Assembly: GCA_036504035.1 (NCBI GenBank)
Contig: DASXVV010000006.1
Coordinates: 270,133-334,132 of the forward strand
Length of the DNA: 64,000 nucleotides
Direction: 5' to 3'
Source: Candidatus Deferrimicrobiaceae bacterium
GTDB taxonomy: Bacteria > Desulfobacterota > Deferrimicrobia > Deferrimicrobiales > Deferrimicrobiaceae
Position 1 is the first letter of the stretch. Every line of letters begins with the position of its first letter. The notes below the pieces were generated by a model. That model was not told the DNA's origin. It worked only from the letters and a program-made list of their open reading frames with translations, and made no database searches. The position numbers were made by a program, and so were the translations under genes. Of the stretch, positions 1-64,000 are shown in pieces.

Positions 1-429
1 CGGCGTCGTGATCGATTTCGGCGCCAGCGACAGCAGGATGATCCGCTCGCCGCCGCATGCCCGCGCGATGCCGACCGCGCTCGCGACGGCGCCCAGCGAC
101 CCGATCGACAGCGAGACGAGGATGGGTGCGAAGGCATTTCGAATTCGCGCGACTTCCCGGTAGAGCGGGATCGCCAACGCGACGGTGGCCGGGCCCAGCA
201 TGAAGTGGATGAAGCGCGCCCCGCTGAAATAGGTCGAATAGTCGGCGCCGCTCGCCTTGAGCAGGGCGACGAGGAGGACCACCGCGGTCAGCACCGGGTT
301 GAGCAGCGGGTGGCATCCGAACCGCTGGAAGAGCCACGAGCCCGCCTGGTAGGCGACCAGCGTCGCGGTCAGCCACAGGAGCGGCGTGCCCGAAAGCAGC
401 GCCCAGAGTTGCGACAGCGCCACGCTCAC
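1..429 (-). CDS. lrgB: LrgB/CidB-family murein hydrolase modulator, N-terminal ~143 aa; the 3' end lies beyond the window start
   Basis: My minus-strand translation gives VSVALSQLWALLSGTPLLWLTATLVAYQAGSWLFQRFGCHPLLNPVLTAV...MLGPATVALAIPLY, the LrgB signature. The GTG start overlaps the lrgA TGA stop (GTGA). Confidence 0.6.
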   Translation of the reverse strand, partial: MSVALSQLWALLSGTPLLWLTATLVAYQAGSWLFQRFGCHPLLNPVLTAVVLLVALLKASGADYSTYFSGARFIHFMLGPATVALAIPLYREVARIRNAFAPILVSLSIGSLGAVASAVGIARACGGERIILLSLAPKSITTP

Positions 430-794
430 GACTCCCCCGCCTCCTTGCCTCGGGTTCCGCGCCGCATCGCGCGCTGCATGACGACCCCGGTCAAGGCGAT
501 CGTCAATGCGGTCCCTATGACGATTGCGCCGGCGAAGGCGGCGAAGGAGCGGGCCAGCACGTCGAACTGAGTGACGATGCCGACGCCAGCGGGCACGAAC
601 AGCAGCGGCAGGGTCTTCAGCAGGAATCCGCCCGACGCCTCGAGCCCCTCCGGCAGCCGCCCCCGGATCAGCAGCCCGCAAAACAGGATCACCATCCCGA
701 TCACCGGCCCGGGCACCGGCAGCCGCGCCAGCTTCGCGACGATCTCGCCCGCAAGCTGGCAGAGGAGGATCAGCGTCAGGTAGCCCAAGGTCAT
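426..794 (-). CDS. lrgA: LrgA/CidA holin-like protein
   Basis: 122-aa ORF MTLGYLTLILLCQLAGEIVAKLARLPVPGPVIGMVILF, with 4 predicted TM helices. It sits directly upstream of the lrgB-like gene. Confidence 0.7.
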   Translation of the reverse strand: MTLGYLTLILLCQLAGEIVAKLARLPVPGPVIGMVILFCGLLIRGRLPEGLEASGGFLLKTLPLLFVPAGVGIVTQFDVLARSFAAFAGAIVIGTALTIALTGVVMQRAMRRGTRGKEAGES

Positions 795-816
795 CGACTC
801 CTCTCCTCGGGAAACC

Positions 817-1251
817 TCATTTTCCGATGGCGATCAGCACGCTGCACGGCGCGCACTCGAGCAGCGACATGCCGACCGATCCCTTCCACCAGCGCGCCGC
901 GAACGCGCTCTGCTTCCGATGGCCGAGCACGATCAGGTCCGTGCCTAACGATTCGGCCATTCGGCAGATCGCCTCGACCGGTTCCCCGAAGGCGAGGTGT
1001 CCCTGGGCGGCGTATCCGCCCCGGGTCAGCAGCGAGACGCCCTCGTCGACGATCTCCTGGAACCGCTGCCTTTCCGACGTCATCACGCTTTCGGGCACAT
1101 ACCCTTCCGACAGGAAAACGCCCGACGGGATGCGCATTACCGCGAGCAGGTGAAGCTCGGCATGGAGCAGCGGCGCGATCTCGCCGCACTCGAGCAGCGC
1201 CACGCGCCCCTCCCGAGTCCCGTCATACGCCAGCAGGATCTTCCGGACCAT
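817..1251 (-). CDS. Universal stress protein (UspA family)
   Basis: MVRKILLAYDGTREG...LIVLGHRKQSAFAARWWKGSVGMSLLECAPCSVLIAIGK, typical USP motifs. The internal M start is chosen because the longer ORF overlaps the MFS gene. Confidence 0.7.
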   Translation of the reverse strand: MVRKILLAYDGTREGRVALLECGEIAPLLHAELHLLAVMRIPSGVFLSEGYVPESVMTSERQRFQEIVDEGVSLLTRGGYAAQGHLAFGEPVEAICRMAESLGTDLIVLGHRKQSAFAARWWKGSVGMSLLECAPCSVLIAIGK

Positions 1252-2632
1252 GGTGATTCCCTCCCCTTCGCATGAAAAAGGCCGGCAGCAGCGCCAGGCC
1301 AAAGATGAGCGCCGCCATCAGGAACGCGTCCCGGAACCCTGCGACACGGGCGCCTTCCCTCGAAGCGGCGTGATATGCGATGCGCCAATCCAGCACCGCG
1401 GAGAGCAGCGTGACACCGAACGCCCCGCCCAGCAGGCGAACAAAATTGATCGCGCCGGAGCCCTGGTTCAAAAGCTCCGGAGAAAGGGTCTGGACCGCCC
1501 CCGCGTTCAGCGCCGGGATGACCAATCCGAGGCCGATCCGGCCCAGGACGATCCACCAGGCCAGCGCCGCGAAGGACGTGGCCGCATCCACCCGCCCGAA
1601 CAGGGCGAAGGAGACGCCGATGCCGGCAAGTCCCGATGAGACGATGAGCCAAGCCGGATACCGGTCGGTGAGATGACCCGCAATGAAGATGGCGACGGCC
1701 AGCACCAGCCCGCCCGGCAGGAGCAGCAGCCCCGATCGCATCGGGTCGTAGCCCGACACGGTCTGGACGAGGAGCGGGATCAGGTAGGTGGAGCCGTAGA
1801 TCCCGACTCCGTAGACGAACGAGACAGCCGCCGCAGCGGCGAATTGCCGATTCGAGAAGATGCGCAGGTCGAGCAGCGGCTTCCTGCACCGGACCTCCCG
1901 CACGACGAACCCGGCCCCCGCGGCCAACGACGCGACAATCAGGAGAAGCGTCGCTCCGGACAGCCAGCCGGCGCTCCGGCCCGACCGCAGGGAGGCGAAC
2001 AACGCCAGGATGAACCCCGAAAGGAGGGCAAAGCCGGGAGCGTCGAATGCCGGTCGCTCACCCCGCTCCTCCCGGCCCGGGAGATATTTCGCCGCCATCA
2101 ACACGCCGACGAGACAAAAGGGGAGGACGGCGAAGAAGACCGACCGCCACCCGAAGGCCAGGGTCATCAGGCCGCCGGCAGCGGGACCGATCGCAGGGGA
2201 CAGCACCACCGCGAGCCCGTAGAGCCCCATGGCGCGCCCCCGCTGGTCGTACGGGAATACCTGGAAGATGACGATCATCGCCAACGGCTGGACCACGCCG
2301 CCCGCCGCCCCCTGGACGATCCGTGCCAGTGTCACGGCGTTCGGGCCGCCGGCCGTGCCGCCTGCGATCGATGCCGCGAAGAAAACGGCCATGGTCGCGA
2401 GATAGGTTGCCCGAATCCCGAAAGCGCGAACGCACCAGGAAGTCAGAAGCATGGTGGCGGCCATGGCGCCGATGAAGCCGGTCGAAAGCCACTGGGCCTG
2501 GTCCTGCCCCATGCGGAACTCGGCCATGATCGCGGGAATCGACACGTTGATGATCGTCGTGGCGAGCACCATCGAGGAAGTGGCGAGCATGACCGCGGCC
2601 ACGGCAAACCACCGCTCGCGCGCCGATTTCAT
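1223..2632 (-). CDS. MFS transporter, DHA2 (EmrB/QacA-like) 14-TMS drug:H+ antiporter family
   Basis: Starts MKSARERWFAVAAVMLATSSMVLATTIINVSIPAIMAEF; hydrophobic throughout with MFS motifs. The start at 2632 abuts the DUF1003 stop at 2629. Confidence 0.75.
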   Translation of the reverse strand: MKSARERWFAVAAVMLATSSMVLATTIINVSIPAIMAEFRMGQDQAQWLSTGFIGAMAATMLLTSWCVRAFGIRATYLATMAVFFAASIAGGTAGGPNAVTLARIVQGAAGGVVQPLAMIVIFQVFPYDQRGRAMGLYGLAVVLSPAIGPAAGGLMTLAFGWRSVFFAVLPFCLVGVLMAAKYLPGREERGERPAFDAPGFALLSGFILALFASLRSGRSAGWLSGATLLLIVASLAAGAGFVVREVRCRKPLLDLRIFSNRQFAAAAAVSFVYGVGIYGSTYLIPLLVQTVSGYDPMRSGLLLLPGGLVLAVAIFIAGHLTDRYPAWLIVSSGLAGIGVSFALFGRVDAATSFAALAWWIVLGRIGLGLVIPALNAGAVQTLSPELLNQGSGAINFVRLLGGAFGVTLLSAVLDWRIAYHAASREGARVAGFRDAFLMAALIFGLALLPAFFMRRGGNHHGPEDPAGV

Positions 2633-3099
2633 TCCTGGTCCGCCTCCCCTTCCATCCGTTTCAAAATCCGCAGGATCAGGTCGTTCTGTTGCTCGAGGTG
2701 CAGGAGGATCGCCTCGATCTCCCGCTCGGCCTTCACGTTGACGTCGTAGTCGGATTCCGCCCGCTTTTCGGCGTGCCGGCCCTGCAGGTTCTGCCCGATC
2801 ATGATCAGCGGCATGAGGAAGATCTGGATCATGTTCGACAGGAACAGCCACAGGACGAACGCCGGGAACGGGTCGAAGCGCCATTCCTTCGGGGCCAGCG
2901 TGTTCCATCCCAGCCACGCGAAGGTCCAGCCGAAAATGACGAGGAAGAAGCCCATCGACCCCACATGGTCCGTCACCTTGACCGCGATCCTCTCGAGAGC
3001 GCTCATGCTCTCCCGGTGCCGGACGTTCACGTTGGGGATCGGCGGCCGCAGTCGGCGAAGTTCTTCGATGGTCGGGATCGTTCGTTTTTCCATGATCAA
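2629..3099 (-). CDS. DUF1003-family membrane protein
   Basis: 156 aa with two central TM helices (GFFLVIFGWTFAWLGWNTL...FVLWLFLSNMIQIFLMPLIMIGQN) and a charged C-terminus, the DUF1003 architecture. Confidence 0.55.
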   Translation of the reverse strand: MIMEKRTIPTIEELRRLRPPIPNVNVRHRESMSALERIAVKVTDHVGSMGFFLVIFGWTFAWLGWNTLAPKEWRFDPFPAFVLWLFLSNMIQIFLMPLIMIGQNLQGRHAEKRAESDYDVNVKAEREIEAILLHLEQQNDLILRILKRMEGEADQE

Positions 3100-3103
3100 C
3101 CCT

Positions 3104-3901
3104 TCATCGGACGAGATGCATTTCCTTCAGGCATTTTTCGATCAACACAAATCCCATGCCGGAGAACTTGTCCTTGAAGACGGCCGCGTTGTCCGCGAAC
3201 ACGCGCTTCGGGTCTCCGACATTCACGTAGTCGTAGTTCCGGGTCCGGCCGATGACCTTCCCGGTCTTTCCGTCCACCAACTTCGTCGTGACCTGCAGCA
3301 ACAGGTCGGTCCACATCAGCTCGTAATTGATGATCCCGATTTCCAGGAATGCATCGGGCTTCGCCCCCTCTTCACCAGGCGCCGCCTCCCGGGCATCCGC
3401 GTTGTACCAAGCGCGCAGCGGGGCATACCAGTTTTCCATCAGCGCCGTCGTTCTTCGGTCCACGATTCCCGGCAGCATCCGGACGCCAGGCCTCAACCGG
3501 GTTTCGCACCCGCCCTGCCCGTTCAACCGGTCTGTCGCGCGCTTCGCCAGGATCTCCGTAGGGATCCAGGCCTCCCCCTTCGCGAGGATCTCCTGGTAAC
3601 TTTCCGACCGGGTCTTCGCCGTGTGCAGCTCCTCGGGCAGTTTCACCAGAATCACGATCCCGTAGAGGAGGCCGAGCCCCCCGCCCCCGGGACCGGAAGC
3701 GCCCGACAGGAGCGACAATCCCCCGGACTGGAAATAGTCCCCCGTGACGGTCAGCGGCGGAGGCTCGATGGCGACGACTTCGATCGAGCGGATTTGCGAG
3801 AGGCGTTCCTTCGGGGGTATCACCTGCAAGGAGACGCAGCCCGACAGCGAAAAGACGAGCCCCCCGATCAGCAGCGAAATCGACACGGCCCCAGCTCTCA
3901 T
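3104..3901 (-). CDS. Hypothetical lipoprotein
   Basis: MRAGAVSISLLIGGLVFSLSGC lipobox signal peptide; a Gly-rich segment follows. No family recognised. Confidence 0.45.
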   Translation of the reverse strand: MRAGAVSISLLIGGLVFSLSGCVSLQVIPPKERLSQIRSIEVVAIEPPPLTVTGDYFQSGGLSLLSGASGPGGGGLGLLYGIVILVKLPEELHTAKTRSESYQEILAKGEAWIPTEILAKRATDRLNGQGGCETRLRPGVRMLPGIVDRRTTALMENWYAPLRAWYNADAREAAPGEEGAKPDAFLEIGIINYELMWTDLLLQVTTKLVDGKTGKVIGRTRNYDYVNVGDPKRVFADNAAVFKDKFSGMGFVLIEKCLKEMHLVR

Positions 3902-3924
3902 CGCGCACCTCCTTCGGGATTTCG

Positions 3925-4614
3925 TCAGAACAGGCTTCCCACCACGGGATCCTGCCGCCGGACGCACTCCTCGCCCTCGGCCGCCGGACTGTTTACGAGC
4001 GTCGAGACGGGATAAGACTCCATCGCTTCGGCGGGGAACGGCGCCATCAGCGCGACCAGCTCCGCGGAAACGGCGGCGGTCGTGTCGAGCCAGAGGGCAT
4101 AATCGGCGGAAGGGATGATCACGGGCATCCGGTCATGGATGGGCGCCATCAAGGCGTTCGCGCCTGTCGTGAGGATCGCGAACGATTCGATCTCGCTGCC
4201 GTCCGCCCCCATCCATCCGTCCCAGATCGCGGCCAGCCCGAACAGCCCGCCGCCCTTGGGACGCACGAAATACGGCCGCTTCCCGTTGCCTTGCTTTTTC
4301 CACTCGAAGAAGCCGCTGGACGGGATCAGGCAGCGGTGGTGACGGAAGGGGCCGCGGAACGACGGCTTCTCGGCGATGCTCTCGGCGCGCGCGTTGATCG
4401 GACGGTTGGCGTGCAGCGGGTCCTTCGTCCAGTAGGGGACGAGCCCCCAATCGAGATGGGTGAACTCCCGGACCCCGGCAAGCCCCCGGCGCAAGACGAG
4501 CACGGGCTGGGACGGAGCGATGTTGTAGCGCGGCGCCATCGGAAAGCCGATGGTCGCCTCGAACTGTTGTTCCAGGGCGTATTCGGAATCGAAGAGCGCG
4601 AATCGTCCGCACAT
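3925..4614 (-). CDS. yedK: SOS-response-associated peptidase (SRAP / YedK / HMCES, DUF159)
   Basis: Begins MCGRFA; Cys2 is the catalytic residue used for the abasic-site DNA-protein crosslink. ~229 aa, the usual SRAP length. Confidence 0.8.
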   Translation of the reverse strand: MCGRFALFDSEYALEQQFEATIGFPMAPRYNIAPSQPVLVLRRGLAGVREFTHLDWGLVPYWTKDPLHANRPINARAESIAEKPSFRGPFRHHRCLIPSSGFFEWKKQGNGKRPYFVRPKGGGLFGLAAIWDGWMGADGSEIESFAILTTGANALMAPIHDRMPVIIPSADYALWLDTTAAVSAELVALMAPFPAEAMESYPVSTLVNSPAAEGEECVRRQDPVVGSLF

Positions 4615-4615
4615 G

Positions 4616-5068
4616 TCAAACGACCACCATGCAAATCCAGTCATTATTTTCATAGGCGTTTTCCATATAATCCGCCAAGCCCATCAGCATTTTGGAAATA
4701 CTGCCCTTTGCCTTGATGAATTCATTGATGGTTTTTGGCGATCGGTCAAAATGAAAATCAATGACTTTCAAAATATCGTTGCCTGTGCACCCGAGGACAT
4801 TTTCCGCTGCCTCTCGCAAATTATCCACAATGGTCCTGCCCTTGGTCCTTGAAATATGATTGATTTCGCTGCGGATATATTTCTTGAAATGTTTCTTGAC
4901 GATTCCTTCGATGACGACGAATGAATCCTCGTTTATGAATATTGAACTTTTACCCCAATCCTTGTCCGAATATCTTCCCGTCCCGATTTCTATATAGTTG
5001 GTCTCTTGCAATTTGGGTCTGTCCGAGTGTATCGCGTAGTTCCGGTCCACGATTCGCTTTGTTCTCAT
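4616..5068 (-). CDS. Hypothetical protein, AT-rich orphan (150 aa)
   Basis: MRTKRIVDRNYAIHSDRPKLQETNYIEIG...; GC content is far below the surrounding ~70%. Its stop lies 1 nt from the SRAP ATG. No recognisable domain. Confidence 0.5.
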   Translation of the reverse strand: MRTKRIVDRNYAIHSDRPKLQETNYIEIGTGRYSDKDWGKSSIFINEDSFVVIEGIVKKHFKKYIRSEINHISRTKGRTIVDNLREAAENVLGCTGNDILKVIDFHFDRSPKTINEFIKAKGSISKMLMGLADYMENAYENNDWICMVVV

Positions 5069-5256
5069 AAGTGTCCCTTATTTAAAATGTCGTTGCCGTG
5101 AAAATCTGGTCCGGCATCTGATCCCCCACCAACCCATTCCTGACGATCCCTCTGGTCAAATTACCGAAGAATGCGGGCCATGTCACGCGACGGACAGCCG
5201 ATTTGCTGGCGCGCTTCCCCGGCTCGTGCTGAAATAACCGGAGCGGAGGGCCCCCC

Positions 5257-6465
5257 ATGGATTTCGATCGGAATGACGTCGACGCGGCAAGGGAACGGGT
5301 CTACAAGTTGGCGTACGCCACGCCGCTGGTCGAGGAGACCGCGCTGTCCGAACAATTCGGCGGCCAGGTGCTTTCGAAGCTCGAGAACCTGCAGAACACC
5401 GGCTCGTTCAAGATCCGCGGAGCGGCCAACAAGCTCTTGTCGATGGACAAGTCGAAGGTGAAGGGCGTCGTCGCCTTCAGCGCGGGAAACCACGCCCGCG
5501 GCGTCGCCCGGGCGGCGCGCGCCGCGGGGATCCCGGCCACCCTCGTGATGCCGCTCTTCGCCCCGATCGCCAAGTCGGCGGCCGCGCAGCGCGAAGGGGG
5601 CGAGAACGTCCGGATCATCCTTCACGGCAACTCGTTCGACGAAGCCATGGAATACGCGCTGGCCCGGTCGGAGGAGGCCGGACTGACGGTCGTCCACCCG
5701 TACGACGACCCGGCGGTCATCGCGGGGCAGGGCACGATCGGGCTGGAGATCCTCGAGCGGATCGGCGCGCCGGGATCGATCTACGTGCCGGTCGGCGGCG
5801 GAGGGCTGTTCGCGGGCATCGCCGCGGCGATCAAGGAAGCGCACCCGTCGGTCGAGATGGTCGCGGTGCAGGCGAAGGGCGCCGCGTCGCTGCCCGATTC
5901 GCTTTCGGCCGGCCACCCGATGCCAGGCCCGGGCGCGTTCACGATCGCCGACGGGATCGCGGTGAAGTCGCCCTCCGAACGCACCTTCGAGGCGCTGCAG
6001 CGTTACGCGGACGACGTCGCGGTCGTCGACGACGAGGAGATCGCCGCCGCCATGCTGTTCGCCCTCGAAGACATGAAGACCACGCTCGAGGGGGCGGGCG
6101 CCGCCGCGCTCGCCGCGCTGATGTATCGCCGGCCGCCGAAGAAATTTCCCGTGGTGCTGATCCACTCGGGCGGCAACATCGACGTCAACTTCCTCGCGCA
6201 GGTCGTCGAGCGGGGGCTGTTCCGCTCGGGCCGCCTGCTCCGGCTGCGCTTCCTTGTGCAGGACCGCCCGGGGTCGCTCGCCGGCCTGCTCGCGGCGGTC
6301 GCCCGCGAACGCTCGAGCGTCGTCAGCATCGAGCACGACCGGTTGCCCGCCGACTGCCCGCCCGGGTTTTCGATGGTGGTCTTGCTGCTCGAGACGCGCG
6401 ACCGCGCCCACGGGGACGAGCTGATCGCCCGGTTGGCTCAGCAGGGGTATCCGGCGGTGTCGTAG
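5257..6465 (+). CDS. ilvA: Threonine dehydratase (threonine ammonia-lyase), PLP-dependent, with a C-terminal ACT-like regulatory domain
   Basis: SFKIRGA PLP-lysine motif and a GGGGL glycine loop. 402 aa, matching the short single-regulatory-domain IlvA/TdcB form. Confidence 0.85.
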   Translation: MDFDRNDVDAARERVYKLAYATPLVEETALSEQFGGQVLSKLENLQNTGSFKIRGAANKLLSMDKSKVKGVVAFSAGNHARGVARAARAAGIPATLVMPLFAPIAKSAAAQREGGENVRIILHGNSFDEAMEYALARSEEAGLTVVHPYDDPAVIAGQGTIGLEILERIGAPGSIYVPVGGGGLFAGIAAAIKEAHPSVEMVAVQAKGAASLPDSLSAGHPMPGPGAFTIADGIAVKSPSERTFEALQRYADDVAVVDDEEIAAAMLFALEDMKTTLEGAGAAALAALMYRRPPKKFPVVLIHSGGNIDVNFLAQVVERGLFRSGRLLRLRFLVQDRPGSLAGLLAAVARERSSVVSIEHDRLPADCPPGFSMVVLLLETRDRAHGDELIARLAQQGYPAVS

Positions 6466-6468
6466 CGC

Positions 6469-6777
6469 TCACTTCACGTAGTCGTCGAAGGAGTCCGGCG
6501 AGTACCCCTCGATCACCTCCCCGTTGATGATCACGATCGGCACGCCGAAATGCGCGGTGTACTCCTTCACCCGCTCGAAGGCGGCTTTGTCCTTCTCGAT
6601 ATCGTAGAGCTTGAAGGGGATCCTCTTCTTCCTGAAATACGCCTCGGCCTTCCGGCAGTTCGGGCACCAGGAGGTCCCGTAGATCTCCACTTTCGGGGTG
6701 GACTTTGCGGCCCCGTATCGTTCGGCCGCGACCAGGATCACTAACAGCACCGACAGGCAGAACATCGCTTTTCTCAT
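6469..6777 (-). CDS. Glutaredoxin-like protein with N-terminal signal peptide
   Basis: MRKAMFCLSVLLVILVAA signal peptide, then ...YGTSWCPNCRKAEAYF (CxxC thioredoxin-fold active site). Confidence 0.6.
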   Translation of the reverse strand: MRKAMFCLSVLLVILVAAERYGAAKSTPKVEIYGTSWCPNCRKAEAYFRKKRIPFKLYDIEKDKAAFERVKEYTAHFGVPIVIINGEVIEGYSPDSFDDYVK

Positions 6778-6783
6778 GGCTCC

Positions 6784-6918
6784 CTACTCCACATCCTCGG
6801 CGATCAGCTGGTTGAACGGCGCCTTCGTCCGTTCGACGTAATCGCCGTAGCTCATCCCGTCATCGCGCAGGACGTTGCAGTAGTTCCAGAGCTTCTGGAC
6901 GATCCCGGCCGGGGTCAT
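6784..6918 (-). pseudogene. hsdM: Remnant of the type I restriction-modification methyltransferase gene hsdM (N-terminal 44 codons only)
   Basis: Translation MTPAGIVQKLWNYCNVLRDDGMSYGDYVERTKAPFNQLIAEDVE*. The LWxxCxxLRDDGxSYxDYV block is the HsdM_N signature; the frame terminates straight afterwards. Confidence 0.55.
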
Positions 6919-6936
6919 CTTTGTCGCTCCTTGGTG

Positions 6937-7368
6937 CTATTCCGATTCCATGAACTGCCGGGGGGTATAGATCCGGAGCTGCCGCAGCGATCCGGGAAAC
7001 GTTCGCGGGTCGATTTCGAGTAGGTCTTTATCGCCGGTCATAAGGATATCGGCGCCAACGGCTCCGCAAAGGGAAAGATACGCGTCGTCCTTCGGGTCGC
7101 GGCACAACGACAGCTTTTCCGGAACCTCGACCATCCGACAGTGTCCGAACAGCGCTTTCCACAAGCCGGCGAGCTTTCCGGCGCGTTCGTGGCCGAACCG
7201 GCCGACAAGCTTTTCGACCGTCTTTTCGATTTTGCGGGCCGTATCCACGGACAAATAGACGGTACCGATCGCAAACGCCTTCCGAACAGCATCCAGCGGT
7301 ATACCCCCGTACGCGGCCGAAACGTAAACATTCGCGTCGAGAACAATCCGGAGACGGGATTCAGCCAT
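6937..7368 (-). CDS. PIN-domain toxin (VapC-like) of a type II toxin-antitoxin pair
   Basis: IVLDANVYVSAA...LMTGDKDLL, with PIN-type acidic residues. It overlaps the upstream Phd/YefM gene by 8 nt. Confidence 0.6.
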   Translation of the reverse strand: MAESRLRIVLDANVYVSAAYGGIPLDAVRKAFAIGTVYLSVDTARKIEKTVEKLVGRFGHERAGKLAGLWKALFGHCRMVEVPEKLSLCRDPKDDAYLSLCGAVGADILMTGDKDLLEIDPRTFPGSLRQLRIYTPRQFMESE

Positions 7369-7612
7369 AGATCGTCTTGCCGGCCCGCTTCAGAACCTTG
7401 AGCGCCTCGTCCTTCGTGATGCCGGATTCGCCCAGAATCATGCCGATGCCGAGCAGGAGATCTTCGGGCGACCCTTCCGGAACCGGAACGACGCGCGCGA
7501 TCGGTTTGCCATGCCGCGTGACGACGACTTCCTCCTCGCTCGCCAGCACACCCGTCAACTGCTCCTTGAACTCCCTGACTCCCATGAACCGAATCCCGGC
7601 CGCTTTGCTCAT
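7361..7612 (-). CDS. Phd/YefM-family antitoxin
   Basis: 83 aa, MSKAAGIRFMGVREFKEQLTGVL...VVVTRHGKPIARVVP, the Phd/YefM N-terminal signature. Confidence 0.7.
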   Translation of the reverse strand: MSKAAGIRFMGVREFKEQLTGVLASEEEVVVTRHGKPIARVVPVPEGSPEDLLLGIGMILGESGITKDEALKVLKRAGKTIYG

Positions 7613-8099
7613 CGTGTTCCCCCCATTGAGCCCACTTTACATGACAATGATCCCACATAAGAGGAACATCATCAACCGGGTTGCCGTGTTCGCAATTATC
7701 GGCCGATGTCTTCCAATATTTTCTTCATGTCCCGCAGGAAAACTTCGGCGTACTCTTCCCCGTGATAGGGGCTGTCGTCTTCCATCGCATATTGCGCACG
7801 ATAAATAGCATTCCATCAGTTCGAGAGCGGATTTACCTGAATGTCGAATCGGAGGATGACGACGTCTTTCCCGTCGTTCGAAGCGACCAACTCATACTCG
7901 CCGGCCACATCGACCACGAACGGCGTCACGGTCAGATTGATGTAACCTTCGTCTTCCCCCATCGGCCGGGGGGTCGGCACGTCGCCGCCCATGAGCACCT
8001 TGCCTTCGACATGGCGGATCGACAGGTGAACCGCATCGGAGAATGGCCCGAATCTTGTCCTCCCTCTGTCGAAATCGAATACACGGAGAAGGGCAGAAA

Positions 8100-8708
8100 A
8101 TGGAAACGGGAAACGACCTGGTTCTCATCATGCGAAAAATCGTGGTCATTCGCGGACATCGCGTCATGGTCGATGCCGATCTCGCCGAACTGTACGGTGT
8201 CCCGACATTCCGACTAAATGAAGCAGTCAAACGGAATCCGGACCGGTTTCCGGACGACTTCATGTTGCAGTTGACCATTGATGAACACGCGGCTTTGACA
8301 TCGCAAATTGCGATGTCAAAGCCCGGGCGTGGAGGACGGAGAACATTGCCTTACGTTTTCACCGAGCAAGGTGTCGCGATGCTGTCGAGCGTCCTCAGGA
8401 CCGACCGCGCCGTCCAGGTCAATATCGCCATCATGAGAGCATTCGTCGCGGTCCGTCAAACGTTGGCCACCAATCGTTCACTCGCGCGAAAACTCGAAGA
8501 CCTCGAGCGAAAATACGATGCCCGGTTCAAGATTGTCTTCGACGCCATCCGCGCACTCATGACTTCGCCCGACCCGCCTTCCCGCAAGATCGGGTTTTCA
8601 ATATCGCCGCGTCGGTCAACAGCCCGGTGTGTCACGCGACTTCGGAAATGCCGACCGGATCGTCGAATCGTCAGCCGCTGCTGCCGCCCTTCGTCGCCAT
8701 CTCCTTGA
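8100..8708 (+). CDS. ORF6N (KilA-N-like) domain protein
   Basis: [43 protein letters not shown] matches the ORF6N consensus. METGND is chosen as the start. Confidence 0.6.
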
Positions 8709-9186
8709 AGAAGGCCTCGCCCCGCTTCGTCATCTCGGCCGGGGACACTTCCTCGACGTGCGTCGCCAGATCCCATTGATAGCCGAACGGATCCGCGAAC
8801 GTTCCCGTCCGGTCGCCCCAGAAGGCGTCGTTCACCGGGTGGATCAGCTTCCCGCCCGCGCCGATCGCCTTGCGGAACGCCTTGTCGACATCCTCGACGT
8901 AAAGGTAGATCGAACTGGTGGCGCCCCCCAGCGACTCCGGCGAGCGGGCTCCCATCCCGGGGAACTCGTCGGAGAGGAAGATCCTCGAGTCGCCGATCTG
9001 GAGGATGGCGTGCGCGACGGCCTTGCCGTCCGGCGTGTCCATCCTCGACAGGAGCTTCGCCCCGAGCGCCTTCTTGTAGAACTCGATCGCCTTGCCGGCA
9101 CCCTTGATCACAAGGCACGTCGTCACGGTGTGGTAGCCCTCCGGTACCGCAAGGACCGCCTCCCGCAGAACGCTCGCTGTTTTCAT
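8671..9186 (-). CDS. VOC-family (glyoxalase/bleomycin-resistance/PhnB-like) protein
   Basis: [43 protein letters not shown]...[22 protein letters not shown], the PhnB-like VOC fold. Confidence 0.7.
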
Positions 9187-9342
9187 GGCCCTTCCCTCCA
9201 CGCTGCGCGTCCGCGCGCAGGACTGCTGTTGTTCGTTGATCTCGTGGAATTGGATGAGAAACGGAGGGTGGGCGTTGCCGCGGACGGAGTAAATCCACGG
9301 CGATCGCCTTGCGCGGCGAGAACGTCGGAGCGACGGCTTCGT

Positions 9343-9762
9343 TCATCGGGAACTTCCCGGGGAACGGTCTTCAAGCGCGGACGGGAACAGGATATGGCCG
9401 ATCAGCCGCCGGTTGGGGGCAAATGCGTTGTAGGCGAGGGAGACAAGGGAGCAAACGATCGGGAGGCGAAGCAGCGGTGCGGCCCACCGGTAGCGGGGAA
9501 GGCGGTCGAGCAACTCCGGCGCGGCGGCGCCGCCGGCCAGGATTCGCCCGTCGGGCAGGACGAGGTGGACGACCCGGAAACAGTCGGTTCGCGCGACCCT
9601 CGGGTAGCGGCGCGACGCCTCTTCCGAACCGCACGGCAGGTACTCGAAGGCGCCGGGGGCGCACGACGCCTCAACCGCCGCGATCGCCTTCCGGCAGACC
9701 GGGCAACCCGCATCGTAGATCAGGACGGCGCGCCCTGGGGGCGCGGCACGGGAAGCAGCCAC
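9343..9762 (-). CDS. DCC1-like thiol-disulfide oxidoreductase family protein (DUF393)
   Basis: VLIYDAGCPVCRKAIAAVE, the N-terminal CxxC motif of DUF393. Confidence 0.55.
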   Translation of the reverse strand: MAASRAAPPGRAVLIYDAGCPVCRKAIAAVEASCAPGAFEYLPCGSEEASRRYPRVARTDCFRVVHLVLPDGRILAGGAAAPELLDRLPRYRWAAPLLRLPIVCSLVSLAYNAFAPNRRLIGHILFPSALEDRSPGSSR

Positions 9763-9791
9763 CGGACCCTCCCCTCCCGCCTCTTACGACG

Positions 9792-12985
<3,194 letters not shown>

Positions 12986-12989
<4 letters not shown>

Positions 12990-14158
12990 CGCGACACCCG
13001 CACCGGCACGCCGTCGGAAAGCCGGTCGACCTTCGAGACGGCCACTCGGGCGCCGGCGTCGACGCCCGAAAGGATCTCGACCCGGCCGCCGTCCGTCGCC
13101 CCGGCCTTGACCATCGAAAGGCGGGCGACGTTGTCCGGCGTCACGACGAACAGCGCGTCGAAGCCGCCGCGCGAGACGACCGCCGAGCGCGGGACGGAGA
13201 GCACCGACGCCTTGCCCATCGGCACCCGGACCCGCCCGAACAGGCCGGAGCGCAGGTCGGGTGCATTCAATGCCGCCTTGACGGTAAAGGTGCGGCTGCC
13301 GGGATCGACCGACGGGACGATCTCGGAAACCGTGGCGGGATATGTTTTCCCCGGCGCGGAATCGAGCGTCACGGAGACGCGGGTCCCGGGGTGCACCGAC
13401 GCCAGCTGCGTCTCGGGCACCGCCGCCTCGATGCGGTAGCTTCGCGGATCCTCGATCACCACGAGCGGCACGCCCGGCATCGCCATACTCCCGACCTCGG
13501 CCTTCTTCTCGACCACGATCCCCGCGAACGGCGCCACGACCCGCGACCACGCCAGCTGCGCCTCGACCGAACGCACCTGCCCCTGCGCCTGGACGATCTT
13601 CGCGGCGACCTGGGCGCGCTTCTCGATCGATCGCTCGTGCTCCTTGACCGCCAGCGTGCGACGCGTGCCGACCTCGTCGAACTCCTGCGGCGTGATCACG
13701 CGATCGTCGTGCAGCTTCGAATAACGGGCATACGTCGTCTCGGCCAGCGCGCGCCCGGCCTCGGCCTGCGCGATCGCCCGCTCGACCTCTTCCTTCGCCG
13801 CCTTCGCCTCGACCACCGCCCCCTGCGCGGAGGCGAGCTGCGCCCGGAGCGGCGCGTCATCGAGCGTGGCGATCGTCGCGCCCTTGCCCAGCCGCATCCC
13901 CTCGGACACCGGCATCGACAGGATGCGCCCCATCGCCTGCGGCGCGACCACCGCGACGGTCTTCGCGCGGACCGTGCCGACGAGGTCGACGAACGTGTCG
14001 CGCGACTCGGCCGCGACGACGATCATCTCGACGCCCTCGACCGGAGGACGCGCCGCGGGCGTCCCGCCCGTCTTGTCTTTCCCGCCGCACGCGACGATCA
14101 GCGACAACACCGCCGCGAGAAGCGCCCCCCTGCCGGCCCACCGGAACCGCATCATCAT
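12986..14158 (-). CDS. RND efflux periplasmic adaptor (membrane fusion protein), lipoprotein
   Basis: [26 protein letters not shown] lipobox signal; coiled-coil and beta-barrel regions. ATG overlaps the TolC stop (ATGA). Confidence 0.8.
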
Positions 14159-15570
14159 TTCCTCTCCCCCTGCCCTTCGGGCCGAATGCCCTGCGTCGCC
14201 CACGGCAGCAGCGTCCCGGTCGCGTACTCGAGATCGGCCTGCGCCTGCCGCAGGTCGTTGCCCGCCCGCACCTGCCCGGCCCGCGCGCCGTCGAGCGCGG
14301 ACTGCGCGTCGAGCAGGTCGATCATCTTCCCCAGCTGGTTCTCGTAGCGGGACCGGATCAGCCGAACCCCCTCCTCGGCCGCCGTTACCGCCTCGCGAGC
14401 GATCGCCACCCGGGACTCGGCGTCGGATACCGACAGGAATGCCGCCGAGACTTCGTATGCCGCCTGGTCGCCCGCCCCCCGGAGCTGCTCCTGCGCCTTG
14501 CGGCTCTCGAGGCGCGCGCGAGCGGTGGACGATTCCTTGCGCAGACCGTCGAACAGGTTCCAGTTGAGGCCGACGCCCACATTCCACGATCGGTTATCGG
14601 GATTGAACGGGCTTCCCCCGTCGAGCTGGTACCCTGCCTGGAATCCCACCGTGGGCAGCGACTCGGCGCGCTGGAGATCGATGTTCGCCGAGGCGTTCTT
14701 CACGCGCTCGGCGATGGCGGACAGGTCCGCACGCGCATCCCGAGCCGCGGCGATCCGCGTCTCGACCGAGCCGGCCGGCGGCATCGGCGGCATCACGCCC
14801 TGGGCGTCGATCGACGTCCCGCCGCGTTCGCCCATCGACAGCGCGAGCGCCTGGCGGGCCAGCGCGAGCCGATTCATTGACGTGACCGAGACGCTCTCGG
14901 CCTCGGCCATCGCCACACGCGCCCGAAGCACGTCGGACGCGAGCCCGACGCCTGCCTTCTCGATCTTGCCCGCGAGCGCATGGTGCTCCCGTGCTGCGGC
15001 AAGCGACGCGTCGGCGACCGACGCATATTCCCGGGCAGTCTGGACCCCGAGCCAGGCCAGGACGACACGCCGCACCGTTTCCTCGCGCGTCCGGGCGGCA
15101 TCCATCCCGCGCGCGCCCGCCTCGCGCTGCGCCATGCGGTATCCGAGAAACGCCTTGGGGGCGAAGAGCGGCTGCCGGAGCGAGAGGGAAGTCGTGAAAT
15201 CGCTCAAGGGGGCCGGATCGTTGAAACGCGCGACGGGGTCGGCGAAGTCGCCGGCCGTCAGCCGCTGGCGGTTCATCTTGAGGCCGAACACCTCGGCGGG
15301 CGCCGAGCTGCGGACGAATTTCTCTTCGAAGGAAAGACCGGGGAGGTTGAAGCTGCGCGCGATCTCGACGTCGCGCTTCGCCGCTTCGAGATCGAATCCG
15401 GCAACGGACACCGCCGCGTTGTGCAGGAACGCCCGGCGGACCGCCTCGGAAAAATCGACCGGCTCGGACGTCGTGTTGTCGGAAGCGAACGCAGGTGTGG
15501 CGGAAAGAAGGGCCGCGGCCGCGAGGACGGCAACGACGCCAAAACAACGGATGCGGTTCGGTCGGGCCAT
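14155..15570 (-). CDS. TolC-family outer-membrane efflux protein
   Basis: MARPNRIRCFGVVAVLAAAALLSATPAFA signal peptide; two-repeat TolC architecture. Confidence 0.8.
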   Translation of the reverse strand: MARPNRIRCFGVVAVLAAAALLSATPAFASDNTTSEPVDFSEAVRRAFLHNAAVSVAGFDLEAAKRDVEIARSFNLPGLSFEEKFVRSSAPAEVFGLKMNRQRLTAGDFADPVARFNDPAPLSDFTTSLSLRQPLFAPKAFLGYRMAQREAGARGMDAARTREETVRRVVLAWLGVQTAREYASVADASLAAAREHHALAGKIEKAGVGLASDVLRARVAMAEAESVSVTSMNRLALARQALALSMGERGGTSIDAQGVMPPMPPAGSVETRIAAARDARADLSAIAERVKNASANIDLQRAESLPTVGFQAGYQLDGGSPFNPDNRSWNVGVGLNWNLFDGLRKESSTARARLESRKAQEQLRGAGDQAAYEVSAAFLSVSDAESRVAIAREAVTAAEEGVRLIRSRYENQLGKMIDLLDAQSALDGARAGQVRAGNDLRQAQADLEYATGTLLPWATQGIRPEGQGERK

Positions 15571-15869
15571 CTTCTTGGTCTCCCTTGGCTTGCCCGGGTG
15601 TTGCCCGGGTTGCAACAACTGCGATACGGCAGAGATGCAACGCAAGGAAAATGCCACAACCGCCTGAGGGCGGGTCGTTTGGATTCTTTCTATTAAATCA
15701 CGTTGTTTCACCGGTTGGTAAAGCGTTCCGTTCGACTGAGTGCATCATCCCGATGCATTCTGCATCCGAAGCCCCCCCCCGGGGATGCCCCGGAAAATTC
15801 CGGAATAGCAAAACGGTTTCCCGATTGATACGCTATCGGCAACCCGGCCCTAAAAGGAGCCCTGCCCGC

Positions 15870-16838
15870 ATGAATGCCGATCGCTTGCGCACCTCCCCCG
15901 AACGCACCCTTTTCGTCACGGCCGCTATCTTCTCGGCTCTCTGCTGGCTGATCCTCCTCATCACGATCGTCGGAGCCGTTTACGGCGTCCTGATCGGCGC
16001 CTTCGTCTTCTTCGCCCACGCGGTCTTCATCGCCCACATCAGGGGCAACGGCGTGAAGATCACCGGGGATCAATTCCCCGAACTTCACGCGAAAATCGCC
16101 CTCGCATCCGAGCGCCTCGGACTGGTCACGCCGACCGAGGCCTACGTCATCCAGTCGGGCGGCATGCTCAACGCCTTCGCCACGCGCTTCCTCTCCCGAA
16201 ATTTCATCGTCCTCTACGCCGATCTCCTCGAAGCGTGCGGCGACGACGGGCACGAAACCGACATGATCATCGGGCACGAGGTCGGTCACCTTGCGTTGAA
16301 GCATCTGAAGCGGATGATTTTCCTGCTTCCGGCCCGAGTGGCGCCGTGGCTGGGCTCCGCCTATTCCAGGGCGTGCGAGTCTTCGTGCGATTTATGCGGG
16401 ATGGAAGTTGCCGGCGACCTCGAAGGATCGATTCGCGGGCTGGCGATCCTGGCCACCGGCGGGAAGTATGCCCGGCGCCTCGACGTCGACGCCTATATGA
16501 AACAAGTCGGGGAAACCAACGGTTTCTGGATGTCGGTCTGCGAACTGAACGCCAGCCACCCGTTTCTCTCGAAGCGGATCGCCAGTCTGATCAACCATCG
16601 TAATCCCGGGACCATTCCGGTCCCGGGCCGCCACCCGCTGGCCTATCCGGTGGCCCCGTTCCTCGGAGTCGGTCCGGCCTCCGGTGGGTCGGGCGGTCTG
16701 GTGATGGTGATGATCCTCGGGATCCTCGCCGCGATCGCCATTCCGAATTACATGCAGTTCAAGGAGAAGGCGGAAAAAGCGGCAGCCGCCCGTCATGAAT
16801 TGCGCCTTCCGCCGATCCCGGCGTCTACTTCCCCTTGA
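15870..16838 (+). CDS. M48-family zinc metallopeptidase (HtpX-like) with N-terminal TM helices and a pilin-like C-terminal helix
   Basis: HEVGHLALKH zincin motif. Hydrophobic N-terminus. C-terminus ...GGLVMVMILGILAAIAIPNYMQFKEKAEKAAA. Confidence 0.7.
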   Translation: MNADRLRTSPERTLFVTAAIFSALCWLILLITIVGAVYGVLIGAFVFFAHAVFIAHIRGNGVKITGDQFPELHAKIALASERLGLVTPTEAYVIQSGGMLNAFATRFLSRNFIVLYADLLEACGDDGHETDMIIGHEVGHLALKHLKRMIFLLPARVAPWLGSAYSRACESSCDLCGMEVAGDLEGSIRGLAILATGGKYARRLDVDAYMKQVGETNGFWMSVCELNASHPFLSKRIASLINHRNPGTIPVPGRHPLAYPVAPFLGVGPASGGSGGLVMVMILGILAAIAIPNYMQFKEKAEKAAAARHELRLPPIPASTSP

Positions 16839-19503
16839 TCACCGCGATCGTGTACTTCTCGGTGGAGAGCACCTTCTTCGCCATCGCATTGACCTGGTCG
16901 AGCGTGACCGCCTGGATCAGCTCGGGCGCCTTGAACGTCTCTTCGTAGCCGGTCCCGTACAACTCGTTGTACATCATCCGGTCGGCGTAGGCGCCGTTGC
17001 TCTGGAGACCGATCTCGTAGTTGCCGATCATCCATTTCTTCGCGCGGTCGAATTCTTCCTGCGTCACGCCGTGATCGCGGACGTCGGCGATCTCCTTCAG
17101 CGTATCGGCGATGGCCACGTCGAGCTTGTCGCTGCTCGTCCCCATGTAGAACGCGAAGAAGCCGGGGTCGACCTGCTCGGAGGAGAAGGAGGTCACCGAG
17201 TAGGCGAGCGATTTCTTGTCGCGCAGGTTGGTGAAGAGGCGGCCTCCCATTCCCGCAAGCGCCGAGCCCAGCACGTCGAGCGGGTACCGCTCGGAATCGG
17301 TGAACGTCAGCCCGGGATAGCCGATGACGAAATGCGCCTGCTCCTTGGTGCGCTGCTCCTCGGCCTTGCGGATGCCGTCGGCCGGAGGGACCGGAAGCGC
17401 TCCCAGGACCCCGAATCCCTTGCGCTGCGGCATCGCGCCGAACGCGTCACGCACCATGGCGATCGCCTCGTCGGTGCCGATGTCGCCGGAGACCGTGACC
17501 ACGAGGTTGCGCGGGTCGGACCAGCGCTCAAAGTATGCCTTGACCGCCTCGGGCGTCAGCGCCTTGATCGTCTCCTCGGTGCCCAGCGGGTTGCGCGAAT
17601 ACGGGTGTTCGCCGTAGTGCGTCGCGAGGAACAGGAGAAAGACGGACTGCGTCAGCTCGTCCTTCTGCAGCTTGAGGCGGCCGAGCATCTCCTTGCGTTT
17701 CTTCTCGAGCTCGTCGGCCGGGAAGGTCGGCGACAGCAGCGATTCGGTGAACAGCGCGAAGCCCTTGTCGAAATCGCGCCGCATGAACTTGGCGCGCAGG
17801 CCGAACGAGTTGCGGCCGGCGAAGGACGACAGATCGCCCGCCATGTCCTCGACCGCCACGGCGATCTCGCGCGCGTTGCGCTTCGGGGTCCCCTTGGTCA
17901 GCAGCTCGGCCATGACGGCGCTGACGCCGCCCTGTTCCTTCGGCTCGGCGCGAAGGCCGCCCAGGAAGCCGGCTTCGACGGACACGACCGGGACGGCGTG
18001 ATTCTCGCGAACGATGACCCGGATGCCGTTCTCGAGCGTCTCTTTCCGGACCGCGCCCGACGGCTTCTTCGCGGCTTTCGCCCCTTCCTTCGACGCCTCG
18101 GCCCAGATCTCGGCCGCAATCCGGCGAACGGCGTCCTCGGACAGGTGCGACCCGTCGCCCTTCGGCAGGACGGCCGACACGGTGAGCTTCTCGGGCGACA
18201 GGCAGCTTTTCGCCACCCGGAGAATGTCGGCGGCGGTCACGGCTCGGATCTTCTGGATGTATTGCTCTTCGAAGGCCGCGTCGCCCAGCGCCGTCTCGAA
18301 GAAGCCGACGTGGCGCGCCAGCGACCCCTGCGACTCGAGCGAATAGAGAAAATCGCTCTCGGTGCCGGTCTTGGCACGCGCCAGCTCGGGGCCTTGCGGC
18401 AGCTCGAACGCCATTCGGAACGTCTGGCGCAGGATCTCGCGATAGGCGTCCTCGGCCTTGTCGGGCGCGGCGGTCGCTCCGACCATCAGGAGCCCCGCAT
18501 CCCGCGGCGTGTAGGAATAGGCGCTGATCGAGTCGACGAGCTGCTTCTTGTCCTTCACCTCATGATAGAGACGGGAGGTCTGGCCGCCCCCGAGGATGAT
18601 CGAGAGCAGGTCCCACGCGAACACGTCGTTGTCGGCGATCGCGGGGCCGTGGAAGCCCAGGTCGAGGTAGACGCGGCGCGCGTCGCGCTCCTGCACCTTG
18701 ACCCGGATGGCGTCCTGCGGCGGCTCTGGCGGCCGGAGATCCACCGGCGCCGGGGCGGCGGGCAGCCCGCCGAAGATCTTCTGGATGACGGGCCGCGACG
18801 CCTTTGCGTCGATGCCGCCGGTGATCACGAGCACCATGTTGGACGGAACGTAATGCCGTCTGAAATAGGCGAGCAGGTCTTCGCGCGTCGTCGCCTTGAT
18901 GGTTTCGGGATAGCCGATCACGGGACGCCCGTACGGGTGGACCGTGTAGGCGGTGCGGAAAAGCGCCTTGGATCCGACGCGGCCGGGGTCGTCCTCGTTC
19001 ATGTGCACTTCCTCGAGGATGACCTCGAGCTCGCGCTTGAGCTCGTTCTCGTCGAAGAGCGAGTCGCCGAGCGTGTCGGCCAGGATGTCGAGCGCATTTT
19101 CGAGGTAGCGGCCTGAAATGGTGATGTGGTAGACGGTCTGGTCGAAGCTGGTGTAGGCGTTGATCTCGCCGCCCAACGCCTCGACCTCGCGCGCGATCTG
19201 GTTGGGGCCGCGCCGATGCGTCCCCTTGAACGCCATGTGCTCGAGGATGTGGGACATGCCGGCCCGGACTTCGGGCTCGGTGGTGCTGCCCGCCTTGACC
19301 CAGACCTGGACCGCCACGACGGGGGACGAGCGGTTTTCACGAATCACGACCGTCAGGCCGTTGCCCAGCGTGTACTTGTCGATCACCTTTGCCTCCTCGG
19401 ACGGGGACGCTTCGCCCGCCGCGTTGACTGTGCTGCCGAATCCGAACCCTGCCACCAGCGCCGCCAGAAGAAGGCATAACACCGCATTCCGTACGTCTCT
19501 CAT
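16825..19503 (-). CDS. Secreted M16-family zinc peptidase, two tandem pitrilysin units in one polypeptide
   Basis: Signal peptide MRDVRNAVLCLLLAALVAGFG; HILEHMAFKG inverted zincin motif; 892 aa with a second inactive-type M16 half. Confidence 0.8.
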   Translation of the reverse strand: MRDVRNAVLCLLLAALVAGFGFGSTVNAAGEASPSEEAKVIDKYTLGNGLTVVIRENRSSPVVAVQVWVKAGSTTEPEVRAGMSHILEHMAFKGTHRRGPNQIAREVEALGGEINAYTSFDQTVYHITISGRYLENALDILADTLGDSLFDENELKRELEVILEEVHMNEDDPGRVGSKALFRTAYTVHPYGRPVIGYPETIKATTREDLLAYFRRHYVPSNMVLVITGGIDAKASRPVIQKIFGGLPAAPAPVDLRPPEPPQDAIRVKVQERDARRVYLDLGFHGPAIADNDVFAWDLLSIILGGGQTSRLYHEVKDKKQLVDSISAYSYTPRDAGLLMVGATAAPDKAEDAYREILRQTFRMAFELPQGPELARAKTGTESDFLYSLESQGSLARHVGFFETALGDAAFEEQYIQKIRAVTAADILRVAKSCLSPEKLTVSAVLPKGDGSHLSEDAVRRIAAEIWAEASKEGAKAAKKPSGAVRKETLENGIRVIVRENHAVPVVSVEAGFLGGLRAEPKEQGGVSAVMAELLTKGTPKRNAREIAVAVEDMAGDLSSFAGRNSFGLRAKFMRRDFDKGFALFTESLLSPTFPADELEKKRKEMLGRLKLQKDELTQSVFLLFLATHYGEHPYSRNPLGTEETIKALTPEAVKAYFERWSDPRNLVVTVSGDIGTDEAIAMVRDAFGAMPQRKGFGVLGALPVPPADGIRKAEEQRTKEQAHFVIGYPGLTFTDSERYPLDVLGSALAGMGGRLFTNLRDKKSLAYSVTSFSSEQVDPGFFAFYMGTSSDKLDVAIADTLKEIADVRDHGVTQEEFDRAKKWMIGNYEIGLQSNGAYADRMMYNELYGTGYEETFKAPELIQAVTLDQVNAMAKKVLSTEKYTIAVIKGK

Positions 19504-19595
19504 CGCACGCCCCGACCTGTTCCGATTCTAATGGGATTTTTTAGATGTCGGTGTCCCGGCGCGGATTCGAAGCCGCCGGGACACCCGATGCAAGA

Positions 19596-20954
19596 CTACC
19601 GCGGGCGCGACGAAGAGGACGTCGGCCGACGCGAATCCTTGCGGGGGCCTGTGCCGTAGCGCGACGGCTTGCCCGCCTGCTCGAAGCGGCGACGCTGCGC
19701 CGAGTGGATATTGGCATCGGCCGGGGACGACGCGGCGAAGTCGGCGGCGCTGATCACGTAAGGATTCTTGAGCAGCTTCGACTTGGTCGGCTCGAGCGCG
19801 GTCGGCGGCCCCGGGTTGAGCTCGGAGCGGTACGCGTGGTTGTCGACGATCTTCAGGTGTTTCTTGATGAGCCGTTCGACGGACTGCAGGAACGGCCGCT
19901 CCTCGATGGCGCAGAACGAGAAAGCGACGCCGGTCAGCCCGGCGCGGCCGGTGCGGCCGATCCGGTGGACGTAGCTCTCGGGCTCGTTGGGCAGGTCGTA
20001 GTTGATGACGTGGGACAGCTCGTTGATGTCGAGGCCGCGCGCGGCGATGTCGGTGGCGACGAGCACGCGCGTGCTTCCCTTCTTGAAGGCGGCCAGCGCC
20101 CGCTCGCGGGCGTTCTGGGACCGGTCTCCGTGGATCGCCTCGACGCGGATGCCGGCGCGCTGGAGCGACCGCTCGATCCGGTCGGCGCCGTGCTTGGTGC
20201 GCGAGAAGACGAGCGCGTTCTTGACGTCGTCGCCGACGAGCAGCTCTTTCAGCAGGTCGATCTTGTTGGACTTCTCGACGTAGTAGACGAACTGCTCGAT
20301 CATGTCGGCCGTCGCCGCGACGGGCGTGACCGCGACCTCGACCGGGTCGCGCAGGATCGTGTCGGCCAGGCGGCGGATGTCGTAGGGCATCGTCGCCGAG
20401 AACATGAGCGTCTGGCGCTCCTTCGGGATCAGCTCGATGATGCGGCGGATGTCGTTGATGAAGCCCATGTCGAGCATCCGGTCGGCCTCGTCGAGGACCA
20501 GCGTCTCGACCTTGTCGAGATAGACGAAGCGCTGCTGGATCAGGTCGAGCAGCCGTCCCGGCGTGGCGACCAGGACATCGACGCCCTTGCGCAGGGCATC
20601 GGTCTGGGGCCGCTGGCTGACGCCGCCGAAGACGACGGTGTTGCGCAGCGCGGTGTATCGGCCGTAGGCGGTGAACGAATCGGCGATCTGGCTCGCCAGC
20701 TCGCGGGTCGGCGAAAGCACCAGGCAGCGGATGTTGCGCCGCCCGCTCTTCAGCGGCTCGGCCGAGAGGCGATTGAGGATCGGCAGCGCGAACGCCGCGG
20801 TCTTGCCCGTGCCGGTCTGGGCGCAGCCGAGCAGGTCTTTCCCTTCCATCACGTGGGGAATGGCCTTCTCTTGAATGGGGGTGGGGGTTTCGTACTTTTC
20901 GGCCTTGACGGCGCGAAGAATCTCGGGCGAGAGCCCGAACTCGTCGAACTTCAT
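19596..20954 (-). CDS. DEAD-box ATP-dependent RNA helicase (RhlE/DeaD-like)
   Basis: Q-motif then AQTGTGKT (motif I), [15 protein letters not shown], plus an Arg-rich basic C-terminal tail. Confidence 0.85.
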
Positions 20955-21525
20955 GCAATTGCTCCTTCTTTTTACCGGCGGCGTTCGGAAGTTTCCCAAG
21001 GCGCACGCAAGTGTGCCAGGGAGGAAAGCCGCGGTTGCAGTGGGATCACCACGCGCAATCCGCGGAGACGGGACCATCCCGCCGCCCAATCTTCCGAAGG
21101 TAAAGACCCTGACGCATCGCAGGGTGAGTAAGGAAGGGATTGCAGTTCGTGATTTGCCAAGCTGGGTCCACTATACACGCCGTGCGGGAAAACGCAAGCC
21201 CGCCAAGCCGCGCGGCGGTGGCGACGGCTTTTCTCGCATGAGCGGGGGGTATTTTCGGGGTACGGCTTGCTCACGCATCCCTGCGTTCGCTGCGCCTCGG
21301 GTACCCGCTCGCGGCGCCCTCCATGGCGCCCCAAACCGCTCGGGGCACACGCCCCCGAAAATGCCCCCACCGCTATGCGATCACCGTCGCCGTGACGCTT
21401 GCCGAAGCGGGGCGCCCGAATGCCGCGTGATCCGTAGCGGAGCGGGCAGGGGGGTCTGAACGCAGTGCCGGTGGATAGAAGTGTTGCGGCTGACGACGGA
21501 GTGAGCGGCCCCCCTCCCGCGGAGC

Positions 21526-22497
21526 CTAGGATTTCAGGGCATTCGGCTCACGCTTCCAGAGGCGTCCCAGGGCGGCCGTCAGGGCGAACGCGAGGAGGGT
21601 GCGGATGCCGAGGATCATCGACATGCTGCCGCCAATGGCGCCGAACACCAGCGTGTCCTCGACCACGGCGTGGCACGTCGCAAGGAAAAGCCCCATCAGG
21701 AAGAGGTCGCGCTTCGGGAGCCCCTTTTCCTGCGCCACCCGGATGATGATTCCGGCCCCGTAGGCGATGCCGAGAAAAATGCCCGTGAACAGCGGGACGG
21801 CGGAATCGGCGGTCAGCCCCATCCCGCGCATCGCCGGGTCGACCGCGCGCCCGGCCTTCCGGAAGACCGGCATGTGCCGCAACAGCTCGAACAGCGCGAC
21901 GAGCGGCACGATGATCAGCACCAGCTTGGCCGAAAGCCGGAGCGCGCCCAGAAGGCTGTTTCCCAGCGCATCGGCGAAGGGAAGCCGGATCGCCACGGAC
22001 GCCGTGGCTGCGGCGACCGCCTTGACCGGGGCGGCCCCCGTCAGATCGAGCAGCCCGAGCAACCGGGCTCCGTTGAGCCCCAGCCCGGCGACGATCGCCA
22101 GCAGAATCCGCAGCAGCGTCAGCGCCGTCCCGCGCGTCCCCGTGCTGCCCAGGACGCCTCCTTCGAGGAGCAGGTTGTGGGCGATCCCCATCATCAGCCC
22201 GCACTGCGTCACCTGGAACGCGTCGAGGCCCAGAGGCACGATGATCGCGAGCCCCGCGTAGATGTTGAGCAGCCCCGCGGCGACGAAGGCGAAGGCCGAC
22301 GTGCCCGGCAGCCCGAACAGCGCCATCGCGGGGGCGAACAGACGCCCCAGCGCATCGACCGCGGGCGTCGTGGTCTTGAGCAGGTCGACCCCGACATAGA
22401 TCGGGAAGGTGATCCGGGCGATCTTCAGCGCCGTACGGAAGCCGCCGGACAGGCCGGTGCGCAAGCGCGTGCGGATATCGGGAGCCTCGGGCAACAT
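21526..22497 (-). CDS. Nucleoside-recognition (Gate) domain membrane protein
   Basis: Polytopic 323-aa protein with two Gate-like halves. Family assignment is tentative. Confidence 0.45.
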
Positions 22498-22565
22498 GGT
22501 CTATCAGGGTACCAAATGCGATACGCCGGGAATGCTATAATTTTCCGTTCATAAGGAGGGAACTC

Positions 22566-23051
22566 ATGCCATCGTTCGATATCGTGTCCACGGTCGACAT
22601 GCAGGAAGTCGACAATGCGGTCAACCAGGCCATCAAGGAAATCGGGCAGCGCTACGACTTCAAGGGATCGAAGAGCGAGTTGACCCTCGAGAAGGAGGGC
22701 ATCAAAGTGCTCTCCGACGACGACTACAAGCTCAAGGCGGTCATCGACGTCCTGCAGTCCAAGCTCCTGAAGCGCGGCATCTCGATCAAGGCGCTCGAGT
22801 ACGGCAAGGTCGAGCCGGCGAGCGGCGGCGCCGTCCGCCAGATGATCACGATCCAGCAGGGCATCTCCAAGGAGAAGGGGAAGGAAATCAACGCCCTCAT
22901 CAAGGAGAGCAAGCTCAAGGTGCAGTCGCAGATCCAGGACGAGCAGGTCCGGGTGACCGGCAAGAACCGCGACGACCTGCAGGCGGCCATTGCGCTTTTC
23001 AAGGGGAAGGATCTCGGCATCGACATGCAATACGTCAACTTCCGGGACTAG
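22566..23051 (+). CDS. yajQ: YajQ-family (UPF0234) nucleotide/c-di-GMP-binding protein
   Basis: [35 protein letters not shown] is an almost canonical YajQ N-terminus; 161 aa. Confidence 0.8.
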
Positions 23052-23065
23052 CGGGAAGCGCCCGC

Positions 23066-23806
23066 TTGCGCCTGGGAAAAGCCATCGCCGTCTCGCTGGC
23101 CATTCACCTGCTGGCGGCCGGATGCGTCGCCATCGGTTCCGGGATCAAGCGGTACACCCGGAAGCCGGCGCCCGATGCCGTCTTCGCCGAGCTGTTGCCG
23201 CCTTCGCCCGCTCCGGCCCCCGACACCGCTCACCGATTGCCCGACCAACTCGCCGAAACGCCGATGCCGGCACAGGCGCAGGAAACGCCCCCGGATCCGC
23301 CCGCGACCCGCGAACCCTCGCCCCCGCCGGCGCCCACCGCCGCGCAGCCGCCGCCCCGGCCTGCGTCTGTCTCGACTGCGGCTGTCTCAACTGCCGCCCT
23401 CGCGACGTCGCCCGTTTCCCCGGCCGACAACGCCGCGGTCGCCTCTCCCGGCGAAATGCCCGATCGCCAATCGTCCGATATCACCCGGATGCACCGCATG
23501 GCGGCGATCTCGACGGCGGCGTTCTACAGGGACGTGCCCGCCGAGCTTTCGCAGGTGATCAATTCGGTTCTGGAGGGGGGAACGCTCCTGTCGCAGGGCG
23601 ACGCCCTCATCCACATGGACGTAACGCCCGCGGGGCAGGTGGGACAGGCGCACATCCAGGCCAACTCCCCCGCACTCCTCAACCGGCTCGAGCAGGTCGA
23701 GTGGACCCGGACGCTGCCGCCCCGGCCGATGGCGGCCTGCAACGCCATCCACCTTCGGATCTCGGTCGTGGGCAACGACATCCAGGTCAACGTCGAGTTT
23801 CTCTGA
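23066..23806 (+). CDS. Proline-rich membrane-anchored protein, TonB-like architecture
   Basis: N-terminal anchor MRLGKAIAVSLAIHLLAAG; a long Pro/Ala-rich spacer; then a C-terminal globular domain that does not clearly match the TonB C-terminal domain. Confidence 0.4.
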   Translation: MRLGKAIAVSLAIHLLAAGCVAIGSGIKRYTRKPAPDAVFAELLPPSPAPAPDTAHRLPDQLAETPMPAQAQETPPDPPATREPSPPPAPTAAQPPPRPASVSTAAVSTAALATSPVSPADNAAVASPGEMPDRQSSDITRMHRMAAISTAAFYRDVPAELSQVINSVLEGGTLLSQGDALIHMDVTPAGQVGQAHIQANSPALLNRLEQVEWTRTLPPRPMAACNAIHLRISVVGNDIQVNVEFL

Positions 23807-23828
23807 CCCGGCGCGCCCCGGCCGCCGC

Positions 23829-24566
23829 TCAGAATCGATATTCCCGGTTGGACGGGTCGAAGTCCCGATCGGTCAGGCCGACGTTGAGCCTGAGCGCGTC
23901 GTACCAGTACTCCTCCATCGGCAGGCCGTCCCACCCATAGGCGGAAACCCGGATCGGGAGACCCGTTGCCCGGTCGAAGTTCACGATGAGCGCCTTCGCG
24001 TAATAGCCCTTCCCCGCCGGGAGCTGCACCGAGAAGATGTCGGTCGTGCGGTCGCCCAGCGCATCCTCGCCACCGTAAAGCCACTTCCCGTCGCCCGCCT
24101 TCCGGCTCTGCTCCCACGTCCGGACGAGCATGTCGAGCAAATCGCCCAGGCTCGATTCGTCGATCGGATGACGGTTTTCCTTCATCGCCCGCGGGTCGCG
24201 CGGCTCCATCCGAAGCGTGACGAAGCCGAGGAAGCCGCCCGTGTGGGCCAGCATCTTCCCCCCGTTCTTCCCCCGGACGTAAAGCGCCTCGGTCCCCGCC
24301 ATGCCGTCCTCGGTCCACTTCATGTAGACCGCGTAAGGCTTGCGGAACTTGATTTGGATCCCCTTCTGCCGGTAGAGCTGGTCACCGTGCCGTTCCTGCC
24401 GGTGCAGCGCGCACGTGTAGTCCTCGACCTTGGCCCATGCCGCCTTCGCCCGATCGAGCGTTTCCCCGATCTCGGGGGCCGACGCCGCGGACGCCACGGA
24501 CGCCCCGACGCACAGCAGGAGCAGACCGGCAGCGAACCCCCGGGCCGTGCGCAAAGCCGTACTCAC
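23829..24566 (-). CDS. LolA-like / DUF1571-family periplasmic protein
   Basis: GTG start overlaps the Tex TGA stop (GTGA). Signal peptide, then ...YTCALHRQERHGDQLYRQKGIQIKFRKPYAVYMKW.... The longer 662-aa ORF is rejected because it runs antisense through tex. Confidence 0.5.
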   Translation of the reverse strand: MSTALRTARGFAAGLLLLCVGASVASAASAPEIGETLDRAKAAWAKVEDYTCALHRQERHGDQLYRQKGIQIKFRKPYAVYMKWTEDGMAGTEALYVRGKNGGKMLAHTGGFLGFVTLRMEPRDPRAMKENRHPIDESSLGDLLDMLVRTWEQSRKAGDGKWLYGGEDALGDRTTDIFSVQLPAGKGYYAKALIVNFDRATGLPIRVSAYGWDGLPMEEYWYDALRLNVGLTDRDFDPSNREYRF

Positions 24567-26914
24567 GACGAGGACTTGCGCGCCTTCGCGAGCGCCTCGG
24601 CGAAAGCGGAGAGCGGCGCGGCGGGCCGCGGCGACGCCGGCTTGCCCGGCTTCGGCATCCCGCTCCCATGGCCGGACTGCGCATGCCTGCCACCTGCCGC
24701 TGCGGCACGCGGTGCAGCGGGCGAGGTGCGGTGCGCGGCTGCGCCCGAAGAACCGGCGCCCTCGGAAGGCGGGACCGTTTCGCTGCTGCGCATCGACAGG
24801 GCGATCCGGCGGCGGGGAAGGTCGACCTCGACCACGGTGACGGTGACGCGCTGCTGGACCTTGACGATCTCGGACGGCTCCTGGACGAAGCGGTCGGCCA
24901 GCCGGCTGATGTGGACCAGGCCGTCCTGATGGACGCCGATGTCGACGAAGGCGCCGAACGCCGTGACGTTCGTGACGATGCCGGGCAGCCTCATGCCGAC
25001 GACAAGGTCCTCCATCTTCTCGACGCCATCGGCGAATCGGACCGCCTCGAACCGCTCGCGCGGGTCGCGGCCGGGCCGGGCCAGCTCCGCCAGGATGTCG
25101 TTCAGCGTGGGCAGCCCGACGGTCTCGGTCACGTACCGGGAGAGGACGATCTTTTCCCGCAGTGCCGCATCGCGCATGAGGTCGGCCGGCGCGCAGCCAA
25201 GGTCGCGCGCCATGGCCTCGACGATCGGATAGCTCTCGGGGTGCACCGCGCTGCCGTCGAGCGGGTTCTCCCCCTCCCGGATGCGCAGGAAGCCGGCCGC
25301 CTGCTCGAACGCCTTGGGCCCCAGCCTCGGGACCTTCCGGAGCGAATCGCGCGATGCGTAGGGACCGTGCGCGTCCCGGTACGAGACGATCGCCGTCGCG
25401 AGCGACGGCCCCAGCCCCGACACATACGAAAGGAGAGGCCGGCTCGCCGTGTTGACCTCGACGCCGACCGCGTTGACGCAGCTCTCGACCACATCGTCGA
25501 GACTGCGGCGCAGCGCGGGCTGCTCGACGTCGTGCTGGTACTGCCCGACGCCGATCGACTTGGGATCGATCTTGACCAGCTCGGCCAGCGGGTCCATCAA
25601 TCGCCGCCCTATGGAGACGGAACCGCGCACCGTCAGGTCGTGGTCGGGAAACTCTTCGCGCGCGATCTCGGAGGCGGAATAGATCGAGGCGCCGCTCTCG
25701 TTGACCGACACGACGGACGGCTGCCCGGGCAGCGGCTGCGCCCGGAGGAACGCCTCGGTCTCTCGGCCGGCGGTCCCGTTGCCCACGGCCACCAGCTCGA
25801 TGGAATACTTCTCGCACATCGACAAGACGGCCGCGACGGCATCGGCGCGCTGGCGCTCGGAAGCGTGCGGGTAGATCGTCTCCGCGTGGAGCAGCTTTCC
25901 CTGCCGGTCGAGGCAGACCGCCTTGCAGCCGGTCCGGAAGCCGGGATCGAGCGCGAGGACGTTCTTTTGTCCCGCCGCGGGCGAGAGCAGGAGCTGCCGG
26001 AGGTTAGACGCGAACACGCGAATCGCCTCGGCGTCTGCGCGACGGCGTCCCTCCATCCGCGCCTCGGTCTCGATGGCGGGGCCGAGCAGGCGCCGGTAGC
26101 CGTCCTCGACCGCCGCGCGCACCTGCATCGAGGCCGCGCCCTCTCCCCCGACGAACCGGCCGCAAAGAAGCGCAACCGCCTCGTCTTCCGGCGGCGTCAG
26201 GCGAAGGTACAGAAAGCCCTCCTTCTCGCCGCGGCGCATCGCCAGGACGCGGTGCGAGGGGGCGGTGGCGGTGGCCTCGTCCCACTCGAAATAATCGCGG
26301 TACTTGGCCCCTTCCGCCTCCTTGCCCGGCGCCACCCGGCTCCGCAGGACGCCCTTCTCGAAGTAGAGCGACCGGATCGCGGCGCGCGCATCGGCATCCT
26401 CGCTCACCCGCTCGGCCAGGATGTCGCGGGCGCCGGCCAACGCGTCATCGGCGGAAGCGACCCCCTTTCCCGCATCGACGTACGGCAACGCCGCGTCCGC
26501 GGGATCGGCCGCCCCTTGCGCCCAGAGCAGATCGGCCAGCGGCTCGAGCCCCTTTTCGCGGGCGATCGTCGCGCGCGTCCTGCGCTTGGGGCGGTAGGGG
26601 AGATAGATGTCCTCGAGCGCCGACAGGGTTTTCGCCCCGCCGACCTTTTCCTTGAGCGCGTCGTCCAGCAAGCCCCGTTCGGAGAGCGAAGCCAGCACCG
26701 CATCGCGCCGCTTGTCGAGCTCGGCCATTTGCTCCAGCCGGTCCCGGATCGCCGCGACGGCCACCTCGTCGAGTGCCCCCGTGGCCTCCTTTCGATAGCG
26801 GGCGATGAAGGGGATCGTGGCGGAATCCGCCAGAAGGGCCGCCGTGGCGGCCACCTGGCCCTCTCCGATCGACAGCTCCCGTGCGACAGCGGAAATATAG
26901 GTGTCCTGCATCAT
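24563..26914 (-). CDS. tex: Transcription accessory protein Tex (S1 RNA-binding, YqgF, HhH domains)
   Basis: MMQDTYISAVARELSIGEGQVAATAALLADSATIPFIARYRKEATG, the canonical Tex N-terminus; 783 aa with a C-terminal S1 domain (GIVTNVTAFGAFVDIGVHQDGLVHIS). Confidence 0.85.
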   Translation of the reverse strand: MMQDTYISAVARELSIGEGQVAATAALLADSATIPFIARYRKEATGALDEVAVAAIRDRLEQMAELDKRRDAVLASLSERGLLDDALKEKVGGAKTLSALEDIYLPYRPKRRTRATIAREKGLEPLADLLWAQGAADPADAALPYVDAGKGVASADDALAGARDILAERVSEDADARAAIRSLYFEKGVLRSRVAPGKEAEGAKYRDYFEWDEATATAPSHRVLAMRRGEKEGFLYLRLTPPEDEAVALLCGRFVGGEGAASMQVRAAVEDGYRRLLGPAIETEARMEGRRRADAEAIRVFASNLRQLLLSPAAGQKNVLALDPGFRTGCKAVCLDRQGKLLHAETIYPHASERQRADAVAAVLSMCEKYSIELVAVGNGTAGRETEAFLRAQPLPGQPSVVSVNESGASIYSASEIAREEFPDHDLTVRGSVSIGRRLMDPLAELVKIDPKSIGVGQYQHDVEQPALRRSLDDVVESCVNAVGVEVNTASRPLLSYVSGLGPSLATAIVSYRDAHGPYASRDSLRKVPRLGPKAFEQAAGFLRIREGENPLDGSAVHPESYPIVEAMARDLGCAPADLMRDAALREKIVLSRYVTETVGLPTLNDILAELARPGRDPRERFEAVRFADGVEKMEDLVVGMRLPGIVTNVTAFGAFVDIGVHQDGLVHISRLADRFVQEPSEIVKVQQRVTVTVVEVDLPRRRIALSMRSSETVPPSEGAGSSGAAAHRTSPAAPRAAAAGGRHAQSGHGSGMPKPGKPASPRPAAPLSAFAEALAKARKSSS

Positions 26915-27019
26915 GTTTTCTGCGTCCCTCCAATTGAAAACGGCTTCGCCGGCCCTGGATCGGTCAAGGGCCGGCGAAGCCGATATCCACTTCGCGGTTC
27001 TGACGAAAAGAGCGTGCGA

Positions 27020-27787
27020 TCAGTGGCCGCGCATGCCGCCCATGCCGCCACCCATGCCGCCGCCCTTGCCGCCCGCGGTGTTGCCTTCCTTGATGGAGAG
27101 CAACTCGACTTCGAAGATCAGCGTGGCGTTGGGGCCGATGAGGTTCCCCGCCCCCTTGGTGCCGTAAGCCAGCTCGGACGGAACGAAGAGCTGCCACTTG
27201 GAGCCGACTTTCATCTTCTGGAGCGCTTCGGTCCAGCCGGGGATGACGCCATTGACCGGGAAGACCGCGGGCTGGTTGCGCTTGTAGGAGCTGTCGAACT
27301 CGGTGCCGTCGATCAGCGTGCCCGAGTAGTGCGTCTCGACCAGGTCGGTCGGCTTGGGACTGACCCCGGTGCCTTCCTTGATCACCTTGTACTGGAGACC
27401 GCTGGGCAGCGTGATGACGTTATCCTTCCCCTTGTTGGCCAGGAGGAAATCCTCGCCCTGCTTCTTGTTCTTCTCAAGTGCCGCCTTCGCCTTCGCTTCC
27501 TGGTGCGCGGTCACCTCGGACTGGAGATTCATCATCGTCTCGCGAAGCTGGTTATCGCTGAGCGCGGGCGAGGCGCCGGTGAACGCGTCCCGCAGCCCTC
27601 GCAGGAGAAGTTCCTGGTCGATCTCGATATCGTCGTTCTTGATGTTTGCCTTGAGGTTGTTGCCGAAGCTCAGTCCGATGCCGTAGCTGACCTTGTCCTT
27701 CTTGTCCTTCAACTCCACGCCGTCTCCTCCGAACGCCAGATTTGCCGAAAGCACGACAGCCAATACCACGACTCCCCAGATCTTCAT
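27020..27787 (-). CDS. fkpA: FKBP-type peptidyl-prolyl cis-trans isomerase (FkpA-like, periplasmic) with a Gly/Met-rich C-terminal tail
   Basis: Signal peptide, a dimerisation helix, and an FKBP domain (...VETHYSGTLIDGTEFDSSYKRNQPAVFPVNGVIPGW...). Tail NTAGGKGGGMGGGMGGMRGH. Confidence 0.8.
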   Translation of the reverse strand: MKIWGVVVLAVVLSANLAFGGDGVELKDKKDKVSYGIGLSFGNNLKANIKNDDIEIDQELLLRGLRDAFTGASPALSDNQLRETMMNLQSEVTAHQEAKAKAALEKNKKQGEDFLLANKGKDNVITLPSGLQYKVIKEGTGVSPKPTDLVETHYSGTLIDGTEFDSSYKRNQPAVFPVNGVIPGWTEALQKMKVGSKWQLFVPSELAYGTKGAGNLIGPNATLIFEVELLSIKEGNTAGGKGGGMGGGMGGMRGH

Positions 27788-27960
27788 ACGCGCTCCTCTT
27801 ACCGGACGGATTTTCCGGTGTCATACGTATTTTCCCGCCTCCGCTGCCGGGGCATTGCAGAGCCATCGGACAATGGGGGGTAATTTTCCGATTGTAGCAC
27901 CCCGTGTGCCGGAACTGGGGTAAAATGTCCAATATCAGCATGGACGACACAGGGAACTCA

Positions 27961-29889
27961 ATGCGTTTTCGCACATTCGCCGCCCTCTGGGCGCTCTTTT
28001 TCCTTCTCATCGCCTTCTCACCGGCCGTCGCCGCCCGCAAGGCGCCGAAGAACAGCAAGCACGCCGCCGCCGCCGACAAGGGGTCCGGCCAGGAATCCCG
28101 GCGGCAATCGCGCCGCGCCGCCTTCTGGGCCTGCTCGGACGGCAAGGGGTCGGTGTCGCTCTTCTGGCTGCCGACCGGCGGCGACTGGCCCGAGGGAGGC
28201 TTCCAGCTCGAACGGATCACGCGCAGTGCCACCACGCTGCTCGCCCCGAAGCTCGGCCCCGGGCTCGAGGCCTCCGCCCTCATGCGCCTGCCCGATGCGC
28301 AGGCCGAGGAGATCCGCGCCTTCTCCGACAAGTTGACCCAGCGGACGCTCACCGAGGACGACCGACGCGCCTCGATCGTCAAGATGGGGCGGACGGCGAC
28401 GACTGACATCAACTACGGGTTGGCGCTTGGGGTCCGCTACACCGACTCTGCAAGGGGAGGCGGGAAACGAAGCTACCGCCTCACCCTGATGGGCCCCGAC
28501 GGCAAACCCGAACTGACGGTCAACAGCGACGAGGTCGACCCGTCGAAACGAACGCCGGGACCCGCCCAGCCGGTGGGGCTTCGCGCGCAGCCGCGCATCG
28601 ACAGCGTCGCCCTGTTCTGGAGCGACCCCCCCGCCGATACGCAGACCCCCGTCGTCGCCTACATGATCGGCCGCATCATCGGCAGCGGGAAGGGCACGGC
28701 GAGCACTTCCCTGACCCCGCAACCGCTGGCGCTCGAGCGCCACCTTCACCGGGGACAGCCCGAATTCCTCGACGACGACGCCCCCCGCCTCAACCTCTCC
28801 TACGACATCAGCGGCGTCGACCTGTTCGGACGCCATAGCGCCCCGGTTCGCGTTTCCGTCCTGGCCAAGGAATTTCCCGAGCTCGCGCCGCCACCGGATG
28901 TCCGCGTCGAAGGCGTCAAGGGGGCGGTCAGTGTTGCCTGGACCAACACAGACAACGCTTACGTCGCCGGCTTTCTCGTCGAACGCTCCCCATTCCCCAA
29001 CGGCCCCTTCCAGCTCGTATTCAAAACCCCGCTGCCGCGCAACGCGTCGCAGTACGAGGACTCAGGGCTTGAGGATGGGAAAGAATTTTATTACCGGGTC
29101 CGCGCGGTAAGCGGGCGAGGCGAGGCGGGAACCGCCTCGCCCACCTACATGGCGCGAACCACGAGCGGCAAGGACGGGGTGGCCCGGCCTGGCGACGGCA
29201 TTGAAGAGGAAACCATCGTGACCTCCTCGACCGGAGAGGAAGTGCTGCCGGTCCCGACGACGACGCACCGGCAGCCGTTGCCGGCGGCAAAGCCGCCCGA
29301 ACCGCCGCCCGCGTCGCCTCCGGCCCCGGAGCCCGTCGCCGCACCCGCGCCGCCTCCGGCCCCGACGCCCATCGCCGCACCTGCGCTGCCTCCGGCCCCG
29401 GCACCCGTCGCCGCACCTGCGCTGCCTCCGGCCCCGGCACCCGTCGCCGCGCCCGCGCCGCCTCCGGCCCCGGCGCCCGTCGCCGTCCCCGCGCCGGCCC
29501 CTGAGCCGGTTGCCGCACTCGTGCCGGCGACCGCCCCCACCCCGGCCGCCGTGGCTGCCGCGCCGGTTGCCCCGGAACCGCCCGCGCCGGATCCCGACAC
29601 CGTGCCAGCCCCCACCATCCTGAGCATCCAGGGGATGGGAGGAAAGGTGACGATCACCCTCCAGACGGGCAATCCCCCCGGGATGACGACCGAACTTCTC
29701 ATCTACCGCAGCTCCTCGGCCGCAAACATGGGGGTGACCGTCGGCCGTCCGTTGCCGGGCGACACGCGGCAGTGGCAGGACACGAGCGCCGAACCCGGAA
29801 ACAGCTACTGGTACCGGATCGTCGCGATCGATGCCCAGAAGCGGCAGAGCGAGCCGTCCCGTCCCAAGTGGGTGCGGGTCAACCGGTAA
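27961..29889 (+). CDS. Secreted fibronectin-type-III domain protein with a Pro/Ala-rich repeat linker
   Basis: Signal peptide MRFRTFAALWALFFLLIAFSPAVAA. FN3-like motifs (YRLTLMGPDG, FYYRVRAVSG, YWYRIVAIDA). PPAPAPVAAPAL repeat run. Confidence 0.6.
   Translation: MRFRTFAALWALFFLLIAFSPAVAARKAPKNSKHAAAADKGSGQESRRQSRRAAFWACSDGKGSVSLFWLPTGGDWPEGGFQLERITRSATTLLAPKLGPGLEASALMRLPDAQAEEIRAFSDKLTQRTLTEDDRRASIVKMGRTATTDINYGLALGVRYTDSARGGGKRSYRLTLMGPDGKPELTVNSDEVDPSKRTPGPAQPVGLRAQPRIDSVALFWSDPPADTQTPVVAYMIGRIIGSGKGTASTSLTPQPLALERHLHRGQPEFLDDDAPRLNLSYDISGVDLFGRHSAPVRVSVLAKEFPELAPPPDVRVEGVKGAVSVAWTNTDNAYVAGFLVERSPFPNGPFQLVFKTPLPRNASQYEDSGLEDGKEFYYRVRAVSGRGEAGTASPTYMARTTSGKDGVARPGDGIEEETIVTSSTGEEVLPVPTTTHRQPLPAAKPPEPPPASPPAPEPVAAPAPPPAPTPIAAPALPPAPAPVAAPALPPAPAPVAAPAPPPAPAPVAVPAPAPEPVAALVPATAPTPAAVAAAPVAPEPPAPDPDTVPAPTILSIQGMGGKVTITLQTGNPPGMTTELLIYRSSSAANMGVTVGRPLPGDTRQWQDTSAEPGNSYWYRIVAIDAQKRQSEPSRPKWVRVNR
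29296..29500 (+). repeat. ~5.5 tandem copies of a 36-nt unit encoding PPAPAPVAAPAL inside the FN3 protein gene
   Basis: Unit cctccggccccg-gcacccgtcgcc-gcacctgcgctg, with point variants, read directly from the sequence. Confidence 0.7.
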
Positions 29890-29895
29890 GCAAAG

Positions 29896-30381
29896 GTGTC
29901 GAAGGGAAAACCCCCCGTCACGACCGCCGTGCGGGCGCTACGCGCCGCCTGCGTCCCTTTCACCCATCACCTCTACGCCTACGAAGACCGGGGCGGAACC
30001 GCCGTTTCCGCGCGGGAACTGGGCGTCGACGAGCACTGCGTCGTCAAGACGCTGGTGATGGAGGACGACCGAAAGCATCCGCTCATCGTCCTGATGCATG
30101 GCGACCGGGAGGTCTCGACAAAGACGCTGGCCCGCCTCCTGGGCGTCAAGACCATCGCGCCATGCTCGCCCGACGCCGCCCATCGCCACTCGGGCTTCCT
30201 CGTCGGCGGCACCTCGCCTTTCGGCACCCGGCAATCGATGCCGGTCTACATCGAAGAGACGATCCTGTCGCTCCCGACGATCTACATCAACGGCGGACAG
30301 CGCGGCTATCTCGTCGGCCTCGACCCGAAGGACGCCGCCCGGATCCTCAACGCCACCCCCGTCCACGTCGCCAACGAATAA
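29896..30381 (+). CDS. ybaK: YbaK/EbsC-family Cys-tRNA(Pro) deacylase
   Basis: 161 aa; TAVRALRAACVPFTHHLY...GGTSPFG, the YbaK editing-domain signature. Confidence 0.8.
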   Translation: MSKGKPPVTTAVRALRAACVPFTHHLYAYEDRGGTAVSARELGVDEHCVVKTLVMEDDRKHPLIVLMHGDREVSTKTLARLLGVKTIAPCSPDAAHRHSGFLVGGTSPFGTRQSMPVYIEETILSLPTIYINGGQRGYLVGLDPKDAARILNATPVHVANE

Positions 30382-30394
30382 TTCTCAGCATACA

Positions 30395-30428
30395 AAAGGG
30401 CCGCCCCCCTTGCGGGAAGCGGCCCTTT
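30395..30428. terminator. GC-rich hairpin, putative bidirectional intrinsic terminator between ybaK and the convergent small gene
   Basis: aaagggccgc-cccccttgcgggaa-gcggcccttt: a 10-bp perfect stem flanked by A and T tracts. Confidence 0.5.
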
Positions 30429-30451
30429 CGGAAGATCAGGGAGAAAAAGTG

Positions 30452-30667
30452 TTACTTGGCGGCAGGCGCTTCAGCAGCCTTCTCGTCCTTCTTCTCTTCC
30501 TTCTTGGCCTTCTTGGCCTTCTTGACGGACTTCTTGGCCTTCTTCGCCTTCTTCTCGACCTTGGCAGCGTTGTCGGCAGGAGCCGCAACAGGCTCAGCGG
30601 CGAACACGGAACCGGCGACGACGAGCGCGAACATCATGGCAACAACGGATGCGAGAACCTTCTTCAT
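30452..30667 (-). CDS. Small secreted Lys/Ala-rich protein (71 aa)
   Basis: Signal peptide MKKVLASVVAMMFALVVAGSVFAA, then EPVAAPADNAAKVEKKAKKAKKSVKKAKKAKKEEKKDEKAAEAPAAK. Confidence 0.5.
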   Translation of the reverse strand: MKKVLASVVAMMFALVVAGSVFAAEPVAAPADNAAKVEKKAKKAKKSVKKAKKAKKEEKKDEKAAEAPAAK

Positions 30668-30947
30668 TTCATTACCCCCTCATGGGATTGTATTTGACCT
30701 TTCCTTAGAGCAATGGACGTGCCAGTTTTGGAATATGGCTGTAACCTATTGATATGACACGATTAGCCGATCCGTGGACAATGCGGGTCAGACCGGGAGG
30801 CAGCCTGTGGCTGCCTCATTCGGGCACCGGTTTCCCCATATGGGGAAGATGGGAATCCATCCCCCTTTTCCCTTGGGAAAATGCAATCGATTCTGGTAGA
30901 ACCGTATCCGGAGACCGCGTGCAACCGATACACGCGCAACAGAGAGG

Positions 30948-33044
30948 ATGATAATCATGCCGGTGGAAATGGTGAGTCACCTGTTGTCGTATGCCCCGTA
31001 CCTGCTCGGCGCAGTCGTGCTTTTCCTGGTCTGGAAGTCGATCCTGCTCGTCGGCGGCACCGAGATCGCCGTCATGGAGCGGAAATATTTCGGCGCTTCC
31101 ATGCCGCAGGGACGCGTCGTGGCCATGTCGAACGAGGTCGGCATCCAGGCGCGCACGCTGGGCCCGGGGATGCACTTCCTGATCCCCTTCCTCTATGCCG
31201 CGACGAAATATCCCTTCAGCACGGTCGGCGAGAACGAGGTCGGACTCATCGAATCGATCGACGGGGACCCGGTGCCGCCGGGAAAGATCTTCGCCAAGGT
31301 GGTCAAGGGGCACAACGCCTTCCAGGACGGCGAGAGTTTCATGAAGAACGGCGGGGAGAAAGGGCCGCAGATCGAGATCCTGCCGCCGGGGACGTACCGG
31401 GTCAACCCGGTGCTGTTCAAACTGCGCAAGCTGCCCGCGGTGATCATCGAAAAGGGGAAGATCGGCGTGGTCACCTCCAATGACGGCGAGCAGATCCCCG
31501 CCGGCCGGTTACTGGCCCGGAAGGTGGAGAACCACAACAACTTCGAGAACGGGCAGGCGTTTCTGAACAACGGGGGGCAGAAAGGGCCGCAGATCGACAT
31601 CCTGCTCCCGGGCACCTACCGCATCAACCGCGACCTGTTCAAGATCGAGATCGAGGATGCGACGGTGGTCCCCGCCAAAAAGGTGGGGCTGATCACAGCC
31701 CGTGATGGCGAGCCGCTGCCGGACGCCGAATACGTCGCCAAGCCGGTGACGGGGCACAACGATTTCCAGGACGCGTCCAAGTTCCTCGCGGCCGGCGGGC
31801 AGCGCGGTCCCCAGTTCGACGTGCTGCGCCCCGGCACTTACTACATCAACCCGATGTTCTTCATGGTCGAGCAGGACGACGTCGCGATCGTCGAGCGCGG
31901 GCAGGTGGCGGTCGTCGTCAGCAACGTCGGCGAAGAGCCGCCGCAGGTCAAGAAGATGGTCGAGGAGATCGCGAAGGCCGAGGGGCAGGTGCCCTCCGGC
32001 GAAACGGCCGCGGGCGTCGAAGGGCGTCACAACCTCGGGCTCGAGCGGTACGTCGTTCCGAAGGGCTTCCGCGGCATCCAGCAGGAGGTGGCGGGCCCCG
32101 GCTACTATTACCTCAACCGGCGCGCCTACATCGTGTACATCGTCGACACGACCAACATCACGATCGACTGGGACGACTCGAAGGAAACGCGCTTCGACCC
32201 GCTGAAAGTCATCTCCCGCGACGGCTTCGCGATCGGCGTCTCGGTCAAGGTCGTCATCCGGATCCGGCCCGACCAGGCGCCGTACATGGTCGCCAAGATC
32301 GGCTCGATCGAGAATCTGATCCTGCACGTCATCCACCCGATGATCGACTCGTCCTTCCGCAACCAGGCCTCCTCCACTTCGGCCATGAACTTCATGCAGG
32401 ACCGGCAGGACGAGCAGCGCAAGGCCGAGGAGCGGGCGAAGACCGAACTCGAGAAATACCATGTCGAGTGCGTCTCGGTACTCATCTGCCAGATCAACCT
32501 TCCGCAGGAGCTGATGGACACGCAGACCAAGAAGATCATCGCGCAGCAGCAGGAGGCGATGTACCAGGACCAGCAGAAGGCCGAGCAGAGCCGGATCGCG
32601 ACCGAGAAGACGCGGGCGGAAGCCGACCAGCAGAAGAACCTGGTCGAGGCCGAGATCGGCGTGAAGATCGCCGAGCAGAACAAGCAGAAGGCGATCCGGT
32701 TCGCGGAGGGCGAGGCCGAGAGCATCCGGGTGAAGGCGGTCGGCGAAGCGTCGGGCATCAAGGCGCGCGGCGAGGCGGAAGGCGCCCGTATCCTGGCGAT
32801 GGGGGAGGCGACCGCGAAGGCGTACGAGCTTCAGAACAAGGCGGTCGGGCAGGCGGGCGTCACCGCCATCGAGATCGCCAAGCAGATCGCGACGGGCAAC
32901 ATCAAGGTCACGCCCGACTTCCTGGTGCAGGGGGGCGATAACGTCGGCGGGCTGCTGTCGGCGTTCCTGACGAAGAACATCGCGGGAGGACAGGTGCGCG
33001 GCATCGCCGGAAAGGCGGACACGGATACCCAGAAGCCGGCGTAA
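30948..33044 (+). CDS. Flotillin-like SPFH/band-7 domain protein (YqiK/FloT family), 698 aa
   Basis: N-terminal TM helix; three imperfect ~45-aa repeats (NGG[EQ]KGPQ[IF]..L.PGTYR[IV]N); an SPFH core; a long Ala/Glu/Gln-rich flotillin-type coiled coil. Confidence 0.75.
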   Translation: MIIMPVEMVSHLLSYAPYLLGAVVLFLVWKSILLVGGTEIAVMERKYFGASMPQGRVVAMSNEVGIQARTLGPGMHFLIPFLYAATKYPFSTVGENEVGLIESIDGDPVPPGKIFAKVVKGHNAFQDGESFMKNGGEKGPQIEILPPGTYRVNPVLFKLRKLPAVIIEKGKIGVVTSNDGEQIPAGRLLARKVENHNNFENGQAFLNNGGQKGPQIDILLPGTYRINRDLFKIEIEDATVVPAKKVGLITARDGEPLPDAEYVAKPVTGHNDFQDASKFLAAGGQRGPQFDVLRPGTYYINPMFFMVEQDDVAIVERGQVAVVVSNVGEEPPQVKKMVEEIAKAEGQVPSGETAAGVEGRHNLGLERYVVPKGFRGIQQEVAGPGYYYLNRRAYIVYIVDTTNITIDWDDSKETRFDPLKVISRDGFAIGVSVKVVIRIRPDQAPYMVAKIGSIENLILHVIHPMIDSSFRNQASSTSAMNFMQDRQDEQRKAEERAKTELEKYHVECVSVLICQINLPQELMDTQTKKIIAQQQEAMYQDQQKAEQSRIATEKTRAEADQQKNLVEAEIGVKIAEQNKQKAIRFAEGEAESIRVKAVGEASGIKARGEAEGARILAMGEATAKAYELQNKAVGQAGVTAIEIAKQIATGNIKVTPDFLVQGGDNVGGLLSAFLTKNIAGGQVRGIAGKADTDTQKPA

Positions 33045-33064
33045 GGCGAAGGACCGACGGAAAC

Positions 33065-33093
33065 GCGGCGCCCTCCCGCAACGGGGGGCGCCG
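33065..33093. terminator. GC-rich hairpin between convergent genes (flotillin and the secreted hypothetical)
   Basis: gcggcgccc-tcccgcaac-gggggcgccgc. There is no clear U-tract. Confidence 0.3.
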
Positions 33094-33107
33094 CAAGGAT
33101 CAGGCCG

Positions 33108-33524
33108 TCACTGCGCCGAGGCCCAGAACGAGCAGACCCCCTCTGCGCACGGGTTCTTGAGGAATTCGCGGCATCGACCGGCCGTCGTGCGGCTTTTCGA
33201 CCCGTTGATGGACACCGTGATGGGATACTCCTCGGCAACCTCGCATTGCTCGATCAGCTTGCTGCCCGCCTTGGCGATGACGCTGACCATCATGACCAGC
33301 CCTGCCGACGGGTCGACGTAGTTCGGGATCTCGCCGACGGTGACGACGCCCCCCGCCTTGTCGAATTCGCCCGTGATGTCGAACCCGACCGAGGATGCAT
33401 CATCGGCCATCGCGGAGGAAACGGCCCCGAAATGCGTCGGGTCGCTCGCGCCGTAGGAAGGGACCGGGGACGTCATCAATGCGACGACCGCTGCAACCCC
33501 GAACGAAAACACCAGATGCCTCAT
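33108..33524 (-). CDS. Hypothetical secreted protein
   Basis: Signal peptide MRHLVFSFGVAAVVALMTSPVPSYGA; Cys-containing C-terminus. No family recognised. Confidence 0.45.
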   Translation of the reverse strand: MRHLVFSFGVAAVVALMTSPVPSYGASDPTHFGAVSSAMADDASSVGFDITGEFDKAGGVVTVGEIPNYVDPSAGLVMMVSVIAKAGSKLIEQCEVAEEYPITVSINGSKSRTTAGRCREFLKNPCAEGVCSFWASAQ

Positions 33525-33718
33525 TGCGCTCTCCTTTCGATGGGGATCCGGAATGGACGGGAATCAAACAGGAGAACTAGCAAGGACTATTCCGGGGAGG
33601 TGGCAGAAAAAACATCAATCATTCAAGTGAGTTATCCGGGGGCTGATCCGCCGGAGAAGAAATTTATGGAACCATCGGATAAATCATTGCCCTGATCCTC
33701 CTCCGGGCAATCCGGTCT

Positions 33719-35467
33719 TTACCGGAGAATCTCCCCCGCCGGCGCTGACCGGGCCTTCGCGTTCCCCGTGCGGATCCGCTGCGCCTCCCGGAAGCAGCGG
33801 TCGGCATCCGGGTTCCTCCCGAGCCGGCGAAACGCCACGCCCAGATTGAACCACGCATCTGGATATTCCGGGCGGAGCCGGATCGCCTCCCGAAGATTTT
33901 CGATGGCGGTTCCGACGCGACCGAGGGAATTGTTGCTCACCGCCAGGTTGTTCCATGCCTCGGCGCTTTCCGGATCGCGGCGCAACGCTTCTCGATAGAG
34001 GGAAACCGCCTCCGTAGATTCGCCCACCGATTCCAGGACCATCCCGAGATTGTTCCAGGAGCCGGGCTCGCGAGGATCGATGCGGATCGCTTCCCGAAAG
34101 AACCAGGCCGCCTTCCGGTAATCTCCCCGCGCCTCGTGGATCAGGCCGAGGTTGTTGCTCGCCAGCCAGTTGTCGCCCGTCACCGATCGCGTGTGTAGAT
34201 ACAGCCTTTCTCCGTCGCCCCAACGTGCGGCCTGACGCGCGGAAACCATCGATAGCGCCGCAATCAGGGCGATTCCGATGATCGCCCCGGCGATCCGGAG
34301 CGGGCTTTTTCCCGAAAACGGTTCCGACGCACCCCACGAGAACGCCACGAATAGCCCGATCATCGGCACATAGGCGTATCGATCCGCCATGGCCGCCTGC
34401 CCCACCTGGACGAGGCCGATAACCGGCAACATCGCGACAAGGTACCAAAGCCACCCCGACAGCCAGCAAGGCCGGGTCCGGCGAACGCGGACCGCGAGGG
34501 AGGTCAGACCCGCGAGCAGCGCCACCGATGCGGCGACCTGCCACGCCGGGATTTCCGGGGGAAGCGGGTAGTATGGCGCCAGGGCGGAAGGCCAGACGGC
34601 GTCCGACAGGTATTTCGCGTGGGAGACCAGCGCATTCGCGATCCGGTGCCCGAGAGGGACCATCCGCAGGGTGCGAAGCGCGCCCCCTTCCGACTGGGCG
34701 ACCAGGGTGACGGCGGAGGAGGCGATCGACAGCGCCAGCAGCGGCAGCTTCTCGGCCACGAGGCGGATCAGCCGGGAACGGGCCGCCCCGGCACCGGCGA
34801 CCTGTCCGGATCGAGCGTCAAGCCGCCCCAGTGGCCAGATGTCCAGCAGCAGGAGCAGCAGCGGCAGCGTTACGGGCATCGGCTTGCACATCAGTGCCAT
34901 GGCGAACAGGAGCGCCACCATCGCGTAGCGCCGGATCGAGCGGTCTGACGCATAGTGCGAATAAGCGCCGATCGTCAGCAGCAGGAAAAACGTGGAGAGA
35001 AGATTCTTTCGCTCGGCAATCCAGGCGACGGATTCGACGTTCAGCGGGTGGACGGCGAACAGTGCCGCTGCGAAAGCGCTTCGCCACACGGCGCCGGTCA
35101 TCCGGGAAAGACCGAAGAACAGGAGCAGGACGTTTGCGAGATGGAGGACGGCGTTGACGAGATGCTGCGGGCCGGGCGCGGCGCCGAACAGCGACACGTC
35201 GGCCATGTGCGACAGCCAGGTCAGCGGGTGCCAGTTCGCGGCTTGGAAGGTCGAGAAGGCCCAGGCGACGTTTCCGGCGGAAAGCCCCCCCAGCACGCGG
35301 CCGTTTTCGGAGACGTAATCGGGATCGTCGAGGTTGATGTACGGGTGTCCGCCGACCTGCCCGTAGACCCCGGCGACCAGCAGCGACAAGAGCAGGGCGA
35401 TCGCGAGGAAGCGTGCCCCGCGACCGCCCGCCCCGGCTTCGTCGACGGTCGGCGGCCCCTCGCTCAC
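33719..35467 (-). CDS. Membrane glycosyltransferase-like (GT39/PMT_2-type polytopic N-domain) protein with C-terminal TPR repeats
   Basis: ~11 TM helices (...NVESVAWIAERKNLLSTFFLL...), then 5-6 TPR units (WNNLGMVLESVGESTEAVSLYREALRRDPESAEAWNNLA...). GTG start overlaps the stop of the upstream small gene (GTGA). The remainder of the 1088-aa ORF is a GC-frame artefact. Confidence 0.6.
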   Translation of the reverse strand: MSEGPPTVDEAGAGGRGARFLAIALLLSLLVAGVYGQVGGHPYINLDDPDYVSENGRVLGGLSAGNVAWAFSTFQAANWHPLTWLSHMADVSLFGAAPGPQHLVNAVLHLANVLLLFFGLSRMTGAVWRSAFAAALFAVHPLNVESVAWIAERKNLLSTFFLLLTIGAYSHYASDRSIRRYAMVALLFAMALMCKPMPVTLPLLLLLLDIWPLGRLDARSGQVAGAGAARSRLIRLVAEKLPLLALSIASSAVTLVAQSEGGALRTLRMVPLGHRIANALVSHAKYLSDAVWPSALAPYYPLPPEIPAWQVAASVALLAGLTSLAVRVRRTRPCWLSGWLWYLVAMLPVIGLVQVGQAAMADRYAYVPMIGLFVAFSWGASEPFSGKSPLRIAGAIIGIALIAALSMVSARQAARWGDGERLYLHTRSVTGDNWLASNNLGLIHEARGDYRKAAWFFREAIRIDPREPGSWNNLGMVLESVGESTEAVSLYREALRRDPESAEAWNNLAVSNNSLGRVGTAIENLREAIRLRPEYPDAWFNLGVAFRRLGRNPDADRCFREAQRIRTGNAKARSAPAGEILR

Positions 35468-35955
35468 TTCGGGAGAGGCGTCCCTGCGTCCCGCTCCCGG
35501 AACAGGAAGGGAACCGCCTTGCCGGTCGCGCCGGCGCGGACGAGGTAGACCCATCCCTTGGACGGCCCCTTTATGCCGAAATCGGGAACAATCGCGCGCA
35601 GCCCGCCCGAGCCATCGGGGTTCGCTGCGGCCTTGATGTCCCTCCCCTTCAGGAGGAAGCGGATCTCGTCGGGCTGCGCGGACCCGGCCGCCGTCGCCGG
35701 CACGACGGTAACGACTTGGCCCGGACGCCCTTCGGCGACGCTCAGTCGCGCGATCGGCGGCCCGGTCGCGGCGGCCACGGGCGGGCCGCCTACGTCCTTG
35801 CACCGGTCGACAGCCACCCCCTTGAACATCTCCCGCATCGACCGGCCGATCCCCTCGTCCCGGGCAGGCAGTTCGGCCATCGCAGGCGTCGAAAGGATGG
35901 CGGCGGCGACCGTCCAGGCCACCCGCCGCGCCGCGGCTCCCGACATCGTCCTCAT
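35464..35955 (-). CDS. Small secreted hypothetical protein (163 aa)
   Basis: Signal peptide MRTMSGAAARRVAWTVAAAILSTPAMA. Sits between the aminopeptidase and the TPR gene in a different frame from the overlapping long ORF; its stop is coupled to the downstream GTG start. Confidence 0.45.
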   Translation of the reverse strand: MRTMSGAAARRVAWTVAAAILSTPAMAELPARDEGIGRSMREMFKGVAVDRCKDVGGPPVAAATGPPIARLSVAEGRPGQVVTVVPATAAGSAQPDEIRFLLKGRDIKAAANPDGSGGLRAIVPDFGIKGPSKGWVYLVRAGATGKAVPFLFRERDAGTPLPK

Positions 35956-35979
35956 CTTCCGCTCCCCGTTCGCCCCGGC

Positions 35980-37074
35980 CTATTTCCGCATGCCGGCGGG
36001 ACGCTTCCCGAACAGGACGCCCGCGCGCAGCACCGGCTTCCCGTCGAGGTAGACTTCGCCTTCCTTGCGCAGGTCCTTGATCATGTCCCAATGGATCGCC
36101 GAGTCGTTCTTCCCGCCCGATTCGGCGTAGGAACGCCCGACCGCCAGGTGGATCGTGCCGCCCATCTTCTCGTCGAGCAGGATGTCGCGCGTGAAGTCGG
36201 TGACGCCCGCGTTGCAGCCGATGCCCCACTCGCCCAGGACCCGCGCCCCGGGATCGGCGTCGAGCATCTCGAGCAGGTACGCCTCGTTCTTCTCGGCCGA
36301 CGCCGCGATCACGCGCCCTTTCTTGAACGTCAGCCGGACGCCCGCCACCTCGCGCCCGCCCGCGATCGCCGGGAACTCGTAGTAGATCTTCCCCTCGGTA
36401 GAGTTCTCGACCGGCGCCGTGAAAATCTCGCCGTCGGGCATGTTGAAGTCGCCCGCGCACGGGATCGCCGTGCGTCCCTTGATCGAGAACGAGAGGTCGG
36501 TCTCCTTGCCCACGATGCGCACCTGCGACGACTTGTCGAGGATCTTCTTCGCGCCGGCGAGCATCTTCGCCATCGCCGCCCAGTCCTGCTCGACCGCCTT
36601 GTAGTACAGCTTCTCGTAGTCGGGCAGCGACCGGTCGGTCTCCTGCGCGAGCGACTCGGTCGGGAAGTTGGTCAGGCACCAGCGTACGCGCTTCATCAGG
36701 ATCTCGGATATCGGCTTGACCGCCTTCCGCCGCCGCGCCATCGCCTTCGGCGCCACGTTGCTCAGGTGCCGCGTGTTTCCCGGCGCCAGGATGATGATGT
36801 CGGCGTCGATCGCCTTCGCCTCGTTGAGCTTGGTCGGCGGCAGGTGGTCGAGTTGCGCCTCGGACGCCTCCTCGTAGAAGATGCGCCCCGCGTCCTCGAA
36901 GCCGATCGCCCAGAGCGGATTCGCCCCGGCCTTCAGGATCTCGCGGTAGACCTCGAGCGCAAGCGGCTTGCCGAGCTCGCCGCACGAGATGCGGACGGTC
37001 TCACCCTTCTTCGCCTTGACCGATTGCCGAACGAGGATCTGCGCCAGCTTGCTGATCTGCTTTTCGGAACCCAT
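35980..37074 (-). CDS. M29-family aminopeptidase (AmpS/PepS-like)
   Basis: 364 aa; MGSEKQISKLAQILVRQSVKAKKGETVRIS...HLAVGRSY..., typical of the thermophilic-metalloprotease M29 family. Confidence 0.75.
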   Translation of the reverse strand: MGSEKQISKLAQILVRQSVKAKKGETVRISCGELGKPLALEVYREILKAGANPLWAIGFEDAGRIFYEEASEAQLDHLPPTKLNEAKAIDADIIILAPGNTRHLSNVAPKAMARRRKAVKPISEILMKRVRWCLTNFPTESLAQETDRSLPDYEKLYYKAVEQDWAAMAKMLAGAKKILDKSSQVRIVGKETDLSFSIKGRTAIPCAGDFNMPDGEIFTAPVENSTEGKIYYEFPAIAGGREVAGVRLTFKKGRVIAASAEKNEAYLLEMLDADPGARVLGEWGIGCNAGVTDFTRDILLDEKMGGTIHLAVGRSYAESGGKNDSAIHWDMIKDLRKEGEVYLDGKPVLRAGVLFGKRPAGMRK

Positions 37075-37122
37075 GTGTAGACCTCCCGGAATTGTCGATA
37101 AATAACAATCGTCCTTCGAATA

Positions 37123-38208
37123 TTACCCCGATCCTGAAGAAGCAAGACCCGCTCCGAAAAGCTCCCGGAACGCGGACGCCTTGATCGCCGCGTAGATCGG
37201 CTGCCCAGGCCGGAGGTCGAGCTCCTCCGACGTCTCGCGCGACACCTCGGCCACCAGCCGCTCGCCCCCGCACGAAAGCCCGACGCCGGTCCGGGTGCCC
37301 AGGTCGTGGAGCCGCTCGATCCGGCAGGGCAGCAGGTTGCGCGCGCTGATCGCGCCGGGGTGCTCTCGGATCAGGATGATGTCGCGGGCGGAAAGCACGA
37401 AGACCGTCTCGCCGGGCTTCCCCTCGCCGGAAATCACCAGCCCGGTCCCGCCCCACGGATAGACCGACAGGCCGTTCCGCCGCGACGGGTTCACCAGGCG
37501 GAGCAGGTTGACGTAGGCACCGCCGACCCCCATCCGCCCGATCGCGAGCGCTTCGGCGCTCGACATTTCCGCGATGCGCCCTGCCTCGACGACGGCAACC
37601 TGCCCGGCCATCAGCCGCATCTCGAGCAGCGCGTGGGAGATGAACAGGAACGGGACGCCGAAACCGTCGAACGTTTTCCGCAGGAACGGGATGACCCGGT
37701 ATTTCAGCGCGTCGTCAAGACCGGACAAAGGTTCATCGAGCAGAATCAGGCGAGGGTTCGACAGCAACGCCCGCCCCAGCGCCACGCGCTGACGCTCGCC
37801 GCCGGACAGGTTGCCCACGCTTCTCCCCAGCAGGTCGGACAGCCCGAGCGCATCGGCCACAGGTTCGAGCGCGATCCGGCGTTCGGCCTTCGGGCAACGC
37901 CGGTATCCGTAGAGCAGGTTCGCCCGGACGTCGAGGTGCGGGAAGAGGTGCGCGTTCTGGAAGACGACCGCGATCCGCCGGCGCTCCGGGGGAATGTCGA
38001 TGCCTGCCTCGCGGTCGAACAGCACCGTTCCGTCGAGGACGATCCGCCCCGAATCGGGCGTGACGAGTCCCGATAGCGCGCCGACGAGCGTCGATTTCCC
38101 GCTGCCGGAGGGGCCGAACAGGCCGATCCGCTCGCCCTCGACCGAGAGCGCGGCGTCCAGCGTGAAGTTCCCGAGTCGCTTCCTGCAGGCCAGTTCGAGG
38201 CGCATGCG
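37123..38208 (-). CDS. modC: Molybdate ABC transporter ATP-binding protein with a C-terminal TOBE domain
   Basis: GPSGSGKST Walker A, LSGGERQRVALGRAL signature, and a TOBE/Mop domain. It follows modB. Confidence 0.75.
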   Translation of the reverse strand, partial: RMRLELACRKRLGNFTLDAALSVEGERIGLFGPSGSGKSTLVGALSGLVTPDSGRIVLDGTVLFDREAGIDIPPERRRIAVVFQNAHLFPHLDVRANLLYGYRRCPKAERRIALEPVADALGLSDLLGRSVGNLSGGERQRVALGRALLSNPRLILLDEPLSGLDDALKYRVIPFLRKTFDGFGVPFLFISHALLEMRLMAGQVAVVEAGRIAEMSSAEALAIGRMGVGGAYVNLLRLVNPSRRNGLSVYPWGGTGLVISGEGKPGETVFVLSARDIILIREHPGAISARNLLPCRIERLHDLGTRTGVGLSCGGERLVAEVSRETSEELDLRPGQPIYAAIKASAFRELFGAGLASSGSG

Positions 38209-38209
38209 G

Positions 38210-38887
38210 CTAGCCCTCGCGCCCGGCGCGGCGGGCGATCCACTCGTGCGCGAACAACACCCCGACCGAGATCGCGACGGAGACCACGCAAAGCGCCCCG
38301 GCGGAACCCTCTCCGCCCGGCGATGCCGCATAGTCGTAGATCGCCAGGGGAAGCGTCTGCGTCACCCCGGGAATGTTGCCCGCCACCAGTACCGTCGCGC
38401 CGAACTCTCCGAGGCTGCGTGCGAACATGAGCGCAGCGCCGGCCAGGATGCCGCGGATCGACAGCGGGACGACCACGGAGAAAAGCGCGTCGAGGCGGGT
38501 CGCCCCCAGCGTGCGAGCCGTGCGCGGCAGCGCCGGGTCGATCGATTCCATCGAGAGGCGGATCGCCCGGACAAGGAGCGGGAAGCCGACGACCATCGAG
38601 GCGATGACGGCCGCCCTCCAGGTGAAGATCAGGCGAAAACCCAGCTTCCGGAACAGCGGACCGAGCGGCCCGCTTTCCCCGAGCAGCAGGAGCAGCAGGT
38701 AGCCGACGACCACCGGTGGGAGCGTCAGCGGCAAGTTGACGAACACCTCTACGATCGTCTTCCCGCGGAACTTTCCGTAGGCGAGCAGGGCAGCCGCGCC
38801 AAAGCCAAGGGGGAGCGACAACAGCGTCGCGGCGGCGCCGACTTTCAGCGACAGCAGGATGGCTTCGTAATCGGACGGAGCGAGCAT
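38210..38887 (-). CDS. modB: Molybdate ABC transporter permease
   Basis: 225 aa, 5 TMS, with the ABC-permease EAA-like loop (ARTLGATRLDALFSVVVPL). Confidence 0.8.
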   Translation of the reverse strand: MLAPSDYEAILLSLKVGAAATLLSLPLGFGAAALLAYGKFRGKTIVEVFVNLPLTLPPVVVGYLLLLLLGESGPLGPLFRKLGFRLIFTWRAAVIASMVVGFPLLVRAIRLSMESIDPALPRTARTLGATRLDALFSVVVPLSIRGILAGAALMFARSLGEFGATVLVAGNIPGVTQTLPLAIYDYAASPGGEGSAGALCVVSVAISVGVLFAHEWIARRAGREG

Positions 38888-38910
38888 CTAGTCGACCTCT
38901 GCGCGTACTT

Positions 38911-39666
38911 TCAACGGATGACGAATCCCTGCTTTTCGAGCACCGCCTTCGCCGCATCGGAGCGCAGGAACGCGAAGAACGCCAAGGCATCCGGCTTCTT
39001 CGCCCCGGAAACGGTCAATGCGCACGGATAGGTGACGCGATCGTACAATTCCTGCGGCACGACGAAGAGGACCTTGAGCACCTTCGACCGGATCGCATCC
39101 GTGCGGTAGACGAAGGCGCCGTCCACCTCGCCCCGCTCGGCATAAAGCATCGCCTCGCGGACGTCGCGCGCCATGACCAGCTTCTTTACCATCGGCCCCG
39201 CGATCCCGGATTTGTTCATCGCCTGGACCGCGTATTCTCCGGCGGGAACGCTCTTCGGGCTGCCGATCGCGACCCGCGCCAGCCCCGGGAGATCCTTCAT
39301 CCCGCCCGCCCGGACGCCTTCCTTGCCGGCAAACACCAAGACGTTGTGCGCCAGCGTCCCGATGCTCCCGGGATCGATTGCCTTTTCCCTTTGCAGCTCA
39401 TCCATCCACTCACGGTTCGCCGACAGGAAGAGGTCGGCGGGAGCACCGGCTTCGATCTGCTTCGCGAGCGCTCCCGACGCGCCGAAATTGCGGACGCACT
39501 TGACGCCGAGGTGCGCCATCTCGTACCGGTCGGCGAGCACGTTCACGACTTCCTTCAGGCTGGCTGCCGCCGACACGTAGATTTGCCCCGCCCGGACGGC
39601 CGTTGGCAGCAGGGCGAGAGCGAAAATTAACACGGCTGCCCCGAGCAGTTTTACCGACATGGTCAT
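38911..39666 (-). CDS. modA: Molybdate ABC transporter periplasmic substrate-binding protein
   Basis: Signal peptide MTMSVKLLGAAVLIFALALLPTAVRA, then IYVSAAASLKEV...DLFLSAN, matching the ModA pattern. Confidence 0.75.
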   Translation of the reverse strand: MTMSVKLLGAAVLIFALALLPTAVRAGQIYVSAAASLKEVVNVLADRYEMAHLGVKCVRNFGASGALAKQIEAGAPADLFLSANREWMDELQREKAIDPGSIGTLAHNVLVFAGKEGVRAGGMKDLPGLARVAIGSPKSVPAGEYAVQAMNKSGIAGPMVKKLVMARDVREAMLYAERGEVDGAFVYRTDAIRSKVLKVLFVVPQELYDRVTYPCALTVSGAKKPDALAFFAFLRSDAAKAVLEKQGFVIR

Positions 39667-40028
39667 CTCCGGCCGTCGACCTGTTCCATTGCGTTTACTA
39701 TATAACGCGCCCCGGCTATGTCGGAAAGGCATGTTCCCGCAATGCGGTACGGATATAATCGGGCAAGGACTTTTCCCGAAAGGAGGTGATCCTCATGCCG
39801 GATTCTTCGCTTTTCCCCCGCCGCATCCGTTGACGCGACGGACGATCCGCCGGTCGGCGGAATCAGAACATGACAGGGAACGGCGACGGCTGGGCCGGAA
39901 GGGGGATCGCCTCATTCGCGCAGGATCGCCCGTCAGCGCGTCATTGACAACGCCAGCCTCTTCCGCCCCACCCACCGCCGTCTCCCTGGATGCACCCCCG
40001 CAACGTCCAAATGGGAGGTATCCACGCA

Positions 40029-40370
40029 ATGGACCGCAACACTGCAATCCTGTTCACACGCAACGGGCTCGGCGATGCGCCACCCGAGCTCCGGCGCCTG
40101 CTCGTCACCAACTTCGCCGGACTTCTGGCCAGGGAGGAGACACCGCCGGGCAAGCTGCTCTTCTACGGCGAAGGGGTGAAGCTCGCCTGCACCGGCTCGC
40201 CGGTCCTCGACGCGCTCCGGCAACTGTCGGAGCGGGGCACGGATCTGTTCCTTTGCCGCACCTGCCTCGACTATTTCGGCCTGCTCTCGAAGGTGGAAGC
40301 GGGCGAGATCAAGGGCATGCCCGACATCCTCGCCGCGATCGCCGCGGCAAGCAAAGTCGTCAGCGTATGA
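40029..40370 (+). CDS. DsrE/DsrF-like (YchN-fold) family protein
   Basis: MDRNTAILFTRNGLG...LFLCRTCLDY..., the small DsrE-like fold with a conserved Cys. Confidence 0.45.
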   Translation: MDRNTAILFTRNGLGDAPPELRRLLVTNFAGLLAREETPPGKLLFYGEGVKLACTGSPVLDALRQLSERGTDLFLCRTCLDYFGLLSKVEAGEIKGMPDILAAIAAASKVVSV

Positions 40371-40519
40371 CGATGACGCCCCGAAGACGCATCGCCCTGT
40401 TCGCCGGTACCCTGTCCGCGGCGGTCGCGCTCGTCGTCTTCGGGATCTTCCACGACGAGATGGGCGAGGTCATGTTCAATGCCTGCATGCTGTGTCTGTC
40501 GTGCATCGGGATGGGGTGA
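40367..40519 (+). CDS. Putative 50-aa membrane peptide with a C-terminal Cys cluster
   Basis: MTMTPRRRIALFAGTLSAAVALVVFGIFHDEMGEVMFNACMLCLSCIGMG. Its ATG overlaps the DsrE-like stop (ATGA). Below the ORF-track size cutoff. Confidence 0.25.
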   Translation: MTMTPRRRIALFAGTLSAAVALVVFGIFHDEMGEVMFNACMLCLSCIGMG

Positions 40520-40576
40520 GGAAAGGGAGCGCCCGAGGGACGGCCGATGCCGTCCCCGGGCGCTTCCGGAAGGTGA

Positions 40577-42274
40577 CTACAGCCCGTCGACGTCCTTATC
40601 GATCGGGTATTCGACCGCGAACGTAAGCGTCAGCGTCTTCTTTTCGCCCGCCGCGAGCGGCAGCTCCCAGCGCACTTCGCCCGCCTCCTTGCCGCCGATC
40701 TTCGCCCCCGGCGCCTCGACGTCCTTGATCTCGATCTCCCTGGAATGCGCCACGGGGATCCGGTCGAGCATCGTCAGCGTCGCCGGCTCCTTCCGGAAGT
40801 TCGTCACGGTGTACTCGTAGCGGTATCGGATGCGCTTGAAGCGGCCGAAGACGCCCCCCTCGTCCTTCTGGCGCAGCGTCTCCTTCCGGATCGCCTGGAG
40901 CGACGGATCCTTGCCGAAGCCGATGCGGAACGCCGCACCCTCGGGCACCTCGGCCGGGCGGCCCGACGCGTCGGTGACGAAGCCGCTGCCGATGAAGGCG
41001 TCCTCGAGGAAGAGCGCGGCCGGGGCGGAAATCAGGGGAAGGCCGGTCCCGTTGGTCCCTTCCGCGGTGACGAAGGCGCCGTCGGCGACCTTCGGGATCG
41101 AGAGCCACGAGACGGATGCCTGCTGCTCGCGTTTCGCCAGCAGGAACGACTTCTTCTCGCCGCTGCCGGGAAGCGCCTGGGGCCCGTCGAGCGTCACCTC
41201 GAACGAGGCGAAGCGACGCAACGGCGACGGCACGGGCGGCGGAGGCGGCTCGGCCCCCGCCATATCATTCAGCTCATCGAGTGCCTTCCCACGACCGGCC
41301 GCCATGGAGGCCATCGGCCGGGCCGACTTCTCGAGCTTCATCATGGCGCGCGGCGGCTCGGGGGGCGCCTTGAAGTCGATCTCCCAGGGCGGCAGCGGCG
41401 GAAGTTGCGCCATCCGGCCGGGACGAACGGTCGAAACCTTCATCGCCGCATCGACCCAGTCCTCGCCCGTTCGCTGCCAGGCGTCGCCCGCCAGCTCGAA
41501 CGCCAGCGCGCCCGAGCCGGGCGAGAGGCGAACGTTGTATCGCGGTGCAAAGCCCGCACCCGTGGTCAGGTAGGTGAGCGCAACCTTGCACGAAGCTGAG
41601 CGGGAAAGCTGGATCGTGATCTTCTTCTGCCGCAGCGGCTCGGGGTTGCGCACCTTGTCGAGCTCCTGCTGCGCGGCGACAATCTCCCGGTCGAGCGTGC
41701 GAATCTCCTGCTCCCGCTTGAGCAGCGCCCCGTCGATCGAATCGACGCGGCCCCGGAACAGGGCGAGCGCGGCCTCGATCTCGGCCGGCGTCAGCCGCGA
41801 CGGGCGTGCCTTGTCTTTGGGTGTCGCATCTCCCGGCTCGCCCCGGTAGACCGCCTGGATCCCCTGGTCGAGCAGCTCCTGCTCGCGGCGGCTCGCCCGG
41901 ATCGCGCCCTCCGCTACCCGCTTCGCGTCGTTGAGCGCCTCGATCTTCTTTTCGAGGTCGCGCACCTTTTCGACCGCAGGCTCGGTGCGGAAGGTGTCCT
42001 CGACGGAGAAGCCGACGATCGTCGCCTGTCCGGCCGTCACCTTGGCCGCAAGCGAGGCGGGCTGAAGACCGGCCGGAAGCCCCTCGAGCACCACGACCGA
42101 CGACGGCGGGTCGACCGGGATCGTCCGGGTCACCTCCGCCATGTCGGGATAGAGGATCGCCTGCGTCACCTTCGACGGGTAGACCTCGGCGCGGGCGGCG
42201 AAGGCCGGCATGCTCGCCAGGAACGGAATCGCCAGGATAATGAACGCGGGAACGCGGACCGGGAATCTTCGCAT
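40577..42274 (-). CDS. DUF4139/DUF4140-family secreted protein (mucoidy-inhibitor MuiA-like)
   Basis: Signal peptide MRRFPVRVPAFIILAIPFLASMPAFAA; an internal coiled coil (EKVRDLEKKIEALNDAKRV...); DUF4139-like architecture. Confidence 0.6.
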   Translation of the reverse strand: MRRFPVRVPAFIILAIPFLASMPAFAARAEVYPSKVTQAILYPDMAEVTRTIPVDPPSSVVVLEGLPAGLQPASLAAKVTAGQATIVGFSVEDTFRTEPAVEKVRDLEKKIEALNDAKRVAEGAIRASRREQELLDQGIQAVYRGEPGDATPKDKARPSRLTPAEIEAALALFRGRVDSIDGALLKREQEIRTLDREIVAAQQELDKVRNPEPLRQKKITIQLSRSASCKVALTYLTTGAGFAPRYNVRLSPGSGALAFELAGDAWQRTGEDWVDAAMKVSTVRPGRMAQLPPLPPWEIDFKAPPEPPRAMMKLEKSARPMASMAAGRGKALDELNDMAGAEPPPPPVPSPLRRFASFEVTLDGPQALPGSGEKKSFLLAKREQQASVSWLSIPKVADGAFVTAEGTNGTGLPLISAPAALFLEDAFIGSGFVTDASGRPAEVPEGAAFRIGFGKDPSLQAIRKETLRQKDEGGVFGRFKRIRYRYEYTVTNFRKEPATLTMLDRIPVAHSREIEIKDVEAPGAKIGGKEAGEVRWELPLAAGEKKTLTLTFAVEYPIDKDVDGL

Positions 42275-42291
42275 CGTGCCCCTCCGGATCT

Positions 42292-43026
42292 TCAGATGTC
42301 GGACCATTCGCACAGGACGACCGTGACGTTGTCGCTTCCGCCCCGCTCGTTGGCGAGCGCGACCAGCCGGGCGACCTTTTGTTCGGGGGTGCCCGGGGCC
42401 GCCAGGACCGATTCGATCCCGGCGTCGTCGACCATGTCGACGAGCCCGTCGGAACAGAGCAGCAGCGCTTCCCCCGCACCCAGCGCTCCCCCGGAGATGT
42501 CCGGCTCGGCGCCCTCCGCCGTGCCCACGGCCCGGGAGATCATGTGGCGCAGGGGATGGTTGCGGGCCGCTTCCTCGGTGAGGAGGCCGGCGTCGATCTG
42601 GTCCTGGACGGGGGAGTGGTCCCGCGTGATCCGCCGGAGGCGCCCCCCGGCGAACAGATAGGTCCGGCTGTCGCCCACGTGTCCCACGACGAAGCGGTTC
42701 CGGATGAACATCGCCACCTCGGCGGTGCACCCCATCCCCGCTCGGCCGGCATCCTCGAGCGCGACGGCCAGGATCGCCTGATTGGCTTCCCGGAAGACCC
42801 CACGGATCAACTCGGCCGCCTCCGTCTCGGAGGCGGGGCCGCCCGCGGCGGCGGCGCGGCAGGCCGCCTCGACGAAGATCGCGCTGGCGACTTCCCCCAT
42901 CTCGGCGCCCCCGATGCCGTCGGCGACGGCGAAGACGCCGGTTTCGGGCAAGAGGGCGAAGGCGTCCTCGTTGTTCGTCCGGCGAAGGCCCACATCGGTT
43001 ATTCCGGACACGGAAAGGGGAGACAT
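42292..43026 (-). CDS. PP2C-family Ser/Thr protein phosphatase
   Basis: GITDVGLRRTNNEDAF...AVADGIGG...GGSDNVTVV, the PP2C metal-binding motifs; 244 aa. Confidence 0.75.
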   Translation of the reverse strand: MSPLSVSGITDVGLRRTNNEDAFALLPETGVFAVADGIGGAEMGEVASAIFVEAACRAAAAGGPASETEAAELIRGVFREANQAILAVALEDAGRAGMGCTAEVAMFIRNRFVVGHVGDSRTYLFAGGRLRRITRDHSPVQDQIDAGLLTEEAARNHPLRHMISRAVGTAEGAEPDISGGALGAGEALLLCSDGLVDMVDDAGIESVLAAPGTPEQKVARLVALANERGGSDNVTVVLCEWSDI

Positions 43027-43031
43027 GCGGA

Positions 43032-52091: not shown

Positions 52092-54911
52092 ATGAGTTTC
52101 GGATTGAAAAGAGGACTTCTTAAGTTGTTTCTTGCGGTGATCGGCGTTGCCGTCTTGTCCTCGGCCGCCTTCCCGGCAGGCTTTTCCACACAATACCGCT
52201 ACGACGAGTTGAACCGCCTCCACCAAGTGGTGTATGGCGACGGCTCCATAATCGAGTATGCCTACGATAACGTCGGCAACCGGACCGTAAAAAGACCCCC
52301 TCTGCCTCCGCAGGTCACCTCCCTGACGGCCACGCCCGCTACGGGGAGCTATCCGCTGCCTGTGACGCTTACCGCCGTCGCATCGGCTCCCGGCGGCTCG
52401 ATCGCGAGCTACGCTTTCGATTTCGGAGACGGATCCTCCATTGTCAGCGGGAGTTCCCCGAACGCGTCTCACACATACATCGCAGCGGGCAGCTATACCG
52501 CCAAAGTGACGGTAACGGACAATTGGGGCGCCACGGCGTTCCGAACGACCCCCGTTTCGGTCACGATGTCGAACCTCCCCCCGACGATCAGTTCATTTGT
52601 TGCAACGCCTTCCTCGGGAGTCTATCCGCTGGTGGTCGTTTTCACCGTAGCGGCTTCCGATCCGGACGGGTCCATCGCCTCCGTGCAATGGGACTTCAAC
52701 GGGGACAATACGGTTGACCAGACCACCACGGGGTTGACCGTCTCCCACACCTACACGTCGTCTGGCAGTTACACGGCCAAGGTCCGGGTGATCGACAACC
52801 TGGGCGCGTCGTCCGCATCCTCCTCGGTACCCATCACGGCGACAACCGCGAACCATCCCCCGGTGGTGAGCAACTTCACGGCAACCCCGACCGACGGCGA
52901 CGCCCCGCTGACGGTCAATTTCCAGCTCACAGCGACCGATCCGGAAGCCGCGGGCAACGTCCGGGTCGACTGGAACTACACTGGCGCCCTGGACGGGAAC
53001 GGCAACTACATCGTCAACAAGACGGAGACCAGGGCGAGCGGGTCTACCTTCACGGCATCCAACCTGTATTCGACAGCGGGCAGCTTTACGACCCGAGCGA
53101 TCGTGACCGATGCTTCCGGCATCGTCACCGTGGTTCCCCAGACCATCACGGTGTACGCCACGCCTCATGCGCCGCGAGCCACCCTGACCGGCTACCCGAC
53201 GACGGGAACCCATCCGCACCTGATCAATTTCACGGCCGCCGCGGCGTTGGCCCCGGGTCGGACCGTCACCAAGGTGGACTGGGATTTCGACGGCAACGGA
53301 ACTACGGATTCCACGACCACCGGCCTTACCACCACGTACACATTCAATTCTCCTGGATCCCGCACCACGCGGGCGACGGTTACCGACAGCACGGGCCAGA
53401 CCAGCACTGCCACTCTCTACTCGGTCACCTATCCCGCCAATTCCCAGCCGAGCATCACGTCGCTTACGGCCACGCCGACTTCCGGCTACCCGCCGTTGCC
53501 GGTCACCTTCACCGTGGCGGCTTCGGATTCGGATGGGACGATCGATCACGTGGACTGGGACTTCGACGGCAACGGCATCTTCGATGCGCAGACCCAAGGC
53601 CTTTCGACCACGTATATCTACAAAACGCCCGGGACCTATACGGTCAAGGCACAGGTCGTCGACAACTGGAGCGGCAAGACCCATCAGACCATCAAGATCA
53701 CCGTCAGCTCCGGAAACCCGACGGTGACCGCCTTTACAGCGACGCCATCCAGCGGGTTCGCGCCGCTGACGACGATCCTCCAACTCGCCGTGACGTACGG
53801 AAGCGGCGCTTCCCTGTCGAAAGTCGATTGGGATTTCGACGGCAACGGGACCGTGGACCGCACCACGACGACGCTGTCCACCAGCTACACTTACAGCGGC
53901 GTCGGGAAGTTCGTCCCGACCGCCAAGATCTACGACACGAAAGGCCGGATCACCACAGCGGTCTTTGCGTCTTACGTGGACGGCAAACCGGTCGTGCCGA
54001 TCATCAACGCGGTCACCATCACGCCGTCGACTTCGGGAATCACGCCGTATCCGGTGACCTTTACGCTCAACGCCTCCCCGTCGGCCGGTTCTCCATCCGG
54101 CACGACGATCGCCCGGGCGGAATGGGACTTTAACGGCGACAACACGGTGGACCAGACCACGACAGCCCTGTCCGTTTCCCACACCTACACTTCGGCCGGC
54201 TACTACCCGGGCCGGGTCCGGGTCTTTGACAACAACGGTATCGCCTCGGCCTACAGCGATATCCCGATCCGTACGGCTGCTCCGAACACGCCGCCCACGA
54301 TCCAATCCGTCGCCGTGACGTTCCCGGCCGAGAAGTTCGCGCCGGTTTCCCCGACGGCCATCGTGACGGCCTATGCACCGGGCAAGACGATCGTTCGGTA
54401 CGACTGGGACCAAAACGGAGACGGGATCGTCGACTTCTTCACCACCACCGCAGGGCCGGTCACGCTCAGCTACAACACGCCGGGAACCTACAACCTGACG
54501 GTCACGGCCGTCGACAGCGACGGACTCTCCTCGCAATTCGTCCAGCCCGTGCAGGTTTTGGCAGGTCCGGTGATCAAGGCATCCGTTGCCTATGTGGGCA
54601 GTTACAGCAGTTCGGTCCGGGAATACCGTGTGGTCCTGACCAACGTAGGGACCGGAACCGGGACTGCGGTGATTGCCACCGACATGACGGCCACCGTTGC
54701 CGCCGGGACAGGAACGACCAGCACGGCTTTCCCGATCCTCAATCCGCCACTTGGCCTGCGGGACATTCCGGTCGGGACGAATGCGTTGATCAAGTTTTTC
54801 CTCAATTCGTCCTCGACGGTCACCCAGGTCAACTTGGGAGTGGGCGGGACCCTGAAGAATGCGGATGGAGTGAACGGCACTTTCAGCAAGTCTGTCATCA
54901 CGAACAAGTAG
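52092..54911 (+). CDS. Secreted PKD-repeat protein (939 aa, about 8-9 PKD/Ig-like domains) with an N-terminal YD-repeat pair
   Basis: Signal peptide, then YRYDELNRLHQVVYGDGSIIEYAYDNVGNRTV. Repeated blocks of the form [ATPxSGxxPLxVxF...DPDGSIxSxxWDFxGDG...HTYxxxGxYTAKVxVxDNxG]. Confidence 0.8.
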   Translation: MSFGLKRGLLKLFLAVIGVAVLSSAAFPAGFSTQYRYDELNRLHQVVYGDGSIIEYAYDNVGNRTVKRPPLPPQVTSLTATPATGSYPLPVTLTAVASAPGGSIASYAFDFGDGSSIVSGSSPNASHTYIAAGSYTAKVTVTDNWGATAFRTTPVSVTMSNLPPTISSFVATPSSGVYPLVVVFTVAASDPDGSIASVQWDFNGDNTVDQTTTGLTVSHTYTSSGSYTAKVRVIDNLGASSASSSVPITATTANHPPVVSNFTATPTDGDAPLTVNFQLTATDPEAAGNVRVDWNYTGALDGNGNYIVNKTETRASGSTFTASNLYSTAGSFTTRAIVTDASGIVTVVPQTITVYATPHAPRATLTGYPTTGTHPHLINFTAAAALAPGRTVTKVDWDFDGNGTTDSTTTGLTTTYTFNSPGSRTTRATVTDSTGQTSTATLYSVTYPANSQPSITSLTATPTSGYPPLPVTFTVAASDSDGTIDHVDWDFDGNGIFDAQTQGLSTTYIYKTPGTYTVKAQVVDNWSGKTHQTIKITVSSGNPTVTAFTATPSSGFAPLTTILQLAVTYGSGASLSKVDWDFDGNGTVDRTTTTLSTSYTYSGVGKFVPTAKIYDTKGRITTAVFASYVDGKPVVPIINAVTITPSTSGITPYPVTFTLNASPSAGSPSGTTIARAEWDFNGDNTVDQTTTALSVSHTYTSAGYYPGRVRVFDNNGIASAYSDIPIRTAAPNTPPTIQSVAVTFPAEKFAPVSPTAIVTAYAPGKTIVRYDWDQNGDGIVDFFTTTAGPVTLSYNTPGTYNLTVTAVDSDGLSSQFVQPVQVLAGPVIKASVAYVGSYSSSVREYRVVLTNVGTGTGTAVIATDMTATVAAGTGTTSTAFPILNPPLGLRDIPVGTNALIKFFLNSSSTVTQVNLGVGGTLKNADGVNGTFSKSVITNK

Positions 54912-54982
54912 GCAGGCAATAACGGTTTCCTGCCTGCGAGGTTCCTGATTTGTACGAACCGATTATCGAAAAAGGAGTTTCT

Positions 54983-55753
54983 ATGAAGAGGGGTAATAAT
55001 TTCGGAGTTCTGACCGCGGCGCTCCTGTTGGCGCTTGCCGCTTTAATCCCCGGAAGGGCATCCGCCATCAGTGGTCCCGCCGTGACTTCATTCACTGCGA
55101 CCCCGACAGAAGGAGTCGTTCCCTTGTCGGTATCGTTTCAGGTTACCGCGTCCGATCCTGCCGGCGGAGCTATCGTGAAAACGCTGTGGGATTTTGACGG
55201 CGACGACGTCACCGCTGAAACGACGACGGACAACCGGACGGTCACCCACCTGTACGACAAAACGGGAACATACTTGGTCAAGGCAACGGTTGTGAATGGT
55301 CGCGGGGAAACCGGGCAGAGCGTCGTTCGGGTCGAAGTTGTGGACGGGCCGCAGGTGTCCTTGCAGGTGCTTGCCTCTGGAACCCGCGCGCCCGGCGTGG
55401 CGTATGCGGACCTGGAGATCGGGAATATCGGTACGGCCGAGGCGTCGAACGTCCGGATCGAAAGCGTCTCGGGGAAAACCGCTGACGGCGCGACGCTGGG
55501 CCAGAACCTGTCGTACTCGCCCGTGTATCCCCTTCCAGGAGAAGTAGTGGACCCGGCATCGCTGGAACCCACCTCACTGCCGATCCAACTGGGCCGAATC
55601 CGTCCCGGCGAACGGACGCGTGTGCGGTACTGCTTCGACGTCCCGCAAGGGGTAACATCTTTCCTGGTTACCCAAACTGGATTTGTCTACGATGCTGACG
55701 GAAAGGCCAGAGGCTACACGTCCTCACCGGTTTCCGTCATCCTGTCGCCATAA
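54983..55753 (+). CDS. Secreted PKD-domain protein (~256 aa)
   Basis: MKRGNNFGVLTAALLLALAALIPGRASA signal; one PKD unit (FTATPTEGVVPLSVSFQVTASDPAGGAIVKTLWDFDGDD...GTYLVKATVVNGRG); then a second beta-rich domain. Confidence 0.65.
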   Translation: MKRGNNFGVLTAALLLALAALIPGRASAISGPAVTSFTATPTEGVVPLSVSFQVTASDPAGGAIVKTLWDFDGDDVTAETTTDNRTVTHLYDKTGTYLVKATVVNGRGETGQSVVRVEVVDGPQVSLQVLASGTRAPGVAYADLEIGNIGTAEASNVRIESVSGKTADGATLGQNLSYSPVYPLPGEVVDPASLEPTSLPIQLGRIRPGERTRVRYCFDVPQGVTSFLVTQTGFVYDADGKARGYTSSPVSVILSP

Positions 55754-55769
55754 CCCGGAACAGAAAGAC

Positions 55770-55910
55770 ATGATGACGGTGTCGCTCAATCTGCCCGGGG
55801 GCGAGGTTCTTTCCTGCGAGGACTGCGGACTCAGTTATTCGGTTCGCGCCTCGTATGGGGAGACCCCTTCCTGTTGCCCGGAAGGGCAAGCACCCGGCAA
55901 GCCGTGTTAA
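55770..55910 (+). CDS. Putative small Cys-rich protein (46 aa)
   Basis: MMTVSLNLPGGEVLSCEDCGLSYSVRASYGETPSCCPEGQAPGKPC: CxxC...CC...C spacing suggests a zinc ribbon. Weak Shine-Dalgarno. Confidence 0.25.
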   Translation: MMTVSLNLPGGEVLSCEDCGLSYSVRASYGETPSCCPEGQAPGKPC

Positions 55911-55919
55911 ACGGAAAGA

Positions 55920-56970
55920 GTTGGGGGCTTCCCGCGGCTGGTGCCCGCGGATTCTTCTTGTGAAGGCTCGAAGTTGCGGCTTCGGTGGACATTATCTTCT
56001 CCGGCTCCCCCATATCCGGCAGCGGGTGATGCACCCATAAGTCGCCCCACAGGTTGTCGCTTTCGCGGCTCCGAATCTCCTCTAGCATCATCTCGGTCTC
56101 GACCTCGCGATCGGTGAGGCCGGGATGCGCCGCCTTCGTCTTCTTGAACCGTCTCTTGGCGGCCCGCTTGATCGCCAACTTGGTGGGCTGGGTCAGTCCA
56201 TACGCGAGAGAGACGTACATGTGGCGTCCGCGCGCTCCGCCTTGATCTCCTCCACGAAGGTCGCCAGGCAGGCCGCGCGGATGCCCGAGTCGTGGTCGAA
56301 GCAAAATCGGATTTTGTCGACGTTGTCCGCAAGCAGGCGCTTAAGAAGCTCGAAGTGCGCGAACAACACGTAATCCTCTTTCAACTGCACCCCATTCATC
56401 GGAAGACGCAGGACGGACGAGAGCGCCGACGGGTCCTCGATGTTTTCCCGCTCGACCGCTTCCTTGGCGTGCGCACGAATCCGCTCGATCATGGTCTTGG
56501 GGATCTTGAACCGCTTTCGCTTGCTCTTCTTCGCCCGGATCTCGGCGCGGGCTACGGCTCGGCGCGTAGTCCTCCTGGAGCCAGTACTGCGCGTACTTTC
56601 GAAACGGTACCGGAATCCCCTTTTCCGGAGTGGCTTCGGACTCGAGCGTGACGGGGTCGACGCCGTCGATGTAGTTGAGGTTCATGGCGAACACGTAGCC
56701 GCTGTTGTTGTCGGCCGTACCCACCGCCTCGAGCTTGATGTTCCGCCGGTCTTCGCGAACCTTCCAGTTGATGACGTACTGGCCGTCCGTGGACAGATAG
56801 AGACGGTCTAGCCCCCTTGTGGTAGAGGCCGGCGTTGTCGTTCTTGCTGTAGGTTGCGGTGGCGGGAACGCCGTAGTTCTGGCACTCCGTGTTCTTGCAG
56901 AAGTTGAGCTGGACGCCCTCGGCCTCGAGGGGGATGCGCGGCAATATCGCCTTGAACCGGTAGGCCATCG
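55920..56970 (-). pseudogene. Multiply frameshifted gene remnant, probably mobile-element-derived, family unassigned
   Basis: Reading the minus strand through three or more frames gives MAYRFKAILPRIPLEAEGVQLNFCKNTECQNYGVPA... // ...LYLSTDGQYVINWKVREDRRNIKLEAVGTADNNSGYVFAMNLNYIDG... // ...AKKSKRKRFKIPKTMIERIRAHAKEAVERENIEDP...KIRFCFDHDSGIRAACLATFVEEIK // ...MYVSLAYGLTQPTKLAIKRAAKRRFKKTKAAHPGLTDREVETEMMLEEI.... Confidence 0.35.
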
Positions 56971-57202
56971 CTTCCTCCTTTCTGGCCAGAATTTGCTTCC
57001 CACCTCAATTTTATCGAAGACGATAATTCCCTGCTGGCCGCCGACTACACGTTTCAGGGCTGGTCCGGTTAGCGGGCAAACTCTACGCCTCCGGTGGCCG
57101 GGAAGCCTACCGAATCGCCGTCGACTCCCGGAAGCGCGCCTTTCCGGGCTTGCCAGATCACCCGGTCCGACCTCCGCCGCCGTTCGGCACGGATGTTGAC
57201 AC

Positions 57203-57237
57203 ACCTTAGGACAACCCAACCCGAAGGAGGTCGCACC
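57203..57237 (+). promoter_or_regulatory. Putative promoter and Shine-Dalgarno region of the SpoVG-like gene, partly contained in the direct repeat
   Basis: TTGACA -35-like hexamer at ~57205, with a TTGACc counterpart at ~45301 in copy 1. GAAGGAGG lies 8 nt before the ATG. Confidence 0.35.
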
Positions 57238-57314
57238 ATGCGGCTGCATTATGTCCTGAACCACGGCGGTACCCCCGAATCCAAGCTCGCCGACGTCGAA
57301 ATTCATTTTGAAGA
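57213..57314 (+). repeat. Direct repeat copy 2 (102 nt): right boundary of the island
   Basis: Identical to 45318-45419. Partial similarity continues upstream (57045-57212 vs 45030-45317). Confidence 0.9.
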
Positions 57315-57600
57315 AGGGCTCCTCGCGGGCCTCAAGCTGGTCGGCTGCTCGGTCTGGCGGTCGAAAAAGGGAGAGGCGCCCACGGTGCTCGTCCCGTCGC
57401 GCTCTTATGCCACGGCGGGCGGCATCCGCTACTTCGAGCTGTTGCGCCCGTCCGAGGAGGGCGCCGGCCCCAACGACCCCGCCGCCCGGATCCAGATCCG
57501 CAAGTTCAAGGACTATATCAAGGACGAATTCCAGCGGATCGAGGCGCTCCCCGCCGAACCCCCGAAAGAGGAAAAACGCTCGAAAGCTTCGGCGGGCTGA
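57238..57600 (+). CDS. SpoVG-like small protein (120 aa), divergent
   Basis: MRLHYVLNHGGTPESKLADVEIHFEEGLLAGLKLVGCSVWRSKKGEAPTVLVPSRSYATAGGIRYFELLRPSEE... matches the SpoVG pattern (x-D-V-x-[IL]...hhVhDhKVI.G..GLFVAMPS[KR]R...G.FRDIAHP). The assignment is tentative. Confidence 0.45.
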   Translation: MRLHYVLNHGGTPESKLADVEIHFEEGLLAGLKLVGCSVWRSKKGEAPTVLVPSRSYATAGGIRYFELLRPSEEGAGPNDPAARIQIRKFKDYIKDEFQRIEALPAEPPKEEKRSKASAG

Positions 57601-57630
57601 CCGCCGCGTCCGTCTGCGCTCGAGGGGGGT

Positions 57631-59886
57631 TCAGACGAGCATGTGGTAGGGATCGACGTCGGCTTCCATCCGGGCGCCATGGCGGCGGACGGCGTCACGC
57701 AACGGGCGCAGCAGCTCCGGAAACACGTCGGCCACGGGAAAATCGGCCGGCATCTTGAGCAGTATTTGATAGCGGTACAGCTTCTTCACCTTCGCGATCG
57801 GCGAGGGGGCGGGGCCCAACAACCGGATCTCGTGCGCCGCGAGCGCTTCCGAAAGCGCCGCGGCCACGAGGGCCGCCGCATCGCGCACCCGCTCCTCCTT
57901 CGGCCCCCAAAGGCGCAGCAACATCATTCGCCCGTATGGCGGGTATTCGAGCGACTCCCGCACCGCCAGCTCCTCGTTCATGAACCCGAAAAAATCGTGT
58001 GCCGCGATCTTCCGAAGACAGCTGTTGTCGGGAGACAGCGTCTGGATGAGCACCGACCCCGGCCGGTCGCCGCGCCCCGCGCGCCCGGCCACCTGCGTCA
58101 GCACCTGGAAGGTGCGCTCGGACGCCCTGAAGTCGATGAAGTTGAGCGAGGCGTCGGCGTAGAGGACGCCCACGAACGTCACCTCGGGGAAGTCGTGCCC
58201 CTTGGCGATCATCTGCGTGCCGACGAGGATGTCGACCTCTCCCCGGTGCATCCGCGAGAGCACGCCGCTCGCGGCGCCCTTCGTCCGGCCGACGTCGGAA
58301 TCGAGCCGCGCCACCCGCGCATCGGGCCAGCGCTTCTCGGCCCAAGCCGCCAGCCGCTCGGTCCCCAGCCCCAGCTGCGCCAGCTTGTGTCCGCCGCACG
58401 ACGGGCAGGCGTCGGGCGGCTTTTGCCGGACATGGCAATAGTGGCAGAGCAGCGCGTCGTATTCTTTGTGGAAGGCGAGCGAAACCTGGCAGTTGGGACA
58501 CTGGACCGTCGCCGCGCAATCGAGGCACGAGAGCACGGGGGCGTAGCCGCGACGGTTGAGGAAGAGCATCGCCTTCTCGCCGCGCGCCAGCGTCTCCTCG
58601 ACCGCCGTTTCGAGTTCGGGGGTAAAGTACCGGTCGGCCCCTCGACGATCGACCTGGCCCCGCAGGTCCACGATCCGGATGTCGGGCAGCTTGCTGTCGC
58701 CGATCCGCTCGGGCAGGTCGAGCAGCGTCGCCGCCCCCGTCCGCGTCATTCGGATCGCCTCGGCCGACGGCGTCGCCGAACCCAGCAGCACCGTGGCCCC
58801 CTCGATGCCGGCCCGCAGCAGCGCGAGGTCGCGCGCCTGGTACCGGATCCCCTCCTCCTGCTTGTATGCGGCATCGTGCTCTTCGTCGACCACGATCAAG
58901 CCGAGCGCCGGGAAGGGGGAGAACACCGCCGACCGGGCGCCGACGCACAGGAAAACCTCGCCCGCCCGGACCTTGCGCCACTGCGCGGTCCGCTCGGCCG
59001 GCGTCAGCTGGCTGTGCAGCACGGCGACGCCGTCGCCGAAGCGCGACCGGACGCGCCCGAGCAACTGCGGCGTGAGAACGATCTCGGGCACGAGGTAGAT
59101 CGACTGCCGCCCCTGCGCGCGCGCCATGTCGATCGCCCGGAGGTACACCTCGGTCTTGCCCGAGCCGGTGATCCCGTGCAGGACGAAGGCCGCGGACTCC
59201 GGCCCCCGAAGCGCGGCGCCGATCGCCTCGAGCGCCGTCGCCTGCGCCGGCGTCGGATCGAGCGCCCCCGCCAGGTCGGGCAGGTGCGTATCGGACAGCC
59301 CGACCACCCGCTCCCGCGCTTCGGCGAGGAGCCACCCCCGCGCCGCCATGCGCTTCGCCGCATCGCCCCCGCCCGGCACCTTTTCGGAGAGCGCCCCCGC
59401 AGCCAGCTCGCCGGCCTCGCGCAGCGCGTCGGCCACGAGCCGCTGCTTCGGGGTCATCGGCGCCCCCTCGGGCGCGCCGGGCGCGAGGTGGTAGACCGTC
59501 TCGGTGCGCGGCGCCGTCGGCGCCTCGTGGCGCGCCAGGCCGCGCGGCAGCGCCGTGCGCAGCATCTCGCCCAGCGGCGCGAGACACTCGCGTGCCGCGC
59601 GCGAAAGGAACGCGAGGTGCCGCTCGGTGATGTACGGCTCGTCGTCGAGGAACGCCAGGACCGCCTTGGCCGCGTGACCCTCGAGCGCCGATTCGTCGAC
59701 GACCGCGGTCACCAACCCCGTCAACTTCTGCGCACCGAATGGCACCAGCACCCGGACGCCGACCCTCGCACGCGCCTCCTGCCCCGCCGGAACGCGATAG
59801 GTGAACGGCTTGTCGAGCGGCAGCGGCACCGCGACCTCGACATACTTTTCATCGGAAGGGAATAGCGATCGCATCGTGGAAGGCAT
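57631..59886 (-). CDS. priA: Primosomal protein N' (PriA helicase)
   Basis: ...YVEVAVPLPLDKPFTYRVP... N-terminus; GITGSGKTEVY Walker A; DEEH box; Cys4 zinc motifs (CLDCAATVQCPNCQVSLAFHK...CHYC). The exact start M is uncertain (59886 or 59874). Confidence 0.85.
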   Translation of the reverse strand: MPSTMRSLFPSDEKYVEVAVPLPLDKPFTYRVPAGQEARARVGVRVLVPFGAQKLTGLVTAVVDESALEGHAAKAVLAFLDDEPYITERHLAFLSRAARECLAPLGEMLRTALPRGLARHEAPTAPRTETVYHLAPGAPEGAPMTPKQRLVADALREAGELAAGALSEKVPGGGDAAKRMAARGWLLAEARERVVGLSDTHLPDLAGALDPTPAQATALEAIGAALRGPESAAFVLHGITGSGKTEVYLRAIDMARAQGRQSIYLVPEIVLTPQLLGRVRSRFGDGVAVLHSQLTPAERTAQWRKVRAGEVFLCVGARSAVFSPFPALGLIVVDEEHDAAYKQEEGIRYQARDLALLRAGIEGATVLLGSATPSAEAIRMTRTGAATLLDLPERIGDSKLPDIRIVDLRGQVDRRGADRYFTPELETAVEETLARGEKAMLFLNRRGYAPVLSCLDCAATVQCPNCQVSLAFHKEYDALLCHYCHVRQKPPDACPSCGGHKLAQLGLGTERLAAWAEKRWPDARVARLDSDVGRTKGAASGVLSRMHRGEVDILVGTQMIAKGHDFPEVTFVGVLYADASLNFIDFRASERTFQVLTQVAGRAGRGDRPGSVLIQTLSPDNSCLRKIAAHDFFGFMNEELAVRESLEYPPYGRMMLLRLWGPKEERVRDAAALVAAALSEALAAHEIRLLGPAPSPIAKVKKLYRYQILLKMPADFPVADVFPELLRPLRDAVRRHGARMEADVDPYHMLV

Positions 59887-59976
59887 TGTACCGCGGGTGG
59901 AACGCTTGGAGGGGTCGCAAAGGATCACGAAAAACGCCCCGCGCAATGAAGCGCGGGGCGTATGGAATAATCAAGA

Positions 59977-60052
59977 TGGTGGAGGAGAAGAGGATTGAAC
60001 TCTCGACCCCCACGTTGCGAACGTGGTGCTCTCCCAGCTGAGCTACTCCCCC
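59977..60052 (-). tRNA. tRNA-Ala (anticodon CGC), CCA encoded
   Basis: GGGGGAGTAGCTCAGCTGGGAGAGCACCACGTTCGCAACGTGGGGGTCGAGAGTTCAATCCTCTTCTCCTCCACCA. G3:U70 Ala identity pair. Anticodon loop TTCGCAA. Confidence 0.85.
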
Positions 60053-60112
60053 ACCTTTGAACGAATCATTTTCCACGACCTCGGCATTTGTGTCAAAGGG
60101 AAATATGCCCGG

Positions 60113-60733
60113 TCAGCCGAGCGGCGCGACCGTCTTCCCGTAGACCTCGTTGAGCACCTGCGCCAGCCCGGCATAGATCGCGGACAGGCCGCAGAAGATC
60201 CCCTCGTAGCCGGCCAGGATCTTGACTGCGTGGCTTCCGGTCGCATCTCCTGCCGCCAGGAGGAAAAACAGCACCGTCAGCGAGCCGAACACGACCTGCA
60301 GAGCCCGGCTGAGCCGCAACGTGGCGATGAAGAGGACGCCGGTGAAGAGCCCCCACATCGACAGGTAGGCGGTCATCGAAGAATCCGCGGGCGCCGCGAC
60401 GAGGCCCGTCCGGGGAAGAATGACCAGCGCGACCAGCGTCAGCCAGAAAATGCCGTAGGACGTAAACGCCGTCGCGCCGAACGTGTTCTTTTTCTTCCAT
60501 TCCATGATCCCGACGATGATCTGTCCGAGGCCTCCGTAAAAAATCCCCATGCCGAGGATCATCGCGTCCATAGGGAACATCCCCGCGTTGTGCAGGTTCA
60601 ACAGGACGGTCGTCATGCCGAAGCCCAGGAGCCCGAGCGGCGCCGGATTCCCCGTGGTGTCGCGAATCGAGTAGGCGGCAGCGTCGTCGATCGCGAATAC
60701 GGGGATCCGTTCCTGCAGTGTCGATATGGCCAT
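60113..60733 (-). CDS. satP: GPR1/FUN34/YaaH-family acetate/succinate transporter
   Basis: [14 protein letters not shown] family signature; 6 TMS; ~206 aa. Confidence 0.75.

Positions 60734-64000: not shown

Follow-up and report, generated by a model that had tools for sequence, protein, structure and literature searches.

The gene that directly precedes the SRAP peptidase gene, here termed the orphan gene, was found to belong to an unannotated protein family, to have a foreign base composition and to lack a conserved link to SRAP. Our best explanation is that it is a horizontally acquired gene of the polymorphic-toxin immunity type that came to head the SRAP operon, a reading to which we give about an even chance of being right. 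The features of the region are collected in Table 1, where positions are those of the window, i.e., the whole stretch of 64,000 nucleotides that was analyzed.

Table 1. Features of the region around the orphan gene and the SRAP gene.
Feature	Position	Strand	Remarks
265-aa gene, no Pfam family	3104-3901	-	23 nt 3' of SRAP; gene calls on source contig
SRAP/YedK-type peptidase gene, 229 aa, Cys2	3925-4614	-	host-composition core gene; HEY3488980.1
Junction TGA-c-ATG	4612-4618	-	orphan stop 4618-4616, spacer c 4615, SRAP ATG 4614-4612
Imperfect 13-nt direct repeat, other copy, CATGTCAAACGAC	4612-4624		across the orphan-SRAP junction
Orphan gene, 150 aa	4616-5068	-	horizontally acquired; unannotated ~145-aa alpha+beta family; candidate immunity-like
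Intergenic region, 188 nt, orphan gene to divergent threonine ammonia-lyase gene	5069-5256	.	presumed promoters
Imperfect 13-nt direct repeat, upstream copy, CATGTCACGCGAC	5179-5191	.	repeat search

The 150-codon ORF of the original prediction was found on reading the sequence and is intact and of full length. The public annotation gives the protein as 144 aa from a GTG start (HEY3488981.1). We favor the ATG at 5068, which gives 150 aa, since the N-terminal M-R...R is kept in all close homologues. The orphan gene has a GC content of 0.424 compared to 0.640 for the window, and with a standard deviation of 0.069 for windows of 453 nt this is about three standard deviations under the window mean. 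Only three regions of the 64 kb fall below 0.50. The GC contents of the first, second and third codon positions are 0.40, 0.32 and 0.55 for the orphan gene, compared to 0.64, 0.49 and 0.86 for SRAP (overall GC 0.66) and 0.71, 0.46 and 0.92 for the divergent threonine dehydratase gene. Among the 13 contexts of distinct sequence, the gene had a lower GC content than the DNA on either side of it in 12, and the family occurs on phages and plasmids. These observations agree with the foreign origin suggested from the sequence. The approximately 90 nt upstream had been described as AT-rich as well; this was the case for about 5069-5100 (GC 0.38-0.42), while 5100-5180 is intermediate (0.55-0.57), so that the 5' boundary of the AT-rich stretch is gradual.

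The orphan gene is a real gene under purifying selection, with dN/dS of 0.10-0.28 over six homologues. Structure prediction, which had been proposed as a check, gave a confident AlphaFold (AF2) model of a compact alpha+beta domain (pLDDT 93.3, pTM 0.88). As expected from the original prediction, the model contained no predicted membrane helix, and no match was found in Pfam, NCBIfam, PHROG or PADLOC, neither for the protein nor for its family. No DNA-binding fold or motif was detected.

The family comprises 86 representative clusters at E<1e-3. It has the motif Y..E...W, with Y16 nearly invariant and W29 invariant in an alignment of 12 sequences (A2); the corresponding residues of the window protein are Y25, E27 and W38. 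A protein of 1,385 aa with nine "stretches" (P0034) was rejected as a low-complexity, coiled-coil false positive. Bona fide members, with family-HMM scores of 135 and 108 bits, were found in the Bacillus phages SPbetaL5 and SPbetaL1 and on mobilizable Priestia plasmids. The family was found in only 2 of 50,697 phage records and was not found in IMG/VR, and searches of viral contigs gave a spurious match of 22 residues or none.

The immunity reading starts from the phage members and from one name. The genes of the SPbetaL5 locus are arranged as SUKH, Colicin-DNase/WHH toxin, SNase, SunI-like, family member, SUKH, LXG-LHH toxin, SUKH_5, and SUKH_6, and SPbetaL1 is co-linear with SPbetaL5 as judged from gene order and sizes only. 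The family member of these phages is located one gene from the LXG-LHH toxin and three genes from the WHH toxin, not directly 3' of a toxin, which is not the cognate position and weighs against the reading. Another member (P0073) carries the UniRef name "Immunity protein 70". Imm70 was defined as an alpha+beta protein with a conserved Y and W (Zhang et al., 2012; PMC3482391). For B. subtilis, PF15601 has been listed as one of the motifs in the proteins whose genes follow those of LXG toxins (PMC8321402). Also in favor of the immunity reading are the acidity of the wider family (median pI 5.0) and the presence in the same window of an RHS polymorphic toxin gene, the variable tip of which is AT-rich, as is the ORF downstream of it. 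The orphan family resembles Imm70 (PF15601) in being small, cytoplasmic and alpha+beta with a conserved Tyr and Trp, which is a weak criterion, in the phage member being located in a heterogeneous polyimmunity locus with LXG and WHH nuclease toxins, and in its scattered distribution, with genes that often are toxin-less "orphans". It differs from Imm70 in that the window clade is basic and has no Tox-REase-10 or other toxin gene beside it. The window protein gave no Imm70 match, and neither did any of the 61 aligned members at thresholds between E<=0.1 and E<=10 or, at E<=1, P0073 and the members from phages and plasmids; the Pfam library used may lack the Imm70 model. The Imm70 label thus depends on one third-party name. 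The resemblance to the SUKH/SMI1-KNR4 and SunI-like genes of the yok-region loci of SPbeta-type prophages is one of arrangement, the family member being interleaved with them in the same orientation and at a similar size, whereas the family is unrelated to SUKH or bPH domains by sequence or profile and its predicted fold differs. Arguing against the immunity reading, the family member had no polymorphic toxin gene next to it in the window, and the same was true of the close clade, the Priestia plasmids and four other contexts. If the immunity reading is correct, the orphan protein would bind and neutralize a toxin that competitors deliver into the cell, probably a nuclease, with no cognate toxin gene beside it in the window.

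Foldseek of the orphan model returned weak matches only, with a best E-value of 0.26 and a TM-score of at most 0.51, which also counts against the immunity reading; among them were YfbM (DUF1877, PDB 1ryl), DMP12 (PDB 3w1o) and the N-terminal domain of DapD (PDB 3r5a), all with E>=0.26 and TM<=0.51. Membership of DUF1877/YfbM (PF08974) was rejected, since no PF08974 match was found and the family profile, when aligned to E. coli YfbM with hhalign, gave a probability of 0.5%; a search for YfbM homologues returned near-identical Escherichia proteins only, so the comparison was made without a diverse YfbM profile.

The alternative that survives best, though still unlikely, is an inhibitor of another kind derived from a phage or mobile element, such as a DNA mimic like DMP12 or an anti-defence protein with a nucleic-acid-binding protein of the host as its binding partner. 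This would be in agreement with most of the family being acidic (median pI 5.0), with members being carried by temperate SPbeta-like phages and by plasmids, and with one distant member carrying an N-terminal HTH fusion. DNA mimics are strongly acidic. The window clade is instead basic (pI 8.3-8.9, except for one copy, that of the related strain L002 described below, at 6.9) and its charge is not DNA-like, which disfavors DNA mimicry for this clade. The low Foldseek scores also argue against such an inhibitor (TM-score to DMP12 at most 0.49, and no Pfam match to DMP12), as do the lack of a functional PADLOC or PHROG match and the scarcity of the family in the phage collections searched.

The remaining evidence comes from the genomic site. 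The orphan gene now heads a co-directional, closely spaced cluster consisting of SRAP, the 265-aa gene, and genes for DUF1003, MFS, Usp, LrgA, and LrgB proteins. The 1-nt spacer TGA-c-ATG that joins it to SRAP was confirmed by direct reading. A Shine-Dalgarno-like motif, GGTGG, is present within the last codons of the orphan gene, 9 nt 5' of the SRAP ATG on the minus strand. Neither a sigma-70 consensus promoter nor an Rfam family was found in the intergenic region upstream. The orphan gene and SRAP are neighbors in the window, in an identical contig from SRR11794808, in a 25-kb Logan contig and in L002. The Logan contig, from a sister strain, was considered as a possible empty site but rejected, since it carries the orphan gene (P0208); 148 of 150 orphan residues and 228 of 229 SRAP residues are identical to those of the window, and the orphan gene is not disrupted. 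No empty site was found in the contigs searched. An exact 26-nt probe for the SRAP 5' end had no matches in metagenome contigs, and no relatives were found with the close-clade alignment in metagenome contigs or with the orphan gene in genome contigs.

L002 represents the same site in a related strain and is the only other SRAP-linked case of the family outside the near-identical contigs. Here the space between the orphan gene and SRAP is taken up by a 65-aa gene and by a leader of 33 nt that contains a GGAGG ribosome-binding site and is missing from the window. Hence the 1-nt coupling is not kept even at this site. The L002 SRAP is 98.9% identical to that of the window. Between window and L002 the dS is 1.02 for the orphan gene and 0.046 for SRAP, and the two genes accordingly have discordant histories. 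This is a clean case of unequal evolutionary depth on the two sides of a start codon, where the boundary is sharp. The site in L002 has a larger AT-rich island, composed of an RsgA-like GTPase gene, the orphan gene and a truncated gene for a small TM protein. The last of these, the 65-aa gene, looks like the 3' remnant of a glycine-zipper protein of 87-93 aa that is encoded near the orphan gene at two other loci (L003 and L005).

Based on these observations we propose that the immunity-like gene lodged in the space that separates the divergent promoter region from the SRAP operon's first gene, and that the window strain subsequently may have lost whatever separated it from SRAP, including SRAP's own ribosome-binding site, so that the orphan stop codon came to lie one base from the SRAP ATG. 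L002 would have kept, in the space between the two genes, a remnant gene for the small glycine-zipper membrane protein. This deletion history is read from L002 only, which is a single metagenomic contig of 1,963 nt and possibly chimeric. In the window strain SRAP would presumably be transcribed from the signals upstream of the orphan gene, and it might be translated either by coupling or from the GGTGG motif. The tight junction was probably accidental, as suggested by the spacer gene and leader of L002, by the unequal dS values and by the lack of family members near other SRAP genes described below. The arrangement resembles that of phage "morons" and of orphan accessory genes by which the expression of a host operon is captured: one AT-rich gene, together with an upstream region of its own, has been placed ahead of the operon's first gene and behind a promoter region. 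Unlike for morons, no flanking terminator, att site or integrase and no convincing terminal inverted repeats were found, no integrase was called among the flanking genes and no tRNA was found within 50 kb. As a sign of a site-specific mobile cassette, such as an integron cassette, a transposon or a MITE, only the marginal 13-nt direct repeat is present. The two repeat copies match at 11 of 13 positions, a match equaled in 65 of 2000 shuffles and noticed post hoc, and may represent microhomology at insertion or chance. As an insertion signature the repeat is only marginal, and it is contradicted by the different SRAP leader of L002.

The larger island in L002 raises the alternative that the orphan gene is a neutral or decaying passenger, the remnant of a larger AT-rich island, with the tight junction left by a tolerated deletion. 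That the window retains only about 0.5 kb of AT-rich DNA and that L002 has an apparent gene remnant both fit this alternative, to which we nevertheless assign a low probability. The orphan ORF is intact, the dN/dS is 0.105 between window and L002 and 0.13-0.28 in the other pairs, and the sister strain differs at only two of the 150 residues.

An alternative of the same low probability is that the basic clade has gained a new function as a small nucleic-acid-binding or regulatory protein that acts on the co-directional genes downstream. The charge of the window clade differs from that of most of the family, which also speaks against the immunity reading, and its partner or role may therefore differ as well. 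The clade has a basic N-terminus and conserves a segment rich in K and R (KRHFKKY...INNISRTKGR), while the YDHY motif seen in the wider family is missing from it. Its members are always the first gene of a tight co-directional set, in which the genes either overlap or are 1-17 nt apart. These features, together with the HTH fusion of a distant member, would favor a regulatory function. It is opposed by the failure to detect a DNA-binding fold or motif, and by the downstream genes, which vary from secreted or membrane proteins at L003 and L005 to the SRAP operon in the window.

The SRAP gene itself was identified as expected. It matches Pfam PF02586 over its full length (E-value 3.5e-71; 239.6 bits with a cut-off of 27.1; profile positions 1-214 of 214), the protein opens with MCGRF, and it shares with SRAP/YedK/HMCES proteins the catalytic Cys2 and the conserved segments INAR, FFEW, and IHDRMP. 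The NCBI name is SOS response-associated peptidase. A longer SRAP ORF from 4653 was rejected because the catalytic Cys would be buried. The closest relatives among species-representative genomes are about 50% identical, and nothing unusual was found in the gene.

The original prediction had further suggested that the orphan gene and SRAP may form an uncharacterized two-gene module, and had proposed co-occurrence across genomes as a check. The module was not supported. None of 80 SRAP genes from other genomes had a match to the family HMM within ±5 kb. SRAP was absent from the other contexts of the family, i.e., 13 loci of distinct sequence and five records of phages or plasmids, and no partner was common to them. 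Four of the five non-identical clusters of close homologues are located elsewhere, beside beta-lactamase-like, PRiA4-like or toxin-antitoxin genes, and four distant members were found in further unrelated contexts. The homologues are thus unlinked to SRAP elsewhere, which is part of the refuting outcome named in the original prediction, and the pairing of the orphan gene with SRAP is peculiar to one lineage of Candidatus Deferrimicrobiaceae.

It is very unlikely that the pairing represents an adaptive fusion, in which an immunity-type protein co-expressed with SRAP would be a lineage-specific counter-measure against DNA-damaging polymorphic toxins. Such toxins (e.g., deaminases, glycosylases or nucleases) would generate the abasic sites that SRAP shields. 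As a separate possibility, to which we give the same low probability, the family may be one of immunity proteins or inhibitors that had not been curated before and that moves between phyla to an unusual degree, with a basic clade that has gained a new target.

Least likely of all is a functional module in which the orphan protein regulates, targets or complements the SRAP peptidase in DNA-damage tolerance or defence: the TGA-c-ATG junction would imply co-expression, the genes are neighbors in all related strains seen and the basic window clade (pI 8.8) is compatible with nucleic-acid binding, but all SRAP-linked cases represent one genomic site in one narrow lineage, L002 has an intervening gene and an independent ribosome-binding site, the histories of the two genes are discordant, and the absent co-occurrence brings this alternative close to refutation.

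A tight gene junction should not in itself be read as evidence of a functional module, and no new question on SRAP biology is raised. If the immunity-like reading is true, the locus would be an ordinary outcome of horizontal gene transfer, where an orphan immunity-like gene heads a housekeeping operon and takes over its expression signals. The family, which is small and outside all curated libraries used here, with one member labeled Imm70, could then be added to the catalogues of immunity proteins.

The 150-aa orphan ORF was found on the minus strand as described in the original prediction, and so was its junction with the SRAP gene: the stop codon TGA (4618-4616) is followed by a single base (4615) and then by the SRAP ATG (4614-4612). 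The SRAP gene encodes a 229-aa product that begins with MCGRF and matches the whole SRAP profile (PF02586, 3.5e-71, positions 1-214 of 214). The orphan is the first gene of a co-directional, closely spaced cluster that continues with SRAP, a 265-aa protein, DUF1003, MFS, Usp, LrgA and LrgB, and is separated by 188 nt from the divergent threonine ammonia-lyase gene. Public annotation lists the flanking genes as HEY3488980 (SRAP) and HEY3488982 (threonine ammonia-lyase), and starts the orphan (HEY3488981.1) at a GTG, giving 144 aa. The ATG at 5068 is preferred because the N-terminal M-R...R residues are kept in all close homologues.

The orphan is a real gene. Pairwise dN/dS was 0.10-0.28 among the orphan and its close homologues (six clusters, 55-100% identity to the orphan), and AlphaFold2, run on a 61-sequence alignment, returned a compact alpha+beta domain (pLDDT 93.3, pTM 0.88). 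The foreign origin proposed for it is supported by composition. Its GC content is 42.4% versus 64.0% in the window (SD 6.9 points for windows of the orphan's size), and every codon position is depressed, with GC1/2/3 of 0.40/0.32/0.55 compared to 0.64/0.49/0.86 in SRAP and 0.71/0.46/0.92 in the divergent threonine dehydratase gene. GC is below 50% in only three regions of the 64 kb. The AT-rich stretch upstream of the orphan was shorter than the ~90 nt claimed; ~5069-5100 is strongly AT-rich, while 5100-5180 is intermediate.

The suggestion that orphan and SRAP form an uncharacterised two-gene module was tested both ways, from the contexts of orphan homologues and from those of SRAP genes, and was not supported. 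SRAP is absent from the contexts of the close homologues in L003-L009. The homologue lies 3' of a beta-lactamase-family gene and 5' of small-secreted-protein genes in L003, L004 and L009, 3' of a PRiA4_ORF3-like gene and 5' of other secreted-protein genes in L005, L006 and L007, and amid VapBC and PemK toxin-antitoxin genes in L008. More distant members were found 3' of an ANTAR response regulator, flanked by a CoA-transferase and an HMGL-like lyase, adjoining a MazE-like gene, or near a GNAT/ATP-grasp gene. Conversely, searching all six-frame ORFs with the family HMM located no member within ±5 kb of SRAP in any of 80 loci from species-representative genomes, the best of them ~50% identical to the SRAP of the window.

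The only SRAP-linked exception was the contig L002 (JGI 3300069939, 1-1963, 1,963 nt). Its SRAP fragment is 98.9% identical to that of the window at the DNA level, the match beginning precisely one base 5' of the ATG, where identity jumps from 82%; the orphans share only 82% DNA and 79% protein identity. With synonymous divergence at 1.02 in the orphan against 0.046 in SRAP, the two genes have separate histories. In L002 they are separated by a 65-aa gene plus a leader of 33 nt that contains a ribosome-binding site (GGAGG), so even the same site does not preserve the 1-nt junction. This leader is missing from the window, where a GGTGG within the last codons of the orphan, 9 nt 5' of the SRAP ATG, could be a replacement ribosome-binding site. 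L002 reflects either an island that varies between strains or an assembly that is chimeric. In a sister strain (25-kb Logan contig) identities were 148/150 for the orphan, 228/229 for SRAP, 396/402 for the dehydratase and 94/102 for glutaredoxin, so the orphan was simply co-inherited with its flanks within the immediate sub-lineage. A search for an empty version of this site found none.

The 65-aa product of L002 aligns to the C-terminal half of a glycine-zipper membrane protein of 87-93 aa, which L003 and L005 encode a few genes 3' of the orphan homologue, beyond unrelated small-secreted-protein genes. The glycine-zipper gene thus recurs 3' of close homologues in three otherwise different loci. 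Its product may be a true partner of the orphan clade, and has no homologue in the window. Together with an AT-rich RsgA-like GTPase gene (GC 0.40) 5' of the orphan allele on L002, the glycine-zipper remnant suggests a once larger AT-rich island since whittled down, of which the window would keep only ~0.5 kb. An imperfect 13-nt direct repeat (11/13; 4612-4624 and 5179-5191) brackets this AT-rich island, its first copy spanning the orphan-stop/SRAP-start junction. An equally good match was obtained in 65 of 2000 shuffles, and the repeat is probably due to chance; it could also mark a microhomology-mediated insertion.

Features of the window and of related loci
Feature	Sequence	Position	Strand	Remark
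SRAP gene	window	3925-4614	-	
Orphan	window	4616-5068	-	150 aa
PIN_3 toxin gene	window	6937-7368	-	overlaps antitoxin-like gene
Antitoxin-like gene	window	7361-7612	-	83 aa
RHS/YD-repeat polymorphic toxin	window	46070-51004	+	1,644 aa; PDB Rhs protein match 7q97, 1.6e-65
Low-GC patch	window	46221-46751		minimum GC 0.40
AT-rich ORF	window	50967-51962	+	331 aa; N-terminal hydrophobic segment; 3' of RHS gene
YD + PKD-like repeat protein	window	52092-54911	+	939 aa; after 331-aa ORF
Glycine-zipper membrane protein	L002	1458-1655		65 aa, truncated
Glycine-zipper membrane protein	L003	1814-2077		
Glycine-zipper membrane protein	L005	1524-1805		
Phage SPbetaL5 island (L110)	OQ921345.1	22268-30158		all genes deposited as "hypothetical protein"

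The orphan protein had no match above noise in Pfam, NCBIfam, PHROGs or PADLOC, nor had the other 60 aligned members in the first three. When 1.84 billion representatives were searched exhaustively with HMMER, 86 relatives scored E<1e-3, almost all of them 140-150 aa long. The family shares an N-terminal G-T-x-Y-x-E-I-x-P-G-K-Y...W motif and a C-terminal I-L-G strand. The family is mostly acidic (median pI 5.0), whereas the clade of the window is basic (pI 8.3-8.9) except for the L002 copy (6.9). In 12 of 13 sequence-distinct contexts measured, the family gene was 4-22 GC points below its surroundings, which indicates that it has been transferred repeatedly out of an AT-rich pool; a Priestia plasmid copy has the GC of its surroundings. 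Two members carry N-terminal extensions: an HTH_17 (excisionase/MerR-like) domain in P0047 (262 aa), and in P0032 (248 aa) an acidic domain of ~100 aa without a family match. These rare fusions might hint at function.

True members were identified by tblastn in the Bacillus phages SPbetaL5 and SPbetaL1 and in five mobilizable Priestia plasmids (family HMM scores of 135 and 108 bits). 3' of the SPbetaL5 integrase the order is SUKH, Colicin-DNase/WHH toxin, SNase-Excalibur (opposite strand), SunI-like bPH, the family member, SUKH, LXG-LHH toxin, SUKH_5, SUKH_6 and GNAT; Pfam scans of the island returned SUKH (four times), WHH/Colicin-DNase, SNase-Excalibur, SunI-like bPH, LXG-LHH and GNAT. The island is a textbook example of a heterogeneous locus of toxin and polyimmunity genes. 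In gene order and sizes SPbetaL1 is co-linear with it, without the SunI-like gene. The Seinonella peptonophila member is named "Immunity protein 70" in UniRef. Imm70 is an alpha+beta protein with conserved Y and W and a partner of Tox-REase-10 nucleases (Zhang et al., 2012, PMC3482391), and PF15601 is among the motifs of proteins encoded 3' of LXG toxins (Kobayashi, 2021, PMC8321402). However, the Pfam library used gave no Imm70 hit among the members tested, the Priestia plasmid copies are isolated genes, and no toxin gene adjoins the family gene in the clade of the window. The protein is therefore called immunity-like only and not filed as an Imm70 member, and even that description has about an even chance of being right.

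Altogether, the orphan is most likely an immunity-like accessory gene that would have come to head the SRAP operon in a single narrow lineage. The main residual novelty lies in the uncurated protein family, along with a slight possibility that expressing the orphan together with SRAP is an adaptation to toxins that damage DNA.

Homology of the RHS protein to PDB Rhs proteins stops near residue 1480-1490, and its C-terminal ~165 residues have no sequence relative in the PDB. The 331-aa ORF that follows is a candidate cognate immunity protein. The RHS tip and this ORF lie within the most AT-rich island of the window (GC down to 0.33); uptake of AT-rich cassettes for toxins and immunity therefore does occur in this genome, in line with what is proposed for the orphan. 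The third low-GC patch takes in the 5' part of the RHS gene along with the region upstream. It encodes the N-terminal ~230 residues, which suggests that the N-terminal trafficking region has been swapped as a module, like the C-terminal tip. A second accessory patch lies only ~2 kb from the orphan, where the PIN_3 pair is found beside an ORF6N-domain (phage antirepressor-like) gene and several tiny ORFs (~7600-8500, GC 0.51-0.58).
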